DNA from: an uncultured Bacilli bacterium
Lineage (GTDB): Bacteria; Bacillota_I; Bacilli_A; RF39; UBA660
NCBI GenBank assembly: GCA_944371955.1
Contig: CALVYB010000001.1
Coordinates: 422 to 64,421 of the forward strand
DNA length: 64,000 nucleotides
Direction: 5' to 3'
Position numbers and translations under genes: made by a program. The notes beneath the pieces are model-generated. The model made no database searches. It had not been told where the DNA came from and was given only the letters and a program-made list of their open reading frames with translations. This document shows, one piece after another, positions 1-64,000 of this stretch. How positions within the stretch are numbered: position 1 is the stretch's first letter; each line of letters opens with the position of its first letter.

Positions 1-1064
1 ACTCTTGCCCTAACAGAGGTAAAACTTGTGTTATTTCTAATTGCGTAAATTTTAAAGAAGAAAAATGTCCTTTACTTGATAAACCTCCCTATGTTTGTAA
101 TGGATGTAAGCAAAAAACTCAATGTACTTTAACGAAACATATCTATGATGCTACTTTTGCCTTTCAAGAATATAGAGATGTTTTAATTGAAACTAGACAA
201 GGACTTTGGATTGATCAATCTGAAATAGATTACCTTAATTCTATTTTAGTTCCTTTAATTAAAATTCAAAATCAGTCCATTCATCAAGCTTTAGTAAATA
301 ATAAAAACAAAATTATGTTTAGTGATAAGACTATTTATAAGTTTATTGATTTAGGACTTTTAGATATTAGAAATATTGATTTACCTAGAAAAGTTAGATT
401 TAGACCAAGAAAGAAAAAAACTGCTATTTATAAAATAGATAAGACTTGTCTTGTTGGAAGAACTTATGAAGACTTTTTAGAGTATATGCAAAAACACCCT
501 GATACTCCCATTGTCCAAATGGATACTGTTGAAGGGATAAAAGGAGGTAAAGTGTTACTTACTATTCACTTTGTCAATTGTTCTTTTATGCTAGCTTTTA
601 TTAGAAATCATAATGACGCTCAATCTGTTATTGATATCTTTAATTATCTTCAAAATACATTGGGAATAGATAAGTTCAAAGAATTGTTTGTTTTAATACT
701 AACTGATAATGGTTCTGAGTTTTCTAATCCTACTGAAATTGAATTTAATCTTGGTACTGGAGAAAAAAGAACACAAATATTTTATTGCCATCCATCTAGT
801 CCTTATGAAAAAGGTTCTTGTGAAGTAAATCATGAGTTACTTAGAAGAATATTACCAAAAGGTACTTCTTTTGATAAGTTAAATCAAGAAGACATTAATT
901 TAATGATGTCACACATTAATTCTTACAAAAGAAAAAAACTGAATAATGAGTCACCATACTCTATATTCAGTAAACTTTATGGTGAAGACACCATAAACAA
1001 ATTAGGTATTCAAGAAATTGAACCTAACAATGTTAACTTATCTACCCGTTTATTAAAAAAATAA
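1..1064 (+). CDS. IS30-family transposase (5'-partial; reading frame is open from window position 3)
   Basis: Frame 3 is open from the window start through stop at 1064. C-terminal half has the IS30/rve DDE-core signature 'ILTDNGSEF' and the IS30-type tail 'HPSSPYEKGSCEVNHELLRRILPKGTSF'. N-terminal part is Cys-rich. Confidence 0.75.
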   Translation, partial: SCPNRGKTCVISNCVNFKEEKCPLLDKPPYVCNGCKQKTQCTLTKHIYDATFAFQEYRDVLIETRQGLWIDQSEIDYLNSILVPLIKIQNQSIHQALVNNKNKIMFSDKTIYKFIDLGLLDIRNIDLPRKVRFRPRKKKTAIYKIDKTCLVGRTYEDFLEYMQKHPDTPIVQMDTVEGIKGGKVLLTIHFVNCSFMLAFIRNHNDAQSVIDIFNYLQNTLGIDKFKELFVLILTDNGSEFSNPTEIEFNLGTGEKRTQIFYCHPSSPYEKGSCEVNHELLRRILPKGTSFDKLNQEDINLMMSHINSYKRKKLNNESPYSIFSKLYGEDTINKLGIQEIEPNNVNLSTRLLKK

Positions 1065-1474
1065 GTTAACCTAAATGATAAGCACCATCTACTATTAATA
1101 TTAAACTATGGGGTGGAATTCTAAAATTCAAAACATTTTATTAAAATTCGACCTCTTTTAATAGTGACTAAAATTTAGTTATTTTAGTGCTTTCACCAGT
1201 ATTTTATACGAAAAAAAAGAAAAAATCCACTACTATCATAATAATTTTAGAAAAATATTAGTCAAGTATGGAATTTAACTTTTCAAAGTGGAATTTACTT
1301 TTTCATTTCAGCTTTATTAGTTAAAGAGCTAAATTGAACAGTTTCTATTGATAAAACAACCTTGATAATTATAGAAACACAACAATCTCCGCAAAAGTCA
1401 ACAAATCATTAACTAGTTCATAATTTACCTATTATTCTGAAAATACAATGGAAAAATACTTATACAAGTTGTAT

Positions 1475-2242
1475 CTAGTGTTTTTTTGGCTTATTAGGTA
1501 TTTTAACATAAACATGTGGTTTCCCAGAAATATATTCTGCACTATAGCTAGAATCATAACCATCGACAATAGAGTATCCCAACGACTCCACATAATATTC
1601 AAAAGTACTAGACTGTTGAGAAAAAGCAGCGCTAGATCCATAATTTAAGCCTTTATCAAAAGTGCACTCATACGATTCATTAGTGCTAGATAAGCTAGAA
1701 CCACCTTTAAAATTAGCTTCATTTTCCTGGCTTATGAAACTACCAACATTTAAATCAGACTCATTTTTCTGCTGCACATGATCAGTATCTAAAGAACCTT
1801 TCTTGTTTTTTCTATTTGTTTTAATACGTTTTATTTTTTTATCCACCTTGCTAACCACATGAACAGTAAGCCAATCAGCAAGTTTTTCTAGTTGACTATA
1901 ACATTTATTAGCCGCATTCTTAAAAAAACCAGTAATCTTGCCAAACGTTCGAACAATAAAATTCTTTTTTTCAATAGGGGGAACATCGATCACATCCTGT
2001 TCAATAAAATCAAAATCTGCAATTTGACGATAATTATCATAATTATCTAAAAATTCGTCTAAAGTAATTTCTGAAATTCTAATCTTTGTTTGACAAGCCG
2101 TTCTGAAAGCCTTCACAATAGAAACATAATCTACTAGTCCATCATCATAAAAAATAGCAGCCTTTCGAACATACTTACGCTCCCCCATAACACTGACCTC
2201 ATGATCAGTAAACGTAACAATATTTAAAATTTTAGAATCCAT
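1475..2242 (-). CDS. hypothetical protein (S/N/K-rich C-terminus)
   Basis: Long ORF. Start moved to the internal ATG at 2240-2242, which is preceded by a GAGGGGATAGG ribosome-binding site. The upstream 28 codons of the tracked ORF look like AT-rich read-through. No recognisable domain. Confidence 0.5.
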   Translation of the reverse strand: MDSKILNIVTFTDHEVSVMGERKYVRKAAIFYDDGLVDYVSIVKAFRTACQTKIRISEITLDEFLDNYDNYRQIADFDFIEQDVIDVPPIEKKNFIVRTFGKITGFFKNAANKCYSQLEKLADWLTVHVVSKVDKKIKRIKTNRKNKKGSLDTDHVQQKNESDLNVGSFISQENEANFKGGSSLSSTNESYECTFDKGLNYGSSAAFSQQSSTFEYYVESLGYSIVDGYDSSYSAEYISGKPHVYVKIPNKPKKH

Positions 2243-2396
2243 ACCTATCCCCTCACTTAATATTTGAATATAATAAAAAATTATGATTTTCAATAATAGC
2301 AGTTCTGTATTGACTAACCTTTTCATTCTAAATATAGTGTGCAGTATTATTAGAAATACTACTAATACATTGAATAAAACGAAAAATCAAATTACA

Positions 2397-2891
2397 CTAA
2401 TCAAGCATTCTCTCACAAACATAGGAATCACAATATGTATAAAAATCTAAATAAGTTAGAATATAATCATTCGTTTCGCTATCTTTCAAATTAACCTTCA
2501 ATAAAAAGCCATTTTCTAATTTGGTAACTTTAACATAACTTTTTTCTTCATCGCAGAATTTATTGTTTTTATCAATTAAATCAACAATTAATTTTTGATC
2601 AATCATATTTTTCAAAGACATAGTATTAGATTCACCCATATTTTTCGGAAGGTTCTCAACTGTATAATAAGAAATTACTGATTTTTTCATTTCGTCTAAA
2701 TTATTAATAAATTTTTGAGAAACATAGGAAGGAAAAAGTTCATGTAATTTTTCCCTATTAGTAATAACCACAGGTTGACTAACCACCCGTAATAAGTGAA
2801 TACTCAAAAAGCACAAAAAAATCACCAAAATAAATTTTAATAGAAAATTTTTGAATGGAAATCCTCTTTTTTCATATAGATTTCTATACAC
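2397..2891 (-). CDS. hypothetical membrane-anchored protein (one N-terminal TM helix)
   Basis: 164-aa ORF with hydrophobic segment 'FLLKFILVIFLCFLSIHLL'. No domain recognised. Confidence 0.45.
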   Translation of the reverse strand: MYRNLYEKRGFPFKNFLLKFILVIFLCFLSIHLLRVVSQPVVITNREKLHELFPSYVSQKFINNLDEMKKSVISYYTVENLPKNMGESNTMSLKNMIDQKLIVDLIDKNNKFCDEEKSYVKVTKLENGFLLKVNLKDSETNDYILTYLDFYTYCDSYVCERMLD

Positions 2892-2954
2892 CCGACCCCT
2901 CCTATCGAAAATTACATGTATTATACTAACATTTTTTACCTAAAAAATCAAGAT

Positions 2955-3212
2955 TTAATGTAATTTCAATCTAACAATTGTTTGACCACCATTAAAAATA
3001 TCAAGTCTTGCTTCTTCTACATACTCATTGTTTTTTAATGTTTGCTGAGTAGTTTTCCGTAAAACTCCAGAACCAACGCCATGAATGATAATAGCATGAG
3101 ATACTTTCATAATATAACAATCTCTAATAAAATCATTAATCATAATTCTAGCGTAGTCCCTATCAAATCCATGTAAATCCAAAACAGGATACTGGTTATA
3201 TAAGTTCCTCAT
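2955..3212 (-). CDS. Smr (small MutS-related) domain protein
   Basis: Motifs 'LDLHG' and 'IIHGVGSGVLR' are typical of Smr domains. The ORF overlaps the upstream pfkB-family gene by 17 nt. Confidence 0.7.
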   Translation of the reverse strand: MRNLYNQYPVLDLHGFDRDYARIMINDFIRDCYIMKVSHAIIIHGVGSGVLRKTTQQTLKNNEYVEEARLDIFNGGQTIVRLKLH

Positions 3213-4089
3213 AATCTAACACTTCCGAAAGTTCAGGAATAGAAAATCTCGCTCCCACTCTAGTAACAGAAATAGCAGAAGTAATAGATGCATAGTGAAC
3301 CGCAGATCTCAACGAATAGCCATTGCCAATAAAATACGTAAATGCACCATGGAAAATATCTCCGGCACCTGTAGAATCAACAGCTTTAACCGATACAGTA
3401 GGTAAAATTTCATAATCCTGTAATTTGGTAAAACTTCCTTTATCTTCTAACGTAATTATTATTGTATTTTGAAAATATTCATGCAATTTTTCATAACAAT
3501 AAATAAGACTATTTCTATCATTAACATCAATTTTTTGAGAAGCAAATTCTTCAGCAAATGTTTTAGAACAAACAACATATTTAACTAATTTTCCTAATCG
3601 CTTAGTATCTTCCGTCAACCTTCCAGCATCAATCACACTAATTGCTTGTGGATTGGCAATCAACACTTTCTCTGCAGTTTCAGGATGTTCTCCATCGATC
3701 AAGATTAAATCTGCATGAATATCACCGCTATGATTAAGTTTTCGAATAGGATTCTTTTTAGAAGTAATAATAGTTCTACTACCATTAGCCCGATTAGCAA
3801 TAATATAACTACTAGAAGTCATGTATCCAGAATGCACCTCAATACAATCAGTACAAGCCCCAACTTTTTGAAACTCCTCTATCACCTGATGACCATAATA
3901 ATCATCTCCTACAGCCGACATAATAGTGGTATCCATTCCCCATTTAGCAAGCAAATATGCCCCGTTAGAAGCTGGCCCTCCACCGCACTCAATATGATTG
4001 TTTATTCTATATTTCAAATTCTCAGTTGGATAAAAATCCATAGGTAAAGTTGTATCATACGTAGAATGACCAACACACACTACCTTCAT
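3196..4089 (-). CDS. PfkB-family carbohydrate/ribokinase-like kinase
   Basis: N-terminal 'GGGPASNGA' and C-terminal 'DSTGAGDIFHGAF' signatures of the ribokinase/pfkB family. Confidence 0.8.
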   Translation of the reverse strand: MKVVCVGHSTYDTTLPMDFYPTENLKYRINNHIECGGGPASNGAYLLAKWGMDTTIMSAVGDDYYGHQVIEEFQKVGACTDCIEVHSGYMTSSSYIIANRANGSRTIITSKKNPIRKLNHSGDIHADLILIDGEHPETAEKVLIANPQAISVIDAGRLTEDTKRLGKLVKYVVCSKTFAEEFASQKIDVNDRNSLIYCYEKLHEYFQNTIIITLEDKGSFTKLQDYEILPTVSVKAVDSTGAGDIFHGAFTYFIGNGYSLRSAVHYASITSAISVTRVGARFSIPELSEVLDYEELI

Positions 4090-4294
4090 AAAATCACCTC
4101 ATTATTCTTTAACTATTATATCAAAAAATTTCATACATTTCAAAAATATTATTTCACATTTTTATATATAAAATTACAAAAACTACATAATCAAAATAAA
4201 TTTTACTTTAAAATATAATATCAATTACAAATTCTAAAAAACGTATAACTACAATAATTATCAATAAATCCATACAATAAACAGTAATATAAAA

Positions 4295-4312
4295 GAGTGA
4301 TAAAAATCACTC
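4295..4312 (-). terminator. rho-independent terminator downstream of the hydrogenase gene
   Basis: GAGTGAT-AAAA-ATCACTC hairpin followed by a T-run on the minus strand, about 30 nt after the stop at 4340. Confidence 0.5.
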
Positions 4313-4339
4313 ATAAATAAAATTCAATAATATATTTTT

Positions 4340-5770
4340 TTATCTCTTAATATAGGTTGTATGTAATAATTCTTTTGCTAAAGGACTTCCAACACCTTGA
4401 AAGAATTTTTTATAAATAGAAATAATATCTGGATTATTATAACTACAACGAATTTTTGAAGTATGGTCCCTTTCATACAAACTTTTAATTCTTTTTTCTT
4501 TTAACATTTGTTCCTCTTCTAAAAACAATTTAGGTTGTCCTCCGCCACCAATACAACCACCTTCACAATTCATTACTTCAATAAAATGATATTTGCATCT
4601 ATTATTTTTAATATCTTCAATTATATTCTTTATATTAGTAATACCATGAACAACAGCAACATTTAAGGTTAAATCGCCAACATCAATGGTAGCTTCTTTA
4701 ACATTTTCATATCCTCTGACATCATGAAATACCACTTCATCAAGATCTTCTTTTGTAATCATATTATAAGCCGTTCTTAGAGCAGCTTCCATAACTCCGC
4801 CAGTATTTCCAAAAATAATACCAGCACCACTACCTTCTCCAAGAACACTATCATAATCAGATTCTGGTATGTCTTCATATTTTATATTTTTTTCCTTAAT
4901 TATTTTCACCAATTCTGATATGGTAATAACTAAATCCGTTCCATCAATTTCTTCTCGTGTAATTTCAAATTTTTTAGCAGTACATGGAGTAATAGCCACA
5001 GTATATGCATTATCTATATTATTACTTTTACAAAAATACTCTTTAACAACTTTCCCCATCATTCCTATTGGACTTTTGCAACTAGAAATGTTATCCAAAA
5101 TTTCAGGATAAAATTGTTCTGCATATTTAATCCACGCTGGGCAACAAGAAGTAAACATTGGTAACTTACCATTATTTTTTATCCTATTCACTAATTCATT
5201 AGCTTCTTCCATAATAGTCAAATCTGCAGCAAAAGTAGTATCAAATACATACTTAAACCCTAACAATCTTAATGCACCTATTAATTTTTCTTGTGAGAAA
5301 GTTCCAACTTCCATTCCAAAGCATTCGGCAAATGAAACCCTAACTGACGGTGATGTATAAGCAATAGTTATTTTATTACTTTCTAATGCCTCATATAATT
5401 TTTTTCTATCATCTTTAGGAATCAATGCATTAACCGGACAAGTTTGAATACACTGTCCACAATTCACACATAATTCACTATTTTTATCAAAAGTCATTCC
5501 TTCTTTTACTGTACAAGTTCTAACACACAAACCACAATTAATACAGTTAGAATTAATTCTTTCTATTGAAACATTATTCTCACTTATTTGAACAGCATTG
5601 CTTAATGTATCCTCTTCTTTTTTTTCTTCAACTACATCTTCAACTAATTCAAACATATCTTTACCAACTCCACATAGTGGACAAGTCCAATCTTCAGGTA
5701 AATCTGCAAATTTAATTTCTTCTTTTTCATCATCATATATATATCCACATAACATACATTTATATTTCAT
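4340..5770 (-). CDS. hydA: [FeFe]-hydrogenase catalytic subunit with an N-terminal rubredoxin domain and two [4Fe-4S] ferredoxin motifs
   Basis: Rubredoxin pattern 'CMLCGYIYD...[15 protein letters not shown]'. Two CxxCxxCxxxCP ferredoxin motifs. H-cluster motifs 'TSCCPAWI', '[10 protein letters not shown]' and '[14 protein letters not shown]'. Confidence 0.85.
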
Positions 5771-6000
5771 ATGAATTACCTCCTAAATAATTATAGATAA
5801 ACATCTACACAAATAAATACTTATCTATTAATTATTGTATACTACAAAAAAGACTAAATCAAACTAATTTAGCCTTAATCACCTTTTTTGTTAATAATGC
5901 CTGATAACAGCAATATTCCTAAAATTTTCACTAAAGTCCATAATATCACTTAACCTATATAGATTTTATTCAAAAGTATATTACTTAAATCCCAACATTT

Positions 6001-7261
6001 TTAACCTATACGAAAAGCTGGAGAAACACCACCAGTTACGCGCGCAGCATTATACAAAGTTGATTCATCATCTAGAGACGTTCTTACCGTAACATAAAAA
6101 CCGTTTATATAATGACTAGTAGCAGACCGTAACCAGAACCACCTTGGCGCACCTTGATATTCCTTAAATGCACCAGTCACATTAGATGCCGTTACACCAA
6201 TTTGTCTATAGTAGTCTAATTGTCGAGTTTGATTAGTTAAAGTATCTCTATAATGATCCACGCCATATATTTCTTTTGTTGATAATAAATATAATTTATC
6301 AATTGACTTAAAATTACTATTGTCTTCTGGACCATGGCTGGAAATCACAATAGTATCAATAATTCCATTCTTTAAATCATTGGGTAACATTTGATAAAAT
6401 TCGTTTTGCAAGTACCTCCTCATCTCAGTAGCAGGCCAGCCCCCCTTATTAAAACCTTTTGGATATTCGGTAGTTGTAAAATTCATCGGGTGACCAGTAA
6501 TTTGATCTGCAAATTCTAATACAAATCCACATGCTGTTTGAGAAAAATCTTCTGTACTACATTCCACAGGAGTTTCTTTGTTAGCTATCCTTAACACATG
6601 AACACCAAGTTTTCCTAAATCTACTTCTTTGGTATCTCCAACATGATACAGTTCAGTATTATTGTTTCTAACAGCCGCTATAATAGTATCCAAAGAGTCA
6701 TCCGCAAAAGATGTTACACTAGAGTCTTTATATGGACAAGCAAAAGAAGTTTCCGCAGGAATTGACCTAATAGTCGCGACTTTAACTTTTACATCTTCTC
6801 TTTCTAATTTGTCAGACTGTTTTTGATCATTTACAATACCATGGCCTTGTTTATCTGTTAGATAAATGTAATATTTAGTAGTTTGATTTTCATTACTATC
6901 TCGTTCTACTTTTATTTTTACATAACCAAACAAATCCGCATTCCCCCCATGGAGATTTACCCCCAGACTCCAACAATACTGGTAAAGAAGAATCTGTTGT
7001 ATCAATCGGTATATAATATGTACCTTCTGAATTTGATAGCGAACTTACTTTATTCTTACCACAAGTAACATCTTCTAGCAACCACATATTTCTAGCACCA
7101 TTAACATATTGTTGAGCAATATTTAAAAAGCTAGATTTTCTGGCATTCTCAATATATCTTGTCATAGATGGGATTGCAACCATCATTAAAATTCCAATAA
7201 TAACTATTACCGCTAATAATTCTATTAAAGTAAATCCTTTACTGTTTATTCTTTTTATAAT
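6001..7261 (-). pseudogene. type IV pilin/pseudopilin-like protein with a large C-terminal domain, interrupted by a frameshift at a G6 tract (two ORFs, 6896..7261 and 6001..7005)
   Basis: N-terminus 'KRINSKGFTLIELLAVIVIIGILMMVAIPSMTRY' is a class-III prepilin signal (G|FTLIE). There is no in-frame ATG/GTG/TTG between the upstream TAA and the signal; only ATT/ATA codons follow the AGGAGG site. The two reading frames meet at CCCCCC (6943..6948 on the plus strand); removing one G fuses them into a protein of about 420 aa. Confidence 0.6.
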
Positions 7262-7386
7262 ACCTCCTATTCTGTCATCTTATCAAAACTAATAAAATAA
7301 CAGTTTCCTAATTAATTCAATTATAAAATCAATAACCGTCATCACCTCATCCCACTTACCAATTTCATAACCTGTTAAATTATAAT

Positions 7387-7593
7387 TTATGTCAATGACA
7401 GTATTATCAAAGTTATTCCAACTATCAAACAAAGAACTCCCCAAATTTTAGTTAAGAGAATTACCTGTTTTTTATTATGAATTTTTTGTATTTGTAAAAA
7501 AGCAGTATCTGGTGATTTTAAATTCAAAAAGAATTTAGGAAATAGTACTAGCAAAAATGAAATTATACTTACAATTATTCCAATAATTAACAT
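7387..7593 (-). CDS. small two-TM membrane protein
   Basis: 68-aa ORF directly downstream of the CPBP gene in the same orientation. Two hydrophobic helices. Confidence 0.3.
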   Translation of the reverse strand: MLIIGIIVSIISFLLVLFPKFFLNLKSPDTAFLQIQKIHNKKQVILLTKIWGVLCLIVGITLIILSLT

Positions 7594-7605
7594 TTAAATC
7601 ACTCC

Positions 7606-8049
7606 TTATGCCAAAGAAAACATCGCTACAATTGAAGCAAATATATTAGAAAGAGCATGGATAAACCAGCTAGGTAAAATTGAACCATTGGCCTTTTTTT
7701 CATTTAGATATCCCATACTAAATGCTATAATTCCTATAAAAAACACTATAAGCAAAACTCTTGCTACATCTAACACATTAAAAAACATAACCCCATGCAA
7801 TAAGCCAAATATTACACTTTGAATAATATTGGCACTCATATAACCGAATTTGTTAGCCAATCTCTTCAGCAAAAAACCTCTAAATAACAGTTCTTCTGGC
7901 AATGATGTATTAAAAACCGAGTAGATAAGCGCAGGTAATAATCCTTTTATTCCCATTCCGTTAAATTCAGATACTGCTGTTTCAACATCTTTTATCAAAT
8001 AAATTATAATAGAGGAAATTACAATATAACTTACCGCTATTATAAACAT
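7606..8049 (-). CDS. CPBP family intramembrane metalloprotease (CAAX protease / bacteriocin-immunity-like); probably extends to 8221 through a homopolymer frameshift
   Basis: 'EELLFRGFLL...FGLLHG' CPBP motifs. A 50-aa TM-containing ORF (8221..8069, 'MSIVLVNTIISSIMQIFLFSLVTLIWWLA...') joins this frame if one A is removed from the A7 run (T7 at 8087..8093 on the plus strand). Confidence 0.65.
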   Translation of the reverse strand: MFIIAVSYIVISSIIIYLIKDVETAVSEFNGMGIKGLLPALIYSVFNTSLPEELLFRGFLLKRLANKFGYMSANIIQSVIFGLLHGVMFFNVLDVARVLLIVFFIGIIAFSMGYLNEKKANGSILPSWFIHALSNIFASIVAMFSLA

Positions 8050-8262
8050 AACAATAATTGATTCTTTTCTATTTTCATGTTTTATCTTTTTTTAGTCCAA
8101 CCCAACTAAAAAACAATTCTTTTTTTCTTGCAGTAGCTAACCACCATATCAAAGTCACTAAAGAAAATAAAAAGATCTGCATAATACTGCTTATTATTGT
8201 ATTTACTAAAACAATACTCATAAATTATCATAACTCCTTACGACTCGCTACTTTTACATTTT

Positions 8263-9057
8263 TTATTCAAAATAATAGGTCGAATTTTTATTATTTTGAA
8301 TTATAGCGTTTTTTGGCACTACTTTTAAAATATTAAATACATTATAAATATCAGGATAAACACTTACCATTCCCATTATTGACATTCCAAACAGTATGCC
8401 ATTTAATTGTTTTAAGTCACTACTACTAAAACAAAATATAACTAATGGAACCAGTCCTAAAATAATTGGTAATATACTTAAAAATACAAAACGATTTCTC
8501 TTTACCGGGCATGAAGATAGAGCTACCGCCGTTAAACTTTTAGGCATTATACCTATGTATACCGTTGCATCTTTTGGAAAAGCAACAGCATGTAACAATT
8601 CGTGAACAAATATTAACAAAAATCCTATGACAACGCCTATAAATAGACCACCTACATTTATTACCTTTTCATTTGCTATAAATGTTTTTATAAATATACA
8701 TATAAAACAAATTAAGATAGATGGAATCATAAAAGGTAATGCTTTCACTTGCATTTTTATCATATCTTCTTCACTATCTAATTTTTTAGCACTTGTAGGT
8801 ATATCAGAAGTAGGGAAATCACTCTCACTCTTTATTATACCTTTCCATACAATTTTAGACATTTTTCCACTTCTCTCTACTATACAACCTACTATCATTA
8901 TAGCACAAAATATCATAATTTTAGTCTTTCTTTTATATTCATTGCTTTGATTAAATTTACCACTATAATATTTCACTGCGTTACCGACATCACCAGTTAT
9001 TAAAACTAAATTCTCATTCTTACCATTTTCGTAACAATTCGTTCCCCTAACAATCAT
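8263..9057 (-). CDS. DUF3267-like putative zincin metallopeptidase (membrane)
   Basis: 'FVHELLHAVAFP' HExxH motif embedded in several TM segments. Architecture resembles DUF3267. Confidence 0.55.
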   Translation of the reverse strand: MIVRGTNCYENGKNENLVLITGDVGNAVKYYSGKFNQSNEYKRKTKIMIFCAIMIVGCIVERSGKMSKIVWKGIIKSESDFPTSDIPTSAKKLDSEEDMIKMQVKALPFMIPSILICFICIFIKTFIANEKVINVGGLFIGVVIGFLLIFVHELLHAVAFPKDATVYIGIMPKSLTAVALSSCPVKRNRFVFLSILPIILGLVPLVIFCFSSSDLKQLNGILFGMSIMGMVSVYPDIYNVFNILKVVPKNAIIQNNKNSTYYFE

Positions 9058-9074
9058 AATTTTGCCGCTTACAA

Positions 9075-10220
9075 TTATTTACCAAAACGATTACTATCTT
9101 TTCTAGCTTGATATTCTGCAATGAATTTAGTAATATTAACATTTGATTCCATCGAACGTAAAGTATCATATACTGTATCCATCATATTATTAATATAAGC
9201 CTCGCTAATAGCAAAATCATATTGATATTCATGTTCAAAGTCTCCTCTATTGATATCTTTACAAATATATTTTCCATAGAATCTACTTAAATTAAATACA
9301 TCAGATTCAATTCTTATACTGTTTGTTTCAATATCCCAATATTCTTTCCCTTCCTCAGCAATTTCACGACAAACAACGTTTACAACATACCCGCATAATT
9401 CTCTATACGTTTCATAATCTTCTTCACTTACAATAAGTAAATCGCGATTAATAAAGCCCTTATCTCTTAAATATCTTTTATAATTATCACTTTCTCCTAA
9501 TAAATAGAAGAATTCATATTTATTAAATGTTGGTATTTCTTTTTTACAAGCTAATAAAAACTTGGCTTTAGAAGCTCGAACTAAATTATCAAGTTTCGCT
9601 GCATCTTCATCTGAAATTACGGCATCATAACTTAAAGAAGAAGCAATTTGTAATGGGCTAGGACACACATATCTAATTGTTTCAAATATTTTCTTAGGAT
9701 CATTAGGGTCAAACTTATTATCTTCTCTATTATAAATAAAATCTATAAACCAAAATCCAGTCTCTGCATCATAGAATAAATTCTTATTTTTCGCTTCATA
9801 TCCCATCTCATACAACATACACGCATCAGACACTAATTTTCTGTACTGCTCAAATGGAATCAAACTAACAAATTCTACTTCACTTAATACTCTTTCTATT
9901 GGGGCTCCATATTTAGCCATTAAACCAGCACACTTACCTCTACATTTTTCTTGTAAAACATAGCAAACGTCATCTTCGCCTTCCACCACTCGCTTCATAT
10001 CAAGATGTCGAGGTGTATTAACAGCCATTGACGCTTTTTCATTAATGCCCTTCATAACAATTTCTTGATTTTCTCTTGCTCTATATCCAGGTTTAACATA
10101 TTTTAATGGTAAAATATATTTTACTAAAACAACATTTCCAAGATCATAACACGCTGATCCGCCAACACTTATATCATCTAATTTCTTAGCTTCTTCTATT
10201 GCATCATCTATACAAATCAT
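9075..10220 (-). CDS. hypothetical cytoplasmic protein, weak protein-kinase-like/phosphotransferase-like motifs
   Basis: 381-aa ORF, 17 nt upstream of the zincin gene. 'NLFYDAETGFWFIDF' resembles the catalytic-loop and 'IDF' segment of APH/CotS-type kinases. No firm assignment. Confidence 0.45.
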   Translation of the reverse strand: MICIDDAIEEAKKLDDISVGGSACYDLGNVVLVKYILPLKYVKPGYRARENQEIVMKGINEKASMAVNTPRHLDMKRVVEGEDDVCYVLQEKCRGKCAGLMAKYGAPIERVLSEVEFVSLIPFEQYRKLVSDACMLYEMGYEAKNKNLFYDAETGFWFIDFIYNREDNKFDPNDPKKIFETIRYVCPSPLQIASSLSYDAVISDEDAAKLDNLVRASKAKFLLACKKEIPTFNKYEFFYLLGESDNYKRYLRDKGFINRDLLIVSEEDYETYRELCGYVVNVVCREIAEEGKEYWDIETNSIRIESDVFNLSRFYGKYICKDINRGDFEHEYQYDFAISEAYINNMMDTVYDTLRSMESNVNITKFIAEYQARKDSNRFGK

Positions 10221-10311
10221 ATTTCCAACTCCTTTGATTATTATATCACACTAATTAAATATATTTTATTATCTTACTATCAAGTTATATTAATTTCTAA
10301 ATTATATTTTA

Positions 10312-10548
10312 TTAATTAAATCTAAAACCTGTAGCTCCATATTCACTAATATATTTAGAAAACTTATAGTTAGCATTATCTAAGGAAAAACTAATTTTAT
10401 TTTCTTCACAATAAATTACATAAATTTCTCCTCCTAGAAATAAATAAACCACTTCAATTTTTTCTATATTTTTATAACAAAGATTTAGATTTACATTATT
10501 TTTCAAATAAATTATCATAATAATATATTTTGCTACTATATTCACCAA
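10312..10548 (-). CDS. small hypothetical protein
   Basis: 78-aa ORF at the head of the 10548->7387 minus-strand gene string. Low complexity; uncertain. Confidence 0.25.
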   Translation of the reverse strand: MVNIVAKYIIMIIYLKNNVNLNLCYKNIEKIEVVYLFLGGEIYVIYCEENKISFSLDNANYKFSKYISEYGATGFRFN

Positions 10549-10604
10549 GATAATTTTTATATAACAATTCTAAAGTTAATCTATTTTGTTTTTCTTCAAT
10601 AAAA

Positions 10605-10630
10605 AAAGACGATTTTGTTTTATCGTCTTT
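10605..10630 (-). terminator. rho-independent terminator of ppdK (bidirectional shape)
   Basis: AAAGACGAT-TTTGTTTT-ATCGTCTTT hairpin flanked by A7 and T-rich sequence, just downstream of the ppdK stop at 10669. Confidence 0.6.
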
Positions 10631-10668
10631 TATAAAAATTAATCTAACAAAGAACTCTTTTTTATATT

Positions 10669-13302
10669 CTATTGATTTTTCCCAGCGGATTTGATAGCAG
10701 CTTGAGCAGCAGCAAGTCTAGCAACAGGTACTCTGAATGGAGAACAAGATACATAATTTAATCCTACTCTATGACAGAAGTCGATTGTCTTAGGATCTCC
10801 ACCATGTTCACCACAAATACCAAGCTCCAAATCACTTCTAGTTTTTCTACCAAGCGTTGCCGCCATATCAATAAGCTTTCCAACACCATCTTGATCAACA
10901 GTAGCAAACGGATCTTGATCTAAAATACCTTTTTGATAATAATCACTTAAATATTTAGAAGCATCATCACGAGAGAATCCAAAAGTCATTTGAGTTAAAT
11001 CATTAGTACCAAAACTAAAGAATTCTGCCTCTTCGGCTATTTTATCAGCTAAAAGCGCAGCTCTTGGAATTTCAATCATTGTACCAACTTTATAGTCAAC
11101 TGTAACTCCAGCTTTGTCCATAACTTCTTTAGCTGTATCAACAACTACCTGTTTAACAAATTGTAATTCCTTTACAATACCAACTAATGGAATCATAATT
11201 TCCGGATGAACATTGATTCCTTCTTTTTTTACATTAATTGCCGCTTCAATTACAGCTCTAGTTTGCATCTTTGCAATTTCTGGATATGTAATAGCTAAAC
11301 GACATCCACGATGTCCCATCATAGGATTAAATTCTTTTAAAGAATCTACTCTATTTTTTAATGTTTCATAAGTAATTCCTAAACTATCAGCAAGTGGTCT
11401 CATTTCTTCTTCTGTTTTAGGTAAAAATTCATGTAGTGGTGGATCTAAGAAACGAATAATAACGCATCTATCATCCATAGCTCTAAACAATCCCTCAAAA
11501 TCTTCTCTTTGATAAGGTAATATCTTTTCTAGAGCCGCTTCCCTAGAATCTAAGTCAGTAGCAGTAATCATCTTACGGAAATTAAAAATTCTTTCCTCAT
11601 CAAAGAACATATGTTCCGTACGACAAAGTCCAATTCCTTCAGCACCAAACTTTTTAGCTTGTAATGCATCTCTAGGAGTATCGGCATTTGTACGAACTTC
11701 TAATGTGCGATATTGATCTGCCCACTCCATAAATGTTTCAAAATTTCCTGTAATACTAGCATCAACAGTTTTAACTTGTTCAGCATACACTTTACCAGTA
11801 CTACCATCTAAACTAATATAATCTCCTTCTTTTAAAATACGTCCATCTTTTAATGTTAAAGTCTTCTTTTCTTCATCAATAACTAAATTACTACAGCCAG
11901 AAACACAACAAGTTCCCATTCCACGAGCAACTACAGCTGCATGACTTGTCATACCACCACGAAGAGTTAAAACTCCATGAGCAAGATTCATACCTTCAAT
12001 ATCTTCAGGTGAAGTTTCTAACCGAACTAAAATAATATCTTTTACGCCATCCTTATGCATACGAATAACATCTTCTGCAGTAAACGCAATATGACCAGTA
12101 GCAGCACCAGGAGATGCAGCAAGACCTTCAGCAACACACTTTGCAGCCTTTAAACTGGCATTGTCAAACATAGGATGAAGTAATTGATCAAGCTGTTTTG
12201 GGTCAACCATTAATAGTGCTTGTTCTTTTGTAATCATTCCTTCTTCAACCATATCAACGGCAATTTTTAATGCCGCAGCTGCAGTACGTTTACCATTTCT
12301 TGTTTGAAGCATAAAAAGTTTTCCATCTTCAATAGTAAACTCCATATCTTGCATATCTTTATAATGATTTTCTAATATTTTACAAATTTTATTAAATTCT
12401 TCATAACATTCTGGCATTACTTCTTTTAAAGTATCGATAGATTGAGGCGTTCTAATACCAGCAACAACATCTTCACCTTGAGCATTCATCAAATATTCGC
12501 CAAACAAACGGTTTTCTCCAGTCGCAGGATTTCTAGTAAATGCAACACCAGTTCCAGAAGTATCTCCTCTATTACCATAAACCATTTCTTGAACATTAAC
12601 AGCAGTACCCCAACTACTTGGAATATCATTTAAACGACGATAAGTAATTGCTCTATCATTCATCCAACTTCTAAATACCGCTTCTACGGCTGCCATTAAT
12701 TGCTCTCTAGGATCCTGCGGGAATTCACAACCGGCTAATTTTTTATATTCTTCCTTGTAAATAGTAACAACTTCTTCTAAATCTTCAGCTGTAAGTTCAG
12801 TATCAAGTTCTACTCCCTTTTCTTCCTTTATGGCATCAAATTTTCTTTCAAAAGAAGACTTCGGAAACTCCATAACAACATCTGCAAACATTTGAATAAA
12901 ACGACGATAAGAATCATAAACAAAACGTTTATTATTCGTAACTTCGCTAAATCCTACTGCAACTTCATCATTCATTCCAAGATTCAAGATAGTGTCCATC
13001 ATGCCAGGCATACTAGCACGAGCTCCACTACGAACAGATACTAACAAAGGATTTTTTTGATCTCCAAACGTTTTTCCAGTAATTTCCTCAAGCTTATGAA
13101 TCTTCTCATCAATTTGATTCATAATTTCATCTGTTAACTTACGATTATGATCATAATAACTCGTACAAGCTTCGGTAGTGACTGTAAACCCTCGAGGTAC
13201 TGGTAATCCTATATTAGTCATTTCTGCTAAATTAGCCCCTTTTCCTCCCAATAGATTTTTCATATCTTTACTGCCTTCAGTAAATAAATAGACGTATTTC
13301 AT
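10669..13302 (-). CDS. ppdK: pyruvate, phosphate dikinase
   Basis: 877 aa. N-terminus 'LLGGKGANLAEM', central phospho-His domain 'GGMTSHAAVVARGMG' and C-terminal PEP-utilising domain. Confidence 0.92.
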   Translation of the reverse strand: MKYVYLFTEGSKDMKNLLGGKGANLAEMTNIGLPVPRGFTVTTEACTSYYDHNRKLTDEIMNQIDEKIHKLEEITGKTFGDQKNPLLVSVRSGARASMPGMMDTILNLGMNDEVAVGFSEVTNNKRFVYDSYRRFIQMFADVVMEFPKSSFERKFDAIKEEKGVELDTELTAEDLEEVVTIYKEEYKKLAGCEFPQDPREQLMAAVEAVFRSWMNDRAITYRRLNDIPSSWGTAVNVQEMVYGNRGDTSGTGVAFTRNPATGENRLFGEYLMNAQGEDVVAGIRTPQSIDTLKEVMPECYEEFNKICKILENHYKDMQDMEFTIEDGKLFMLQTRNGKRTAAAALKIAVDMVEEGMITKEQALLMVDPKQLDQLLHPMFDNASLKAAKCVAEGLAASPGAATGHIAFTAEDVIRMHKDGVKDIILVRLETSPEDIEGMNLAHGVLTLRGGMTSHAAVVARGMGTCCVSGCSNLVIDEEKKTLTLKDGRILKEGDYISLDGSTGKVYAEQVKTVDASITGNFETFMEWADQYRTLEVRTNADTPRDALQAKKFGAEGIGLCRTEHMFFDEERIFNFRKMITATDLDSREAALEKILPYQREDFEGLFRAMDDRCVIIRFLDPPLHEFLPKTEEEMRPLADSLGITYETLKNRVDSLKEFNPMMGHRGCRLAITYPEIAKMQTRAVIEAAINVKKEGINVHPEIMIPLVGIVKELQFVKQVVVDTAKEVMDKAGVTVDYKVGTMIEIPRAALLADKIAEEAEFFSFGTNDLTQMTFGFSRDDASKYLSDYYQKGILDQDPFATVDQDGVGKLIDMAATLGRKTRSDLELGICGEHGGDPKTIDFCHRVGLNYVSCSPFRVPVARLAAAQAAIKSAGKNQ

Positions 13303-13386
13303 TCATTGCCTCCTATTCTCTATTTACACATTAAGTATAACATATAAAAGAAAAAAATATATACTTTTTTGTCTAATAAAAAAGAG

Positions 13387-13689
13387 TTATTTAACAAACT
13401 CTTTTAACTCATTTTCATCCATAAAACCTACATTTTTCTTAATCAATTCACCGTTAGAAAAAATCATAATAGTAGGAATTGACATAATACCATAACGTCT
13501 AGCAACGCTCTCTACTTCATCAACATTTACTTTATAAGTATCTAAATTCATTTCTTTGCTAACACTTTCTAAAATTGGACTTAACATTTGACAAGGTCCA
13601 CACCATTCCGCATAAAAATCCACGATAACTTTGCTTTTTTTAATAACCTCATCAAATTCTTTCTCGCTTTTTATATAATTCATAAACAT
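13387..13689 (-). CDS. trxA: thioredoxin
   Basis: 100 aa with the 'WCGPCQ' active site. Confidence 0.9.
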   Translation of the reverse strand: MFMNYIKSEKEFDEVIKKSKVIVDFYAEWCGPCQMLSPILESVSKEMNLDTYKVNVDEVESVARRYGIMSIPTIMIFSNGELIKKNVGFMDENELKEFVK

Positions 13690-13735
13690 CCTCCTTAATA
13701 ATATTTATTTTATCATATTTTTTCAAAAGTATAAA

Positions 13736-14452
13736 CTATTCATATTTTTCAATAACTTTATTCAAACCCGAAATACCCTTCAATTTATCTAAAATTATTA
13801 ACTGTTTAGCTGTTTTGGGACTAACAACTTTATATTTTAATAATATATCCAAAGTTTCAACATTAGCTTCATTCTTACTAATGTCACCTTTAGATAAATC
13901 TTCTCCCAAGGTATAAATTTCATTAATAGAATTACTTATATTTTTAGAACTACCAGCAAGGATAGGAGTTTCATAAACAATATAATTGGCTAACTTACTG
14001 CTTTCAAAAACATCGGTATTTTTCAAAGGAATAAGCAAAGCTAATAAAACTACAAACACCATAACATAACCAGTAATAAATGCTACAACCGCACCAATTA
14101 ACTTAGAAGGTAACCACAAAATAATAGTCATATGGATAATTTTTTGAACGATTCCAGAGATTTTAACAACAAGCATATATATGCTAAATAATAGACTATA
14201 AATAATCAAGAAGGCAATCAACTGATAAAGTAAAATATTTAAAACTACCACACCTTTTAAATTACCTGCGAAGTTAAAAAAAGGTAACCACTTACACAAA
14301 ACATTTCCTAATATTCCTTTAAAAGAAAATGCTAAAACAAAAACTATGATAATTCCTAATAAAGAAACAATCTCTTTAATCGCCCCTCGCTTAAATCCAA
14401 TAATTGCACTCATAATTAGAATCAAGACAATAACAATATCTAAAACATTCAT
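13736..14452 (-). CDS. CvpA-family membrane protein
   Basis: N-terminus 'MNVLDIVIVLILIMSAIIGFKRGAIKEIVSLLGIII' matches the CvpA (colicin V production) family. Four TM helices. Confidence 0.6.
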   Translation of the reverse strand: MNVLDIVIVLILIMSAIIGFKRGAIKEIVSLLGIIIVFVLAFSFKGILGNVLCKWLPFFNFAGNLKGVVVLNILLYQLIAFLIIYSLLFSIYMLVVKISGIVQKIIHMTIILWLPSKLIGAVVAFITGYVMVFVVLLALLIPLKNTDVFESSKLANYIVYETPILAGSSKNISNSINEIYTLGEDLSKGDISKNEANVETLDILLKYKVVSPKTAKQLIILDKLKGISGLNKVIEKYE

Positions 14453-14524
14453 AACATCAACTCCTTATTATTTTATTATAAACGTTTTTTTTGTTTTGTG
14501 CTATAATAATTTTGAGGTGGAACA

Positions 14525-15436
14525 ATGAATATTGTTATTAAAGTAAATGAAGAAACAAAAGAAAAAATGATTGAATATTATAAAGATAAAGTTCGAGATA
14601 AAAAAATCCCATATGCTATCTTTCAAGCCCAAGAAGAAGATACTGTAATCACTTTATACGAATCTGGAAAAGCCATGTTCCAAGGAACTAGCGCTGATGT
14701 AGATGCAGCTATGTGGGGAACAGTTTTAGATAATACAAAAGAAAAGCAAGAAGAAGAAAAAAAGAAAAATCAAAAATATCATAATTGTTCATCTGTAGGT
14801 TCAGATGAAGTAGGAACAGGAGATTACTTTGGGCCTATCGTAGTTACAGCTGCATACGTAAAAAAAGAAGATGTTGAAAAGTTAGAAAAATTAGGTGTTG
14901 GGGACTCAAAAAAAATAACAGATGAGAAAATAAAAAAAATAACTCCAGAACTCATAAAAATTGTAAAATATAGAAGTATGATTTTAACCAATAAAGAATA
15001 TAATGAAAAATATACCAAAAATATTAATATGAACAAAATAAAAGCGATTCTCCACAACAAAGTACTATACCAATTAATATCAGAAGAAAAGCCAAACATT
15101 GATTACATTATAGTAGATGAATTTGCAAGAGAAACAAGATATTATGAATATTTAACAGGAATACCAAACATACAAAGAAATATTACATTTATGACTAAAG
15201 CAGAAGATAAAAACTTAGCAGTTGCCGCCGCATCAATTATCAGTAGATATATCTTTTTAAAAGAATTCGATAAATTAGCAGACTCTATCCATATACCTCT
15301 ACCAAAAGGTGCTGGAAAAGATGTAGATAAAATTGGAGAAGAAGTTGTAGAAAAATATGGTGAGGATAAACTACGAGAAATTGCTAAAATTAATTTTAAA
15401 AACACAGATAGAATATTACATACTTTAATTTATTAA
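14525..15436 (+). CDS. rnhC: ribonuclease HIII
   Basis: N-terminal DUF3378-like region followed by an RNase HII/HIII catalytic domain 'VGSDEVGTGDYFGPIVVTAAYV'. Confidence 0.85.
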   Translation: MNIVIKVNEETKEKMIEYYKDKVRDKKIPYAIFQAQEEDTVITLYESGKAMFQGTSADVDAAMWGTVLDNTKEKQEEEKKKNQKYHNCSSVGSDEVGTGDYFGPIVVTAAYVKKEDVEKLEKLGVGDSKKITDEKIKKITPELIKIVKYRSMILTNKEYNEKYTKNINMNKIKAILHNKVLYQLISEEKPNIDYIIVDEFARETRYYEYLTGIPNIQRNITFMTKAEDKNLAVAAASIISRYIFLKEFDKLADSIHIPLPKGAGKDVDKIGEEVVEKYGEDKLREIAKINFKNTDRILHTLIY

Positions 15437-15487
15437 AAAGAGACAAAATGAACTGAACCCCAAAAATTGGACAGTTTATAAATTATT

Positions 15488-16303
15488 TTAATTAGAGGAT
15501 TGTAATCTGTAATTTACAGGCGACAATCCTTTTAATTTTTCTTTAATTCTATCATAATTATAATACTTAATATAATCATCTATTGCTTTTATTAATTCAT
15601 CTATATTTTTATAATTATTTTCTTGTTCATAAAACATTTCTGTTTTAAGTATTCCAAAAAAGTTCTCCATCATTCCATTATCAATACTATTTCCTTTTCT
15701 AGACATACTTTGGATAATACCACGCCTTTTTAATCTTTCTTGATATGATCGATGTTGATATTGCCATCCTTGATCTGAATGAAGTATTAATCCATTGAAA
15801 TCATCACTCTTTTCAAATGCTTTATTAAGCATATCAGTTATTTGTTCCAAATTAGGTGTTTTAGAAATATTGTGAGATATAACTTCACCATTGAAACCAT
15901 CCAATATTGGCGATAAATAACATTTTTCCCCACGTAGATTAAACTCTGTTACATCTGTATACCATTTCTTATTTGGTTTATCTGCTCCAAAATCTCTATT
16001 AATATGATTATCCGCAATTTTCCCTATGGTTCCTTGATAAGAAGAATATTTTCTTTTATTTCTTTTTAATGGTCTTAACCCTAATTTAACCATTATTCTA
16101 TAGACTTTTTTATGATTAACATTATACCCCTGATTTCTAAGTTCTAAAGTAATTCTACGATAACCATATCTTTTCTTATGATCAATAAAGATTGCCTTTA
16201 TTTTATTAATTATTTCTTCATTTTTAATGTCTTTGTCAATTTTCGATAAAGTATAGTAAAATGTAGATTTAGCTAATCTAGATATTTGTAGAAGAATCAT
16301 CAA
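15488..16303 (-). CDS. IS3-family transposase OrfB (DDE integrase core)
   Basis: 'HSDQGWQYQ' and rve-type core. Overlaps orfA in the -1 frame, the usual IS3 programmed-frameshift arrangement. Confidence 0.85.
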   Translation of the reverse strand: MMILLQISRLAKSTFYYTLSKIDKDIKNEEIINKIKAIFIDHKKRYGYRRITLELRNQGYNVNHKKVYRIMVKLGLRPLKRNKRKYSSYQGTIGKIADNHINRDFGADKPNKKWYTDVTEFNLRGEKCYLSPILDGFNGEVISHNISKTPNLEQITDMLNKAFEKSDDFNGLILHSDQGWQYQHRSYQERLKRRGIIQSMSRKGNSIDNGMMENFFGILKTEMFYEQENNYKNIDELIKAIDDYIKYYNYDRIKEKLKGLSPVNYRLQSSN

Positions 16304-16335
16304 AGGATATGTTTGCCGAAGTTCACTTACAACAC

Positions 16336-16842
16336 TTACTTTTTCTTCTGTTGTTGATTCTTCCTTGCTTGAACAACGGCTCTCAATTTTTTTGAATATT
16401 CTAATTCAGCCTTTAAGTATAAATTTTCTTCTTCTAATCTTTTAATTTTTTCTTTATCAGTTTCCTTTACTTTCTTTTTTAACGTTTTGGACATAGTCGG
16501 ACGACCTCTCTTTCGTTCAACTATATTATAACCCATATTTTTATATTCTCGAATCCAATTAAATAAAATACCATTACTTAAAAGCCCTTCATCTATCGAT
16601 ACAGAACAAGCAGATTCATGATTTAACAATACACGATTAATAATTCTTTGTTTTTCAGTAATTGAGTATTGTTTGTTTTTGAAAGTTTCGATAATATCAC
16701 ATCCATGCCTATCTATTAATTTAATTAAATAATTAAGATTATTAGCACGAACATTATATTTAGACGATAAATAACTAATTGATTGTCCATTTTTCCTTCC
16801 TTGATAAATATTAATTTTATCTTTATAACTTAATTTAGACAT
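16336..16842 (-). CDS. IS3-family transposase OrfA (HTH plus leucine zipper)
   Basis: Helix-turn-helix N-terminus with a coiled-coil 'IKRLEEENLYLKAELEY' and a K-rich tail. Confidence 0.85.
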   Translation of the reverse strand: MSKLSYKDKINIYQGRKNGQSISYLSSKYNVRANNLNYLIKLIDRHGCDIIETFKNKQYSITEKQRIINRVLLNHESACSVSIDEGLLSNGILFNWIREYKNMGYNIVERKRGRPTMSKTLKKKVKETDKEKIKRLEEENLYLKAELEYSKKLRAVVQARKNQQQKKK

Positions 16843-16997
16843 AATAAAACCTCGTTTCTATGTCCAAGAAACGGGGTTCATATCAAAAAGTCTCTTTTGT
16901 TTTTTTATAATTTAGGAAAATATAAATGTATTCCAAAAAATAATAAACAAAAAAGAAAAGTTAAAAACTTCTCTTATTATATAATGAAATACATATT

Positions 16998-18374
16998 CTA
17001 TTGATATTGCCTTTGATAATTTTCTTTAAGCTTTTCAATATTTTTTGAACTAGAAGTAATAGTCATAGAAACATGTCCCAATTTATCATACGTGTATAAT
17101 TTATTGTCCTTCAAATTTTCAATAATACTATCCGTAACCTCATTTATATTAATAGTGTTAATAGTATCATAGTTAACATAAATTTCATTATTATCTTTTT
17201 CGAGTTTTGCAGCTTGATAATCAGAATAATAATCCAATCTAACTCTAACTCGATCAGTCATACTATTATCTTCGACAAATTTTAAATAGTAGCAATCATA
17301 ATGAACAAGCAAATCATCATTCATCATATATATATCTTCTTGTGTTGTTTGTCTAAAATTACTAGGGACATCATTAATAACATTTAAATTAAGAAAATAC
17401 CAAATAGAAAGACCTAGTCCAATAGCACTTACAACAATAGAAGAAATAATAGTAATAATGACTCTTCTTCTATTAAATCGCAAATTAAATATAAAATCTA
17501 AAATCAGTTCTATAACAACTAAACAAAATATAGTAATTCCCAATGCAATTAAAATTGGTCCCAACAAAAATACGCCATTAAAGATTAAAACTATTAATAA
17601 AACAAAAGCTATAATCAACATAATAACACCAATAACTGCAGGTATTAACAAAAATAATAAAAATACTTTTAAACACACCGTAATAGCTCGAGACAGCAAA
17701 TCCAATAAACTAAATCCTTCAGTACGCTTTACTTTTATTATTTTTTTCTTTTTGTTTTCTTTAAGAACTTTATCCTCTGAAGTATCACTGATAACAGAGT
17801 TTGAAAAATCATCAACTTCCTCTATCACAATCTCTTCTCCATCTAAAAACTTTACTTTAAAAATATATAAAAATGTGGCAATAGCTAAAATCGCATAACT
17901 AGCATTAAAAATAAAATTCCAAAATCTAGAAAAGAAAACACTAAACCAATTATCACCTGTATAAAACAAACTAATAACCATTTCTTTAAACAACATAAAA
18001 GGAACAGAAAAACACAAAATAACACAAATAATAATTATTATTTGAGCTCCCATTTTTATAATCTCTTTAAAACTTTTATGTTCAAACAAATAGATAGTTT
18101 TCTTTATATAATCAGCAATGTTTTGAAACACATTCCTAACAACGCTACTAGCATCTTTCTTTTCACGTTCTTCCAATACATCTTTATTAATTAATACATT
18201 CATATCACAATGAAACAAATTACATATTGTAACAATTTTATCCATCTCAGGATAACTAGCACCAGACTCCCACTTAGAAACAGATTGTCTAGTCACACCT
18301 AATTGTTCCGCTAATTGTTCTTGAGAAATTCCTTTTTCTTTTCTCAATTTTTGTAAGTTTTCACCAAACTTCAC
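16998..18374 (-). CDS. XRE-family helix-turn-helix regulator fused to a polytopic membrane domain and extracellular C-terminal domain
   Basis: N-terminus 'LRKEKGISQEQLAEQLGVTRQSVSKWESG' is an HTH_3 motif. It is followed by at least five hydrophobic helices. Confidence 0.7.
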   Translation of the reverse strand: MKFGENLQKLRKEKGISQEQLAEQLGVTRQSVSKWESGASYPEMDKIVTICNLFHCDMNVLINKDVLEEREKKDASSVVRNVFQNIADYIKKTIYLFEHKSFKEIIKMGAQIIIIICVILCFSVPFMLFKEMVISLFYTGDNWFSVFFSRFWNFIFNASYAILAIATFLYIFKVKFLDGEEIVIEEVDDFSNSVISDTSEDKVLKENKKKKIIKVKRTEGFSLLDLLSRAITVCLKVFLLFLLIPAVIGVIMLIIAFVLLIVLIFNGVFLLGPILIALGITIFCLVVIELILDFIFNLRFNRRRVIITIISSIVVSAIGLGLSIWYFLNLNVINDVPSNFRQTTQEDIYMMNDDLLVHYDCYYLKFVEDNSMTDRVRVRLDYYSDYQAAKLEKDNNEIYVNYDTINTININEVTDSIIENLKDNKLYTYDKLGHVSMTITSSSKNIEKLKENYQRQYQ

Positions 18375-18462
18375 CTTTTCATCACCTCGAAAAAATCATA
18401 CTATGTTAACCAGTTGCGCTCCACCAATTTTTAGTTGTTTTATGTAAAATATTAGTTGCTTT

Positions 18463-18963
18463 TCACTTTTTTTCTAATTTTAATAGTGAATATAGTTGTT
18501 GTTTATCACCTTTTACAAATCCATTTTGTAAAAATAGTATTGGAACTTTTTCCCTTGTATATAAGCAAAATACATCTTTTCCAATTTTAACTTTTTTTAC
18601 ACTATGTAAAGAATAAACATCCCTCTTTTTTGAATTCTCATTTTCAATAATAATATCATTAGAACTAACAATAACTTTTATATACACATCTTTTCCATTA
18701 CTTTGATTCGAAAAAGTTCTATAAGTAACTTTTGCCAAAAGCAAAGGAAGAAAAAAATAATAAAAACATCCTAAAATCAAAATAACTAAACTAAATATCC
18801 CAAAATAAATATCGTTTTCCGAAAACGAAGAAACAGTAGAAATTAAAACCAGTGTTAATAAAACCAAATAAAACTTGGATTGTAAATTCAACCGATAAAA
18901 TTTCTTCAACACGGAATAGTCTAAAATATACTCATTAACAACTTTTTTCATAATCTCACCCAC
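18463..18963 (-). CDS. hypothetical membrane protein (YcxB-like architecture: two TM helices then a small soluble domain)
   Basis: 166-aa ORF. Two hydrophobic segments, then a beta-rich C-terminal region. Confidence 0.4.
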   Translation of the reverse strand: MGEIMKKVVNEYILDYSVLKKFYRLNLQSKFYLVLLTLVLISTVSSFSENDIYFGIFSLVILILGCFYYFFLPLLLAKVTYRTFSNQSNGKDVYIKVIVSSNDIIIENENSKKRDVYSLHSVKKVKIGKDVFCLYTREKVPILFLQNGFVKGDKQQLYSLLKLEKK

Positions 18964-19056
18964 TATAATTATATCAAAAAAAGAGGTATAATTACCTCTA
19001 ATATTTTAATTTATATAGATTTTAAAATTTTTGATTATACTTAACGTATAACTACT

Positions 19057-20208
19057 TTAATCATTGTTTTTAACAAACTGATTAAATTCCTTAATTTCTG
19101 GAGTTTCCATTTCCGTTTTAGCAAGTTTTTCAATCAAATTCTTTTGTTCGCGAGAAAGTTTTTTGGGAGTATAAACTTTAAAAATCACATACATATCTCC
19201 TTTAGTCTTTCGATATTTATTATCTACACCTTTACCTCTGATACGCTGTTTATCTCCACTATTAGTTCCAGCAGCAATATTAATCTTGACATTGCCATAA
19301 AGTGTTGGAATATCTTTTTTACAACCAATAATAGCTTCTGTCAAAGTAAGAGGAACTTCAACATAAATATCATCTTCTTGTCGAACAAAAACTTCATGTT
19401 CTTCTACCACAAATTCTAAATATAAATCTCCATTCTCTCCACCATTAGTACCAGGGTTACCTTTGCCACTAACACGCAAACGATCTCCTGTATTAATACC
19501 TGCCGGAATACTGATAGTAATAGTTTTATTTTTCTTAACTTTTCCCTTGCCTTTACAAGTAGTACATTTTCTTTTAAAAGTGCTACCTGTACCACCGCAA
19601 TCGGGGCAAGTACTTTTAGATAAGAAAGACCCTAATATAGTATGCTGTTCTGAAGTAATAGTACCACTTCCATGACAAGTAGAACACTTTTCTTCTCCAA
19701 AACCGCCTTTACCATCACATTCATCACAATCTTCAACAACATCTAAATCGAATTTTTTCTCACATCCAAATACTGCTTCATTAAAGTCTAAATCCATTCT
19801 CATTAATACGTCGTTTCCACGACGTGCCCTATTTCCACGAGCATTAGAATTTCCTCCTCCAAATCCAAAACCAGAAAATCCTCCTGCACCACCAAAAATA
19901 GAATCAAAAATGTCTCCAAAATCAAAATCTGATGCATCAAAACCTTGATAAGAATAGCCACCAGCACCACGAGGTCCATTTCCTACCCCAGCATGACCAT
20001 ATTGATCGTACATTTTTCTTTTAGATTCATCAGACAAAACAGAATAAGCTTCTTGTGCTTCCTTAAATTTTTCTGCTGCATCAGGATTATCTTTATTTAA
20101 ATCCGGATGATACTGTTTTGCTTTTTTACGAAAAGCACTTTTAATCTCATCTTGTGTAGCATTCTTACTTACACCAAGCACCTCGTAATAATCACGTTTT
20201 TCAGCCAT
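19057..20208 (-). CDS. dnaJ: molecular chaperone DnaJ
   Basis: J-domain 'HPD', G/F-rich region and four CxxCxGxG zinc-finger repeats. Confidence 0.95.
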
Positions 20209-20224
20209 TTTATCACTTCCTTAT

Positions 20225-22021
20225 TTAACTTTGTAACTGTTCAAATGTATCTACCGTCTCTTTAAATAATGTTAAAGATTCTTCTAATACTTTTGTATCA
20301 GTTAAACTCACATCAATTGTTTTCAAAATTTCTAATGGATAGTCTTTTCCACCAGATGATAAAAACTCTAAATATTTATTACAAAATTCTTCTTTTCTCT
20401 CCAAAATATTTTTAACTATATAACTTGCAATAGCTAATCCAGTTGCATACTGATACACATAGAACGGTCTATAAAAATGCGGAACCCTTAACCACTCATA
20501 TCGAATATCATTATCTACTACTACATCATTACCAAAATATAATTTATTTAATTCAAAGTATTTATCACATAACTTTTCAGCAGTTAAGACTTCGCCCTTA
20601 TCTACTTCATCATGCATATATAATTCAAACTCAGCAAACATCGTTTGACGATAAATAGTTGCTTTAAATGTATCTAGTCTCTCATTTAGTATAGCAAGTT
20701 TTTCTTCTTTAGTAGAAGCATGTTCTTCCATATAATAAGACAATAATAACTCATTTACTGTTGAAGCAATTTCTGCTAAGAAAATAGAGTAACTAGCATT
20801 TGTATATTCGTTATTTTTATTTGCCAAATAGCTATGCATAGAATGTCCCAACTCATGAGCAAGCGTAGATACATCATTATAACTTCCTGTATAATTTAAT
20901 AATACAAATGGTTTTGTATCATAAGTACCAGAAGAATAAGCACCGGAAGTTTTCCCTCTATTAGGATAAATATCAATCCATCTTTCAGTGAAGGATTTCT
21001 TTAATGTCTCAATATAATCTTCCCCTAATATCGATAAAGCATTGATAACTAATTGTTTGCCTTCTTCAAAAGAATACTTTTTTGTAATGTTACTAACTGT
21101 TGATACATAACCATCATACAGATGAAATTCTTTTAAACCAAGTTTATTCTTCTTAATATTAAAATATTTATATAGAGGTTCTAGATTATTATGAACTACA
21201 CTAATTAAATTATGATAAAGAGTAGCAGGTATATTATTTTTAAATAATGAAAATTCTAACGAACTATCGAAGTTCTTCAATCTAGCTGTAGTACTATTAC
21301 ATTTTATAGTACTTTCTAAAGTAGAAGCTAAAGTATTTTTAAACCCTCCAAATACTTGATTCATTTTTTCAAAGGCATCTTTTCTAACTCTTCTATCATT
21401 ACTACGAAGATAGACACTGTAATTACTTTGAGTTAATTCTACTTCATGTCCTTGTTCGTCTTGAATATTACCAAACCGCATATCTGCATCCATTAACATA
21501 TCCGCTGTTTTACTAGCAGAAGTTAATACTGTATTATATGCAGCCATTATCTTTTCTTCTGCTTCTGATAAATTATGGCATTGATATCTTAATATATCTT
21601 CTATCATATGGCGAAAAGGAGTTAACTCTTCTTCACTATCTACAAAACTTCTAATTCTATTTTTATCCTCTTTTAAAATAAGTGGTACTACAAAATTTGT
21701 TTTTTTTCTATACTCTTGATATAAGTTCGAAACTTTCCCAAGTAATTCTTGATATATTGTATTTGCAGTATCCTCATTGTTTTTAAGGTTAGCATATACA
21801 TAAACTTTTTCCAACTGTCTTTCTACTTGATCTGAAAGTAAAATAAATTCTTTAAAGTGCTGGCTATCTTTTAAAAAAGAATCTTTTTGTTCATCTAAAG
21901 CAGTTATTTTACTTTTACAACTCTCATAATCTTGTTGCCAATCTTCTAAACTTATATATATACTTTCTACATCCCAAGTATCTTTTTTTCTTACTTCACT
22001 TCGGTCTAAGACTTTTTCCAT
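20225..22021 (-). CDS. pepF: oligoendopeptidase F (M3B family), located between dnaK and dnaJ
   Basis: 598 aa with the 'HELGH' zinc motif and M3B-family length and architecture. Confidence 0.85.
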   Translation of the reverse strand: MEKVLDRSEVRKKDTWDVESIYISLEDWQQDYESCKSKITALDEQKDSFLKDSQHFKEFILLSDQVERQLEKVYVYANLKNNEDTANTIYQELLGKVSNLYQEYRKKTNFVVPLILKEDKNRIRSFVDSEEELTPFRHMIEDILRYQCHNLSEAEEKIMAAYNTVLTSASKTADMLMDADMRFGNIQDEQGHEVELTQSNYSVYLRSNDRRVRKDAFEKMNQVFGGFKNTLASTLESTIKCNSTTARLKNFDSSLEFSLFKNNIPATLYHNLISVVHNNLEPLYKYFNIKKNKLGLKEFHLYDGYVSTVSNITKKYSFEEGKQLVINALSILGEDYIETLKKSFTERWIDIYPNRGKTSGAYSSGTYDTKPFVLLNYTGSYNDVSTLAHELGHSMHSYLANKNNEYTNASYSIFLAEIASTVNELLLSYYMEEHASTKEEKLAILNERLDTFKATIYRQTMFAEFELYMHDEVDKGEVLTAEKLCDKYFELNKLYFGNDVVVDNDIRYEWLRVPHFYRPFYVYQYATGLAIASYIVKNILERKEEFCNKYLEFLSSGGKDYPLEILKTIDVSLTDTKVLEESLTLFKETVDTFEQLQS

Positions 22022-22056
22022 TATTTTCTCCTTTTATATCTTTAGATTAGAAAAGT

Positions 22057-22078
22057 AAGTAGTCCCGAGGGACTACTT
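22057..22078 (-). terminator. stable stem-loop (attenuator or partial terminator) between dnaK and pepF
   Basis: AAGTAGTCCC-GA-GGGACTACTT, a perfect 10-bp GC-containing stem 4 nt after the dnaK stop. Followed by ACTTTTCT and the AAAGGAGAAAATA ribosome-binding site of pepF. Confidence 0.5.
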
Positions 22079-22081
22079 GTA

Positions 22082-23926
<1,845 letters not shown>

Positions 23927-23938
23927 TCATCTCTCCTT

Positions 23939-24544
23939 TTATTTACTATTAACTTTTACTGAAGCAGGGCGAATCACCCTACCATTTAATTTATAACCTT
24001 TTAATAATACTTCAATAACAACATCGTCATCCATCTCATCAACACAATCTGTCATCAAAGCTTGCTCTTGATTTGGATCAAAAACTTCACCTACACGATT
24101 AATCTCTTCAACTCCAAATTTCTTTAGAATTTCCATTAAATTTGCATACATCATTTTAAATCCATCCAAGAACTTAGATAACTCATCAGTCAAATCATTA
24201 TCATCAAGTTTAATTGCTCTTTCAAAATTATCAGCAACATTAATTAATTCTGTAATTAAACCTTGATTAGCAAATTTTAACATATTAGCAGTTTCTTCAT
24301 CTTTTCTTTTACGATAATTAATAAGTTCTGCTTGTGTTAATTTCACTTTATCAATTAAACTTTGATTGTCTGCTTGCAGTTGTTGTATTTGTTCAAGCAA
24401 TTTTTGATTTTCTTCTTTTAATTTAGAGTCTTTCTTATTTTTCTTTTGTTTTTTATCTTCGCTTACTCCCCCAGGAATAGGTTTTTCTTCCTCAAGCACT
24501 TCTACTTGAGGATTTTTTTCTTCCAACTTTTCTTCTTTATCCAT
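23939..24544 (-). CDS. grpE: nucleotide exchange factor GrpE
   Basis: 201 aa with a coiled-coil N-terminus and a GrpE C-terminal beta domain. Operon position between hrcA and dnaK. Confidence 0.9.
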   Translation of the reverse strand: MDKEEKLEEKNPQVEVLEEEKPIPGGVSEDKKQKKNKKDSKLKEENQKLLEQIQQLQADNQSLIDKVKLTQAELINYRKRKDEETANMLKFANQGLITELINVADNFERAIKLDDNDLTDELSKFLDGFKMMYANLMEILKKFGVEEINRVGEVFDPNQEQALMTDCVDEMDDDVVIEVLLKGYKLNGRVIRPASVKVNSK

Positions 24545-24551
24545 AAAAGAC

Positions 24552-25538
24552 CTACCTTTCTATGTTTTCTTTCATGTACTCAAGAAACGAAACAACACGG
24601 TCATATTCCATTCTCTTAGGCCCAATAATTGCTAGTGTTCCTTCTTGATTACCATTTTTAAATCTAGTTTTGATAACAGTAACATCATCATCAATTTTAC
24701 TTTCACTACCAATATAGACCTTAATATTATTATCATCATCTTCTTCTATACTATGAATAAGTTCTGGACTTTCCAATTTATTAAACACAGTACGTATTTT
24801 CTCAATATTACTAAATTCTGGTTGACTTAAGAATTTATTTTTTCCAACAATGTTCACTTCTTGATTAGTAAAATCGCTAAACACATGATAGAAAGCATTA
24901 TATAGCTGCTCATGTTGTTTTACATATTTACCAATAATAGGTTTCACTTCATACTCTAGTTTTGCACTAACTTCATCAATAGGAGTACCAGCAATTAAAT
25001 TATTAATTAAATTTACTGTCTTTTTAACTTCATCCAAAGATACATCTTGTAAACGAATATTCTTATGTTCAACATGACCTTTATCAGTAATAACAATTAC
25101 AATTATACTAACATCATCAATAGGAATGACTTCTATTTGTTTAAGAAGATTCTCATGAGAAGTACTACCAAGTACTACTGTAGTATAATTAGTCATATCA
25201 GAAATCACCTGTAAACTCTTTACTATGACATCTGATAAAGCAAGCTGTTGATTATGAAAAACCGTTTGAAGTTTCAACATATCTTCTCCAGTCATTTTTT
25301 TAGGTTCCATTAAATTATCAACATAATAACGGTAACCTTCTTCACTAGGAACTCTTCCCGAAGAAGTATGAGTTTTCTCCAACAATCCAGCTTCTTCTAA
25401 AGCCGACATTTCATTACGAACAGTTGCACTGGAACATTTCAATGTTTTAGATATTGTCTTAGAACCAACTGGAATAGGATCTTTAATATATTTTTCAACA
25501 ATCAGTTTCAAGACCTTACATTGTCGATCCGTTAACAT
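24552..25538 (-). CDS. hrcA: heat-inducible transcription repressor HrcA
   Basis: N-terminal winged-HTH 'PVGSKTISK' and HrcA length. Two CIRCE operators lie immediately upstream. Confidence 0.92.
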   Translation of the reverse strand: MLTDRQCKVLKLIVEKYIKDPIPVGSKTISKTLKCSSATVRNEMSALEEAGLLEKTHTSSGRVPSEEGYRYYVDNLMEPKKMTGEDMLKLQTVFHNQQLALSDVIVKSLQVISDMTNYTTVVLGSTSHENLLKQIEVIPIDDVSIIVIVITDKGHVEHKNIRLQDVSLDEVKKTVNLINNLIAGTPIDEVSAKLEYEVKPIIGKYVKQHEQLYNAFYHVFSDFTNQEVNIVGKNKFLSQPEFSNIEKIRTVFNKLESPELIHSIEEDDDNNIKVYIGSESKIDDDVTVIKTRFKNGNQEGTLAIIGPKRMEYDRVVSFLEYMKENIER

Positions 25539-25556
25539 AACTTCAGCCTCCTACTG

Positions 25557-25583
25557 CTAGCACTATTATTATACGAGTGCTAA
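25557..25583 (-). promoter_or_regulatory. CIRCE operator (HrcA binding site), promoter-proximal copy
   Basis: CTAGCACTA-N9-GAGTGCTAA, compared with the consensus TTAGCACTC-N9-GAGTGCTAA. Confidence 0.85.
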
Positions 25584-25587
25584 TTGT

Positions 25588-25616
25588 ATTATATGACACT
25601 TATTAGCACTTGTCAA
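25588..25616 (-). promoter_or_regulatory. sigma-A type promoter of the hrcA-grpE-dnaK-pepF-dnaJ operon
   Basis: On the minus strand: TTGACA (25616..25611), a 17-nt spacer, then TATAAT (25593..25588). Both hexamers are perfect consensus and the promoter is overlapped or flanked by the two CIRCE elements. Confidence 0.7.
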
Positions 25617-25629
25617 TGTTTTGTGCTAA
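25603..25629 (-). promoter_or_regulatory. second, degenerate CIRCE operator overlapping the -35 element
   Basis: TTAGCACTT-N9-TTGTGCTAA; 8/9 and 7/9 matches to the CIRCE half-sites. Confidence 0.6.
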
Positions 25630-25653
25630 TCTTTTTTCAAAAAAAAGCAAGTA

Positions 25654-27387
25654 TTAATAACTTGCTACAACAAATTTCCATCTCTCAAAATGATTAGAAG
25701 AAGCCGGTAATGAGAAAAGCGGAGTATAAGCCGTACTTTTATACCCAACATTAATATTAGCTGCATTATATGGAGAAATTGTATAATATCCATTTCCTAA
25801 AGGTGTAATAGTAAGGTTTTGATTAACAGAAGATAAATTAGGAGAATTCAAATAAACCATCGCTTCAGACGACAATACAACAAAATCTTTCTGAAATTGA
25901 GCATTTTGAATATGATAATAACCACCATTTTTATAAACTCTCCACGCTTGATTATCTTCTCCTGTAAATAGTTGCATAGTAGCAGCAAAGTTGTCACCTT
26001 CCTGTTGAAGGGTCAAAACCTTATTATCACTAGCAGAAGAAAAAATATAATAATTGTTTTCTGGCAAATCACCAGTGGAATCATATTGAAATGTATTATA
26101 ACGAATACCATCAGAAGTTTCATATTCGTTTTGTTGACCAACAGTAGAAAGATCACTACTAGCCACTCTAAGTGGAACCCACGTGCTTTTATCAGCGCTT
26201 ACCAATAATTCGTGTCCAGTTACTCTAGATGATGAACTAGTATAAGAATAATTATGCCATACCGCTATTTCATCTAAATCCATCGGACTCTCCAATTGAT
26301 AAATTACACATTTTCGACCGCTTCCATTTATACTAGCATAAGTTCCAGGTGCATCAGCTTTACCATCATTAATAAGCGCAGTATTACTAAGGGTCCCTCC
26401 AATAGTTTCTACATAAGTTAGTTCTTGGCGAACACCGTTGCGTATAGCTTGTATTTCTACCCACTTTCCAATATTAGTACCACTACTAGATCCCGTAACG
26501 CAATCTTGGATATACATAACTTGATTTAGCTTAGTATTACTGCCTCTTCGAGGAGGTGTATTAACGTCATTATCAGACACCTTAGTAATTTTAAACTTAC
26601 CAACTCCAGAGTTGACGCCTGAAATCATCATACCATTATAAATAACGGGGGTATATGACTCTAGCACCATAGAACCACTAGAATTATATTTTCCACGATG
26701 AATCTGAAAAGTTTTAACAGTCTGATTAGTAGAAGAGCGCACGCCCGCATGCCCAGCTATATAGGAAGAGCCACCACCTGTACTAGTAGATCCTCCGTAT
26801 CCTCCTCCACCAGAACTACTAGCACTAGTCATCGTCTGAGTACCAGGGCTGCTACCTTTTCCAGCTATAGCTCCTCCATCACCAGTTGAACCACCACCAC
26901 CAGCTACCATAATACGAGAATCTAATGACTGAGAATCATTCCACTCTCCCGAAATAAGCCTAACATCACTAGCACCGCCACCAGTACTACCACTGTTAAA
27001 AGTATCATTAGCTCCTCCTTGAGCACCAAGATAAAAATAAAGATAATCATTATCTTCCAAAAAAATAATCCCAGAAGTATAGGAACCTCGTCCAGCATTA
27101 GCACCAGTTCCTCCGCTAGCACCCCATAATTCAATCTTATACCATCCTGCATCTGGAACAATAAATTGTCTTCCTTGAGCATCAACTACCCCACCAATAT
27201 ATTCTCCTTCCGTATTAGCAAGACTCAATCGATTAAGTTCATCTTCAACCTTGTCAACAAAAGTCACAGTATTTTGTCGGTTAGTACTTAAATTGCCAAA
27301 CAAAGCCAAAACAATTAATAAAGACATTATCATAAGCCCATATAATAATGTAGAAATAGCAAAACCTCGATTGTTTAACTTTTTCAT
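25654..27387 (-). CDS. pilin-like (prepilin-type N-terminus) surface protein with a Gly-rich domain and a C-terminal ricin-B (QxW) lectin domain
   Basis: N-terminus 'MKKLNNRG|FAISTLLYGLMIMSLLIVLALF' has the prepilin G|F cleavage context but lacks Glu5. Long G/S/T-rich tracts follow. The C-terminus carries QxW-type repeats ('DNQAWRVY', 'FERWKFV') typical of ricin-type beta-trefoil lectins. Confidence 0.6.
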   Translation of the reverse strand: MKKLNNRGFAISTLLYGLMIMSLLIVLALFGNLSTNRQNTVTFVDKVEDELNRLSLANTEGEYIGGVVDAQGRQFIVPDAGWYKIELWGASGGTGANAGRGSYTSGIIFLEDNDYLYFYLGAQGGANDTFNSGSTGGGASDVRLISGEWNDSQSLDSRIMVAGGGGSTGDGGAIAGKGSSPGTQTMTSASSSGGGGYGGSTSTGGGSSYIAGHAGVRSSTNQTVKTFQIHRGKYNSSGSMVLESYTPVIYNGMMISGVNSGVGKFKITKVSDNDVNTPPRRGSNTKLNQVMYIQDCVTGSSSGTNIGKWVEIQAIRNGVRQELTYVETIGGTLSNTALINDGKADAPGTYASINGSGRKCVIYQLESPMDLDEIAVWHNYSYTSSSSRVTGHELLVSADKSTWVPLRVASSDLSTVGQQNEYETSDGIRYNTFQYDSTGDLPENNYYIFSSASDNKVLTLQQEGDNFAATMQLFTGEDNQAWRVYKNGGYYHIQNAQFQKDFVVLSSEAMVYLNSPNLSSVNQNLTITPLGNGYYTISPYNAANINVGYKSTAYTPLFSLPASSNHFERWKFVVASY

Positions 27388-27414
27388 ATAATCACCTATC
27401 TTACCAATATTTTA

Positions 27415-27984
27415 TCACACATATCGTAAGATAGCCACCCATTTGTCACCATATTTTTTTCTCTTTACAATTCTTAAGCAAGACGGATAAATAATTTTTT
27501 CCAGTTGATCGCTTTCTGCAACTATTATTCCATTTTTATCCAATAAATTTAACTTTATAATATGAAAAATACTCTTCTCTACCAAATCTGTTTGATAGGG
27601 AGGATCAATAAATATAATATCAAAAACAATCCCTTTAGCTTCAAACTCTTTTAAAGCTTCCAAATAATCTAAACAAAAAACTGAAGCTTCACTTATATCT
27701 AAATTATTCAAATTATTCTGAATAACACGACAAGCTTTTTTATTTTTATCAACCAAATAAGCTTTTTTTGCCCCTTGACTTAACGCCTCTATCCCAAGAT
27801 TCCCGCTTCCAGCAAATAAATCTAATATCAACGCATCACTAATTGAATTTTGGATCATTGCGAATAAACTTTCTTTGACACGATCCATCGTTGGCCTAGT
27901 ACCCACAAGGTCAAATCCACTCAAATTACGGCCCTTATATTTACCACTAATAATTTTCACATTACTCTTCCTTCCTACAATCAA
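27415..27984 (-). CDS. rsmD: 16S rRNA (guanine966-N2)-methyltransferase RsmD
   Basis: 'LDLFAGSGNLGIEALSQGA' SAM-binding motif and the 'IFIDPPY' motif. About 189 aa. Confidence 0.85.
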   Translation of the reverse strand: MIVGRKSNVKIISGKYKGRNLSGFDLVGTRPTMDRVKESLFAMIQNSISDALILDLFAGSGNLGIEALSQGAKKAYLVDKNKKACRVIQNNLNNLDISEASVFCLDYLEALKEFEAKGIVFDIIFIDPPYQTDLVEKSIFHIIKLNLLDKNGIIVAESDQLEKIIYPSCLRIVKRKKYGDKWVAILRYV

Positions 27985-28252
27985 ATGTATAATTTAATTC
28001 CTTAAACTTTTGATTAATAGCTAAAATCAATACATTAACATCTGTCTCTTTTTCCTTATACGACAAAAAACTAGGAGAATTCATAATCTCCTGTTTCAGT
28101 TTTGTAGAAAAGCTTCTATTATACTCTTCTATTTTTGAAATAAGCTCCTTGTCATTAAATATTTCCTTTTTAGCTTCTAAATATTTTCTCACAACATCTT
28201 CATTAGATATTTCATTTTTCAATTGCTCTAATTTTTCCATTAATTCTTTCAT
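27962..28252 (-). CDS. YlbF/YmcA-family (Com_YlbF) regulatory protein-like
   Basis: 96-aa helical, K/E-rich protein. It sits directly upstream of rsmD, overlapping it by 23 nt, as ylbF does relative to ylbH in Bacillus. Confidence 0.45.
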   Translation of the reverse strand: MKELMEKLEQLKNEISNEDVVRKYLEAKKEIFNDKELISKIEEYNRSFSTKLKQEIMNSPSFLSYKEKETDVNVLILAINQKFKELNYTFDCRKEE

Positions 28253-28273
28253 AATTTTATTTTATCACAAAAC

Positions 28274-28501
28274 TTATTTTAATACATCCATAAAAGAAGA
28301 AAGCATTTCAATATTACCAATTAATTGCTCAATACGGTCTGGGAAAGTCAATTTAAAATATCTTTTTGCAACTTTTTCTAAATCTTTTAATGAACTAGGA
28401 TTTCTATTTAATAATTTATACCAAGAAGAATCAACTCTTAAATATGATTGGAGTAATGGAGTACTTTTAATAAGGTGGATTGTCTTAATATCCATAATCA
28501 A
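28274..28501 (-). CDS. hypothetical protein (75 aa)
   Basis: ORF coupled to the upstream 134-aa ORF by an ATGA overlap. No domain recognised. Confidence 0.35.
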   Translation of the reverse strand: MIMDIKTIHLIKSTPLLQSYLRVDSSWYKLLNRNPSSLKDLEKVAKRYFKLTFPDRIEQLIGNIEMLSSFMDVLK

Positions 28502-28902
28502 TCATCAAAATGCTGATATAAAGGTCGAGGCTCATAAGTAGAAACAGGATTTGTTTGTCCTACCCCAATATCCTGTAAAACACCCAACGCTTTTTGAATA
28601 TTAGCAATCCCTTTCTGAACAGAATCCAAATCAATATTTTTTATATGACCAACTAAATCTTTAAGACTAGAAGAAAGATCAGAAACATCATTTTCTCTAC
28701 TATTAGAATCAAGGTTGGTAGTAGAAAAATAATCATCCCAAATACTACTGCGCGCTCCATATATCTCATACAATTCATATAATCTTTGCCAACTTGTCTT
28801 TCCGCGTAAAACATAATCAGCTAATTCAGTATGTTCCCTAGCGAAAGACTTAAAACTTTCTTTCGACACAATATCACCTGCTACACTATATGTAAAAAAC
28901 AA
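28498..28902 (-). CDS. hypothetical protein (134 aa)
   Basis: ORF with a start/stop overlap to the next gene. No domain recognised. Confidence 0.4.
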   Translation of the reverse strand: MFFTYSVAGDIVSKESFKSFAREHTELADYVLRGKTSWQRLYELYEIYGARSSIWDDYFSTTNLDSNSRENDVSDLSSSLKDLVGHIKNIDLDSVQKGIANIQKALGVLQDIGVGQTNPVSTYEPRPLYQHFDD

Positions 28903-28912
28903 AAAAAGAAGA

Positions 28913-30027
28913 CTATTTTTTTAAATTATCTTCTCTTTCTAAATTACTTTTATGTCGAATAAATTCTTGTTCTAAACCATTTAAAATCTTCTGAACAATT
29001 TCATCATCCATATTTAAATGTAACACTTTTAAAGAATCAATCATATTCTCACCACGATAAATACAATCGTTAAAAGCTAATATTTTATTCGGAGAAATAT
29101 CACTCATACTAGAAATAGCATAATAAGAAATAGCGGTTCCTAATACATAACGAAAAGCATAAAATGCATTTACTTCTCGATTTGGTTCAAAGAATTCATT
29201 AGATTGCAATACCCCTACATCATCTTGTTCCAAGCTGAAAAACTTCTTTTGTGCAATATATCGATAACCATCTAACGATTCAAATGTTAACATTCCATAT
29301 TTTCTAGAATCCAAAAAACTTTGATCAGACACGCTTCCAAACAACAAGAAATCTCGAAGAAAAATAAAGTTATCACTGGCATTAGAACTAGCAGGCAATA
29401 GATTTTTAATTCTAAATGTTTGTGCCTTACTAATTTCTTTTGAATCATATCCTTTTTCTTCCATAAAACGAAACATCAAAGTTTCAAAATAAATAGAAAT
29501 CATTTCTGAAAAAAGATATCTATTATAAGTATCTCCTTGTCCAGATAAATTAAGTTGATGGCAAAACTCATGGATTACGTTAGCAGGATCACAATAATCA
29601 TGTTTTAAACTAATATCAATCTCACGATACATTTGATTATTTTTAAAATAATGCCTAGAAATATAGCCCTTAGGAGATTTTCCTTGTTCTAAAGCATCAT
29701 CAATATCTGCAAATTCTAAAACTCCATTTTGAAAATATTCAATCCACTTAGCATGATATTTAGGCATGTAACGCATAATAAACTGATTACACAAATCTAA
29801 CGTTTCAAGTCCACCAAGAGGTTTAGTGCAAACTTCATCTAAAAAATCATTTTCTGCTTTTTTTCATTTGGCTGAGAACAATAATGTTTTCGAACTAATT
29901 CGTTAATTTTGATAGAAATTCTTAAAAAAGAGGAGACATAATCTAGAAAACCAGTCTGTTCAAAGGCAAGACAATATTGATTTAAATAATCATTTAATAT
30001 TCGATATTCTTGATTCATAACTCCCCC
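28913..30027 (-). pseudogene. putative HExxH zinc metallopeptidase, split by a frameshift in an A7 run (ORFs 29860..30027 and 28913..29794)
   Basis: 'VIHEFCHQ' HExxH motif in the downstream ORF. An upstream 56-codon ORF ('MNQEYRILNDYLNQYCLAFEQ...') with its own start is in the -1 frame. The two join through the A7 run (T7 at 29858..29864 on the plus strand). Confidence 0.5.
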
Positions 30028-32580
30028 CTATTGTAAAAAATCATCAATAGTCATTAATCGATCATCAATTTCTTTTAAAGAAATTCTATCTTTCTTACTA
30101 ATAACATTCTCTGCAGTTCCTTCTAACTCAGAAATACTCTCCTGTACTACTTCTTCTCTTCTTTTTAACGTTGCTATTAGGAAACTGTCAACAAGTTCAT
30201 GTTTAGATATTTGTCCTCCTGTAGAGTATCGATCGGCAATATTTAATTCTGTTAATTTCAAAGTTTCAATTTCTCCATTTTTAATACCAATATAATTTTT
30301 ACAATCCGTAATAAAAGTTTTAATAACATGATATGGATTACTCTTAACCTCGCGAAGTAATAATAACCCACGTCTAGCTCTAGTAGAAATTTCAAATTCA
30401 GTCAAACGTACTCTCTTACCTGTACCTTTATCAGTAATAATTGAGATAAATTCAGACTCTGAAGGAACAAATTGGTTAATAGAAACCAAATAATCATCCT
30501 TTAACTTCATAGCCTTAACACCAGCTGCTTTTACACCAACAATAGGAACTTCTTCTACTTTAAATGATAAACCATAACCACTATCAGTCGTAACAAATAA
30601 AGTATCTTTTTCTTCTACAAAAGCATCAATGACTAAATCATCCTCTTTTAACTTCATACAACTAATCGGTTTAGAATAACGAGAAAGTTTAAATTCCGCC
30701 AACTTACTACGCTTAATCATACCATTTCGAGTTGTAACAACAATATTTTTATCAATATCGAAAGTAGTAACAGGAATAGCACTAACAACAGATTCATCTG
30801 GTGAAGTTTCAATAACATTACTTACATGTTTCGGCATATCTTTCCATTTTAAATCCGGCAAAATATGTACTGGAATATGTAAATAATTTCCATGAGTAGT
30901 AAAAACCAATAAAGTATCTAAAGTACTCATTTCATAAATTCCTAAAATATAGTCATTATCCTTAATAGTAATATCTTCAGGATTAGATGCCGTATAACTT
31001 CTAAATGAAGTACGTTTAACATAGCCATCCCGAGTAACCATAACTACACAATCTTCTTTAGGAATCATAGCAGTTGTATCTATTTTAATTTCTGTAATTT
31101 CATCTTTAATGTCTGTAAGACGTTCAGTAGGATAATCTTTCTTTACATCACGCAAGTCTTTTTTCATAACAGACTTCATGACATCTTCACTGCCAAGGAT
31201 TGCTGTAAGTCCATTAATAATTTTCTCTAAATTAGCCATTTCTTCTTCTAAAGCTACAACATCCGTATTAGTTAAACGATAAAGTTGCAATGTAACAATA
31301 GCTTCAGCCTGTTCCATAGTAAATTCAAATTCTTTTACTAAGTTTTCTTTAGCATCGCTCTTATTTTTAGATTCACGAATAACACGGATTACTTCATCTA
31401 AAATAGAAATACATTTAATTAAGCCCTCAACAATATGGTATCTAGCTTTTGCGTGAGCTAAATCAAATTCTGTACGACGGCGAACTACTTCTTTTTGATG
31501 AACAATAAACGCATCCAAACATTGAGCTAGCCCTAATAACTTAGGTCGTCTATTAACGATTGCCACCATATTAAAGTTATAATTGATTTGCATATCTGTA
31601 TTTTTAAGTAAATAATTAACAATCAAATCAACATTAGCATTTTTCTTTAAATCAATAACAATTCGAACATCAGCAGCCGACTCATCACGAACCTCACTGA
31701 TTCCATCAATCTTTTTATCAATACGAATATCATCAATTTTCTTAACCATTAAAGCTTTATTAACTTCAAAAGGAATCTCAGTAATAACAATAGATTTATT
31801 ACCTTTATTTTCTTCAATAGTGTATCTACTTTTAACAACAATCTTACCACGTCCAGTTTGATAAGCAGAACGAATACCATCAATTCCTTCGATAATACCA
31901 CCTGTAGGAAAATCAGGCCCTTTAACATATTTCATTAAAGTATCTAGACCACAATTAGGATTATCAATACGGTGAATTGCAGCATCAATCACCTCACCCA
32001 AGTTATGTGGTGGAATATTAGTGGCATATCCTGCAGAAATACCCATAGCACCATAAACAAGCAAAGCCGGAAAACGAGCTGGCAACACCGTAGGCTCTAC
32101 CGTGGTATCATCAAAGTTAGGAGCAAACTCAACTGTATCTTTATCAATATCACGAAGCATTTCATTACTAATCTTTGAAAGACGTGCTTCAGTATAACGA
32201 TAAGCAGCGGGACTATCTCCATCGATAGATCCATTATTTCCATGCATATCAATATAAGGAAGTCTAGTCTTCCAAGATTGACTCATACGAACCATAGCAT
32301 CATAAATAGAAGTATCACCATGTGGATGATAATTACCGATAACATCCCCTACTGTTTTAGCACTTTTTCGATATCCTTTATCATAAGTATTCTTTTCTTT
32401 ATGCATTGAATACAAAATACGACGTTGTACAGGTTTTAAACCATCTCTAGCATCCGGAATTGCCCGATCTTGAATGATATATTTAGAATAACTTCCAAAC
32501 CTCTCACCCATAATATCCTCGAGAGTATAATCAAATATCTTTTCTATTACTTCTTGTGTCTCATTATTTTTCTTTGGCAT
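30028..32580 (-). CDS. parC: DNA topoisomerase IV subunit A (type IIA topoisomerase A subunit; no GyrA-box)
   Basis: 850 aa. 'AIPDARDGLKPVQRRILY' and a conserved catalytic Tyr region. The C-terminal domain lacks the QRRGGKG GyrA-box. Directly follows the B subunit gene. Confidence 0.75.
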   Translation of the reverse strand: MPKKNNETQEVIEKIFDYTLEDIMGERFGSYSKYIIQDRAIPDARDGLKPVQRRILYSMHKEKNTYDKGYRKSAKTVGDVIGNYHPHGDTSIYDAMVRMSQSWKTRLPYIDMHGNNGSIDGDSPAAYRYTEARLSKISNEMLRDIDKDTVEFAPNFDDTTVEPTVLPARFPALLVYGAMGISAGYATNIPPHNLGEVIDAAIHRIDNPNCGLDTLMKYVKGPDFPTGGIIEGIDGIRSAYQTGRGKIVVKSRYTIEENKGNKSIVITEIPFEVNKALMVKKIDDIRIDKKIDGISEVRDESAADVRIVIDLKKNANVDLIVNYLLKNTDMQINYNFNMVAIVNRRPKLLGLAQCLDAFIVHQKEVVRRRTEFDLAHAKARYHIVEGLIKCISILDEVIRVIRESKNKSDAKENLVKEFEFTMEQAEAIVTLQLYRLTNTDVVALEEEMANLEKIINGLTAILGSEDVMKSVMKKDLRDVKKDYPTERLTDIKDEITEIKIDTTAMIPKEDCVVMVTRDGYVKRTSFRSYTASNPEDITIKDNDYILGIYEMSTLDTLLVFTTHGNYLHIPVHILPDLKWKDMPKHVSNVIETSPDESVVSAIPVTTFDIDKNIVVTTRNGMIKRSKLAEFKLSRYSKPISCMKLKEDDLVIDAFVEEKDTLFVTTDSGYGLSFKVEEVPIVGVKAAGVKAMKLKDDYLVSINQFVPSESEFISIITDKGTGKRVRLTEFEISTRARRGLLLLREVKSNPYHVIKTFITDCKNYIGIKNGEIETLKLTELNIADRYSTGGQISKHELVDSFLIATLKRREEVVQESISELEGTAENVISKKDRISLKEIDDRLMTIDDFLQ

Positions 32581-32594
32581 ACCTTCACCCTCTT

Positions 32595-34496
32595 CTATAT
32601 TTGATATTCATCTTCAAGTGTAAACTCAACATTTTCATCTATCCATTCTTTTCTAGGCGCAACTTCATCTCCCATAAGAACAGAAACTCGTTTTTCAGCA
32701 AGTTGTGCATCTTCAATATTAACTCGAATCAAAGTACGGCTTCCTGGCTGCATAGTAGTCTCTCCCAACTGATCAGCGTTCATTTCACCAAGACCTTTAT
32801 ATCTTTGAATTTCGCATCGTTTGCCTTTAGATTTTTCTTTCATCTCTTCAATGGTATAAGCATATTCAATAGTTTTACCCGATTGAATTTTAAACAATGG
32901 CGGAAGCGCAACAAAAAGTCGGCCATCCTCAATCAAAGGTTTCATATAACGATAAAAGAATGTAAGTAATAGACACTGAATATGTCCACCATCTTCATCA
33001 GCATCGCTCATAATAATAACTTTATTATATTCACAATCATTAATATCAAAGTTAGAACCATAACCAGCACCAATTGTATAAATCATGGTATTAATTTCTT
33101 CATTTTTCAAAATATCTTCTTCTTTTGTTTTTTCTGTATTTAAAACTTTACCACGCAAAGGCAAAATTGCTTGATAACGTCGATCTCTTGCTTGTTTAGC
33201 AGAACCACCTGCAGAATCTCCCTCGACTAAGAACAATTCTTTTTTACTTTTATCCTTACTTTGAGCAGGAGCAAGTTTACCAGACAAACTTCTTTCCTCT
33301 TTTTTCTTACTAGTACCTTTGCGAGCTTCTTCACGAGCCTTACGAGCTGCTTCTCTGGCAATTTTACTACGTAAACTTTTATTAATAATTTCCGTTGCAA
33401 TAGATTTATTTTCTTCTAAGAAAACTCTCATTTGTTCTGTTACAATATTTTCAACTGCAACACGTGCACCAGGAGTTCCAAGTTTACCTTTTGTTTGCCC
33501 TTCAAATTGTAAAATTCCTTCCGGAATCTTTAAGCTAATAACCGCTGTAAGGCCTTCACGAACATCACTACCTTCAAGAGCTTTGTCCTTTGCTTTTAAA
33601 AAGCCATTACTCTTCGCATAATCATTAAAAACACGTGTCAAAGCAGTTTTAAATCCAACTTCATGAGTACCACCATCAATTGTTTTAACATTATTAACAA
33701 AACTAACAATAGTCTCATTATAAGAATCCGTATATTGTAATGCAACCTCAACTTCCATTTTATCCTTAGAACCGGAAATAGCTAAAACTTTATGAAGTGG
33801 ATTCTTCCCTTTATTCATATCCTCAACAAATTCTTCGATTCCTCGTTCATAATGAAATTTACTACTTCTTTCATCTTCTTCATCAATAACTTCAATTGTT
33901 ATTCCTTTTAAAAGAAAAGCTGATTCCTGCATTCTCTCACAAATCGTTGTATAAGAAAAATTAGTAGATGAAAAAATAGTATCATCTGGCATAAAACGAA
34001 CTGTGGTACCTGTCTTATTTGTAGTACCTATCTTCTTTAATGGTGTTGCAACATGGCCTCCGTTTTCAAAACGAATATAATATTCACCCTTATCATGTTT
34101 AATTGTAACTTCCATCCAACGAGACAAAGCATTAACAACGCTAGAACCAACTCCATGAAGACCACCAGATACTTTATATCCATCACTCTCAAATTTTCCA
34201 CCAGCATGTAAAACCGTAAAAATAACTTCTGGAGTAGACTTACCAGAAGCATGCATACCAGTAGGAATACCACGGCCATGATCTTCTATACTGACAGATT
34301 TATCACTATGTAAAATTATTTTAATATAGTCCCCAAACCCATTAATCGCTTCATCAATAGCATTATCTACAATTTCCCATACCAAATGGTGAAGTCCTCT
34401 CTTATCCGTAGAACCTATATACATACCAGGTCTTTTTCTAACAGCTTCAAGACCTTCTAATATCTTAATCGATGACTCATCATATTTTAATGCCAT
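32595..34496 (-). CDS. parE: DNA topoisomerase IV subunit B (GHKL ATPase plus TOPRIM)
   Basis: 633 aa. 'LEGLEAVRKRPGMYIGST', 'GLHHLVWEIVDN' and the TOPRIM motif 'ELFLVEGDSAGGSAKQ'. Paired with the GyrA-box-less A subunit. Confidence 0.75.
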   Translation of the reverse strand: MALKYDESSIKILEGLEAVRKRPGMYIGSTDKRGLHHLVWEIVDNAIDEAINGFGDYIKIILHSDKSVSIEDHGRGIPTGMHASGKSTPEVIFTVLHAGGKFESDGYKVSGGLHGVGSSVVNALSRWMEVTIKHDKGEYYIRFENGGHVATPLKKIGTTNKTGTTVRFMPDDTIFSSTNFSYTTICERMQESAFLLKGITIEVIDEEDERSSKFHYERGIEEFVEDMNKGKNPLHKVLAISGSKDKMEVEVALQYTDSYNETIVSFVNNVKTIDGGTHEVGFKTALTRVFNDYAKSNGFLKAKDKALEGSDVREGLTAVISLKIPEGILQFEGQTKGKLGTPGARVAVENIVTEQMRVFLEENKSIATEIINKSLRSKIAREAARKAREEARKGTSKKKEERSLSGKLAPAQSKDKSKKELFLVEGDSAGGSAKQARDRRYQAILPLRGKVLNTEKTKEEDILKNEEINTMIYTIGAGYGSNFDINDCEYNKVIIMSDADEDGGHIQCLLLTFFYRYMKPLIEDGRLFVALPPLFKIQSGKTIEYAYTIEEMKEKSKGKRCEIQRYKGLGEMNADQLGETTMQPGSRTLIRVNIEDAQLAEKRVSVLMGDEVAPRKEWIDENVEFTLEDEYQI

Positions 34497-34737
34497 TTAT
34501 TATCACTCCTAATATCTAACTGTATTTATTATAACAAAAAAGTAAAGCTTTTCAAAGAAAACTTTACTTTATTTGACATAAGTTTTTCAGAGTTGTACTC
34601 CATGTAACACCAACAATTGTAGTAGTCCTCATAACCAAGATAAACTAGTTCATGATTATTAACGTTAGAAAATAAGTTCTCACTTTTCCTATATTTCTAG
34701 TCTTTAAAAATTTAAATAAATTATTAATTTCATCCCA

Positions 34738-35592
34738 TTAAAGCTTTTTTTGGAACTGTACACCCTTAGAATTTTGGGGCACATCGCTTCCTCCTCCATA
34801 CCGTTCTTGAAAACAAGCACGCAATCTAGAATTCGGATTTTTTTGCACAGAAGGTTCAAATGCTATTGCTTCTTGACATAATGCTATACCCTTTTCATAA
34901 TCTTGTGGCACACCTGCTCCTTTTATATAGTCCTCCCCTAAATAATATAACCAAAAATATTCTCCCATTCCTGCAGCTTGTCTGTACAATTCTTCAACTT
35001 TTGCTATGTCTTTAGGCACACCCCTTCCTTCTCTATACATCAATGCTAATACTTTTATTGCATAAGTGCTTCCATGATTTATTGCCATTTGATATATCTC
35101 TATAGCCTTTCCTTGATTTTGTGGTACTCCTTCTCCTTTTTCATACATCTCTGCCAATTTATACAATGCCCAATAAATACCTAAACCTGCTGCTTCTTGA
35201 CCTAACGACTCACTTTTTTTTAAATCTTGTGGTACTAAATCTCCTTCAGCATACCAAACACTCAACCGAGCAATTGTATGAGACCAACCTAAAGCCGATG
35301 CTTTTCTACATAATGCTTCACCCTTTTCGACATCTTGTTGTACAATTTTTCCTTCAAAATATATCATTCCCAATCTCGCAATGGCCTCCGCATTACCTAA
35401 TTTTGCTGCACTTTCATATAATTCCACGGCAATTTTTTTGTCTGAGCGCGTACCATTTAGATACGCAATGGCCAATTCGCACATTGCATTTGAATCACCT
35501 TTTTCCGCGCGTTCTACTAATTTTTTATTCAGTGCCGCGACCCAATCCGTCCTATCAATATCAACCACGTTATCGCCTCCTAACAACAACAT
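34738..35592 (-). CDS. Sel1-like repeat (SLR/TPR-like) protein
   Basis: About seven repeats of the form 'A..LG...A...LG.MY..G.GV.QD..KA...Y..AA..G'. Local GC content is clearly higher than in surrounding genes. Confidence 0.7.
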   Translation of the reverse strand: MLLLGGDNVVDIDRTDWVAALNKKLVERAEKGDSNAMCELAIAYLNGTRSDKKIAVELYESAAKLGNAEAIARLGMIYFEGKIVQQDVEKGEALCRKASALGWSHTIARLSVWYAEGDLVPQDLKKSESLGQEAAGLGIYWALYKLAEMYEKGEGVPQNQGKAIEIYQMAINHGSTYAIKVLALMYREGRGVPKDIAKVEELYRQAAGMGEYFWLYYLGEDYIKGAGVPQDYEKGIALCQEAIAFEPSVQKNPNSRLRACFQERYGGGSDVPQNSKGVQFQKKL

Positions 35593-35911
35593 TATATCAT
35601 ATTTTCAATGGTTAAATCAATTTTTATGGCGATTGCATAAAAAAGCCAATAAGTTTTGATAGATACAAAAATTACACATAATTATATTAGCAGATAAAGA
35701 GGTACTATATATAAAAAGTTTATTTAAACATTTTGAAATTTTAAACGATGCAAGAGATGTTAGCGGAAAAACGCAGACTAACAACATTTTAATTCTTACT
35801 ATATACGGAATATTATATGGTTATACTGATTTTACTAATATAGCAGATTTTTTAAACCTGACAAATAATATTTTATTAATTTATTATTTTTAACGGTATT
35901 CCATCACGTTA

Positions 35912-36229
35912 TTAGCTTTCTAGAGTTTTTCCAAGCATTGATTCTAAACAACTTATGAGATTATTTATAGAATGAATTAAAAATCTTGTAAATAATAAAA
36001 GAAGAGCCTTAAGTATTGATGGTAAAGATATTAAAAGTGCTACTGACAAAAATAATAAATCTAATGAAATTACCGCTATCCCTGAGTTATTAAATCTTAT
36101 TGACATTTTAGAACTCTTGTTTATCATTGATACAATCGGAGCACAAACTAATATTGCTAATAAAATTATTAATAAAAAATAACTAAATATAATTATGATT
36201 TTAAGAATGTTGTAAATCTTAGTTTTCAT
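35912..36229 (-). CDS. small membrane protein (105 aa, three hydrophobic helices)
   Basis: ORF in an otherwise gene-poor 1.2-kb AT-rich stretch. Uncertain. Confidence 0.3.
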   Translation of the reverse strand: MKTKIYNILKIIIIFSYFLLIILLAILVCAPIVSMINKSSKMSIRFNNSGIAVISLDLLFLSVALLISLPSILKALLLLFTRFLIHSINNLISCLESMLGKTLES

Positions 36230-36635
36230 GTTGTACCTAGTTTATAAATTTTTATAAAATGACCCCACAAGTTATTATAGCAATGACTTAAAGATTGAAC
36301 CGTAGCATTATAATTGATGTATTATTAAATTAAAGTTTTATTCTTATAATGAAAAAAATGAATTTTCATCTAAAACAAACAAATACTATTCCAAGGCAAG
36401 AACTGGATTGAATCTTCCTTATTGAAAAAATACTATTTTAAAGCTTATGTTAATATAAAGATTCTTAAATAATTTTTTAAACTTTCTGATATCACATGGT
36501 TTACAACAACACTACTTACTTTATTTAACATAAATTACCAAATCATTCTCTCTTTAATTTTACATTTTTATCTTTTACACCTTCAACAAATAACTTTCTA
36601 AATATAAATAAAAGACATTACTCTGTAATGTCCCT

Positions 36636-36803
36636 TTAATCAATATCTTCTAACTTTTCATAAGTTGCTTTTGCTGCATTCTTTGCCATCTCTTTCATAT
36701 TAGACATAGCACTAGGATTCTTCTTCATATACATATATCCAGCTACGCCCATTCCTCCCAAAATCGCAGCCCACATCATTTTATTCATTGTTTTCTTTTC
36801 CAT
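36636..36803 (-). CDS. small protein (55 aa) not in the ORF track: MEKKTMNKMMWAAILGGMGVAGYMYMKKNPSAMSNMKEMAKNAAKATYEKLEDID
   Basis: ATG at 36801..36803 is preceded by a GAGGTG ribosome-binding site. One hydrophobic helix then an amphipathic tail. Ends 33 nt before the recD2 start. Confidence 0.45.
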   Translation of the reverse strand: MEKKTMNKMMWAAILGGMGVAGYMYMKKNPSAMSNMKEMAKNAAKATYEKLEDID

Positions 36804-36838
36804 GTTTTTCACCTCATTTTTATTATGGAAAAAACATT

Positions 36839-39031
36839 TTATTTTATACCATTTTCTAAAAAATCTTTAATCGTTGTTCTTCGAACATCAGAAGATGTAT
36901 TATTAACAGCTTGTCGAAGTGCATTTTTAGTACCAATTAAATATAACATTTTTTTACTTCTAGTAATACCTGTATAAACTAGCTTACGATACAACATTTT
37001 TCTATACCCTTCAACGATTGGCATCACCACTACATCAAACTCACTTCCTTGAGACTTATGAATAGATATTGCATAAGCCAATCTAAACTTATTGAAATTA
37101 GTAGCATTAAAAGTTACTTCGTTACCATCAAAATCAATCACAATTTTTTTAGCTGGTTGAGTTACAACCTGACTAATAATACCAATATCACCATTATAAA
37201 CATTCTCATCAGGCATATTAGTAAGTTCAATAACTTTATCTCCTTCACGGAATATAACATCACCAACAACAATTTCTCTTTTACTTTTATCTTTAGGATT
37301 AAAAATATTTTGTAACTGTTGGTTAATGATATCAATACCATGTCTCGTTTTATACATAGGTGCTAAAATTTGAAAATTTTTATAAGACAAGTCTTTAAAC
37401 GTAGCAGATACATCCATCAAATTAGAAATTACATCATCATCTCCACATTCGATAAAAGTTAAATCTTCATCCACATTAAAAACAGTATCCAGCACATCAC
37501 CATTACGAACACCATAAGCAAAAGTTAAAATATTAGAATCCTTTCCTTGACGATACAATTCTCTCAATTCGACCACTGGAAGCATAGAACTACTAATCAA
37601 ATCATGTAATACCTGTCCAGGGCCAACAGAAGGCAATTGATAACTATCACCCACTAAAATTACTTTACAATTAGCAGAAATACCACGCAACAAACTAGCT
37701 AAAAGCAAAGTATCAACCATACTGGCTTCATCTAAAATAATAACTTCCACTTTGCTTTTATGATACTCATTTACTTGAAACTTATTCGTATCTTTTTGCC
37801 ACTTTAAAAAACGATGAATAGTACTTGCAGGCATTAAAGTAGCATCACTCATTCTCTTAGCAGCTCTCCCAGTCGGCGCTAACAATTGAACTTTGTTAGT
37901 TAAAGACTCATAACTAAGTTTATGAACTTCTTTATATAATTCAACAATTCCTTTCATAATGGTAGTTTTACCAGTTCCTGGTCCGCCAGTAATAATCAAT
38001 AGATTTTTACAAATACTATCTAAAATGGCCTTCTTTTGTTCTTGATTATAAACAATACCAAAAACATCTTCCATTTTTTGAAATTTATCTTCTAAATTTT
38101 TAAATTTTTCATCATCTTTATGAGCAAGTAATCGAAACCTTTTGACTATTAAAGTTTCAGCTTCATACATTTCTTTTAAATAAAGTTTTTCTTCTTTTTG
38201 AATAACCATTAAATCATCAATTAAAGTTTGTATAGCTTTTTTACACACTTCTTCTAAAACGTCAACTAATAACACTCTAGGTAAATATTGTAAGATTTCA
38301 TCATAATAAAAATAACTATGGCCATAAGTATTTCCAACTTCTTCCATAATATATAAAATTGCCGCTCTAACACGTACTAAAGAAGCTTTCTCCATGCCAT
38401 TTTTCAAAGCAATTCGGTCAATCTTTTTAAAATTAAGTTCATAAATGTTGTATTCCAATTGATAAATATCTTCTTCAATAATAGCTCTAACTTTTTCCTT
38501 ATAAAAATTATAAATAAGCATAGAATCTTTGGTAGAAAATCCTAGTTTTCCCAAATACAACACTATTTCATAGCTTGATTCATACTCTTTTAATTTATTA
38601 TATAACGTATCAATATTGGCTTTAGTAATTCCTGGAATCAAAATCAAATTATCTGGATTTTCTAAAATAATCTTCAAGGTGTCTTTACCTAATACATCAA
38701 CAATCGCTTTTGCCTTCTTCTCACCTATCCCTTTAAACAAACCACTAGTTAAAAACTCAATAATAGCATCTTTCTCCTCTGGTTTACATCTCTGATAATT
38801 TATAACTGAAAATTGTGACCCATATTTAGGATGTTCAACAATTTGACCAAAAAAAAGATAGGTATCTATATCATTCAATTCATGAAAGTAACCTGTAAAA
38901 GTAATAGTTTTATCTAAATACGGTGTAAGTTCAGGACAATTGGTCTCTTTTACTTTGAATAGACCAATATGATAACCATTACTATTTTGATAAATACTTC
39001 TTTGATAATGACCCTTAATATAGATATCCAT
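36839..39031 (-). CDS. recD2: ATP-dependent RecD-like DNA helicase (RecD2/SF1B)
   Basis: 730 aa. N-terminal HhH region, Walker A 'GGPGTGKTT' and C-terminal SF1 helicase motifs ('VDEASMVD', 'GDSYQLPSV'). Confidence 0.85.
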   Translation of the reverse strand: MDIYIKGHYQRSIYQNSNGYHIGLFKVKETNCPELTPYLDKTITFTGYFHELNDIDTYLFFGQIVEHPKYGSQFSVINYQRCKPEEKDAIIEFLTSGLFKGIGEKKAKAIVDVLGKDTLKIILENPDNLILIPGITKANIDTLYNKLKEYESSYEIVLYLGKLGFSTKDSMLIYNFYKEKVRAIIEEDIYQLEYNIYELNFKKIDRIALKNGMEKASLVRVRAAILYIMEEVGNTYGHSYFYYDEILQYLPRVLLVDVLEEVCKKAIQTLIDDLMVIQKEEKLYLKEMYEAETLIVKRFRLLAHKDDEKFKNLEDKFQKMEDVFGIVYNQEQKKAILDSICKNLLIITGGPGTGKTTIMKGIVELYKEVHKLSYESLTNKVQLLAPTGRAAKRMSDATLMPASTIHRFLKWQKDTNKFQVNEYHKSKVEVIILDEASMVDTLLLASLLRGISANCKVILVGDSYQLPSVGPGQVLHDLISSSMLPVVELRELYRQGKDSNILTFAYGVRNGDVLDTVFNVDEDLTFIECGDDDVISNLMDVSATFKDLSYKNFQILAPMYKTRHGIDIINQQLQNIFNPKDKSKREIVVGDVIFREGDKVIELTNMPDENVYNGDIGIISQVVTQPAKKIVIDFDGNEVTFNATNFNKFRLAYAISIHKSQGSEFDVVVMPIVEGYRKMLYRKLVYTGITRSKKMLYLIGTKNALRQAVNNTSSDVRRTTIKDFLENGIK

Positions 39032-39109
39032 ATTTCCTCCTATAATACTAATTATTTATTTTAATATATATTTTACATCACTACACACTTGTTTTTTTGA
39101 ACTACAATT

Positions 39110-40393
39110 CTAAAAATTACAAACTTTACCAATACAATAAGGATAAGAAACATCCGTAATAACCACTGTAACGAAAGTATTATGTGGAATAACGTCTGGT
39201 ATTTGAACATGCAAATAATTGTCAGTATGACCATAACTTTTCTCATCTTTTGTTTCCTCTACTAAAACAACTACTTCCTTACCTACAAAAGAAAGATAAT
39301 ATGACAATTCTAATTCTTTGGAAACTTTAAGCAGTCTTTGCGCTCTTTCTTTTTTTATACTAGGATCAACATGATCAGGTAAATCCATCGCTTTAGTTCC
39401 TTTTCTTTCGCTATAAGGAAAAACATGAATTTTAGTAAATCCTATTTTTTGACACGTATCAATAGTTTCTAAAAAGTCTTCTTCTGTTTCTCCTGGAAAC
39501 CCAACAATAACATCAGTAGTAATAGCCATATTAGGACGGATTTCTCTAATTTTAGTAATTTTATCAAAATAATAATTCAAATCATATTTACGATTCATTA
39601 AAGATAAAACATGATTACTACCAGCTTGTAAAGGAATATGCATATGATCAACAATAATTGAAGAATAGCGAAGAACTTCCAAAACTTCTTCTGTTAATTC
39701 AGTAATTTCAATAGAAGAAATACGAAGACGTAAAAGTCCCGGAATCTCTACAATAGCTTTCAACAAATTAGCAAAGTTAGTTTCCAAATCAACTCCATAA
39801 TTTCCGGTATGAATACCAGTTAAAACAATTTCTTGATATCCATGGCTTACCAAGTCAGTAATTTCAGTGATTACCTCCTCAAATTTTTTGCTCCTACACT
39901 TTCCACGAACAAACGGAATAATACAATAAGAACAAAAATTCTCACACCCATCTTGTATTTTTACAAAAGCCCTAGTTCTTCCTGGAAATTCATTAATATA
40001 CATATCCTCAAACTCAAGAGGTAACTTTGAATATAATCTACGAATTTCAGCTTGCTGATTGAACCATTCATCAAGCAAATCTATAATTTTAGACTTATCT
40101 CGATTACCTAAAACAATATCTAATCCAGGTAAGCTAAACTCTTTATTCGCTTCTATAAAACACCCCATAGCAACAACACAAGCACTAGGATTTTTTCTAA
40201 TAGCTTTACGAATCATTTTTCTAGATTTAATATCACTGGTATTAGTAACGGTACAAGTGTTAATGATATACACATCACAATAATCATCAAAATCTTTAAT
40301 CACATAACCCGCATCTTTTAATAAATGTATAATATACTCACTCTCATATGTATTTACTTTACACCCTAGTGTCAAAACTCCAACTGTACGCAA
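39110..40393 (-). CDS. mtaB: MiaB-like tRNA methylthiotransferase (MtaB/YqeV-type radical SAM)
   Basis: Methylthiotransferase N-terminal domain and radical-SAM 'CENFCSYC' cluster motif. 427 aa. Confidence 0.75.
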   Translation of the reverse strand: MRTVGVLTLGCKVNTYESEYIIHLLKDAGYVIKDFDDYCDVYIINTCTVTNTSDIKSRKMIRKAIRKNPSACVVAMGCFIEANKEFSLPGLDIVLGNRDKSKIIDLLDEWFNQQAEIRRLYSKLPLEFEDMYINEFPGRTRAFVKIQDGCENFCSYCIIPFVRGKCRSKKFEEVITEITDLVSHGYQEIVLTGIHTGNYGVDLETNFANLLKAIVEIPGLLRLRISSIEITELTEEVLEVLRYSSIIVDHMHIPLQAGSNHVLSLMNRKYDLNYYFDKITKIREIRPNMAITTDVIVGFPGETEEDFLETIDTCQKIGFTKIHVFPYSERKGTKAMDLPDHVDPSIKKERAQRLLKVSKELELSYYLSFVGKEVVVLVEETKDEKSYGHTDNYLHVQIPDVIPHNTFVTVVITDVSYPYCIGKVCNF

Positions 40394-40395
40394 AT

Positions 40396-41160
40396 TTATT
40401 CCCTACTTTCTTTAAACCCTTGGTACCAACTATCTAAACCATCAATAGCATTCCCAACAACTTCTTTTCCTTTTTCCATAACTTTAGAACCAATTTCCAT
40501 TCCTTTTTCTACATAAGGGGTATAAGCATCTTGCAAATGATTTTTATCCTGCGTAAAACTATCAACAACATTATTATACTGTTCTTCTCCAACTTTCTCC
40601 TTATATTTAGCAATAATAGTATTTTTAAGAGAAATAGCTTTAGAAACTGCAGTAGTATATCCCTTATCCGCTGTAGACTTAATATTTTCTTTATAATTAG
40701 GAAATTTATTTTCTATAGTACTATCAATTTTTTCATAAAGAAGTAATACTTTTTCCTTAGCTTCATCTGTTAATTCAGCAAAAGTAACACCTTTAATACT
40801 ACCACCATAAAAAATAAAATCCGTAAGAGTAATAAATGTATCCTCAAATTTATCCTTTAAATTACTATTAGTAGTATCACTTAAAGATAACTTACTAATT
40901 TCTTCTTCTACTTGAGAAATATAAAAAACTACTTCTTCCTCATTGTTAGCTTTTGTAGTATCCGTAAATAAAGTATTCTCACTATCAATATAATCTTCTG
41001 TCTTATTTTTTTGATTACTTGAAACAACTTTACTTTCGGTAGGTGTTTGTAATTCCTTTCTATTTGCTTTATCTTTAATAGAAAAGTTCATAAAAATTAA
41101 CATAGCAATAATAATTATTAAACATATCAAAATAATTATATCAAGTGTTTTTTTCTTCAT
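40396..41160 (-). CDS. hypothetical signal-anchored extracellular protein
   Basis: Start set at the ATG at 41158..41160, preceded by an AAGAGGTG ribosome-binding site. One N-terminal TM helix, then a K/E/T-rich soluble domain. Confidence 0.5.
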   Translation of the reverse strand: MKKKTLDIIILICLIIIIAMLIFMNFSIKDKANRKELQTPTESKVVSSNQKNKTEDYIDSENTLFTDTTKANNEEEVVFYISQVEEEISKLSLSDTTNSNLKDKFEDTFITLTDFIFYGGSIKGVTFAELTDEAKEKVLLLYEKIDSTIENKFPNYKENIKSTADKGYTTAVSKAISLKNTIIAKYKEKVGEEQYNNVVDSFTQDKNHLQDAYTPYVEKGMEIGSKVMEKGKEVVGNAIDGLDSWYQGFKESRE

Positions 41161-41238
41161 AAAGAACACCTCTTTTTGTTTACAAATTATATCATAATTA
41201 ACTAACTTTTTCAACCAGCAAAAAAGCTCCCCAAGGAG

Positions 41239-42267
41239 CTAATCTAACTTTTGTTGTAATTCCTTTAATGTCATCAAAAATTCATTAGTCTTTCTTATTT
41301 CTTCATCTAATTTATCATAATTAGCTGTATTTTCAAGCTCAATATCTGAAGCAGTAGAAGTTAAAGGCTTTTCAATACCAAACACCGGCGAAATAACTGG
41401 ACTACTTTTAAATTTCTTATGTTCTGAATATACTGAATGTGAGTCCGTATTTATACTTTGTTCATTAGAAATAGAAACAGTCTGAAAATCATCTAAAGCC
41501 ATTTGTTTAGGTTCTAATATAGGTTCGACAACCTCAGTAAAACTTAAACTGTTAGTAGCTTGTGTTTCTGACTGAACAGATTTCATTCTCTGCTCTAAAT
41601 CTTGTAAACTAATAGGTTCATTACCCTCGTCTTCAAGTTTTTCCAACTCTCCACGCTCATACAAAACCTTATTGCGACTCATCAATTCATCCAAACTAAT
41701 AATTGCATTTTGTTCCTGTTCCTCTTCAAAAGCAGTTAAATCAATATTCTTAACTTCTTTTTCTGCTTTTTCAAGAGTTTCAGTTAGTCTCATCAACTCA
41801 GCTTGAGCTTCACTAGGATCTGGCTCAATACTAGTATACTGTAATTGTTCCTCAACAACTTGATTTACTGGAGTTATAACAGGCTCTTCTTCCATAACCT
41901 CTTGTTGAGGCATAACATCTGTTTTTGATACTTCAAATTCCACACTAGTTTGACTAACAGAAAGATTTTCCGAAACAGAAGGTGTATCCTCAACATCCAA
42001 TAAAACCACTTCCTCCTGATTTTCTTCAGTACCCGTAGGGAACAAAACTGATTCTTGAGGATTAACTTTCACCTCTGGAACAGGCTCCAAATTTTGAGAA
42101 TCCTCTAACACTATTTTTTCTAGTTCTCGTGTATTTTGCCTTTGCTTTCTTCTCATTGCAGTTTTATCTAAAAAATAAATAATAAAATACAAAACGGATG
42201 CAATCCCAACCAACACATACACCATTATCATTTCCTCCGTTGTTAAAAACTCGATTAATCCGCTCAT
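41239..42267 (-). CDS. hypothetical acidic membrane-anchored protein (E/Q-rich coiled-coil)
   Basis: Start set at the ATG at 42265..42267, preceded by an AGAGGTGGAAATA ribosome-binding site. One TM helix 'MIMVYVLVGIASVLYFIIYFL', then a highly acidic, E-rich region. Confidence 0.5.
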   Translation of the reverse strand: MSGLIEFLTTEEMIMVYVLVGIASVLYFIIYFLDKTAMRRKQRQNTRELEKIVLEDSQNLEPVPEVKVNPQESVLFPTGTEENQEEVVLLDVEDTPSVSENLSVSQTSVEFEVSKTDVMPQQEVMEEEPVITPVNQVVEEQLQYTSIEPDPSEAQAELMRLTETLEKAEKEVKNIDLTAFEEEQEQNAIISLDELMSRNKVLYERGELEKLEDEGNEPISLQDLEQRMKSVQSETQATNSLSFTEVVEPILEPKQMALDDFQTVSISNEQSINTDSHSVYSEHKKFKSSPVISPVFGIEKPLTSTASDIELENTANYDKLDEEIRKTNEFLMTLKELQQKLD

Positions 42268-42498
42268 TATTTCCACCTCTAAAACCAGTCTATCACAGTT
42301 CATTAATAGGGACAAAGATATAATTTGTTTTTTTAATTTTTTTGACAAATTATATTGACACATTTTTACAATTGTTCGATTGACAATAATTTGACAAGCA
42401 AAAATGAACTGCCTATATAACAATAATATCACAAAATATATTTTTTTAAAGGGATTTTTATAAATTAATAGAATTAATTTTATATCATATAATTAACT

Positions 42499-43800
42499 AT
42501 GAAAGAAAAATTTATAAAATCTGTAATTATATTACTAATCGGTGGACTATTAACCAAATTATTAGGAATGTTAATAAAAATAATTATGAGTAGATTAATC
42601 GGAACAGAAGGATTAGGCCTTTATATGATGATACTTCCAACTTTCTCATTATTTATCGGAATAGGACAATTTGGACTACCTACTGCCCTATCAAAATTAG
42701 TGGCTGAAAAAAAGAAAAATAATATTAAATTGTTTTTTTCCATCTTACCCATTACCGTTTTAATAAACATCCTATTAATCATAGTAATCATTATATCTGC
42801 GCCTATACTTGCCACCACACTTCTTCATGATGGTAGATGCCTTCTTCCGCTTCTTGCGATAGCCGTAGTAATTCCATTTACTAGTCTTTCAAGTATTTGT
42901 AGAAGCTATTTCTTTGGCAAAGAGCAAATGACTCCACACGTAATTTCCAACTTAGTAGAAGATATAGTTAGACTAGTTTTAATGCTAGTAGGAATTCCTT
43001 TCTTTCTACCAAAAGGATTGGAATACGCAGTATGTTTCATTATCTTATCTAACGTTATCAGTGAATTATCCTCAATCTTAGTTTTAATTTTGTTCTTACC
43101 TAAAAATATTCAAATAAAAAAGCAAGATTTAATTCCTAAAAAAAATTACATGAAAGAATCACTTTCTATAGGAATTCCAAATACAACCGGAAGATTATTA
43201 GGAAGTATAGGTTACTTTCTCGAGCCCATACTTTTAACATCAACCTTAATAGCTGCTGGTTATTCATCCAAATATATTACAATAGAATATGGAATTCTCT
43301 CAGGATATGTAATGCCACTCTTATTACTGCCATCCTTTTTTACAATGGCAATATCTCAAGCCTTACTACCAATAGTTTCAAGAGAATACGCAAGAAAAAA
43401 TTACACATCAGTCAAAAGAAAAATTAAGCAAGCAATCTCATATTCCCTTCTCATAGGAATCCCAATAACCATCTTTTTCTTAATCTTACCAGAACTACCT
43501 TTAAAATTAATTTATCATACAACTGAAGGAACAAACTATATAAGATTTTTAGCTCCAATTTGTCTGTTCCAATATATACAATCTCCTCTTTCCTATGCCT
43601 TAGATGCCATGGGAAAAAGTAAAGATGCTATGGTAGCAACAACAATAGGAGTAATAACCCGCTCAACGTTACTAGTAGCCCTATCCTTATTAAAAATAGG
43701 ATTATGGGGATTAATTATTTCCATTTCCATAAATGTATTAGTAGTAACAGCTTATTCTATCAACCGAGTAAAAAAACACCTGACTATTTATAATAGATAA
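42499..43800 (+). CDS. MOP-superfamily polysaccharide/lipid-linked oligosaccharide flippase (SpoVB/MurJ/Wzx-like)
   Basis: 433 aa and polytopic with about 12 TM helices. Typical flippase N-terminus 'KSVIILLIGGLLTKLLGMLIKIIMSRLIGTEGLGLY'. Confidence 0.6.
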   Translation: MKEKFIKSVIILLIGGLLTKLLGMLIKIIMSRLIGTEGLGLYMMILPTFSLFIGIGQFGLPTALSKLVAEKKKNNIKLFFSILPITVLINILLIIVIIISAPILATTLLHDGRCLLPLLAIAVVIPFTSLSSICRSYFFGKEQMTPHVISNLVEDIVRLVLMLVGIPFFLPKGLEYAVCFIILSNVISELSSILVLILFLPKNIQIKKQDLIPKKNYMKESLSIGIPNTTGRLLGSIGYFLEPILLTSTLIAAGYSSKYITIEYGILSGYVMPLLLLPSFFTMAISQALLPIVSREYARKNYTSVKRKIKQAISYSLLIGIPITIFFLILPELPLKLIYHTTEGTNYIRFLAPICLFQYIQSPLSYALDAMGKSKDAMVATTIGVITRSTLLVALSLLKIGLWGLIISISINVLVVTAYSINRVKKHLTIYNR

Positions 43801-43956
43801 CACTAAAAATATAGTAGCAAAAAACACTTCCATATCCTTTATCATTGATACCTAAAATATGATTATTAAAACATCGAAAAAAATCCCTATTTTTGTTGAT
43901 TTTTCACGCAAATTACACATTATTTAGTATAATATTACTACAGGGAGGGATTTCAA

Positions 43957-44630
43957 TGAAAATATTAGTTGTAGATGACGAAACTATGATACGAGAAGTC
44001 ATCAAAGAATATTGTGCTGCCAATCGTTTTACTACCGATGAAGCAGCTAGCGGAAAAGAAGCTTTACAAAAGCTAGAAACCAATACTTATGATTTAATGG
44101 TATTAGATATTATGATGCCAGAAATGGACGGTTATACATTGCTAGAGAAACTTCCAAGTGACAAGAAAATCCCTACTCTCGTACTATCAGCGAGAGGAGA
44201 AGAATTAGATAAACTTCATGGATTTGAACTAGGAATTGACGACTATTTAACGAAACCATTCTCACCAAAGGAGTTAATAGCCCGCATTAAAGCAATACAT
44301 AACCGAACCAGCAAAAATTTACCCAATATATATAAACTCAATACTCTCGAACTTAATTTTTCTGCTCATACTTTAAAAATAGATAATAAACTAATAAATA
44401 TTACTCCAAAAGAGTTTGAAATCCTTACCTATTTAATAAAAAACAAAGATATTGCCATATCTAGAGAACAATTACTATCAAAACTTTGGGGATATGACTA
44501 CTTCGGAGATGATCGTACAGTAGATACTCATATAAAAATGCTTCGAAATAATTTAGGAAATTATAGAAAGCACATCGTAACAGTACGAGGAACTGGATAT
44601 AAATTTGTAGAAAACAATGAAGAAGAATAG
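43957..44630 (+). CDS. OmpR-family response regulator
   Basis: Start set at the ATG at 43957 (MKILVVDDE), preceded by a CAGGGAGGG ribosome-binding site. Receiver domain (D-D-K pattern) plus winged-helix C-terminus 'VRGTGYKF'. Confidence 0.85.
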
Positions 44631-46011
44631 TCTACATATAAAAATATGGCAATATTTTTTAATATTTTCCTTACTGATTTTGGGATTCCTATGGACATTC
44701 CAAGTTCTTTTTTTAAAACAATTTTACCGCATGAGTAAAACTAAAGATATCGCAGAAGCCGCAAATACACTAATTAAATACAAAAATAACCCTAACGTAG
44801 CCGACATCGTAGATCAACAAGCCATGGACAAAAGTGTCTGTATAGAAGTAGTAAATGAAAAAATAAACACATTATATACTTCTATGTATTTTGGCAAAGG
44901 CTGTATCTCTAGCAAAGAACAATCTTTAAAATACAAAACCGACTTTATAAAAAGCAACAAAGAAAGCCAAACCTATGAACTTATTAATCCAATGTACGAT
45001 AATAGAACCTTAATTCAAGCAATCAAATTAGATTCAAAAAATTATGCCTTTATAAATACTTCAATGGATCCCATTGACGGAACCGTTGATATCTTACAAA
45101 CACAATTAATATATGTCACTATCATCGTACTTATCTTATCATTCATTATAGCTTATTTTATATCAAAACATATATCTGAACCAATTGTTGAAATGAATCA
45201 AACTGCCAAAGGTCTTGCGAAAGGAAAATTCAACGTATCTTTCCGTTCAGCAGAAGATATCCTAGAATTAAACGAACTTGCAACCACACTAAACTATGCC
45301 AAAGATGAATTAGAAAAAACTGACGAATTAAGACAAGACTTAATGGCAAACGTATCTCATGACTTAAAGACTCCTTTAACCATGATAAAAGCTTATGCTG
45401 AAATGAGTAGAGATCTTCATATAAAAGATAAGAAAAAACAAAAAGAAGATATAAATATCATCATAAGTGAAGTAGATCGCTTAACAATACTAGTAAATGA
45501 CATTTTAGAATTATCAAAAATGCAATCAAACATCAACGAATTGCAAAAAGAACAATTTGACTTAATAAAATTAACTCAAGAAATAATTCATCGATATAAA
45601 ATATTACAAGAAACAGAAAATTACAAATTCGAATTCAACCATAATGAAGAGAAATTATTAATTACCGCCGACAAAAAGAAATTAGAACAAGTAATTTACA
45701 ATCTCATAAATAATGCAATTAACTATACCGGGGAAGATAATAAAGTAATTATAAATATAATAAAAGAAGAAAAAAATATATTAGTGGAAATAAAAGATAC
45801 AGGTAAAGGAATTAAAAAAGAAGACCTACCATACATCTGGGATAAATACTATAAAAACAAAAAGAAACACAAACGAAATTTAATAGGTACTGGATTAGGT
45901 TTATCAATCGTAAAAAACGTCTTACAATTACATAACTACGACTTCGGTGTAACCTCACAAAAAGACAAAGGTTCAACATTCTATTTTAAAATACCAAATA
46001 TTAATCAATAA
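44617..46011 (+). CDS. sensor histidine kinase
   Basis: Two TM helices, H-box 'NVSHDLKTPLT', and N, G1 and G2 boxes ('NLINNAINYT', 'DTGKGI', 'GTGLGLSIV'). Overlaps the response-regulator stop by 14 nt. Confidence 0.85.
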   Translation: MKKNSLHIKIWQYFLIFSLLILGFLWTFQVLFLKQFYRMSKTKDIAEAANTLIKYKNNPNVADIVDQQAMDKSVCIEVVNEKINTLYTSMYFGKGCISSKEQSLKYKTDFIKSNKESQTYELINPMYDNRTLIQAIKLDSKNYAFINTSMDPIDGTVDILQTQLIYVTIIVLILSFIIAYFISKHISEPIVEMNQTAKGLAKGKFNVSFRSAEDILELNELATTLNYAKDELEKTDELRQDLMANVSHDLKTPLTMIKAYAEMSRDLHIKDKKKQKEDINIIISEVDRLTILVNDILELSKMQSNINELQKEQFDLIKLTQEIIHRYKILQETENYKFEFNHNEEKLLITADKKKLEQVIYNLINNAINYTGEDNKVIINIIKEEKNILVEIKDTGKGIKKEDLPYIWDKYYKNKKKHKRNLIGTGLGLSIVKNVLQLHNYDFGVTSQKDKGSTFYFKIPNINQ

Positions 46012-46016
46012 AAAAA

Positions 46017-47426
46017 GAGTCTGTAAAAAACTTTGTGTAAAGTAGAAATCCTTTCTATGGTAATATAGAAATATATACCAAGAAAGGATTTTTAAATGAA
46101 AGAAAATAAAAATAATGAAGTAGTAAAATATATATTAGAAAATTATGATATAAAAAATGCAAATGATATTGCTGATGCTTTAAAAGATATGTTTAAAGAT
46201 ACAATACAAACAATGATGAATGCAGAATTTGATTCATCCATGGGATATGAAAAAAGTGATAGCAAAGTAGAAAAAACCAATTATAGAAATGGTTATTCAA
46301 CCAAGAATGTAAAAAGTAAGTTTGGAGAATTTGAACTTTCTGTACCAAGAGATAGAAACGCAGAATTTGAACCACAAATAGTTCCAAAAAATAAAAGAGA
46401 TATTACAGGAATTGAAGAAAAAGTAATAAATCTTTATGGAAAAGGATTGTCAACAAGAGAAATAAGTGATTCAATCGAAGATATATATGGAGTGCAGCTT
46501 TCAGCCACAATGATAAGTAATATAACCGATGCCGTTTTAGAAGAAATAGAGGAATGGCAAAAAAGACCTTTAAAAGAGGTCTATCCAATTATATTTATTG
46601 ATGCAATACATTTTAATGTAAAACAAGAAAATGTCATTGTTAAGAAAGCAGCTTATGTAATTTTAGGAGTAACTCCAGAAGGTTTTAAGGAAGTATTAGG
46701 AATATGGATTGGAGAAAATGAATCGGCAAAATATTGGTTAAGTGTACTCAATGAATTAAAAAATCGTGGAGTTAAAGATATATTAATAATTTGTTCTGAT
46801 GGATTAAAAGGAATAAGCGAGGCTATTAAAGCTGTTTTTCCAAATACTATGCAACAAAGATGTATTGTTCATTTAATCAGAAATTCTGTTAAGTTTGTTT
46901 CTTATAAACACTTAAAAGAATTTTGTAATGATTTAAGAACTATATATAAATCAAATACTGAAAAGGAGGCACGAGAAAATTTAGAAAAAGTAAAACAAAA
47001 ATGGAATTCCATTTATCCAACAAGTTTAAAAGTATGGGAAGATAATTGGGAAGCAATTTGTACTTTATTTAATTATTCTAAAGAATTAAGAAAAATAATG
47101 TATACAACAAATGCGATTGAGAGCCTGAATCGTTCTTATCGCAAATACACAAAAACTAAAGGTGTATTTACTAGTGATAATTCTTTGATGAAATGTTTAT
47201 ATTTATCCACTAAGAACATTGAGAAAAAATGGACTACTAGATACCCCAACTGGGATATGATTTATAATGAATTAAATATTTTATATCCAGATCGTTTAAT
47301 TTGATATTTGAAAATTTATTAAATCATGATAATATTTGATTATAAAAAAAGAGACTGAGTTCTTCAATCTCTAAAAAATCTTGTTACCATAGATTGGTAT
47401 CTTTACACAAAGTTTTTTACACTCTC
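46017..47426 (+). mobile_element. IS256-family insertion sequence with 26-bp imperfect terminal inverted repeats and an 8-bp target-site duplication TAAAAAAA (46009..46016 and 47427..47434)
   Basis: Left inverted repeat GAGTCTGTAAAAAACTTTGTGTAAAG (46017..46042). Right inverted repeat, reverse complement of 47401..47426, is GAGAGTGTAAAAAACTTTGTGTAAAG. The two direct repeats flanking it are identical. Confidence 0.85.
46096..47304 (+). CDS. IS256-family transposase
   Basis: 402 aa. MULE/IS256 DDE transposase motifs ('IFIDAIHFNV', 'ICSDGLKG'). Confidence 0.9.
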   Translation: MKENKNNEVVKYILENYDIKNANDIADALKDMFKDTIQTMMNAEFDSSMGYEKSDSKVEKTNYRNGYSTKNVKSKFGEFELSVPRDRNAEFEPQIVPKNKRDITGIEEKVINLYGKGLSTREISDSIEDIYGVQLSATMISNITDAVLEEIEEWQKRPLKEVYPIIFIDAIHFNVKQENVIVKKAAYVILGVTPEGFKEVLGIWIGENESAKYWLSVLNELKNRGVKDILIICSDGLKGISEAIKAVFPNTMQQRCIVHLIRNSVKFVSYKHLKEFCNDLRTIYKSNTEKEARENLEKVKQKWNSIYPTSLKVWEDNWEAICTLFNYSKELRKIMYTTNAIESLNRSYRKYTKTKGVFTSDNSLMKCLYLSTKNIEKKWTTRYPNWDMIYNELNILYPDRLI

Positions 47427-47456
47427 TAAAAAAACTCTAACTTTAGAGTTTTTTTA
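47427..47456. terminator. bidirectional rho-independent terminator (A7-ACTCTA-ACTT-TAGAGT-T7) whose 5' A-tract was the IS256 target
   Basis: It lies between the convergent histidine-kinase gene (after the IS) and the minus-strand gene ending at 47457. Confidence 0.6.
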
Positions 47457-48374
47457 TTATAATTCTCCATTCAAAAATTTTTCATCCATAGTATCTAATA
47501 AATCAACCAACCTATTTGCAAACTCTTTACCTTCCATAAATTCTACACTAGTAGAAGAATGCAAAGTCATAAAAGCAGTTTTTTCTAAAATAGGAATTAG
47601 AAATTCTTGTTGACTAGTAGTAATTCTTAAAACCATCTCATAACAACTATTTTTATTAGCCGTAAGCCTAGTTCTACGATTACTCTTCTTTTCCCTTATC
47701 ACCATATTATCTAGTAATAATTCATAATTTTTTATATCCCATATATTATATTTATAATGGAAAGTCTTTGTATGAAATACAACTTCATTGTTTTTACCAA
47801 TACTAATCCCTGAAGCAATATTATTAAGATAACAAACACACGGTACAGTATCACAAAACATCTGAAGCTGCATTTGTATTAAATTCTCACGATAATTAGC
47901 ATCTTGCAATAACTTAATAAATTGAACAATTGAATCATTAGTACCATTAACTTCAAAAAGCATATTGCTTATAGATAAAGTCTTGCTCAATAACCCACTT
48001 TTAACAACTATTAATGACAAATCCTGATAACAATATTTTAAATAACCATCTATATGAATCAGCCATAAATATTTTGTAGTAGCAACAAAATAAAACTTGA
48101 TACCAGATTTGCACTCTATAGCATATAAACAAGAAACACAAACCTCATCTATAGGAATAAGTCCACGTAAAGCGATTGCATCCCTTTCATTTAAATCAGG
48201 ACACAAATCCATAAGAAGTTTATAACTAATAGTTAATTTTTCTTTATCAACCAAAGTATATGGATAAAACGTAGGAAGCAAAAAAGACTTAGCCAACAAC
48301 TCTTGATATTTGATATTTTCTTCCTGTATTTTTTTATATTTATCTAAAGCACTATTCAAAAACTGTTTAAACAT
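47457..48374 (-). CDS. hypothetical protein (305 aa)
   Basis: Long ORF with no recognisable domain. Transcribed downstream of helD. Confidence 0.45.
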   Translation of the reverse strand: MFKQFLNSALDKYKKIQEENIKYQELLAKSFLLPTFYPYTLVDKEKLTISYKLLMDLCPDLNERDAIALRGLIPIDEVCVSCLYAIECKSGIKFYFVATTKYLWLIHIDGYLKYCYQDLSLIVVKSGLLSKTLSISNMLFEVNGTNDSIVQFIKLLQDANYRENLIQMQLQMFCDTVPCVCYLNNIASGISIGKNNEVVFHTKTFHYKYNIWDIKNYELLLDNMVIREKKSNRRTRLTANKNSCYEMVLRITTSQQEFLIPILEKTAFMTLHSSTSVEFMEGKEFANRLVDLLDTMDEKFLNGEL

Positions 48375-48443
48375 AGAACCTCACTCCAACAACGCAATAT
48401 GATAATACCTAACACTATAATCATATCATAAATTTGTCAATAA

Positions 48444-50474
48444 TTAATTATAAATATAAAGTTCATGTTGCGCCCGAGTGCAAGCTACATATAACAAATT
48501 GCGCTCATTACTTTTATAAGAATTACTTCGATCATTATACAAAATAACACCGTCAAATTCTAATCCTTTTGCTAAATACGCAGGCACCAAAATAAGATCT
48601 CTTTTAAAGTTTTTAGTATCTAATGTAATGTACGAAATAGAAATATCGTCTTTAATAAGGTTATAAATTTTTTCAGCTTCAACGTCATCTTTCGTGATAA
48701 TAGCAACACTACTATAGATTTTCTTTAAAGTAAAAATATCATCTAATAAAGAATCTTTTAAATTACTAATATGCTTACGAAAAACAATAGGCTTATGATT
48801 ATCTCTACGAATAGCATTTACATGATTTAAATTCAAAATTTTATTTGTATACTCAATAATTTCAGGAGATGAACGATAAGTTTTCAAAAGCTCAATATAT
48901 TTACTATCATTTTTTAAAACCGAACTTAACTCTTGTAAAGATTGATAACTATAGTATGGATTAATATTTTGATTAACATCACCCAAAATAGTAAAATCTG
49001 CCCGAGAAAATATTTTAGAGATAATAATATATTGCAACTTATTGTAATCTTGAGCTTCATCAATAACTACCTGTCTAATTTGTTGCTCATACGGAAACCC
49101 GTTTAAAATACCTTTCATATAAGCAAATAACAAAGCATCTTCATAATATAAAACTTTACGTTTAATAAATTTATCTATTTCTCTTTCTGTTAAAGATACT
49201 TTACAATATGGGCTAAGATAGAACCCTTTATAAATTTCTTTAAAGTCTTTCTTAAAGTTAGCATGTTCCTTTAATAGTTTCCGAAAAGTACCAGTCTTTT
49301 TACCGCTACCATTATAAAAGTTGGAAGAAAGCTTTTTAGCAATCTCTTCCACTCTCTCAAACAATGGTAATCTATCATATTTATAATGCAACCAATGATT
49401 AATTTCATCTTTTTGAACAAAGTAAATATCATCCTCATAAAACGACTCTACAAATTCAGCCCCAGAAACATAATCTTTTAAATATAAATCTAAGTCTTCA
49501 ATAATAACATCACTTTGCTTATACTTTATCACATCTAAATCAGGAACTTGATAAGTATAATATCTTGCCACAAAGTCAGTAAAAGACTCAACCTCTTTAT
49601 ATTCAGTAATACTATAAGATAAATAGTCATTAAATGTCGTCTGTAAAGTATTTTTTTCTCCAAGTGAAGGCAAAACATCTGATATATATTCTGTAAAAAT
49701 AGGATTAGGAGAAAATATAAAAATATTATTACTAGATAAATTCTGAAGACGATATAATAAAAAAGCAATTCTATGTAAAGCAACAGTAGTTTTTCCACTA
49801 CCAGCTATCCCTTGCACAATCAAATTATGATCTTCCAAATTACGAATTACCTGATTTTGTTCTTGTTGAATCGTATTAACTACATTCTTCATTTTATCAC
49901 TAGACTCTCTAGCTAATACTTCCTGTAACACTTCATCATCAATATTCAAAGAATTATCAAACACGCCCAATAATTGAGAATCTTCAATTTTATATTGCCG
50001 TTTTCGTTTTAATTCACCAAAATATTCGCCACCCGGTGCCTTATAAGAACAAGGTCCAATTTCATAATCATAAAACAAACTGCAAATAGGGCTTCGCCAA
50101 TCATATAAAATATTATTAAAATCCTTATCTTTTAGATAAGTAAGGGAAATATAAATATTCCAAGCCTTCCCATATTCATCCTTAAAAACAATAGATGCAA
50201 AATAAGGCTTATGTTTAATTCGATTAAGTCTTTGAAAATATTCCCTCTTTCGCAAAACTCTTTCAGCTTCTTGACTAGTCGCAGCCATCACTTGATTCAT
50301 TTCACCAGAATCAAAATTATAAGAATTTTCCCACATCATTTTTTTAAATTCAGTAAAATCTTCTTCATCTTGATAGACATCTTGTCCCAATTCTTCCAAC
50401 GTAGAACCTAATAAAACCTGTACTTTTGCTAAAATTTGTTCTTCTTTTTGATAATCTTTTTTAGAAATTCCCAT
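48444..50474 (-). CDS. helD: UvrD/Rep-family helicase, HelD (helicase IV)-like
   Basis: Start set at the ATG at 50472..50474 (AGGAGGTAGT ribosome-binding site). Walker A 'GIAGSGKTTVALHRIAFLLY', the 'VIDEAQDY' motif and a HelD-like N-terminal domain. Confidence 0.75.
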   Translation of the reverse strand: MGISKKDYQKEEQILAKVQVLLGSTLEELGQDVYQDEEDFTEFKKMMWENSYNFDSGEMNQVMAATSQEAERVLRKREYFQRLNRIKHKPYFASIVFKDEYGKAWNIYISLTYLKDKDFNNILYDWRSPICSLFYDYEIGPCSYKAPGGEYFGELKRKRQYKIEDSQLLGVFDNSLNIDDEVLQEVLARESSDKMKNVVNTIQQEQNQVIRNLEDHNLIVQGIAGSGKTTVALHRIAFLLYRLQNLSSNNIFIFSPNPIFTEYISDVLPSLGEKNTLQTTFNDYLSYSITEYKEVESFTDFVARYYTYQVPDLDVIKYKQSDVIIEDLDLYLKDYVSGAEFVESFYEDDIYFVQKDEINHWLHYKYDRLPLFERVEEIAKKLSSNFYNGSGKKTGTFRKLLKEHANFKKDFKEIYKGFYLSPYCKVSLTEREIDKFIKRKVLYYEDALLFAYMKGILNGFPYEQQIRQVVIDEAQDYNKLQYIIISKIFSRADFTILGDVNQNINPYYSYQSLQELSSVLKNDSKYIELLKTYRSSPEIIEYTNKILNLNHVNAIRRDNHKPIVFRKHISNLKDSLLDDIFTLKKIYSSVAIITKDDVEAEKIYNLIKDDISISYITLDTKNFKRDLILVPAYLAKGLEFDGVILYNDRSNSYKSNERNLLYVACTRAQHELYIYN

Positions 50475-50620
50475 ACTACCTCCTATATTTTTTCGAAAAC
50501 TAAGAAACGCCAAAAAACTACATAATCTATGCAGCTCCCCCTACAAAATGTAATTTTTTAGCAAACGTCTATTTCAATATAGCACAACAAAAAAGAAGTT
50601 ACAAGAACAACTTAATAAAA

Positions 50621-51991
50621 TTATAAATTACTCTTTAATATAGTAAGAAATTCCTCCTGTAACCTCTGCAATCTATCTTCTGTTTTAGCTTCAAACCTAA
50701 CTGTGATATTAGGGCCTGTATTACTAGCTCGTACTAAAGCCCATCCATCATCAAATAATACTTTAACGCCATCAATATCCAAATAGTGATAACCTTTGCT
50801 TTTAGCGTATTCACCAACTTTAGCTACAACGTCAAATTTTATCTCATCTTGAGCCGTAAATTTCAATTCAGGTGTTGAATAATATTTAGGTATTCCCGTA
50901 GCTAAATCGTCAACTGTTTTATCAGTATGAGATAAAATTTCTAATAACCTAAGTCCAGCATAAAGCCCAGAGTCAAAGCCAGGCCAACGATCTCTAAAAT
51001 AAACATGTCCTGATAACTCCCCTCCAAATGGCAAATCAAAATCTCGAACGGCTGCTTTAGTATAAGAGTTTCCAGTACGATAACAAATACCTTTACCTCC
51101 AAGTCTTTGAATTTCATCTTCAACTGCTTTAGAACATTTTACATCATACAAAAATTCTTTCTTAGACACTTTAGAAATAATATCACGGATAATTAAAATC
51201 ATATAATAATCAGTAGGCAAAAACTTTCCAGAATTTGTAACTAACCCCATACGATCTCCATCTCCATCGAAACCTAATCCAACATCAGCCCCAACTTCCA
51301 AAACCTTTTGTTTTAATTGAGCCAAATTATCTTCAACACAAGGATCAGGATGATGATTAGGAAAATTACCATCACTTTCGCCATTAATCACCACTAAATC
51401 AATTGGAAACATCTGATACAATTTCTTAGCAATTACACTAGTAGTACCATTTCCCGGATCAATAACAACTTTTACTCTCCTAGAACCGAAATGAAGACTA
51501 TTACTAAATAAATCGACATATTCATTTTCTATATCATAAGTAGATAACGTTCCTTTTCCTTCTTGAAAATCTCCTTGTAAAATATAAGCTAAAAAATCCT
51601 GAATTTCTTGTCCCTTACAATTTCCTCTTTCATCAAAAGCAAATTTAAATCCATTATCATCTTTTGGATTATGAGAAGCAGTTACCATAACACCACTATA
51701 AATTTTTAACTTAATACATGCATAATAATACATAGGAGTCGTGCAAAGACCTAACGAAATAATATTTACACCAGTAGATAAAATACCTTGAATCAAAGCT
51801 TCATACAACACTGGGCTACTAAGTCGATTATCATGTCCAACAATACATTCAGTTTTCCCAAGTTTTTGAATATAACTACCAAATCCCAAACCAATTGTAT
51901 AAGCCGTATCTTCATCTATTTCACTAGGATAAACTCCTCTAATATCATATCCTCTAAATATATTCCTATTAATATTGTATTTATAATTCAT
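50621..51991 (-). CDS. phosphoglucomutase/phosphomannomutase family protein
   Basis: Active-site 'TASHNP' with a four-domain alpha-D-phosphohexomutase layout ('GYDIRG', 'GFDGDGDR', 'GGELSGH'). Confidence 0.85.
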   Translation of the reverse strand: MNYKYNINRNIFRGYDIRGVYPSEIDEDTAYTIGLGFGSYIQKLGKTECIVGHDNRLSSPVLYEALIQGILSTGVNIISLGLCTTPMYYYACIKLKIYSGVMVTASHNPKDDNGFKFAFDERGNCKGQEIQDFLAYILQGDFQEGKGTLSTYDIENEYVDLFSNSLHFGSRRVKVVIDPGNGTTSVIAKKLYQMFPIDLVVINGESDGNFPNHHPDPCVEDNLAQLKQKVLEVGADVGLGFDGDGDRMGLVTNSGKFLPTDYYMILIIRDIISKVSKKEFLYDVKCSKAVEDEIQRLGGKGICYRTGNSYTKAAVRDFDLPFGGELSGHVYFRDRWPGFDSGLYAGLRLLEILSHTDKTVDDLATGIPKYYSTPELKFTAQDEIKFDVVAKVGEYAKSKGYHYLDIDGVKVLFDDGWALVRASNTGPNITVRFEAKTEDRLQRLQEEFLTILKSNL

Positions 51992-52082
51992 ATCATCACT
52001 CCTAATACAATAATAACATAATCAATAGATATTCTCAAATAGAACATTAATATTAAAACTCAATTATAAAGCAAAAAATAAA

Positions 52083-52101
52083 AGAGTGATTAAATCACTC
52101 T
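52083..52101 (-). terminator. rho-independent terminator of the pilin-adhesin operon
   Basis: AGAGTGAT-TAA-ATCACTCT hairpin followed by a T-run on the minus strand, 27 nt after the stop at 52128. Confidence 0.5.
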
Positions 52102-52127
52102 ACTGCACATCTTAACTTATATATACA

Positions 52128-52541
52128 TCAACCAGCAGCGGGAGCATCTGTCACTTCTTCTACAGCAACACTATACTGTTTAGGAAGAGATTTACTATCA
52201 TAGGTATAAACTTCTTCCTTAACCTCACCAACTTCTAATGCCGGTAAAACAATTTGGATATTATCTATCATCTTCTGTTTCTGATTATAGAAAATAATAA
52301 TTGCATTGGTATTCTCTAATTTTAATTCACTATCATTTTTCATTTTTATTTTAAATGAATTATCATCTATCAATTGAAATTCTAAAAACTCATAACCAAA
52401 ACATGCTGTAAAAAGGAATTTAACTTTCGACTCAGTCTTTTCTTCAATACTTGGTTCGACTTGATAGAGATTTAAACCAACACCAATACCCAACATGATA
52501 ATTCCTAATAAAGTGCATATTATTATACTTTTCTTTAACAT
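52128..52541 (-). CDS. small membrane-anchored protein co-transcribed with the pilin-adhesin gene
   Basis: Start set at the ATG at 52539..52541 (MLKKSIIICTLLGIIMLGIGVGL...), which lies 1 nt from the upstream stop (ATGTTAA). One TM helix plus a roughly 110-aa domain. Confidence 0.5.
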   Translation of the reverse strand: MLKKSIIICTLLGIIMLGIGVGLNLYQVEPSIEEKTESKVKFLFTACFGYEFLEFQLIDDNSFKIKMKNDSELKLENTNAIIIFYNQKQKMIDNIQIVLPALEVGEVKEEVYTYDSKSLPKQYSVAVEEVTDAPAAG

Positions 52542-54736
52542 CCTGACTCCCCATTCCCTCCTATATAATCTACAGTGAACCTTACAGAAAATGTTGAAGT
52601 ATTGCCTACATAATCCTCTAAAGTATACTCTCTCCAATATTGACAAGGATTATCTTTATGAGGTTCTCTTTGGCTCAAACACCCTCCATCTGGTGTTAGT
52701 CTATTAGCATAATCATACATCTCAAAACCAGATTTCCAATAAGTCTTATAACCACTTCCGACGTCGGAAGCTTTAAAACTCACTCCCATAACATCAAAAG
52801 ATCCTGGTGTATCAACTAAACACACTGTAGCTGTACAACTAGCTGGTGCTTTACAAAATATATCTTTAATGTATGGACCATTCTTTATCACAACATCATC
52901 CTTATTCTTTTGCTCCACGTATACTCTATCTTTTAATAACACTTCATGAACACGCGGTGCGGTAAGATCTTGCTTAATCGTTTTTTTTGTTACTCCAGAG
53001 ACATTTCCGGCTTTATCTACTGCTCTTACATATCTATACGTTATACCATCACTATAGTTTCTATATAGTTTATTGGAAAATGTTGTTTGATCCCAAAAAT
53101 TCCAGTCATACCATACCTTATTGTTTGGTGAAATTTGGTATTTACTTATTCCACTTCCACTATCCGTTGACTTCGGTACTGGATTATTTTTATCAGTACT
53201 ACCAGCGGTATAAAATAAAGTTGAACTCCATGTATTATCTGGTAACGATTGCCAACTACCATTTACTAATTCTACAGCCGGTGCGCTTGGAGCTGTCTTA
53301 TCAATTTTTACCGTTTGATTGGCAGGACAGTCAGTAGAATTACCAGCATTATCATAAACTTTACCAGGGCCTTCAGTTGTCGAATTAATATCTTTCGTAT
53401 ACTTCTTAATAACATCTGTTGTACAACCGCTTAAATTATCACTACAATCCCCAGTCAATGTTCTGGCACCGTTTGTCCACGCCGCATTACCACCGCTAGA
53501 AACACAGGTTGGAGGTGTTTTGTCAATATACGTATTAACAGTACAATTTCTACTATTACCAGCATTATCTTCTATCACAACAACACCAGTTTTACCTTCT
53601 GAAGAAATAGTTTCACTATAAGTATCTTTTACACATTCACTTCCACCCGTATCATTACAAGCAACTGTTACTTCTTGATTTTGATTAGTCCAAGTCTTAT
53701 TCTCACCACTTTTACTTCCGCAAGATGGTTTATCAACATCTAAATAAACATCTACTTCACAAGTATTAGTATTACCTGCATTATCCTCGATAGTAAAGGT
53801 ATAAGTTTTAATACTTGAGCCAAAATATTTACTATAAGAAGTTTCCTTACAACCACTAGCTGCATCATCACAAGCCTGTTCTATTTTAAAAGGAGTATTT
53901 GACCATGTTGTCTTATCACCACTGCTATCTCCACAAACAGGTTTATCATTATCTATCTTATAAATTCCTGCCACAGTATCAATAACTGTTTGATTACCTA
54001 AAGCATCTTGAATCCCATTAGTTGAAGAAGAATACCAAGGACGAACTACTAATTTATATTGTCCTGTCACGGTAGGAATGTTACTAGTTGGAATTTTATC
54101 AGTTACTTTCTTCACACCTTTTTTATTTTTATAATTATGAGTATATTCTTCGCTTACTTTTGTCCCAGAGATATCAGTCCAATAATATATAATACCAATA
54201 TTTTTATTCAATGTGTAATCATCTGATATTATAATACTTATTTTTAAATTTTTTGACTGTACCCAGTCACGACTAGATGGAGAAATAGTAACCGTAGGTC
54301 CTTTGGTATCTGGTTCATTGGTACATAAATCGGTATCTATCTTTTTTTCATAAACTATTTTCTCACTATTTCTACAAGTAATAGCTGTTGAATATAAATA
54401 ATTATCATTAACTTTTCTAACTTCTACATACGTTTCAGCATCATTACTACAAGTAATATTTTTATCACCAAAATCTTTAATTAAATTTTGTTTTTTTAGT
54501 TCTGAATAAGGAACTGTAACACATCCAGAAGTATTATTTCCAAATAAATCTTTAGAACGAGAATCTATATATAATTTAGCTCCACTCTCAATAGAACTAT
54601 AATAAGCATCATACTTCTTATTTTTATTTGCACTTTGAATTTTAGAGACTTGAGGTAATGCCAATATTAAAATTACTCCCATAATGGCTATTACTACAAT
54701 CAATTCAACCAAAGTAAAACCTTTATTATTTCTCAT
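52535..54736 (-). CDS. modular type IV pilin-like adhesin: class-III prepilin N-terminus fused to tandem Cys-containing Ig-like repeats
   Basis: N-terminus 'MRNNKG|FTLVELIVVIAIMGVILILALP' is a canonical prepilin signal with Glu5. Three or four repeats of roughly 70 aa follow, of the form 'DKP.CG...G....WTN......AC.D..SGC....Y........TF.IEDNAGN...C.V.VY.D'. The C-terminus is Cys-rich. 733 aa. Confidence 0.7.
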   Translation of the reverse strand: MRNNKGFTLVELIVVIAIMGVILILALPQVSKIQSANKNKKYDAYYSSIESGAKLYIDSRSKDLFGNNTSGCVTVPYSELKKQNLIKDFGDKNITCSNDAETYVEVRKVNDNYLYSTAITCRNSEKIVYEKKIDTDLCTNEPDTKGPTVTISPSSRDWVQSKNLKISIIISDDYTLNKNIGIIYYWTDISGTKVSEEYTHNYKNKKGVKKVTDKIPTSNIPTVTGQYKLVVRPWYSSSTNGIQDALGNQTVIDTVAGIYKIDNDKPVCGDSSGDKTTWSNTPFKIEQACDDAASGCKETSYSKYFGSSIKTYTFTIEDNAGNTNTCEVDVYLDVDKPSCGSKSGENKTWTNQNQEVTVACNDTGGSECVKDTYSETISSEGKTGVVVIEDNAGNSRNCTVNTYIDKTPPTCVSSGGNAAWTNGARTLTGDCSDNLSGCTTDVIKKYTKDINSTTEGPGKVYDNAGNSTDCPANQTVKIDKTAPSAPAVELVNGSWQSLPDNTWSSTLFYTAGSTDKNNPVPKSTDSGSGISKYQISPNNKVWYDWNFWDQTTFSNKLYRNYSDGITYRYVRAVDKAGNVSGVTKKTIKQDLTAPRVHEVLLKDRVYVEQKNKDDVVIKNGPYIKDIFCKAPASCTATVCLVDTPGSFDVMGVSFKASDVGSGYKTYWKSGFEMYDYANRLTPDGGCLSQREPHKDNPCQYWREYTLEDYVGNTSTFSVRFTVDYIGGNGESGC

Positions 54737-54988
54737 TTAATTTCACCCTACCTTATATAATATAATAATATAACATTTAAACCAAAGACGCAATAAAAAA
54801 TAAAAAAAGATTACAGTAAGATAATCGATAATAATCCTTTAATCGTATTACTACGTTAGATTTTCCATCTTTTCTGTATCTCTTTAATTTACTCATAAAT
54901 CAATATTATATTTTCTATTTTCAATGTTAACAGAAGAACTACATTAAATAATTATAAAAAACTACTAAAATACATATTTTAACAAAAT

Positions 54989-55876
54989 CTAATAGAATGA
55001 TAGCTGACCTGTAGCATCTTCTATGACAGGTGATTTCTGACTTGTTCCCACTGTTCCTAATTTTTGGTATGTTTTTGGTTTTTCCTTATCATCAGCTGTC
55101 TTTTTACCAATAAACAAATCTGCAAACGCTGGTAAACAGACCTTTATAGTACTAGAATCACCGGTGTTAGCCAAATATAAGAGAGTACTGATTTTTTGTT
55201 CATCCGGCATTCTCCCTACTGTATCACAAGTAATCTTTTGTTCCCTCAATGTAGCAGTTGCTCTGTCAATCCAATCTCTCAGATTTGGATATTGCTTTTT
55301 AACAACATTTATTTTTTCTTGTTCACCACAACCGATTAATGCCGCTAAGACTCTTTCGTTAACACCAAAGTAGGATATATAGTTGACAATTGCATCAGCT
55401 GAATGCGAACCCACAACAGCGTCTTCTAACTTTTCCTGTACCATAGACAAAGCAGGATCCCTATCTTCCCGACCATAAAAATTATTATTTAAAATTCTTT
55501 GTACAGGATCAAAATACCAATAATCGTTCTTTTCTGTTGCCAACTCTATAATTGCAAAAGATAATTGAGCAATTCGCACATAATCGTACCGTCTATCAGC
55601 TATAGATAAAAAATCAGTCATGTGCTCTATAGACCTCAAACCAATCATATACTCAGTACTTCTTTCAAATACAATCTTGTTATAATAAGAGCACGAAATC
55701 ATACCATTTATATCATTATTCTTGACAAGACGATCTGCCATTCGCTGATTGTCTGATGCAGTAAGTGGAAAGTCATCTATGCAAAGTTCAATGAAACCAG
55801 CCACTGAAATCTTATCAATGAAAGGATCCATAAACCATTCACGAGAAGCTCCTGGCAAGTTTAAAAAGTATTGCAA
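54989..55876 (-). CDS. hypothetical protein (higher-GC gene; probable true start is the ATG at 55829..55831)
   Basis: The tracked ORF begins at a TTG. An internal 'MDPFIDK' start is more plausible. Local GC is around 40%. Confidence 0.4.
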   Translation of the reverse strand: MQYFLNLPGASREWFMDPFIDKISVAGFIELCIDDFPLTASDNQRMADRLVKNNDINGMISCSYYNKIVFERSTEYMIGLRSIEHMTDFLSIADRRYDYVRIAQLSFAIIELATEKNDYWYFDPVQRILNNNFYGREDRDPALSMVQEKLEDAVVGSHSADAIVNYISYFGVNERVLAALIGCGEQEKINVVKKQYPNLRDWIDRATATLREQKITCDTVGRMPDEQKISTLLYLANTGDSSTIKVCLPAFADLFIGKKTADDKEKPKTYQKLGTVGTSQKSPVIEDATGQLSFY

Positions 55877-56256
55877 ATAGTATTTTTATTAACTATATTT
55901 GCTTCTTGAGCTACTTTTGCAGCCACTGATTTTTCGAACTTACACAAAGTGCTTTTCTTTATTCTTTCATTCTCTACAGCAGTTTTTACTATACCACATA
56001 AATCAGCAAGATAGCACATATAGAAACGACATTGCTCAAAAATACTATTACATAAATAATCACCGGAATCTAGATCCATTAAAGAAGGATCACTTAACAA
56101 ATACTTTGCAAATTCAAAGCACTTACAAGAAACAACTACCGAAATTAAGTCATCAACGTTCAAAATTCCATTATCAATAAATAATCTAACCGTATCAAAA
56201 GAGCCATTTAAAGGATATTTAATTAAGTTTAAAATCATTTTTTCTTTACGATTCAT
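55861..56256 (-). CDS. hypothetical Cys-rich protein (131 aa)
   Basis: ORF overlapping the next gene by 16 nt at a T5/A5 run. It may be the N-terminal part of one gene. Confidence 0.35.
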   Translation of the reverse strand: MNRKEKMILNLIKYPLNGSFDTVRLFIDNGILNVDDLISVVVSCKCFEFAKYLLSDPSLMDLDSGDYLCNSIFEQCRFYMCYLADLCGIVKTAVENERIKKSTLCKFEKSVAAKVAQEANIVNKNTICNTF

Positions 56257-56706
56257 ATAATTTCACCACTTTCAATAATTAATACAAATACAAACAATCT
56301 TTAAATTTTCTTACTTTTCCTCCATGAGTTTCTATAATTTTATAATCTTCTTTTATATAAACTTATTGTCTTAAAATTGAATGTAAAGGATACCATTCAT
56401 CTTGTTCAAATATTATCTTTTGCTTCTATCAAAAAAGTATTAGATAAATCCCTAAATTTGCCTTCTTTTAGCCTTAATAATCCTTTTATATATCATTATT
56501 TAATAATGTGATTAATCCAATCTCTCTTTCACCGAATATTATATAATACAACATAAAAAAAGAAAGGTAATTATAACTTTTCTTTATGTAGAAGTATACT
56601 GCGAAATATTTCTATTAGAAATTAAAATTAAATTAAATAAGTTGTACAAAGTAGCATATTTCTAAAATTTAATTATATAGATAAAACAGAACATACTTCC
56701 AAATCA

Positions 56707-56738
56707 CAAAAAAGAATCAATCATGATTCTTTTTTTTC
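56707..56738 (-). terminator. bidirectional terminator hairpin overlapping the stop codon of the DUF1113 gene
   Basis: A6-AGAATCA-ATCA-TGATTCT-T8. The stem includes the TGA stop at 56717..56719. Confidence 0.5.
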
Positions 56739-57451
56739 CTTTTCAAAATAAAAAATTCTTTTTCAGTTGACTGAAAAAAATTTAAGAAGTCCTTAAACTT
56801 TTTATTAGCGCTAGAAACTCCAGGAAAAGCTTTCAATAATCGTGAAGTTAATAAAATATTTTTCTTCAATGCTTGCCCCACTTCTTTTTTTATCCTAGCA
56901 GTAGCATCAATATGTAGATATCTACTAAAATTTATTTTCAAATTGTTTGTAATATAACAAGAAACAATACAATCTATTAAAAAAATAACAAAGGCAATGA
57001 TACCCATATGAATAATAACTTCCTTTGGAAAAAAATGTACAAACCAAGTCAAAAATGGATTCAATACTTTAATAACAATAATTCCACCTATTCCGAACAA
57101 TACAGAATTAAGCAAGCAAACTCTCCCATTTAAATTAAACTTATACTCACTATAGTCCCACCAACGAAGTTTAAATAACTTTTCCATAACCAAACTAGTA
57201 AAATATTCAAGCAACGTACAAAAAAAAGTACCTATAACAAATAACGCAACTAAATCATTTTCATACTTACCTAAAAAATAAGCCAAAAATAAAGATCCTA
57301 CTCCATAAATCGGTAAATACGGCCCGATCAAAAAACCTCTATTCCAAACTGGTTTTCTAGTCATAATAGTAACATTAATAATTTCTACTATATATCCAAT
57401 AATAGAATATAGTAAAAACAAAACAAACCAATAACAGAAATTATATAGCAT
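56717..57451 (-). CDS. polytopic membrane protein (DUF1113 / 'ABC-transporter type IV'-like)
   Basis: 244 aa with several TM helices ('VLFLLYSIIGYIVEII', 'GPYLPIYGVGSLFLAYFLG'). Confidence 0.5.
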   Translation of the reverse strand: MLYNFCYWFVLFLLYSIIGYIVEIINVTIMTRKPVWNRGFLIGPYLPIYGVGSLFLAYFLGKYENDLVALFVIGTFFCTLLEYFTSLVMEKLFKLRWWDYSEYKFNLNGRVCLLNSVLFGIGGIIVIKVLNPFLTWFVHFFPKEVIIHMGIIAFVIFLIDCIVSCYITNNLKINFSRYLHIDATARIKKEVGQALKKNILLTSRLLKAFPGVSSANKKFKDFLNFFQSTEKEFFILKRKKKNHD

Positions 57452-57459
57452 ATTTCCTC

Positions 57460-58215
57460 CTAAACAATTAAGGATATTAGCATAATAATAATCCCTAAAC
57501 CAACACCTAAATTACGCTCTTTTTTAAACTTACTATGTCTAATTCTTGGCCACAATTCAGAAAATAATATAAATAGCAGCATTCCTAAAGTAAGAGATAA
57601 TAAACTACCTAAAGCCCATTCAGGTACTAGTTGGTTATTTAAGAAAAACGATAATATACCACCAAATAATGTAGATAAGGCAACGCCACCAATAGATAAC
57701 CAAATTTTAAGAGGTTTTTGATTACCTTGATAAAATGTAGTAGCAATAACCATTCCTAAAGGCAAATTATGAAATCCAATACCAATCGCTAACATCAAAC
57801 CAGTACTAACCTCACTCAAAACAGTTGAATAGACTGCCATTCCTTCAACTACATTATGAATAATAAGCGCAACAGAAGAAATAATCCCAATATGAGCCAA
57901 ATTATTATTAGCTTCTTTTTTAGTCATCTTATCATGCTCATGATGATCAGGAATAAATTGATCTAACAATCGTAATACCCCATAGCCTAAAAAAGAAAAA
58001 ATCAAAAATAGCCAAATATACTTAAGTCCCAAATGCTCAACAACATCAGGGATTAAATCTATTATAATTAACATAATAATAACACTAAAAGCAAGTCCTA
58101 AAGAAAAATCAGTAATTTTATCTTTTTTATTTGCCAAAAACGCCACAAGAGCGCCAATTAAAACAAATACCCCTAACAATAGAGTAATCAACAATCCAAT
58201 AATTTCTATTTTCAT
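57460..58215 (-). CDS. ZIP-family zinc/metal transporter
   Basis: 'HNVVEGMAVY' and 'GFHNLPLGM' ZIP signatures. Eight TM helices. Confidence 0.8.
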   Translation of the reverse strand: MKIEIIGLLITLLLGVFVLIGALVAFLANKKDKITDFSLGLAFSVIIMLIIIDLIPDVVEHLGLKYIWLFLIFSFLGYGVLRLLDQFIPDHHEHDKMTKKEANNNLAHIGIISSVALIIHNVVEGMAVYSTVLSEVSTGLMLAIGIGFHNLPLGMVIATTFYQGNQKPLKIWLSIGGVALSTLFGGILSFFLNNQLVPEWALGSLLSLTLGMLLFILFSELWPRIRHSKFKKERNLGVGLGIIIMLISLIV

Positions 58216-58223
58216 ACTCTCAC

Positions 58224-59039
58224 CTATCTAACAAAAATATAAACTAAAACCACTACAGCCAAAGCTACTCTATATACCATAAAAACTTTAAAATTATGTT
58301 TTTGTAAATACTTCAATAAATATTTAATACATAATAGTCCAACTACAAAAGAAACTAATATACCTAAAATAAATGTTCCTAAATTAGCAACAATAACACT
58401 TAATGTAGTTCCCTTTATAAGGTGTAATACAACTGCTCCTAATACAACAGGGGCACTCAAATAAAAAGAAAATTTTGCGGCACTTTCGCGTTCAAGTCCC
58501 AATATTCTTCCAGCGGCTATAGTAGTACCACTACGAGAAAATCCAGGAATTAAAGCAAAAACTTGACTACAACCAATCAAAATAGCATCTTTAAGAGTCA
58601 TCTTCTTTATAGTTTTAGTTTCTTTGCTATATTTATCAGCTAAATAAATAATAATACCCATAACAGCAAGTGCGATAGCAATAACAACATAATTTGAACG
58701 AACCACACTTTCAATAGAGTCTTCAAAAAGAACTCCAACAATTGCTGCTGGAATAGTAGCAGCAACTAAATACCAAAGAATTTTACCATCATTATCCTTA
58801 ATACCCTTAGTAAATCCTTTACTAATCATTTTTATAAAATCAGTAAAGAAGAAAACTCCAATTGCAAGTAATGTACCAAAATGAAGTGCGATATCAAAAG
58901 TAAGATCCATATTAGAACTAATACCAGAACCAATACCAAAAATATCTCTAAAAATAATTAAATGAGCAGAAGATGATATTGGCAAAAATTCCGCAATCCC
59001 TTGAATAAATCCTAAAATTAAAATTTCAATGATATCCAT
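58224..59039 (-). CDS. uppP: undecaprenyl-diphosphate phosphatase
   Basis: 'GFIQGIAEFLPISSSAHL' and 'PGFSRSGTTI' BacA/UppP motifs. Confidence 0.9.
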   Translation of the reverse strand: MDIIEILILGFIQGIAEFLPISSSAHLIIFRDIFGIGSGISSNMDLTFDIALHFGTLLAIGVFFFTDFIKMISKGFTKGIKDNDGKILWYLVAATIPAAIVGVLFEDSIESVVRSNYVVIAIALAVMGIIIYLADKYSKETKTIKKMTLKDAILIGCSQVFALIPGFSRSGTTIAAGRILGLERESAAKFSFYLSAPVVLGAVVLHLIKGTTLSVIVANLGTFILGILVSFVVGLLCIKYLLKYLQKHNFKVFMVYRVALAVVVLVYIFVR

Positions 59040-59878
59040 TATGCATCTCCTAACTTATAACCTATAATAGTAGAAATAATAAATAATACAATTCCAACAA
59101 AAACTTCTACATTTGAAAAAGAAACATTAAATAAAGTAGCAAAAAGAGCAAAAATACTAGCAACTAAAAAACCTAAAATAGCATAATAAGTAGAAAGTTC
59201 ATATTTATTAAATAAAAATTCAATTAATTTAGCAATTAATATAATACCTATTAACACACCAAAACCAAATGGAATTAAAATCAACAAATTATGCCCAAGT
59301 TGAGAAAAATCAGTAAGTTTACTAACCACACTAACAATCGGCTTATAAAAGCCTAAAAGCATTAATACAAAAGATCCGCTAACACCTGGTATAACCATAG
59401 TAGCTGCCGCTATCATACCAACTAAAAACAAGACAAACATCATCCAAGGACTAACATGACTAAGAGATACAACATTAGAACCTTCCTGCATAAAAGCCAT
59501 ACCAATTACTACACCAAAAGTAATCAAAAACAATAACAAATTCCAAGGTTTTACCTTACTTTTTCGAATTTTTCTAGTAAGTAGCGGAACACCTCCAACA
59601 ATAAGCCCTATAAAAAACAATGTAGTTGGAAAAGGAAATTTATCTAAACACAAACTGATTACTTTACTCATCAACAAAATAGATAAAGCTGCTCCCAATC
59701 CAAAAACTAATAAAAACTTCAAATTTTTCTTTACATTTTTAAAGAAATGACTAATAGCACTAATCAAATCTTCATAAACTCCCATTGTTAGCGCAAGAGT
59801 ACCTCCACTAACTCCCGGAATAATATTAGCAATACCAACCAACGCCCCTTTAATAGCTAAAATTATCTTATCTTTCAT
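59039..59878 (-). CDS. DUF368-family membrane protein
   Basis: N-terminus 'IKGALVGIANIIPGVSGGTLALTMGVYE' with an internal repeat 'IPGVSGSFVLMLLGFY'. Confidence 0.75.
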   Translation of the reverse strand: MKDKIILAIKGALVGIANIIPGVSGGTLALTMGVYEDLISAISHFFKNVKKNLKFLLVFGLGAALSILLMSKVISLCLDKFPFPTTLFFIGLIVGGVPLLTRKIRKSKVKPWNLLLFLITFGVVIGMAFMQEGSNVVSLSHVSPWMMFVLFLVGMIAAATMVIPGVSGSFVLMLLGFYKPIVSVVSKLTDFSQLGHNLLILIPFGFGVLIGIILIAKLIEFLFNKYELSTYYAILGFLVASIFALFATLFNVSFSNVEVFVGIVLFIISTIIGYKLGDA

Positions 59879-59892
59879 AAATTTCTCCTCTA

Positions 59893-61512
59893 CTAATTTT
59901 CAAATACTTCCATAATAAGTGGAACAACGTGTTTTTTACGAGAAACACAATTCTCAACAAAATATCCTTCAGGAAGTGCCTCTTGTCCATAAACAACATC
60001 AACAATTTCTTGTCCTTTAGTATTAAAAATCACATAACTACCATTTTGAATAATATCTGTTACATACAAACCTACAAAATCATAATTATTTGCTTCTGCA
60101 ACCTCATCTAAAGTATGAACATAAGCATCTAAATCCTTCTTCATCTCGTCAAAATTCATTGTAAAGAACTGACCAATGGCAAAAGTTTTTTCATTAATAG
60201 TATATAATTTAAAATCATTATATAAAACATCTTCTTTTGTCATTCCTTCTAAAGAAGTTCCTGCTTTTAACATATTCATACCGTATTCTTGATAATCAAC
60301 TTCAGCAATACGAGCAAGTTCTTCAATTGCTTCCTTATCTCTAGGAGTAGCGGTTGGACTCTTTAATATTAAAGTATCAGATAAAATTCCCGAAATTAAC
60401 ACTCCAGCAATTTCTTTAGGAATCTCAATTCCTCTTTCTTTATATAAAGTATAAACAATCGTACAGGTAGAACCAACCGCCATATTACGGAAATTAATTG
60501 GAGCTGAAGTCGTAATACTTCCTAAATTATGATGATCAAAGATTTCCAAAATATTAGCTTCATCTAAACCCTCAACACTCTGTAACTTTTCATTATGATC
60601 AACTAAAATAACATTTTTAGGATGCTTTTCATTCAAATCGATAATTTTCAATAAACCTAAACATTTATTTTTTCTATCTACAATAGGATAATTAGTATGT
60701 TTTAGCTTATTATTAATATCTAAGACTGTATCAACATATTCATTTTCCTCAAACTTAGTAGGATTATAACTACGAATCATAGTTTTAATATAATTAGTTA
60801 AAGGTAAAAGTCTAGTAATATGATAAGAATCATATGGAGTGCGAATGATATTGACCTTATTTTTTCTAGCCATCTCGATATGTTTTTCCTTAATTTCAGA
60901 ATCACCAGATAAAATAACCAATTTAACTCCACGTTCTACTGCATATTCAATTACACTATGACGATCCCCAACAATCAAAATATCATTTGTAGAAAGAGAA
61001 ACTTCATTAATGAATGTAGTACTACGATACGCTGCCACCATAATTCGCCCAACAATTTCATCATCAAATTTTAAAATTTCTTCACCTTTTAATACTCTCA
61101 TAATATTACTATAAGAGGTAAATAATTCTTCAAAGTTAGCATTAACTATCAAATGAGATAAATCTTTAATAGTAATTAAACCTAAAAAAGTGTTATCCTG
61201 TTGAACAACAGGAATACCAGTTAACCCCTCTTGTAACATTTTCTGATAACCATCATAAACAGAATCAGTATCTTTAATAAGAAAACCTTTATGATAATTT
61301 ACATCCTTAATTTGTAATTTTACATCATTTAAATATTCAGGTTCTTTTATTCCAAAATAATCAAGAGCATATTTAGTCTCTTTATTAACATTTCCTAATA
61401 TCCTTGGTTCTGTATTCTCACCTAATCTATTTTTTAGATATGAAAGTCCTACTGCAGACATAACAGAATCTGTATCAGGCTTTTTATGTCCAAATATAAA
61501 TGTTTTTTCCAT
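59893..61512 (-). CDS. CBS-domain-containing family II (DHH-DHHA2) manganese-dependent inorganic pyrophosphatase
   Basis: Start set at the ATG at 61510..61512 (MEKTFIFGHKKPDTDS). 'DHH' motif 'LVDHNE'. CBS pair inserted in the DHH domain. DHHA2 C-terminus. Confidence 0.8.
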   Translation of the reverse strand: MEKTFIFGHKKPDTDSVMSAVGLSYLKNRLGENTEPRILGNVNKETKYALDYFGIKEPEYLNDVKLQIKDVNYHKGFLIKDTDSVYDGYQKMLQEGLTGIPVVQQDNTFLGLITIKDLSHLIVNANFEELFTSYSNIMRVLKGEEILKFDDEIVGRIMVAAYRSTTFINEVSLSTNDILIVGDRHSVIEYAVERGVKLVILSGDSEIKEKHIEMARKNKVNIIRTPYDSYHITRLLPLTNYIKTMIRSYNPTKFEENEYVDTVLDINNKLKHTNYPIVDRKNKCLGLLKIIDLNEKHPKNVILVDHNEKLQSVEGLDEANILEIFDHHNLGSITTSAPINFRNMAVGSTCTIVYTLYKERGIEIPKEIAGVLISGILSDTLILKSPTATPRDKEAIEELARIAEVDYQEYGMNMLKAGTSLEGMTKEDVLYNDFKLYTINEKTFAIGQFFTMNFDEMKKDLDAYVHTLDEVAEANNYDFVGLYVTDIIQNGSYVIFNTKGQEIVDVVYGQEALPEGYFVENCVSRKKHVVPLIMEVFEN

Positions 61513-61579
61513 ACTATCACTTCTTTCTTGCAAAAGTATAACATAAATTAAAAATAAAAAAAAGAGATAAGCTGGAAGA

Positions 61580-62104
61580 TTATCTCATTTTTACGAAATT
61601 AACTACCAAAAACATAAACAAACAAAGCGCCATACGTAATTCTTTATGAATACCATAACCCTTTTCATATAAAGCTGCAGCATCATCCAAAAAGTCAACA
61701 ATCCAGCTTTCGATATATTTAGGAGGAGTAAAAGTCACTGGAAACATATGTGTACTAATAATATCAATTTGTTTTTCTGTTAAATCAAAATATTTAGAAG
61801 CATTTTTAACAGCAAATTGAGGATGAAGTCTTAACTTCTTAGTCTCGCTCTCATCTTTTACTTCATCTAAAAAGAAATCATGAAGAAGTGCAGCAATGGT
61901 CACTTCCTTATAATCCAAATGTAAAAATTTACTCACTTTATAAGACAAATAAGCCACTCTAATAGAATGATCATATCTAGTAATTCCATGATGAGTAATA
62001 AATTTCAATTGATTAAATTCCTCTATTTCAAGAACCGGGCTAATAATTCGCTCGAATTCTAAATCATCATAACTGTTCATATAAACATCCTTTTCTCTTA
62101 TCAT
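61580..62104 (-). CDS. HD-domain phosphohydrolase
   Basis: 'H...RV...LLHD' HD motif spacing ('HSIRVAYL', 'AALLHDFF'). Confidence 0.65.
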   Translation of the reverse strand: MIREKDVYMNSYDDLEFERIISPVLEIEEFNQLKFITHHGITRYDHSIRVAYLSYKVSKFLHLDYKEVTIAALLHDFFLDEVKDESETKKLRLHPQFAVKNASKYFDLTEKQIDIISTHMFPVTFTPPKYIESWIVDFLDDAAALYEKGYGIHKELRMALCLFMFLVVNFVKMR

Positions 62105-62257
62105 AAATATTTTATGACAACTACTACCTTACAATGATAACATAAAATCTTTTTTTCACGCAAGTCACAAAAAAATTATACATGTCAATTGACAAACGTC
62201 TATATAACGCTCATAAAGTATAACATATCATTCAAAAAAACGCAAATAACAATCACG

Positions 62258-63577
62258 CTATATAAGTTCTTTTAAAATTTGATTTAATTCCTCTTCCTCT
62301 TCTGGCGAAGTTTCTTGGTTTTCCAAATTTTTATCAAACCAAGCTGGAAGATTACCTTCTTTTTGCGTTTTAGAAGTGGTTTTAATTTTCTTTTTCTCAA
62401 CTACTTTCTTCATTTTTTTATGCTCTTTCTCCGCAACCTTCATCGCCTCTTCAACTGTTTCAATATTAAGACGCTTCCATTGACCAGCAATCGTCTCTAC
62501 ATAACTTTTCTTCAACTGCTCATGATTAATTTTTAATACATAAGATATAAGAACATTAACAACTCCTGGATTTAACTTTTGATCAATTAATAGATTTTCA
62601 ATTAACCGTTTATCTCGATCAGTCGGCTCAGCTCCTTTATATTTAGCCTTTAAAAACTGATATGGAGTTAAATTTTCAAAAGCATATACCATTTTCGCCC
62701 ATTTAGAATGATCTCCTTCTGGTTTCTTTAAATACTCTGGCTGCTTATTATAAATAACCGTAGGTAAATTTCCTGTATGTTCAAATTGATAGTACTCTCT
62801 AGCGTTCTTTCGAAGTAAATTCTTATCAACAAGCCCTTTTTCATTTAAAGAGTCCCGTACTAACCCTTGCATAGCTAAGGTATCTAATTGATAAGTAAAA
62901 CTAAGAGCATTAATTAACTCTTTAACGTCTTTAGAAAAACATCTTTCATGAACCATACTAGAAGGAATACTAGAAATTAACATATTAAAATCTATACTCT
63001 TCTCCAACAAAGGCCGACCAACTTCTCTTTGCCTAACTTCATTACTACCTTCAAGAACACTACCTCGAGCGGAAATAAACACCTGATCAAAACTAGATGT
63101 GATATTCTCATAACCATTCAAGTTAATATATGGAACTTTAAAATAATTGACAATACGTTCATACTCTTTTTTACCAAGATTATTATATAAAACTATATTT
63201 AAAATAGGATGATTCAAAAACTCATAAGCTGACAAAGGAGAATAAATAAGGTACACATATTGATTAATGTTACCTGACTTAAAATATGTCTTTAACAATC
63301 CACAACCCTCTAATTTTTCTCTAGCAACAACAATATCATCTAATTTAAGCTGCATTGTAGCCATTAAATGATGATGAGTTACATCATGACTCATAAGTTC
63401 AGCTTTATCCAAATCATCAAGTAAAGTAAAATATAAAGATACCGCAGTATAACCAATAATTGGTTGATATAACATACTAATAAGTTTACGATCACTATCA
63501 TGAATTACTGTCTTGTTAATTACCGTATATGTATCAGCTGGTAAAATCGTCTTATTCTTCACTTCGTCCACCACCAT
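62258..63577 (-). CDS. dnaB: replication initiation and membrane attachment protein (Bacillus DnaB-type, DnaB_2 domain)
   Basis: Start set at ATG 63575..63577 (MVVDEV...). 'SMLYQPIIGYTAVSLYFTLL' N-terminal domain. C-terminal DnaB_2/DnaD-like region 'KQPEYLKKPEGDHSKWAKMVYAFENLTPYQFL'. The tracked upstream extension would overlap the next gene. Confidence 0.65.
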   Translation of the reverse strand: MVVDEVKNKTILPADTYTVINKTVIHDSDRKLISMLYQPIIGYTAVSLYFTLLDDLDKAELMSHDVTHHHLMATMQLKLDDIVVAREKLEGCGLLKTYFKSGNINQYVYLIYSPLSAYEFLNHPILNIVLYNNLGKKEYERIVNYFKVPYINLNGYENITSSFDQVFISARGSVLEGSNEVRQREVGRPLLEKSIDFNMLISSIPSSMVHERCFSKDVKELINALSFTYQLDTLAMQGLVRDSLNEKGLVDKNLLRKNAREYYQFEHTGNLPTVIYNKQPEYLKKPEGDHSKWAKMVYAFENLTPYQFLKAKYKGAEPTDRDKRLIENLLIDQKLNPGVVNVLISYVLKINHEQLKKSYVETIAGQWKRLNIETVEEAMKVAEKEHKKMKKVVEKKKIKTTSKTQKEGNLPAWFDKNLENQETSPEEEEELNQILKELI

Positions 63578-63623
63578 TAAATATCGTACACTACTTTCAA
63601 AAAAAAAGAAAGATTTTTCTTTC

Positions 63624-64000
63624 TCAAAAACCAAGTAGTGCAACCAACACCTCTGGAGTAAGTTTAATAAAATACAAAAAGGTAAACGCAAGAAGTAAAA
63701 ATGGTCCAAAAGGAATCATTTTTTCTTTGTTTTTATACAATAAAAATAAAGACATTGGCAAAGCAAAAACACTTCCCAAAAATATTGCAACAGTACCTAA
63801 AAGAGGATCTAAAACAAGTCCAAACACAAACATCATTTTAACATCCCCACCACCGAGACTTTCCTTTTTTAAACTTTTTTCTCCCAACCACATAATTGCG
63901 TACATTAAAGAAAAAAGAAAAACTCCAGTAAAAATATGTTTTAAAGTATCTATAGCACCCACAGACAAAAACTGAACAATAATAAAATAAATAGAAAAAA
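63624..64000 (-). CDS. prepilin peptidase (A24 family), 3' portion; N-terminus lies beyond the window end
   Basis: Frame is open to position 64000. C-terminal motifs 'GGGDVKMMFVFGLVL' and 'IPFGPFLLLA' are typical of PilD/ComC-type peptidases. Confidence 0.7.
   Translation of the reverse strand, partial: FSIYFIIVQFLSVGAIDTLKHIFTGVFLFSLMYAIMWLGEKSLKKESLGGGDVKMMFVFGLVLDPLLGTVAIFLGSVFALPMSLFLLYKNKEKMIPFGPFLLLAFTFLYFIKLTPEVLVALLGF

Follow-up and report, generated by a model that had tools for sequence, protein, structure and literature searches.

The window analysed here, a 64-kb stretch of DNA with 29.8% G+C, is chromosomal, carrying dnaK, dnaJ, grpE, hrcA, parC/parE-like and pyruvate phosphate dikinase genes. 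It probably belongs to an uncultured gut-dwelling member of the Bacilli; one homologue of the gene described below comes from a contig labelled Hadza, presumably a human gut metagenome. On its minus strand, a complete prepilin N-terminus (KRINSKG|FTLIELL) lies downstream of an AGGAGG motif (7268..7263), and the frame that carries it (KRINSKG|FTLIELLAVIVIIGIL) meets a second reading frame exactly at a GGGGGG run (6948..6943). These elements were already part of the original prediction, whose coordinates all proved to be correct. The N-terminal frame extends to ...GGKSPWGECGFVWLCKNKSRTR and stops at a TAG (6898..6896), and the downstream frame, already open ahead of this TAG, stops at a TAA (6003..6001). 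Removing one G produces a continuous frame of 419 codons from an ATT, or 418 from the adjacent ATA position, in agreement with the predicted restoration of a protein of about 420 aa by a 1-nt change, and the repaired product reads ...GGKSPWGNADLFGYV..., which corresponds to the invariant W-G-N of the family. The features of the locus are the following:

7263..7268, minus strand: Shine-Dalgarno sequence AGGAGG, 4 nt 5' of the original start codon (sequence).
7256..7258, minus strand: lost start codon, ATA, which is ATG in the intact and single-G-deletion alleles.
7175..7255, minus strand: class III (prepilin) signal with basic leader KRINSKG, cleavage at G|F, Glu at +5 and hydrophobic alpha1-N helix.
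6001..7258, minus strand: very probable pseudogene, the intact form of which encodes a 418-aa type IV pilin-like protein ending in DUF6273, reported to be C-type-lectin-like (Pfam and conspecific alleles).
6267..7085, minus strand: segment deleted in the allele class L005-L011, flanked by imperfect direct repeats AGAAATAT(G/A)TGG.
6943..6948, minus strand: G tract 1, G6, frame-shifting; the ten other full-length alleles of the species all have G5 here (TGG GGG, Trp-Gly).
6896..6898, minus strand: premature TAG that terminates the N-terminal frame after the frameshift (ORF list and sequence check).
6691..6693, minus strand: missense change TGG>TTG (W189L) at a family-invariant Trp, found in the window and in L001 only.
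6440..6445, minus strand: G tract 2, G6, in frame (AAG GGG GGC, Lys-Gly-Gly); G7 in six other strains.
6004..6714, minus strand: C-terminal DUF6273 module, with a Pfam match at approximately 6483..6007 and a conserved block from about SFADDSW.
5846..5876, minus strand: terminator-like hairpin with U run, 3' of the gene (by eye and folding).

The class III signal reads K R I N S K G | F T L I E L L A V I V I I G I L and, as KRINSKG|FTLIELLAVIVIIGILMMVAIP, shows what is expected of such signals: the leader is short and basic and its last residue is Gly, position +1 is Phe or Met, position +5 is Glu, and approximately 20 hydrophobic residues are present. The AGGAGG is followed by a T, by ATT (7261..7259) and by ATA (7258..7256). 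As had been stated before, no ATG, GTG or TTG occurs in frame back to the upstream TAA, a stretch that translates as D D R I G G I I K. Tract 2 (6445..6440), a second G6 run within the same gene, had escaped the original prediction. At the other end of the gene, the hairpin at 5846..5876 folds with -10.5 kcal/mol (z = -3.2), a value equalled in none of 200 shuffles; a scan with a consensus terminator model called no terminator, missing this hairpin because of its A+T-rich stem. A promoter consensus scan returned promoter-like sites no more often than expected by chance, and Rfam and tRNA scans of the 64-kb window gave no matches.

The repaired product contains two Pfam domains, N_methyl (PF07963; residues 6-29, E=1.2e-7), with 31.5 bits where 21.2 are required, and DUF6273 (PF19789; residues 260-418, E=1.7e-13), with 51.2 bits where 23.5 are required. 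When compared with PDB sequences, the family profile matched the N-termini of PilE1, PilA and geopilin, over the N-terminal helix only, and the DUF6273 part matched no solved structure by sequence. The AF2 model, based on a 20-sequence alignment, places residues 11-60 in a helix and residues 79-86, 109-119 and 125-135 in strands, and most of the N-terminal 160 residues reach a pLDDT of ~70-80; its overall pLDDT is 60, residues 327-410 being of low confidence and the DUF6273 core poorly modelled. A Foldseek search of the PDB with this model (pLDDT 60) yielded noise only, with a best E of 0.38.

Two intact conspecific alleles (P0124 and P0126, 418 aa each), both starting with MKRINSKGFTLIELL..., belong to the same 90%-identity cluster as the C-terminal ORF of the window. 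Their contigs (L002 and L003) represent the same locus, with ~99% DNA identity to the window, an Rce1-like gene and a 68-aa ORF upstream and a hydrogenase gene downstream. Compared with them, the window has ATA instead of ATG (A instead of G at column 7256), G6 instead of G5 and TTG instead of TGG at the codon for Trp189. A search of a protein collection recovered hundreds of more distant full-length relatives (~430 aa, ~50% identity) with the same N_methyl+DUF6273 architecture, and since those fetched all read GGKS(P/S)WGN over the break, the in-frame state is that with one G fewer. W104, G105 and N106 are invariant in the family alignment, as is W189. Start codons and tracts were compared with the four homologues for which we read the DNA (L018-L021): all four start with ATG, with a purine-rich site ahead. 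These homologues, at ~50% identity, have no G runs, the tract 1 site being TGGGGA (G4) and the tract 2 site GGTGGC or GGAGGA, and GGA, GGT or GGC are chosen as Gly codons at both sites. In the intact allele, tract 1 is a G5 run produced incidentally by the codons TGG GGG (Trp-Gly), and tract 2 corresponds to AAG GGG GGC at a conserved Gly-Gly-Trp.

Besides the window, we fetched 20 conspecific loci, on contigs that are 98.5-100% identical; full-length alleles were aligned without the deletion alleles, for which the deletion junction was mapped separately. Intact genes are found at two of these loci (L002 and L003) and broken ones at the remaining 18. The alternative suggestion that the gene is decaying, made in passing in the original prediction, is thus borne out by multiple lesions. 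The same prediction had named frameshifted and degraded copies in all orthologues as the outcome that would speak against it; what we observe comes close to this, with the two intact loci as the exception. The alleles fall into the following classes:

Class A, intact (L002, L003): ATG, tract 1 G5, tract 2 G6.
Class B (window, L001): ATA, tract 1 G6, W189L, D160V.
Class C1 (L004, L012, L014, L015, L016): ATG; G deleted at 6792, changing GAT GTA AAA into GAT TAA; tract 2 G7.
Class C1' (L022, L023): G deletion at 6792 as in C1; tract 2 G6.
Class C2 (L013): G deleted at 6699; tract 2 G7.
Class D (L005-L011): ATA where the contig includes the start, plus the deletion 7085..6267 between direct repeats.

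At column 7256, the window, L001, L005 and L008 have A, and L002-L004, L012-L016, L022 and L023 have G. The ATA of class D was read in L005, and L005 and L008 represent this class in the alignment. The AGGAGG is kept in every full-length allele, with ATG at the same spacing in the intact ones. The class D deletion, flanked by 12-bp repeats, measures 819 bp when counted on the window and 818 bp when counted on a G5 allele; apart from sharing ATA, classes B and D are identical across the 3' 375 bp. At least six distinct kinds of inactivating lesions occur among the conspecific loci and, in the other strains, five of the six broken allele classes carry an unrelated lesion beyond the reach of tract slippage. 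In the C lineage, two of the single-G-deletion backgrounds have G7 at tract 2 and a third does not, so that the tract must have changed in length more than once or have been moved by recombination. The comparison of tract length in related strains that had been proposed as a check gave, for tract 1, the uniform G5 listed above. The same alleles were recovered from unrelated studies (records prefixed ONAT22-1 or BRZ, besides Logan assemblies built from ERR, SRR and DRR runs), which indicates that they are real and not artefacts of one assembly.

The locus is, with high probability, a pseudogene of an orphan gene for a type IV pilin-like protein with a DUF6273 module, affected by start-codon loss, a frameshift and a missense change. 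Three or more derived changes have damaged the window allele: its ATG has become ATA, it has gained a G, and Trp189, invariant in the family, has been replaced by Leu (W189L). The allele is disrupted in comparison with close intact orthologues, several lesions coexist in it, and sister lineages have independent lesions of their own. The original prediction considered non-canonical initiation at the ATT/ATA; the comparison of alleles points instead to a mutated start and not to a conserved non-canonical one, every start-retaining allele and every homologue read having ATG at this position. By the same comparison, the gene is being lost repeatedly within the species through independent lesions. 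We see no material difference between this locus and other bacterial pseudogenes that arose through start-codon loss and homopolymer frameshift, which show the same kinds of lesions, several of them per allele, and differences between sister strains.

The ancestral gene would have encoded an orphan protein in which a prepilin leader, cut at G|F, preceded an alpha-beta domain of the pilin type, and in which DUF6273, described in the literature as lectin-like, formed the C-terminus. As ATA is common to classes B and D, we infer that the start codon was lost before the G was inserted, most likely by an ATG to ATA change in the common ancestor of both classes. The extra G of class B and the ~818-bp deletion of class D would then have arisen later and independently, in a gene that was already silent. 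The change of the G5 Trp-Gly run to G6 most likely occurred by replication slippage, after which the frame stops 16 codons on. Within this gene, G runs are clearly hotspots of slippage: +1 changes in the tracts account for two of the at least six lesions, and the only G/C runs of at least 5 in the 7.5 kb compared are tract 1, tract 2 and one invariant G5 run, all of them in this gene. Substitutions among the alleles amount to 12 nonsynonymous and 15 synonymous ones, a partly constrained pattern suggesting that inactivation is recent or that the intact form is still selected in some strains. The neighbouring Rce1-like gene (CAAX protease family) is also frameshifted, in the window/L001 lineage only, where A7 instead of A6 at 8093..8087 splits it into ORFs of 48 and 147 aa, whereas the adjoining hydrogenase and PfkB genes have no indels with respect to conspecifics, a combination that fits the decay of dispensable genes. 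Any expression of the pilin-like gene from AUA or AUU would be at trace level.

Since the frame breaks at a homopolymer, a sequencing or assembly error might have created the G6 run in a genome that in reality has G5. Two 1-nt homopolymer insertions, the G6 and the A7 at 8093..8087, do lie within 1.2 kb of each other in the window/L001 lineage only, and L001, the only other copy read, is 100% identical to the window over 6.9 kb and possibly derives from the same sample. Nevertheless, the same products are recorded from NCBI, ENA and Logan assemblies, and no further indel is seen in any of the ~30 A/T runs of at least 6 in the 7.5 kb compared, a region that takes in the hydrogenase and PfkB genes. 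ATA and W189L are, moreover, substitutions and not homopolymer errors. An error at the G run is hence quite unlikely; even with G5, ATA and W189L would remain, so that the pseudogene verdict stands despite any assembly error.

The original prediction favoured slipped-strand phase variation of a surface adhesin, that is, a contingency locus whose G tract switches reversibly between ON (G5) and OFF (G6), with this genome caught in the OFF state. Contingency loci are defined by reversible ON/OFF switching at a tract that selection keeps hypermutable (PMC11868660). Several observations agree with such a mechanism: the product is a surface-type protein, the frame breaks precisely within a G run, and both tracts, located inside the ORF and able to shift its frame, vary in length among conspecific strains (G5/G6 at 6948..6943 and G6/G7 at 6445..6440). 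Tract 2 even differs (G6 versus G7) between alleles without SNP differences in the gene, L022/L023 and L014-L016, the flanks of which differ by 0.4-0.7%. In these traits the gene resembles the poly-G contingency loci of Campylobacter, Neisseria and Haemophilus surface genes, which likewise have a strain-variable G homopolymer within the frame that sets the reading frame; in contrast with them, its tracts are short (G5/G6/G7) and unconserved in homologues, its start is lost and its OFF alleles are irreversibly damaged (PMC11868660).

Slippage thus survives as the likely source of the frameshift, given the G5 of the intact alleles and the G6/G7 variation of tract 2, but its reversible use as a switch does not. 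The ON length would be merely G5. Known G/C homopolymer switches usually have 7 or more. Both tracts are accidents of codon choice at the conserved WG and GGW motifs and are missing in the homologues. In the window allele, which also lacks ATG and the invariant Trp189, reversion to G5 would be insufficient for normal expression. No otherwise-intact alleles differing in tract length alone were found among the conspecific loci: all six alleles with G7 at tract 2 bear an unrelated, truncating single-G deletion, and every allele with an out-of-frame tract has a second lesion (ATA, or the G deletion at 6792 or at 6699). The G6 run, which had been presented as conspicuous at this G+C content, is not so, since the window contains three G6 runs against 3.6 +/- 2.3 expected from shuffles. 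We consequently regard a reversible switch as very unlikely, and the inclusion of this gene among simple-sequence-repeat contingency loci is not supported.

Recoding, in which AUU or AUA initiation after the Shine-Dalgarno sequence would be combined with a +1 slip (tRNA-Gly on G GGG G) or with transcriptional slippage at the G6, is extremely improbable: the strong AGGAGG is still present, tRNA-Gly might re-pair in the +1 frame on G GGG G, and in E. coli AUA and AUU reach ~1-2% of the initiation obtained with AUG (bioRxiv 10.1101/063800), but the joint yield would be well under 1%, no stimulatory stop or rare codon lies past the slip site, G6 is restricted to the window and L001 (G5 in the other full-length alleles), and ATA is restricted to the window/L001 clade and its deletion-bearing sister clade, with ATG elsewhere and in the homologues read. 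We rejected the idea that the locus is designed for AUU/AUA initiation, for slippage during transcription or for a programmed +1 frameshift, as none of these is conserved. The locus should accordingly be annotated as a pseudogene, and not as a phase-variable adhesin or as a gene with a non-AUG start. With at least six knock-out routes for one non-essential surface gene in one gut species, it provides a small, clean case of recurrent gene loss that also illustrates G-run slippage as a mutational hotspot.

As for the intact protein, our best guess is that it may have been a modular, type IV pilin-like ligand-binding protein, borne on the cell surface or on a pilus, with a lectin-like head. Modular type IV pilins are known in Gram-positive bacteria from Streptococcus sanguinis, in which PilB has a vWA module and PilC a lectin module. 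The present gene is similar to them in its class III signal with G|F and Glu5, its predicted pilin alpha-beta domain and its grafted C-terminal, putatively ligand-binding module. It differs in that the graft is DUF6273 instead of a vWA or concanavalin-like module, in that it is an orphan among housekeeping genes with no pil operon, and in that the copy in the window is a pseudogene. An orphan position outside pilus operons, among housekeeping or cell-wall genes, is common to the window gene and its homologues.

DUF6273 is reported to resemble the C-type lectin domain (PMC10743442), and the variable regions of targets of diversity-generating retroelements (DGRs) map to its C-terminus, with such targets found in Faecalibacterium phages (PMC10743442, PMC11792537). 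P0078 (on L024/L025), a homologue of N_methyl+DUF6273 architecture that is 50% identical, sits in a complete DGR cassette. Its gene is followed by an ORF of 179 aa and, past a short region, by an RVT_1 reverse transcriptase of 360 aa, and a copy of the final 76 nt of the gene's variable part (1365-1440 of L024) lies at 2168-2243. The VR and the TR, the downstream copy, differ at nine positions in L024, and all nine mismatches fall on TR adenines. Such adenine-only mismatches are the signature of DGRs and mark P0078 as a bona fide DGR target, so that the N_methyl+DUF6273 family includes type IV pilin-like DGR targets. Many near-identical homologues vary chiefly over the final ~35 residues, which is consistent with DGR diversification; a single 90% cluster comprises 179 sequences.

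The window gene itself is not undergoing such diversification. Neither a TR-like copy nor a reverse-transcriptase ORF with the YxDD motif was found in the 64 kb, the 3' end of the gene has no GC-rich IMH-like element of the type shared by VR and TR in L024, and, when 12 sequences of the species are compared, all differences within its VR-equivalent region are synonymous. DGR variable proteins of C-type-lectin fold include Bordetella phage Mtd, Treponema TvpA and DUF6273-type targets of Faecalibacterium phages (PMC10743442, PMC11792537). The window gene shares DUF6273 with the last of these and with P0078, and differs in having no TR, reverse transcriptase or GC-rich IMH-like end. Our literature search found no article pairing 'diversity-generating retroelement' with 'type IV pilin', and a 'GspG-type pilin' domain is listed among rare VR-bearing domains in one survey (PMC11661182); in the literature searched, type IV pilin-like DGR targets are thus a barely described class, mentioned only in passing. 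DGR-diversified DUF6273 heads would connect the hypervariation generated by DGRs with a surface display of the type IV pilus kind in Gram-positive bacteria of the gut. The broken gene matters little in itself; its recurrent loss and its DGR-linked pilin-lectin homologues are what is worth noting.

A bolder, rather unlikely reading would make this a 'proto-contingency' gene, whose short G runs, at the codons for the conserved Trp-Gly and Gly-Gly-Trp, slip enough in this gut Bacilli/Mycoplasmatota-like lineage to produce a de facto ON>OFF change of an orphan pilin-lectin. The at least six knock-outs at 18 of 20 loci would then reflect positive selection for loss, for example through escape from phage or IgA, with intact alleles persisting at low frequency, and the gene would be a fossil of a DGR-diversified type IV pilin-like family.

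Inspection of the window's ORFs by eye, with Pfam scans of part of them, revealed no pilB/pilC-type genes. A Peptidase_A24-like (prepilin-peptidase-like) gene, represented by its C-terminal part with a GGGD motif and scoring just below the Pfam cut-off, runs off the window at 63624..64000. A Thiopseudomonas pilin N-terminus, the lone match among the GTDB genomes scanned, was set aside as irrelevant. Two further pilin-like genes are present in the window, one at 54736..52535 with an N_methyl domain and the other at 27387..25654 with glycine-rich and ricin-type lectin domains.

In the pilin-DUF6273 gene, a second G tract varies more readily than the first; it is listed here with other features of the gene and its surroundings.

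6440..6445, minus strand: second G6 tract of the pilin-DUF6273 gene, coding for Lys-Gly-Gly
6267..7085, minus strand: segment missing from the deletion allele of L005-L011
7606..8221, minus strand: Rce1-like (CAAX protease family) gene, neighbour of the pseudogene
5846..5876, minus strand: A+T-rich 12-bp hairpin with a U run; fold energy -10.5 kcal/mol (z = -3.2)

This second tract, G6 in the window, is G7 in six other strains, and its length differs (G6 versus G7) even where the alleles show no SNPs against each other within the gene. The site changes faster than the tract at 6943..6948, which the original prediction had singled out for phase variation. A common conspecific allele (loci L005-L011) has undergone an internal deletion of 818/819 bp flanked by 12-bp imperfect direct repeats, AGAAATAT(G/A)TGG, and shares with the window allele the ATA start mutation.

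The neighbouring Rce1-like gene contains a second homopolymer frameshift, an A7 tract (8087..8093) that breaks it into ORFs of 48 and 147 aa and is restricted to the lineage of the window and the identical locus L001; in every other conspecific strain the run is A6 and the gene is one unbroken ORF of 191-204 aa. On the other side, the hairpin in the gap separating the pseudogene from the [FeFe]-hydrogenase gene is likely an intrinsic terminator, and was not called by a consensus terminator scan.

Several modular pilin-like surface proteins seem to be scattered over the genome, and the window also encodes part of a prepilin-peptidase-like protein.

52535..54736, minus strand: intact orphan pilin-like gene (733-aa N_methyl protein)
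25654..27387, minus strand: intact orphan pilin-like gene (577-aa protein)
63624..64000, minus strand: prepilin-peptidase-like gene (Peptidase_A24 with a GGGD motif), cut by the window end so that the C-terminal part lies inside

The 577-aa protein combines ALK/LTK glycine-rich and ricin-type lectin domains with a pilin-like N-terminus (G|FAIST) devoid of Glu5, in which Pfam makes no pilin call.

Three ORFs or ORF pairs were judged transposase-like by eye, from their translations alone.

315..1064, plus strand: ORF or ORF pair
15488..16842, minus strand: ORF pair, looking like a two-ORF IS3-type element
46096..47304, plus strand: ORF or ORF pair, IS256-like in appearance

A homologue 50% identical to the pseudogene product, with the same N_methyl+DUF6273 architecture, lies in a complete diversity-generating retroelement (DGR) cassette on two contigs (L024:1-3700, and L025).

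L024 1365-1440: variable repeat (VR)
L024 1568-2107: accessory ORF, 179 aa
L024 2168-2243: template repeat (TR)
L024 2535-3617: RVT_1 reverse transcriptase

All nine mismatches between the L024 VR and TR fall at TR adenines. DGR targets of the type IV pilin-like kind seem barely described in the searchable literature. At another homologue locus (contigs L020/L021), an IS3-type element with an rve integrase-core domain directly follows the pilin-DUF6273 gene.

Follow-up and report, generated by a model that had tools for sequence, protein, structure and literature searches.

A putative modular surface protein with a pilin-like N-terminus lacking Glu5, encoded between rsmD and hrcA in RF39 gut Bacilli

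The RF39 gut Bacilli possess a positionally fixed core gene, located between rsmD and hrcA, that encodes a protein with an unusual combination of domains: an 8-residue basic leader ending in glycine, a helix of approximately 49 residues, a glycine-rich domain (GRD), a discoidin-like sandwich and a beta-trefoil. We interpret this 577-aa protein, with a probability of about 55%, as a modular pilin-like surface protein that lacks both Glu5 and the pilin head; it is probably an adhesin on which the pilus machinery acts. A first-pass annotation of the same DNA had proposed a candidate carbohydrate-binding pilus subunit; the pilin-like N-terminus and the trefoil fold of that proposal were upheld, but a match to the N_methyl signature, a globular pilin head and the aspartate of the sugar-binding site were not found. 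The gut Bacilli of the order RF39 are prevalent, uncultured and reduced in genome size, and the literature searched contained nothing on their surface biology.

Gene context and conservation

The window (the entire stretch of 64,000 nucleotides that was analysed) derives from an RF39 gut bacterium near Candidatus Faecimonas. The gene is an open reading frame for 577 aa with an ATG start (25654..27387, minus strand), preceded by the ribosome-binding site AGGTGA. A search with the protein sequence found 657 homologues, the closest being 96% identical, which puts the reality of this reading frame, as originally called, far beyond chance. There was no match at E<=1 among the NCBIfam models, those for prepilins included, and no public name is attached to the family in the homologue records. 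The sequence motifs that first drew attention to the protein begin at residues 5 (NNRGFAIST), 478 (DNQAWRV) and 567 (FERWKFV).

The 16S rRNA methyltransferase gene rsmD (27415..27984, minus strand; Pfam Cons_hypoth95, 1.5e-53) ends 27 nt upstream of the start codon and is a probable co-transcription partner. On the other side, a terminator-like hairpin followed by a T-run (25646..25666, minus strand), identified in the nucleotide sequence, overlaps the stop codon and closes the transcription unit ylbD-ylbE-ylbF-rsmD-(target gene). This hairpin, a promoter and two CIRCE elements are located in the 115-nt spacer before hrcA. The control region of the hrcA operon (25557..25629, minus strand) is outside the target gene and marks its boundary; in it, CIRCE elements at 25557-25583 and 25603-25629 bracket a sigma-70 promoter of the form TTGACA-17-TATAAT (25616-25588), which matches at 12/12 positions. 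The gene had been described as divergent from the heat-shock operon, but it shares the minus strand with both rsmD and hrcA-grpE-dnaK-dnaJ. The gene is outside any pilus locus and sits in a housekeeping operon.

In 52 species genomes the orthologue occupies this same place between rsmD and hrcA, at a distance of 16-64 nt from rsmD. The target evolves faster than any of the genes around it, with a median identity of 34% as compared with 82% for HrcA and 80% for ParC. Conservation drops steeply along the protein from the N-terminus, which is the best-conserved segment (57-66% identity), to the trefoil, which is the least conserved (23-31%); the N-terminus is likewise the most conserved segment in pilins. 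A gene that stays in one slot and diverges faster than all its neighbours is what one would expect for a key interaction protein exposed at the cell surface.

Domains of the predicted ectodomain

The AlphaFold2 (AF2) model of the 577-aa protein has a pLDDT of 91.4 and a pTM of 0.86, with a dip in confidence at the junction of helix and GRD (pLDDT 54-71). The GRD (approximately residues 58-285; 26533..27216, minus strand) had been noted as a stretch rich in glycine, serine and threonine. The enrichment is real, these residues making up 42.5% of the segment (21% glycine) versus 19-30% of other segments, but the stretch has the defined ALK/LTK fold of Pfam PF12810 (ALK_LTK_GRD; E 3.2e-19, 70.3 bits versus a cut-off of 24.5). 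Foldseek matched it to the TG/GRD structures of LTK and ALK (7nx1, 7nx4, 7ls0, 7lrz) with E-values of ~1e-5 to 1e-6, the TM-scores being low because just one of the four segments aligns, and a family profile searched against PDB sequences matched the GRD to SCD-2 of Caenorhabditis elegans (7lir). In the model, the domain consists of a TNF-like sandwich and a polyglycine region, with pLDDT >90 even in the coil-like glycine runs. It resembles the TG domain of metazoan receptor kinases (7nx1, 7nx4, 7ls0, 7lir) in its above-threshold PF12810 match, its TNF-like sandwich and its glycine-rich stretches, but the 577-aa protein is bacterial and lacks the kinase, EGF and MAM/LDLa modules.

The first-pass annotation overlooked a second domain, comprising approximately residues 286-440 (26068..26532, minus strand), which is all-beta in the AF2 model. 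There is no Pfam match to this beta-sandwich in the window protein itself; in homologues of 44-53% identity, PF00754 and PF22633 match the collinear region at scores close to the threshold (23-36 bits versus cut-offs of 27.8-28.2). These matches and the model suggest a galactose-binding-like domain of the F5/8 type C (discoidin) or NedA-like kind.

The C-terminal segment (approximately residues 441-577; 25657..26067, minus strand) is a ricin-type beta-trefoil, as had been suggested, on three lines of evidence: Pfam RicinB_lectin_2 (PF14200; E 1.8e-8, 35.4 bits versus a cut-off of 25.6), Foldseek, and the family profile searched against PDB sequences (MTX, 4.7e-16; ThreeFoil, 7.3e-15). The Foldseek relatives include ThreeFoil (3pg0; TMt 0.82, rmsd 2.1), HA17, HA33 and the SSA lectin, over a range of TMt 0.73-0.82 and rmsd 2.1-3.5 A. 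Of the QxW-type repeats reported earlier, the first is authentic (Q479 and W481 are nearly invariant), but the other two are degenerate (NQNLT and FERWK). The protein thus resembles ricin-type (R-type, CBM13-like) lectins such as HA17/HA33, MTX, SSA and ThreeFoil in its fold, its RicinB_lectin_2 match and the Q-x-W of its first repeat, but it differs from them in the canonical sugar pocket, which comprises an Asp on the second strand and a stacking aromatic: in all three trefoil subdomains the aspartate is replaced, the Asp of the ThreeFoil 'LDV' motif aligning with Thr459, Val503 and Asn546. Nor is the pocket aspartate conserved across the family, the majority residue being T at the first of these sites and Q at the second, with the third variable. 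Consequently, the description 'carbohydrate-binding' stands on the fold alone, and the binding specificity of ricin-type lectins is not transferable to the 577-aa protein. The trefoil might have a non-canonical sugar site.

A pilin-like N-terminus without Glu5

The first eight residues, MKKLNNRG (27364..27387, minus strand; defined from the sequence and the homologue alignment), are a predicted leader peptide of class III type: short, positively charged, and ending in glycine (position -1) followed by a hydrophobic residue (position +1). Residues 9-56 (27220..27363, minus strand) form a predicted pilin-like alpha-1 helix, delineated by AF2, the alignment and hhalign. A hydrophobic tract (FAISTLLYGLMIMSLLIVLALFG) is followed in this helix by a conserved polar part, NR.NT..FV.K(I/V)EDELNR; the AF2 model contains a single continuous helix of approximately 49 residues (model residues 6-54, corresponding to 7-55 of the protein).

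Across 88 aligned homologues, G-1, F+1, A+2 and Y+8 are invariant, as is R+29 (Arg37), and position -3 is asparagine in 86 of the 88. The same N-terminal residues are kept in 128-130 of 130 further cluster representatives, F+1 in every one. The position that is glutamate in canonical pilins is threonine in the window protein; among the 88 homologues it is T in 83, S in 5 and E in none. Glutamate is likewise never seen at this position among the 52 syntenic orthologues (T/S/A/V/I) or the 130 representatives (T/S/A). The original description of the leader, a prepilin G/F context (the slash marking the predicted cleavage point) without Glu5, fits the whole alignment. Glu5 is normally required for polymerisation into the body of a filament.

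The N_methyl model PF07963 had no match at E<=10 to the N-terminal 61 residues, versus 4.7e-10 in the same search for a 733-aa pilin encoded elsewhere in the window. When the family was compared by hhalign with the N-termini of canonical Glu5 pilins from related genomes, the two aligned in register with Thr5 opposite Glu5 (probability 93.9%, E 1.6e-7), a score that comes from a segment which is short, hydrophobic and biased in composition. Canonical N_methyl pilins of the same genome and lineage share the leader form NN(K/R)G/F. A globular pilin head, that is, an antiparallel beta-sheet packed on alpha-1C, is absent between helix and GRD in the AF2 model, and since the GRD begins at approximately residue 58, 2-3 residues past the helix, there is no room for a separate head. 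These features partly support the reading of the N-terminus as a class III (prepilin) signal in degenerate form, joined to a pilin alpha-1 helix.

The N-terminal module was found in 369 representative clusters (50% identity), in some of which it carries other ectodomains: a trefoil only, a ConA-like Laminin_G_3 domain, or ChW. The C-terminal sequence GIRPVV.INK of some module-sharing proteins resembles DUF6273 by eye, an assignment that was rejected after hhalign (probability 0.1%).

Pilus machinery and related pilins

The window ends within a gene encoding a prepilin peptidase of the PilD/ComC type, of which the C-terminal part with the GGGDVK motif is present (63624..64000, minus strand); this fragment matches the peptidase of locus L077 (phmmer, 1.8e-19) and Pfam Peptidase_A24 (3.3e-5). 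Another contig of the same species, L090, contains a full A24 gene of 253 aa with both Asp motifs, preceded by a T2SSF gene of 500 aa. The pilC-pilD pair is approximately 37 kb from the target gene in this genome. When PilB, PilC and PilD of L077 were used as phmmer queries against the window and the loci collected for comparison, no T2SSE ATPase was detected in the window or the same-species loci, and the only match in the window was the PilD fragment. A search around dnaB yielded short contigs only. The lineages in which T2SSE did occur were all more distant (L077, L083, L099, L101 and L102). Of these, L099, L101 and L102 are as distant from the window as L077 is: the YlbL of L099 and of L101 is ~38% identical to that of L090, and the ParE of L101 has 71% identity versus 89-93% within the clade. 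A PilB homologue search gave 120 matches, all 69-76% identical and thus too conserved to be sorted by lineage. No small major pilin was found for this genome in the window and same-species loci.

Two canonical pilin genes are present in the window, as had been noted at first pass. One encodes the large modular pilin of 733 aa (52535..54736, minus strand; MRNNKG/FTLVE; Pfam N_methyl, 1.8e-8), which is modelled by AF2 as a helix (residues 9-65), a small beta-sheet head (70-131) and tandem Ig-like sandwiches; Foldseek with this model returned only generic tandem Ig/MG-domain proteins. It is likely to be a co-substrate or partner of the 577-aa protein, and in L019 a homologue of it immediately follows the target orthologue. 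The other (6001..7263, minus strand) has INSKG/FTLIE followed by DUF6273; its start codon is not ATG, and its frame is broken at G-runs.

Related low-GC gut Bacilli encode Glu5-bearing pilins with the same GRD plus F5/8 type C and/or ricin modules (L077, 5191-7269; L083, 5476-8235; L047, 4858-8109), with leaders of the same style, for example MKRVNNRG/FLLAE. The genes adjoin T2SSE, T2SSF and A24 genes in L077 and T2SSE in L083. In contrast to the 577-aa family, these paralogues keep Glu5, have 190-390 extra residues between helix and GRD, and are situated in or beside the pilus cluster. They do fit the definition of a modular pilin, an IPR012902-positive pilin module fused to a domain that is not specific to pilus biology; in the 577-aa protein, the non-pilus modules of that definition are present (GRD, F5/8C-like and trefoil) on a carrier without the IPR012902 signature or head. 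The 577-aa family is a derived form, relocated and without the helix-GRD spacer of the paralogues.

Comparison with known modular and capping pilins

Modular pilins put binding modules on a pilin carrier, and combinations of N_methyl with PF12810 and of N_methyl with ricin domains, both in Dataset S1, as well as a PilY1 bearing PF12810, are included in Dataset S1/S2 of a published survey (Raynaud et al. 2021, PMC8179133). Those of Streptococcus sanguinis are minor pilins, PilB consisting of a pilin and a vWA domain and PilC of a pilin, an Ig-like domain and a ConA-like lectin (PMC8179133; Shahin et al. 2023, PMC9934059). The 577-aa protein resembles such pilins in its short basic leader ending in glycine, its helix of approximately 50 residues as carrier, its bulky C-terminal ligand-binding modules, its monoderm host and its predicted location at the tip. 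It differs from them in being an orphan outside the pil locus, without Glu5, N_methyl signature or pilin beta-sheet head, and in joining three modules (GRD, discoidin-like and trefoil); it is described here from sequence and model. Capping or initiation of filaments is the task of subunits without Glu5, namely the K subunit and PilA of S. sanguinis, and the degenerate class III signal peptide of PilA likewise escapes prediction tools (PMC9934059). K, which belongs to the HIJK complex (GspK/PilX type) and caps the filament, also resembles the 577-aa protein in having an extra domain. In contrast to the 577-aa protein, K and PilA both possess a pilin fold, and their genes share operons with those of their partner minor pilins. 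Nothing relevant was found in the literature on PF12810 in bacteria or on RF39 pili.

Proposed function and alternatives

We propose that the prepilin peptidase encoded in this genome would cleave the leader behind Gly8, and that the helix would hold the protein in the membrane. There, the PilC platform together with an ATPase could load it into a type IV filament as the initial subunit that caps the tip; absence of Glu5 is the hallmark of capping subunits. Alternatively, the processed 577-aa protein may remain as a membrane stub. In both cases the three distal modules would face the exterior as an adhesin head that binds ligands, with the fast-evolving trefoil and discoidin-like domains contacting glycan or other ligands of host or partner cells and the GRD serving as a rigid binding scaffold.

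The N-terminus could instead be an uncleaved signal-anchor of a type II membrane protein, comparable with the anchoring of TNF-family ligands, in which a transmembrane segment and stalk would carry the GRD/lectin ectodomain with no link to a prepilin peptidase or filament. The lack of Glu5, of an N_methyl match and of a pilin head, the location outside the pil locus and the failure to find the ATPase for this genome are all in keeping with such an anchor, as are the ordinary Sec/SipW-like signals of other GRD paralogues, which imply that a GRD needs no pilus. We consider it rather unlikely, since Gly-Phe-Ala at the cytoplasmic face never varies among more than 200 diverged sequences, and a plain anchor explains neither this nor the leader shared with canonical pilins nor the in-register profile match; moreover, a reduced genome of ~1.4 Mb still keeps PilC and PilD. 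It is far less probable that the protein is a soluble lectin or toxin-like protein secreted by the Sec pathway after removal of an ordinary signal peptide by signal peptidase I. Among the best PDB sequence relatives of the trefoil there are indeed secreted toxins as well as components of haemagglutinins (MTX, HA33/HA17), and some GRD paralogues have Sec-type signals, but here the hydrophobic stretch of ~22 residues runs unbroken into the ~49-residue helix with no conserved small-x-small cleavage site after it, and the sequence following the tract, NR.NT..(F/L)V..IE(D/E)ELNR, ranks with the most conserved stretches of the protein, which would not be expected of a discarded signal peptide. A prophage-derived receptor-binding or tail-fibre protein, or the remnant of one, is highly improbable: the GRD region matches five PHROG families of unknown function, and Foldseek against BFVD found tail fibres of Bacillus phages as well as phage proteins that contain GRD-like modules, but these phage matches span single domains only, the protein has an N-terminal membrane helix, and a phage origin is rejected on synteny, the same rsmD-hrcA slot being occupied in 52 species genomes with no phage genes nearby.

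Beyond the interpretation as a pilin-like adhesin, a bolder and doubtful extension is that the invariant module NN(K/R)G/FA(I/V)ST..Y defines an unrecognised class of carrier, Glu5-less and head-less, by which RF39 would either combine K-type capping and adhesin in one polypeptide or achieve display by PilD and PilC without a long filament. The gene, fixed in position and rapidly diversifying, would in that case be the main attachment determinant of an abundant order.

If the pilin-like reading is true, the principle of the modular pilin would reach carriers without Glu5 and pilin head, which motif-based surveys (IPR012902) would miss because both are lacking. Bacterial glycine-rich domains of the ALK type would then have a definite function, as binding modules on display, and residues 58-577 would be a defined recombinant target with which to seek the attachment partners of RF39, which could aid the culturing of this order.

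Genomic context of the pilin-like gene

The pilin-like gene (25654-27387, minus strand) begins with an ATG codon preceded by an AGGTGA ribosome-binding site and encodes 577 residues. Homologues number 657, the closest with 96% identity, indicating that the gene is real, and its product contains all three motifs quoted in the first-pass annotation (NNRGFAIST, DNQAWRV and FERWKFV, beginning at residues 5, 478 and 567, respectively). The gene had been described as divergent from the heat-shock operon, which is incorrect: its upstream neighbour rsmD (27415-27984), the gene itself and hrcA-grpE-dnaK-dnaJ are all on the minus strand. Because the rsmD stop and the start codon are separated by 27 nucleotides, a hairpin with a T-run at the 3' end (25666-25646) overlaps the stop codon of the pilin-like gene, and hrcA has a separate promoter, the gene appears to close a transcription unit that also comprises ylbD, ylbE, ylbF and rsmD. 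The hrcA promoter, 3' of the hairpin, is HrcA-controlled and of the textbook heat-shock type, a perfect sigma-70 sequence (TTGACA-17-TATAAT, 12 of 12 positions, 25616-25588) being flanked on both sides by CIRCE elements (25557-25583 and 25603-25629), of which 0.03 matches are expected by chance versus the two present. The genes ylbD-ylbE-ylbF-rsmD precede the pilin-like gene in the window (27962-28902, minus strand) and in all syntenic loci; YlbF (RicF) of Bacillus is linked to regulation of competence and biofilm formation.

The best genome match was Candidatus Faecimonas intestinavium (75% identity), the remainder being MAGs labelled as uncultured Bacilli, Mycoplasma or Tenericutes. According to PMC8035907, Faecimonas corresponds to GTDB genus CAG-877 of family CAG-611, order RF39, and the genome of Ca. 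F. gallistercoris is approximately 1.4 Mb with 28% GC. Among 52 species-representative genomes, the gap between rsmD and the orthologue of the pilin-like gene is 16-64 nucleotides (mode 27), and hrcA follows the orthologue within 4 kb in 46. Given this fixed placement, the gene belongs to the positionally fixed core of the clade. No gene in the neighbourhood evolves faster: the pilin-like protein has a median identity of 34% to its copy in the window, versus 39% for YlbF, 52% for YlbD, 59% for RsmD, 80% for ParC and 82% for HrcA, and in three of the syntenic loci ParE shares 89-91% identity with its counterpart in the window, the pilin-like protein 35-39%.

Domain architecture

Pfam searches identified ALK_LTK_GRD (PF12810, E 3.2e-19) and, at the C-terminus, where a ricin-type lectin had been predicted, RicinB_lectin_2 (PF14200, E 1.8e-8), both above curated cut-offs. 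The AlphaFold2 model, built from 88 homologues, is confident (pLDDT 91.4, pTM 0.86) and consists of a continuous single helix (residues 7-55), a glycine-rich domain up to about residue 285 that is mainly coil by DSSP yet of high confidence, an all-beta sandwich (about 290-431) and a beta-trefoil (about 444-574), confirming the trefoil fold. Foldseek matched the model in the PDB to the trefoil lectins ThreeFoil (TMt 0.82), HA17, HA33 and SSA, and also to the ALK/LTK TG/GRD structures 7nx1, 7nx4 and 7ls0; the family profile matched PDB sequences of MTX (4.7e-16), ThreeFoil (7.3e-15) and C. elegans SCD-2/ALK (1.2e-3). Residues 58-285 have the composition noted earlier (Gly 21%; Gly, Ser and Thr together 42.5%), but the PF12810 and ALK/LTK structure matches indicate a known fold, the ALK-type glycine-rich domain (GRD). 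The sandwich itself has no Pfam match; at the collinear position, homologues score near threshold as F5/8 type C / NedA-like. Thus the glycine-rich and trefoil domains of the first-pass annotation are joined by a third ectodomain.

The QxW-type repeats ascribed to the trefoil are only partly borne out, Q-x-W being conserved in the first repeat and not in the others. The positions of the ThreeFoil 'LDV' Asp residues are occupied by Thr459, Val503 and Asn546; in the family as a whole, Thr predominates at the first of these positions and Gln at the second, and the third varies. A canonical sugar pocket was not confirmed by this alignment and family comparison, and carbohydrate binding is a guess drawn from the fold.

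The pilin-like N-terminus

The leader (MKKLNNRG) comprises eight residues, is basic and ends in Gly. Residues G-1, F+1, A+2 and Y+8, numbered from predicted cleavage after Gly8, are invariant in the 88 aligned homologues, which upholds the proposed prepilin G/F context (the slash marks predicted cleavage). An exhaustive HMMER search using residues 1-57 as query yielded 369 clusters at 50% identity, with every match lying within the first residues of the protein apart from one spurious internal match; the four residues are also held in 128-130 of 130 additional representatives taken from these results. Glu5 is missing, as had been noticed, and is never present in the family. The leader form NN(K/R)G/F is shared with genuine N_methyl pilins from this genome and from related ones (MRNNKG/FTLVE in the window's 733-aa pilin; MKRVNNRG/FLLAE in locus L083), and hhalign aligned the N-termini of the family and of canonical pilins in register over 28 columns (93.9% probability, E 1.6e-7), pairing Thr5 with the canonical Glu5. 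The N_methyl HMM did not match even at E<=10, the 733-aa pilin scoring 4.7e-10 in the same search; NCBIfam gave no match, and in the AlphaFold2 model the GRD follows the helix too closely for a pilin beta-sheet head to fit. Two features of type IV pilins are present (a leader with terminal Gly before Phe, plus an alpha-1 helix) and three are absent (Glu5, a match to the HMM and a head domain). PilA of S. sanguinis lacks Glu5 and has a signal peptide that escapes all prediction tools, and the K subunit, also without Glu5, caps the tip complex (PMC9934059); with these precedents, such a degenerate signal is compatible with a pilin.

Elsewhere the Glu5-less module also precedes trefoil-only, ConA-like (Laminin_G_3), ChW or unassigned ectodomains, and is portable between proteins. 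Five proteins of about 300 aa that bear this module (P0442, P0482, P0502, P0457 and P0478) have a Cys-rich ectodomain without a Pfam match, three of them with the conserved C-terminal ending ...G(I/A)R(P/A)VV.INK.

Type IV filament machinery and other pilins

The window ends within a prepilin peptidase gene: its last 375 nucleotides (63624-64000, minus strand) encode the C-terminal portion of the enzyme, including a GGGDVK motif. In the same-species contig L090 (6206-8481), the full 253-aa A24 peptidase (PilD) is preceded by a 500-aa T2SSF (PilC) gene, and the pair is about 37 kb from the pilin-like gene. This PilC has an N-terminal extension of ~150 residues. No ATPase gene adjoins the pair, and no T2SSE extension ATPase (PilB) was found in the window or the same-species loci; PilB homologues returned by searching were too conserved for lineage assignment, and three inspected PilB contexts belong to lineages more distant from the window's. 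There is no small major pilin within the window. In related low-GC gut Bacilli, paralogues with a canonical Glu5 signal, a GRD and F5/8C and/or ricin modules adjoin machinery genes, in locus L077 (T2SSF, A24, T2SSE, a 566-aa pilin-like protein and a 692-aa GRD pilin) and in L083 (T2SSE, a 919-aa GRD-ricin pilin and a 156-aa pilin); in L019, a 691-aa canonical pilin directly separates the orthologue of the pilin-like gene from hrcA. The genes ylbJ-ylbL are ~5 kb upstream of the L090 pair; in four other lineages (L077, L083, L099 and L101) they are directly adjacent to a pilin gene, which is clustered with pilB in the first three. Some GRD paralogues use Sec/SipW-like signals, so the GRD does not depend on a pilus. 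ALK-type GRD proteins in multicopy paralogue arrays (L057, L059, L068, L081 of the CAKORJ MAG, and others) have such signals (...GTSYA.LKG, TasA/camelysin style); these bacteria thus use no fewer than three types of signal to export the GRD.

The window's canonical modular pilin (733 aa, 52535-54736, minus strand) has an N_methyl match, and in its model a helix (9-65) and a small sheet (70-131) precede tandem Ig-like sandwiches and a beta domain at the C-terminus; its 544 homologues are conserved in chromosomal position and variable at the C-terminus. The Ig-like repeats carry conserved Cys, and the C-terminal modules differ among species, with Big_3_2 and TSP1-like domains in homologues. In every case the pilin is followed by a small membrane protein (52128-52646, minus strand, in the window), and the 1.42-Mb contig L093 encodes two pilins of this type along with about nine small membrane proteins that are paralogues. 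A third pilin gene (6001 to ~7263, minus strand) combines a canonical INSKG/FTLIE N-terminus with DUF6273. It has no ATG, GTG or TTG start, AGGAGGT being followed by ATT/ATA, and its reading frame is interrupted near 6945-6960, at a pair of G homopolymers (G5...G6); a pseudogene, an assembly error and a phase-variable tract are possible explanations. The pilC gene of Neisseria has a phase-variable homopolymer tract of similar kind. At 54989-56256 (minus strand), two overlapping ORFs of 131 and 295 aa correspond to one 422-aa gene in L090 (15848-17116), indicating a frameshift in the window copy. Transposase-like ORFs were noted by eye at 15488-16842 (minus strand), 46096-47304 (plus strand) and 315-1064 (plus strand), comprising a two-ORF IS3-like element, an IS256-like element and one more; these would account for the similar break points among assemblies of this species.

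Proposed function

PilD would remove MKKLNNRG, and the helix would retain the protein in the membrane; lacking Glu5, the protein could serve only as the first, tip-capping filament subunit, or else stay in the membrane as a processed stub. The three distal modules (GRD, discoidin-like and trefoil) would form an exposed ligand-binding head. GRD-type modules are present in phage proteins, including tail fibres, and PF12810 is found both in a PilY1 architecture and among N_methyl pilins (PMC8179133, supplement), occurrences consistent with a binding-scaffold role. If the helix were instead an uncleaved signal-anchor, which we consider unlikely, the invariant Gly-Phe-Ala and the leader shared with pilins would be left unexplained. 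A Sec-secreted lectin is far less probable, being opposed by the long continuous helix and by the conserved segment after the hydrophobic tract. Origin as a phage remnant is excluded by synteny.

In its proposed working, the protein most resembles the modular minor pilins PilB and PilC of S. sanguinis combined with a Glu5-less capping subunit. The family of pilus-displayed binding modules suggested in the first-pass annotation is reasonable for the 733-aa and DUF6273 pilins and plausible for the 577-aa protein. The concept is already known, since pilin-GRD and pilin-ricin fusions have been catalogued (PMC8179133 supplement). New are the three-module head, the status of the gene as a syntenic core gene in RF39, and a large carrier family without Glu5 and without a pilin head, which for that reason escapes motif-based detection. 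Within the protein, identity is highest at the N-terminus (57-66%) and declines to 46-52% in the GRD, 30-38% in the sandwich and 23-31% in the trefoil, a pattern that fits a conserved anchoring or assembly module bearing exposed, diversifying binding modules.

Follow-up and report, generated by a model that had tools for sequence, protein, structure and literature searches.

Probable modular type IV pilin with an Ig-like stalk and a fast-diverging tip in an uncultured gut bacterium of the Bacilli

The genome of an uncultured gut bacterium from the Bacilli, a relative of Candidatus Faecimonas, encodes a 733-residue protein that is probably a modular type IV pilin, composed of a pilin head, an Ig-like stalk and a fast-diverging tip. 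The gene lies in the 64,000-nucleotide stretch of DNA that was analysed (the window; all coordinates refer to it). Its product joins a pilin module to at least one module that is not specific to type IV pilus biology, which is how Raynaud et al. 2021 (PMC8179133) define a modular pilin.

The prepilin gene and its pilin module

52535–54736, minus strand: modular type IV prepilin gene, 733 aa plus stop (from the ORF listing, the sequence, and N_methyl and TIGR02532 matches above their cut-offs)
54719–54736, minus strand: leader peptide MRNNKG, residues 1–6, predicted cleavage after Gly6 (read from the sequence)
54320–54718, minus strand: pilin module, residues 7–139, predicted alpha1 helix plus four-stranded sheet, with Cys72, Cys96, Cys121 and Cys138

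The ORF starts at an ATG with a good ribosome-binding site upstream, and its N-terminus (MRNNKG followed by FTLVELIVVIAIMGVILILALPQ) is a canonical class III signal. Pfam N_methyl (34.1 bits, cut-off 21.2) and TIGR02532 (27.4 bits, cut-off 16.3) both match it above their curated cut-offs. The ORF is real, and the class III signal assigned to it in an earlier, sequence-only reading stands. In mature numbering the key positions are F1, E5, G14 and P22; family alignments show no variation at F7, T8 and E11 of the precursor, and at least 90% conservation at G20 and P28. That reading would have been overturned by an ordinary signal-anchor with no pilin fold, and this is not what the prediction shows: the N-terminal part goes beyond a signal anchor in the model.

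An AlphaFold2 (AF2) model of the protein (mean pLDDT 80.6 for all 733 residues, 81.5 for the pilin module alone) consists of a helix of 57 residues (9–65) and a four-stranded sheet, followed by about six beta-sandwich domains; in the C-terminal third pLDDT is 45–80, which is moderate confidence only. The model supports a division into a pilin-type module of the first ∼ 139 residues and a string of predicted Ig-like beta-sandwich domains. Ig-like folds had been anticipated from the sequence, and the prediction bears this out: the beta-sandwich domains begin after residue ∼ 140, and a Foldseek search with the whole model retrieves chains of Ig-like domains (GhpA, complement MG domains, SbsB, Sap and EA1 (S-layer), cadherins). 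Foldseek with the isolated pilin module gave no significant match in the PDB, and the sequence matches in the PDB (Geobacter PilA, S. sanguinis PilE1, MshA and PilA) cover the alpha1 helix only. A stand-alone pilin of 141 aa with the same module does exist (P0149), its TAA stop directly following the last Cys. Two further candidates for stand-alone pilins, P0126 and P0150, are not relied on here; they come from low-coverage contigs of at most 1.2 kb and their ORFs end in TGA.

Stalk, tip and relatives

53954–54319, minus strand: linker and first beta-sandwich domain D1, residues 140–261, ending QDALGN (AF2 all-beta, pLDDT 87–93)
53306–53953, minus strand: three tandem 72-aa four-Cys Ig-like (HYR-like) repeats R1–R3, residues 262–477 (from z-scores, Cys alignment and AF2)
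52943–53305, minus strand: domain D5, residues 478–598, Big_13- and OmpL47-type Ig-like (sub-threshold: Big_13 E = 0.011, NF047446 E = 0.0075)
52538–52942, minus strand: terminal Cys-rich beta domain D6, residues 599–733, more variable than any other part and proposed as the tip that binds a ligand

The pilin carries an Ig-like stalk. D1 is kept in nearly all homologues, and it is followed by R1–R3 (residues 262–333, 334–405 and 406–477), whose pairwise local alignments score z = 24, 10 and 9.5 against shuffled sequences and which are modelled with pLDDT ∼ 90. Each repeat has four Cys, invariant over 29 repeat units taken from homologues, and we presume that these form disulfides. Of the 'three or four' Cys-containing repeats of ∼ 70 aa proposed earlier, three are significant and a fourth is not; by the same shuffle test, the segments 140–261, 478–598 and 599–733 are beta domains ending in DxxGN without significant sequence similarity. 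The IEDNAGN core that had been singled out occurs at residues 316 and 388, and repeat 3 has the variant VYDNAGN. In D5 the first ∼ 35 residues are of low confidence (pLDDT 44–52 at residues 491–514).

R1–R3 resemble HYR, HYR_4C and DUF7743 (PF02494, PF23237, PF24893) in being beta-sandwich units of ∼ 70–80 aa that end D-x-x-G-N...C, and HYR_4C shares their four-Cys pattern. They differ in that every repeat match falls below the Pfam gathering cut-off, and membership in these families is therefore not established. Repeat 1, for example, scores 16.7 bits against HYR (cut-off 21.7) and 13.3 against HYR_4C (cut-off 27); weak matches among the 29 repeat units number 12 for HYR, eight for HYR_4C and two for DUF7743, with best E-values of 4.5e-4 for DUF7743 and 1.4e-3 for HYR. 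The earlier guess of an Ig or HYR type agrees with this weak, sub-threshold similarity, which extends to Big_13.

The C-terminus is indeed rich in Cys, as had been noted (six within the last 106 residues, the final residue among them), and it is here that the family diverges. More than 552 homologues were found, and local BLAST against 120 that were retrieved showed that most share only residues 1 to ∼ 486, whereas similarity in D6 is confined to P0002 and P0003 and, weakly, P0043. Identity in D6 is 57% and 37%, compared with 91% and 94% in the pilin module. At the DNA level, the flanking sequence is 95.6% identical to the orthologous locus L007 down to position 53509, after which similarity collapses. 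Positive selection on the tip was considered and rejected: dS rises about ten-fold, to about 2, in this region and dN/dS stays below 1 (0.07–0.49) where it climbs. This combination speaks for a swap to older, divergent sequence and not for faster amino-acid change. As judged from these comparisons, a conserved stalk is combined with a variable tip, and the C-terminal divergence appears mosaic or cassette-like. A search of the 64-kb window for silent C-terminal cassettes found none. No ligand-binding domain of known specificity was identified in the protein, and adhesion through the variable tip, by way of a putative ligand, is what we would predict from this architecture.

The pilin module recurs in thousands of proteins, mostly of 500–1600 aa, in gut Bacilli resembling Candidatus Faecimonas. 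Loci carry several paralogues each, and tandem paralogues occur. Public assemblies contain an identical protein (P0001), and relatives from Candidatus Faecimonas, Mycoplasmatota and uncultured Bacilli MAGs are 40–100% identical over residues 1 to ∼ 486. They are syntenic, the locus lying between CmpB/Zip/BacA genes and PGM/UvrD-like genes, and are annotated only as 'prepilin-type N-terminal cleavage/methylation domain-containing protein'. Conservation among them extends over the N-terminal ∼ 480 residues; the C-terminal domains diverge sharply, and members differ from one another in their C-terminal modules. Among 46 relatives, 43 have the prepilin motif, and the extra domains are of adhesive type only (Big_3_2, DUF7743, TSP1-like), Big_3_2 being found in 16 with E-values up to 1e-3. 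A literature search for papers linking RFN20 and pilus found none.

Neighbouring genes and rival explanations

63624–64000, minus strand: 3' end of a prepilin peptidase gene (Peptidase_A24 / PilD), C-terminal 124 residues, running off the window
6001–7262, minus strand: a second gene for a modular prepilin in this genome (N_methyl with DUF6273)
52128–52541, minus strand: 137-aa partner ORF, small domain, probably rich in beta structure, behind an N-terminal membrane anchor or signal (from the sequence)
52083–52101, minus strand: intrinsic-terminator-like hairpin with T-run, directly after the partner ORF

Genes for a peptidase, a platform protein and an ATPase lie within ∼ 20 kb in the same species. 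The prepilin peptidase gene is on the same strand, ∼ 8.9 kb upstream of the pilin gene; the last 377 nt of the window encode its GGGDVK-containing tail, which is 97% identical to residues 130–253 of the A24 protein on a same-species contig (L011). The full gene (253 aa) is present on same-species contigs, and the Pfam A24 annotation is taken from orthologous contigs. On a same-species contig of 63,278 bp with 99.4% nucleotide identity to the window, a 500-aa T2SSF platform protein adjoins A24, and a 577-aa T2SSE ATPase (in a relative, Pfam 2.5e-118) lies ∼ 8 kb beyond the platform gene together with two prepilins of ∼ 200 aa (196 and 207 aa). The nearest NCBIfam models are GspE/PilB for the ATPase and GspF/PilC for the platform. 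It is thus incorrect that the locus is remote from genes for pilus assembly, and a genome devoid of such machinery, which would have spoken against a pilin, is not what we find.

A Pfam survey of nearly all window ORFs of at least 100 aa recovered no pilus genes besides the truncated A24 tail. No PilM, PilN, PilO or PilT was recognised, and a survey of ∼ 85 kb of this species (window plus contig L094) revealed no short major pilin of the usual kind. The second modular prepilin gene has a frameshift at a G6 run and its start is apparently ATT or ATA. A role of the 733-aa protein as a tip or minor pilin, as first suggested, is plausible.

Downstream, the small partner with its one N-terminal hydrophobic segment was correctly described: its start codon (ATG at 52541) and the stop of the pilin gene overlap in the sequence ATGTTAA, exactly as noted. 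The overlap and the hairpin with T-run that follows fit a bicistronic unit, and to that extent the proposed two-gene operon holds. However, the partner is conserved only in L011 (98%) and L007 (82%), and more distant orthologous loci have other small anchored proteins of 184, 230 or 432 aa in its place. Because it is kept only in very close relatives, the partner is not a conserved component of a two-gene system. Neither BLAST nor a profile of the L003 paralogues ties it to the downstream genes of other loci, Pfam and NCBIfam searches gave no family match, and its match in the PDB (Nav beta4 Ig domain, E = 0.002) is too weak to be relied on.

Could the protein be a substrate of the prepilin peptidase that is never polymerised, with alpha1 serving as a membrane anchor and the Ig stalk spanning the wall to display the tip? 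Archaeal surface proteins with class III signals, such as components of the Sulfolobus bindosome, offer a likeness. That no small major pilin was seen in the ∼ 85 kb surveyed is in line with such an anchor, as is a family composed mostly of very large proteins with several paralogues per locus, and a stalk of about six Ig domains would be roughly long enough to cross a Gram-positive wall. We nevertheless consider this unlikely: a simple anchor would need neither the strictly conserved Glu5, Gly14 and Pro22 nor an intact globular pilin module, minor prepilins are still accompanied by an ATPase and a platform protein dedicated to assembly, and the same module occurs as a stand-alone pilin. A related possibility, to which we give distinctly little weight, is that large modular pilins are the main pilin repertoire of this abundant gut lineage and not rare decorations of a tip. 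They would be a multigene family in which a conserved part, pilin plus stalk, gains C-terminal binding cassettes by recombination, and they would be displayed along a bottle-brush filament or as pseudopilin adhesins that span the wall. It is kept in view because of an orphan, 5'-truncated cassette between two pilin genes at L003, the identity breakpoint inside the gene and the tandem paralogues. If true, it would mean adhesin variation with an outcome like that of neisserial pilE/pilS, acting on grafted modules.

The machinery also bears on whether the protein belongs to a ComG-type competence or type II secretion-like pseudopilus and works in DNA uptake or export rather than adhesion. Its best N-terminal matches in NCBIfam are ComGC (38.4 bits, cut-off 75) and ComGE (32.7 bits, cut-off 49), and it is the GspE and GspF models that give the ATPase and platform their highest scores. 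But the ComG and Gsp pilin matches are limited to the N-terminal ∼ 50 residues (∼ 2–56 for ComGC and ComGE) and lie far below the equivalog cut-offs, while the ATPase and platform fall below every equivalog cut-off, ComGA and ComGB being the worst of the relevant models. We know of no Com or Gsp pseudopilin with a hypervariable Ig-like extension of ∼ 590 residues, and a pseudopilus component seems improbable. The Ig-like repeat body, common in Gram-positive adhesins, is all that would favour an ordinary Sec-secreted or sortase-anchored adhesin with a prepilin-like N-terminus arising by chance. Such a protein is effectively refuted by a motif that exceeds curated cut-offs and recurs across the relatives, by a predicted helix of 57 residues as against ∼ 20 for a signal peptide, and by the C-terminus (...IGGNGESGC), which has neither an LPXTG-like motif nor a hydrophobic anchor, the sole hydrophobic segment being N-terminal.

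Known modular pilins and a possible mode of assembly

The earlier view that, a few streptococcal cases aside, adhesin or lectin modules grafted onto pilins have received little description no longer holds: adhesin-bearing modular pilins have been described, and the catalogue of Raynaud et al. 2021 (PMC8179133) lists over 1,200 modular pilins with 264 architectures. The class was already known to be widespread, and the 733-aa pilin is an ordinary addition to it that is still uncharacterised. The S. sanguinis minor pilins PilB, with a vWA module, and PilC, with a lectin module (PMC8179133), resemble it in their class III signal, small N-terminal pilin module and short linker to non-pilin modules; they are presented by a monoderm type IV pilus, as is proposed for the 733-aa protein, are likewise far larger than ordinary pilins and have a predicted role in adhesion. 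In contrast to them, the 733-aa pilin has neither a vWA nor a ConA-like lectin module; its pilin module is followed instead by a ∼ 590-residue stalk of about six Ig-like domains, the three four-Cys repeats among them, and by a variable domain at the end. Outside alpha1 the sequences are not detectably similar, and the gene lies ∼ 9 kb from machinery genes, whereas PilB/PilC-type genes are in a contiguous pil locus. CofB of ETEC and TcpB of V. cholerae, thought to sit at the pilus tip, consist of a pilin domain, beta-repeats and a C-terminal beta-sandwich (PMC8179133), and the domain order of the 733-aa pilin is the same. Unlike CofB and TcpB, it comes from a monoderm host and has a T4a-like alpha1N (6-residue leader, Phe1, Gly14, Pro22), and a sequence search of the PDB gave no match to either protein.

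We suggest that the prepilin peptidase would cut off the 6-residue leader after Gly6 and that the hydrophobic alpha1 helix (Phe1, Glu5, Gly14 and Pro22 of the mature protein) would first anchor the protein in the membrane. Insertion of the pilin module (∼ 139 residues) into a type IV filament, at the tip or in the shaft, may then be the work of the GspE/PilB-class ATPase and GspF/PilC-class platform, and the two minor prepilins of ∼ 200 aa beside the ATPase probably take part. For the remaining ∼ 590 residues a stalk is predicted, with about six Ig-like beta-sandwich domains that include the three four-Cys HYR-like repeats; it would hold the fast-diverging C-terminal domain off the filament, most likely for ligand binding (adhesion).

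The concept of the modular pilin is unchanged by this, since multi-domain modular pilins bearing Ig or FN3 domains are already documented as widespread. If the proposal is correct, a well-populated Ig-stalk architecture would be added to the catalogue of modular pilins, and the proteins would be concrete candidates for attachment to mucus, particles of the diet or other cells. This lineage of uncultured gut Bacilli with small genomes would then be investing heavily in filament-displayed adhesins whose stalks are conserved and whose tips are exchangeable.

Anatomy and predicted fold of the modular pilin

The modular pilin gene (52535–54736, minus strand) has an ATG start and a good Shine-Dalgarno sequence and encodes 733 residues beginning MRNNKG|FTLVELIVVIAIMGVILILALPQ. 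The textbook prepilin signal noticed in the sequence-only reading is real: it scores 34.1 bits with the Pfam N_methyl model and 27.4 bits with TIGR02532, above the respective cut-offs of 21.2 and 16.3, and in alignments of 42–46 relatives Phe1, Glu5, Gly14 and Pro22 (mature numbering) either do not vary or are conserved to at least 90%. Three or four repeats around an 'IEDNAGN' core had been proposed. Three repeats of 72 residues each (262–333, 334–405 and 406–477) are significant, their pairwise alignments reaching z = 24, 10 and 9.5 relative to shuffles; there is no fourth. Three further segments that end in DxxGN (140–261, 478–598 and 599–733) show no significant sequence similarity. The core itself occurs twice, the third repeat reading 'VYDNAGN'. 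Each repeat carries four Cys, invariant in 29 repeat units from relatives, which may form disulfide bonds. The C-terminus is Cys-rich as described (six Cys in the last 106 residues, the final residue among them). The repeats resemble DUF7743, HYR, the four-Cys HYR_4C and Big_13, and residues 515–587 resemble Big_13 and OmpL47-type Ig domains, in every case below threshold.

An AlphaFold2 model, run on a 46-sequence alignment, has a mean pLDDT of 80.6 (about 90 over residues 150–480), with lower confidence at residues 491–514 and in parts of the last 140 residues. The predicted head is a 57-residue helix (9–65) packed against a small sheet (strands 70–76, 103–109, 112–123 and 126–131), followed by an unbroken series of all-β domains. 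Foldseek matched the whole model to strings of Ig-like domains in the PDB, among them the GhpA grappling hook, complement macroglobulin domains, the S-layer proteins SbsB, Sap and EA1, and cadherins. The Ig-like fold suspected from the sequence is thus predicted by the model, and these matches are generic rather than specific to a function. The isolated pilin module (residues 1–145) was predicted with unchanged topology (pLDDT 81.5) and gave no significant Foldseek match; its pilin fold, backed by topology and ranking, is therefore counted as supported, not proven.

An identical protein (P0001) is already present in public assemblies, and more than 552 homologues were retrieved. Those with names, from Candidatus Faecimonas, Mycoplasmatota and uncultured Bacilli MAGs, bear no label other than 'prepilin-type N-terminal cleavage/methylation domain-containing protein'. 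An exhaustive search with residues 1–145 gave 4,807 clusters at 50% identity (E up to 1e-3), 670 of which reach E 1e-10; among the best 150, most are 500–1,650 residues long and a few only 139–154. Two of the short (139–154 aa) homologues come from very small contigs with low coverage and are questionable as stand-alone pilins. One homologue, P0149 (141 aa, 48% identical), has a TAA stop directly after the last conserved Cys, which indicates that residues 1–139 correspond to a complete pilin onto which the remainder has been grafted. The extra domains recognized in 46 relatives were only Big_3_2, DUF7743, TSP1-like repeats, Big_13, Big_3_3 and, marginally in two members, Imm1; this survey found no enzymatic domain. 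A word-index homology search with residues 478–733 returned no match, not even the full-length protein present in the collection.

Assembly genes and other features of the region

When nearly all window ORFs of 100 aa or more were surveyed with Pfam, they proved to be housekeeping genes (including gyrAB, the dnaK operon, PPDK, PGM, helicases and Fe-hydrogenase), transposases and unknowns, with no complete pilus-assembly gene among them. The following features are relevant here:

315–1064, plus strand, transposase-like gene (from reading the sequence only; no Pfam match)
15488–16303, minus strand, IS3-type integrase (rve)
46096–47304, plus strand, Mutator-family transposase
63624–64000, minus strand, 3′ end of a prepilin peptidase (A24) gene, 377 nt, running off the window's right edge

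The mobile-element genes are dispersed among the housekeeping genes; in one relative (L005) an ISL3 transposase adjoins the pilin locus.

The A24 tail lies on the same strand as the pilin, encodes ...SLGGGDVKMMFVFGL...LLGF* and is 97% identical to residues 130–253 of the Peptidase_A24 protein of L011, a same-species contig with 99.4% nucleotide identity to the window. Gene order in L011 and syntenic relatives is T2SSF platform protein (500–506 aa; 500 aa in the same-species contigs), A24 (253 aa), DnaB-like, HD, DHH, VCA0040-like, BacA, Zip, CmpB, an unknown gene, modular pilin, small anchored ORF, PGM and UvrD-like. A 577-aa T2SSE ATPase follows ∼ 8 kb past T2SSF on the same 63,278-bp contig (L094 10001–11734). 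Divergent from it (L094 8698–9908, minus strand) are two ORFs of ∼ 196 and ∼ 207 aa with the prepilin signals KG|FVLVE and KG|MTVVE; the pair is conserved in L017 (2371–3554), L018 and L014, has no match in Pfam or NCBIfam and could supply minor or tip pilins. Genes for the peptidase, the platform, the ATPase and the minor prepilins thus all lie within ∼ 20 kb of the modular pilin gene, so the earlier view that the locus sits apart from pilus-assembly genes was wrong, and the genome is not devoid of such machinery. The ∼ 85 kb surveyed from this species yielded no PilM/N/O, no PilT and no ordinary short major pilin. The GspE/PilB-type core of the ATPase starts almost at the N-terminus (residues 9–392), with ∼ 185 extra C-terminal residues in place of the usual N-terminal domains; its relatives have 555 to 731 residues.

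A second modular prepilin is found at 6001–7262 (minus strand; N_methyl 33.8 bits, C-terminal DUF6273 at 1.2e-13). Its frame is broken at a G6 homopolymer near 6950, and no start codon other than ATT or ATA is plausible downstream of the AGGAGG RBS. Possible explanations are a pseudogene, an error in the assembly and a slipped-strand phase switch. Just upstream of the modular pilin (54989–56256, minus strand), overlapping ORFs of 131 and 295 aa occupy the place of one intact 422-aa gene in L011 (8480–9748; function not assigned), and the split is a frameshift or assembly error. A 577-aa protein encoded at 25654–27387 (minus strand) contains both a glycine-rich ALK/LTK domain (3.2e-19) and a ricin-type β-trefoil lectin domain, a combination that is, to our knowledge, unusual for a bacterium.

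Variation along the pilin gene and its partner

Most homologues align to the modular pilin only as far as residues ∼ 348, ∼ 486 or ∼ 594, and its last domain is matched only in P0002, P0003 and, weakly, P0043. Identity was compared region by region for the two closest relatives, P0002 and P0003.

Identity to the modular pilin by region
Pilin module (1–139): P0002 91%, P0003 94%
D1, the first domain after it (140–261): P0002 86%, P0003 93%
Last domain (599–733): P0002 57%, P0003 37%

In nucleotide sequence, the window matches the related locus L007 at 95.6% identity, unbroken from 64000 down to 53509, a position inside the pilin gene; below this point similarity collapses, and the partner gene is back to 86%. 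Since dN/dS is below 1 in every segment (0.07–0.49) while dS climbs from 0.19 to about 2, exchange of the 3′ part for an older divergent allele, giving a mosaic gene, fits better than positive selection. A more distant relative, L003, has further signs of mosaic replacement: two to three full-length modular pilin paralogues in tandem and, between two of them (4887–5678, plus strand), a 263-aa ORF without pilin module that shares 65% identity with internal or C-terminal regions of other members of the family and represents an orphan cassette or else a remnant of recombination. The window holds no such cassette.

The small membrane-anchored partner described earlier is a 137-aa ORF with a single N-terminal hydrophobic segment, starting at 52541 with the ATG of ATGTTAA. 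Because the two genes overlap in this way and a hairpin with T-run (52101–52083) directly follows the partner, the suggested two-gene transcription unit is reasonable. Counterparts of the partner in L011 (98% identical) and L007 (82%) are its only detectable relatives; it matches no Pfam or NCBIfam family, and its one PDB match, an Ig-type domain (E=0.002), is too weak to use. Other loci have different small N-terminally anchored proteins (184, 230 or 432 aa) in this position. In L003 (2902–9974), eight paralogous genes for single-pass membrane proteins of this kind (∼ 240 aa, with a range of ∼ 140–260 aa; 26–40% identical to each other, without Pfam match) are interspersed with the modular pilin genes and also follow them. 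Having a small anchored protein downstream of the pilin is therefore a recurring arrangement and not a conserved two-component system.

Proposed role and relation to known pilins

We consider it probable that the protein is a modular type IV pilin, inserted in a filament, whose Ig-like stalk presents a variable ligand-binding terminal domain. PilD would cleave the leader, the T4a-like N-terminal helix α1 and small globular head would enter a filament built by PilB/PilC-class machinery, and the stalk would hold out the terminal domain to bind its ligand. The main rival, which we regard as unlikely, is a processed but non-polymerized, membrane-anchored adhesin that spans the wall. It would agree with the predominance of giant paralogues and with the failure to find a short major pilin nearby, but the strict conservation of Glu5, Gly14, Pro22 and a complete pilin head, and the retention of ATPase and platform, argue against it.

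The ATPase and platform score best with GspE and PilB and with GspF and PilC models, respectively, below the equivalog cut-offs, and lower with ComGA and ComGB; a Com or T2SS pseudopilin role is poorly supported and very improbable. Also poorly supported, and the least credible reading, is an ordinary Sec or sortase adhesin; a scan of the protein found neither an LPXTG motif nor a second hydrophobic segment. That the lineage's main pilin or adhesin repertoire consists of these modular pilins, diversified by cassettes, is a speculative proposal to which we give little weight.

For the filament-inserted pilin, the closest functional counterparts would be the modular pilins PilB and PilC of S. 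sanguinis, while the overall architecture is like that of the T4b tip pilins CofB and TcpB; past α1 there is no sequence similarity to characterized examples. More than 1,200 modular pilins with 264 architectures have been described in monoderms and diderms, including multi-domain cases and Ig/FN3-type modules, and many more were predicted whose modules have no database signature (Raynaud et al., 2021; PMC8179133). With its four-Cys Ig-like stalk below Pfam thresholds, the modular pilin is such a case. The class of modular pilins is already known; this family within it is large, unstudied and found in uncultured gut Bacilli.
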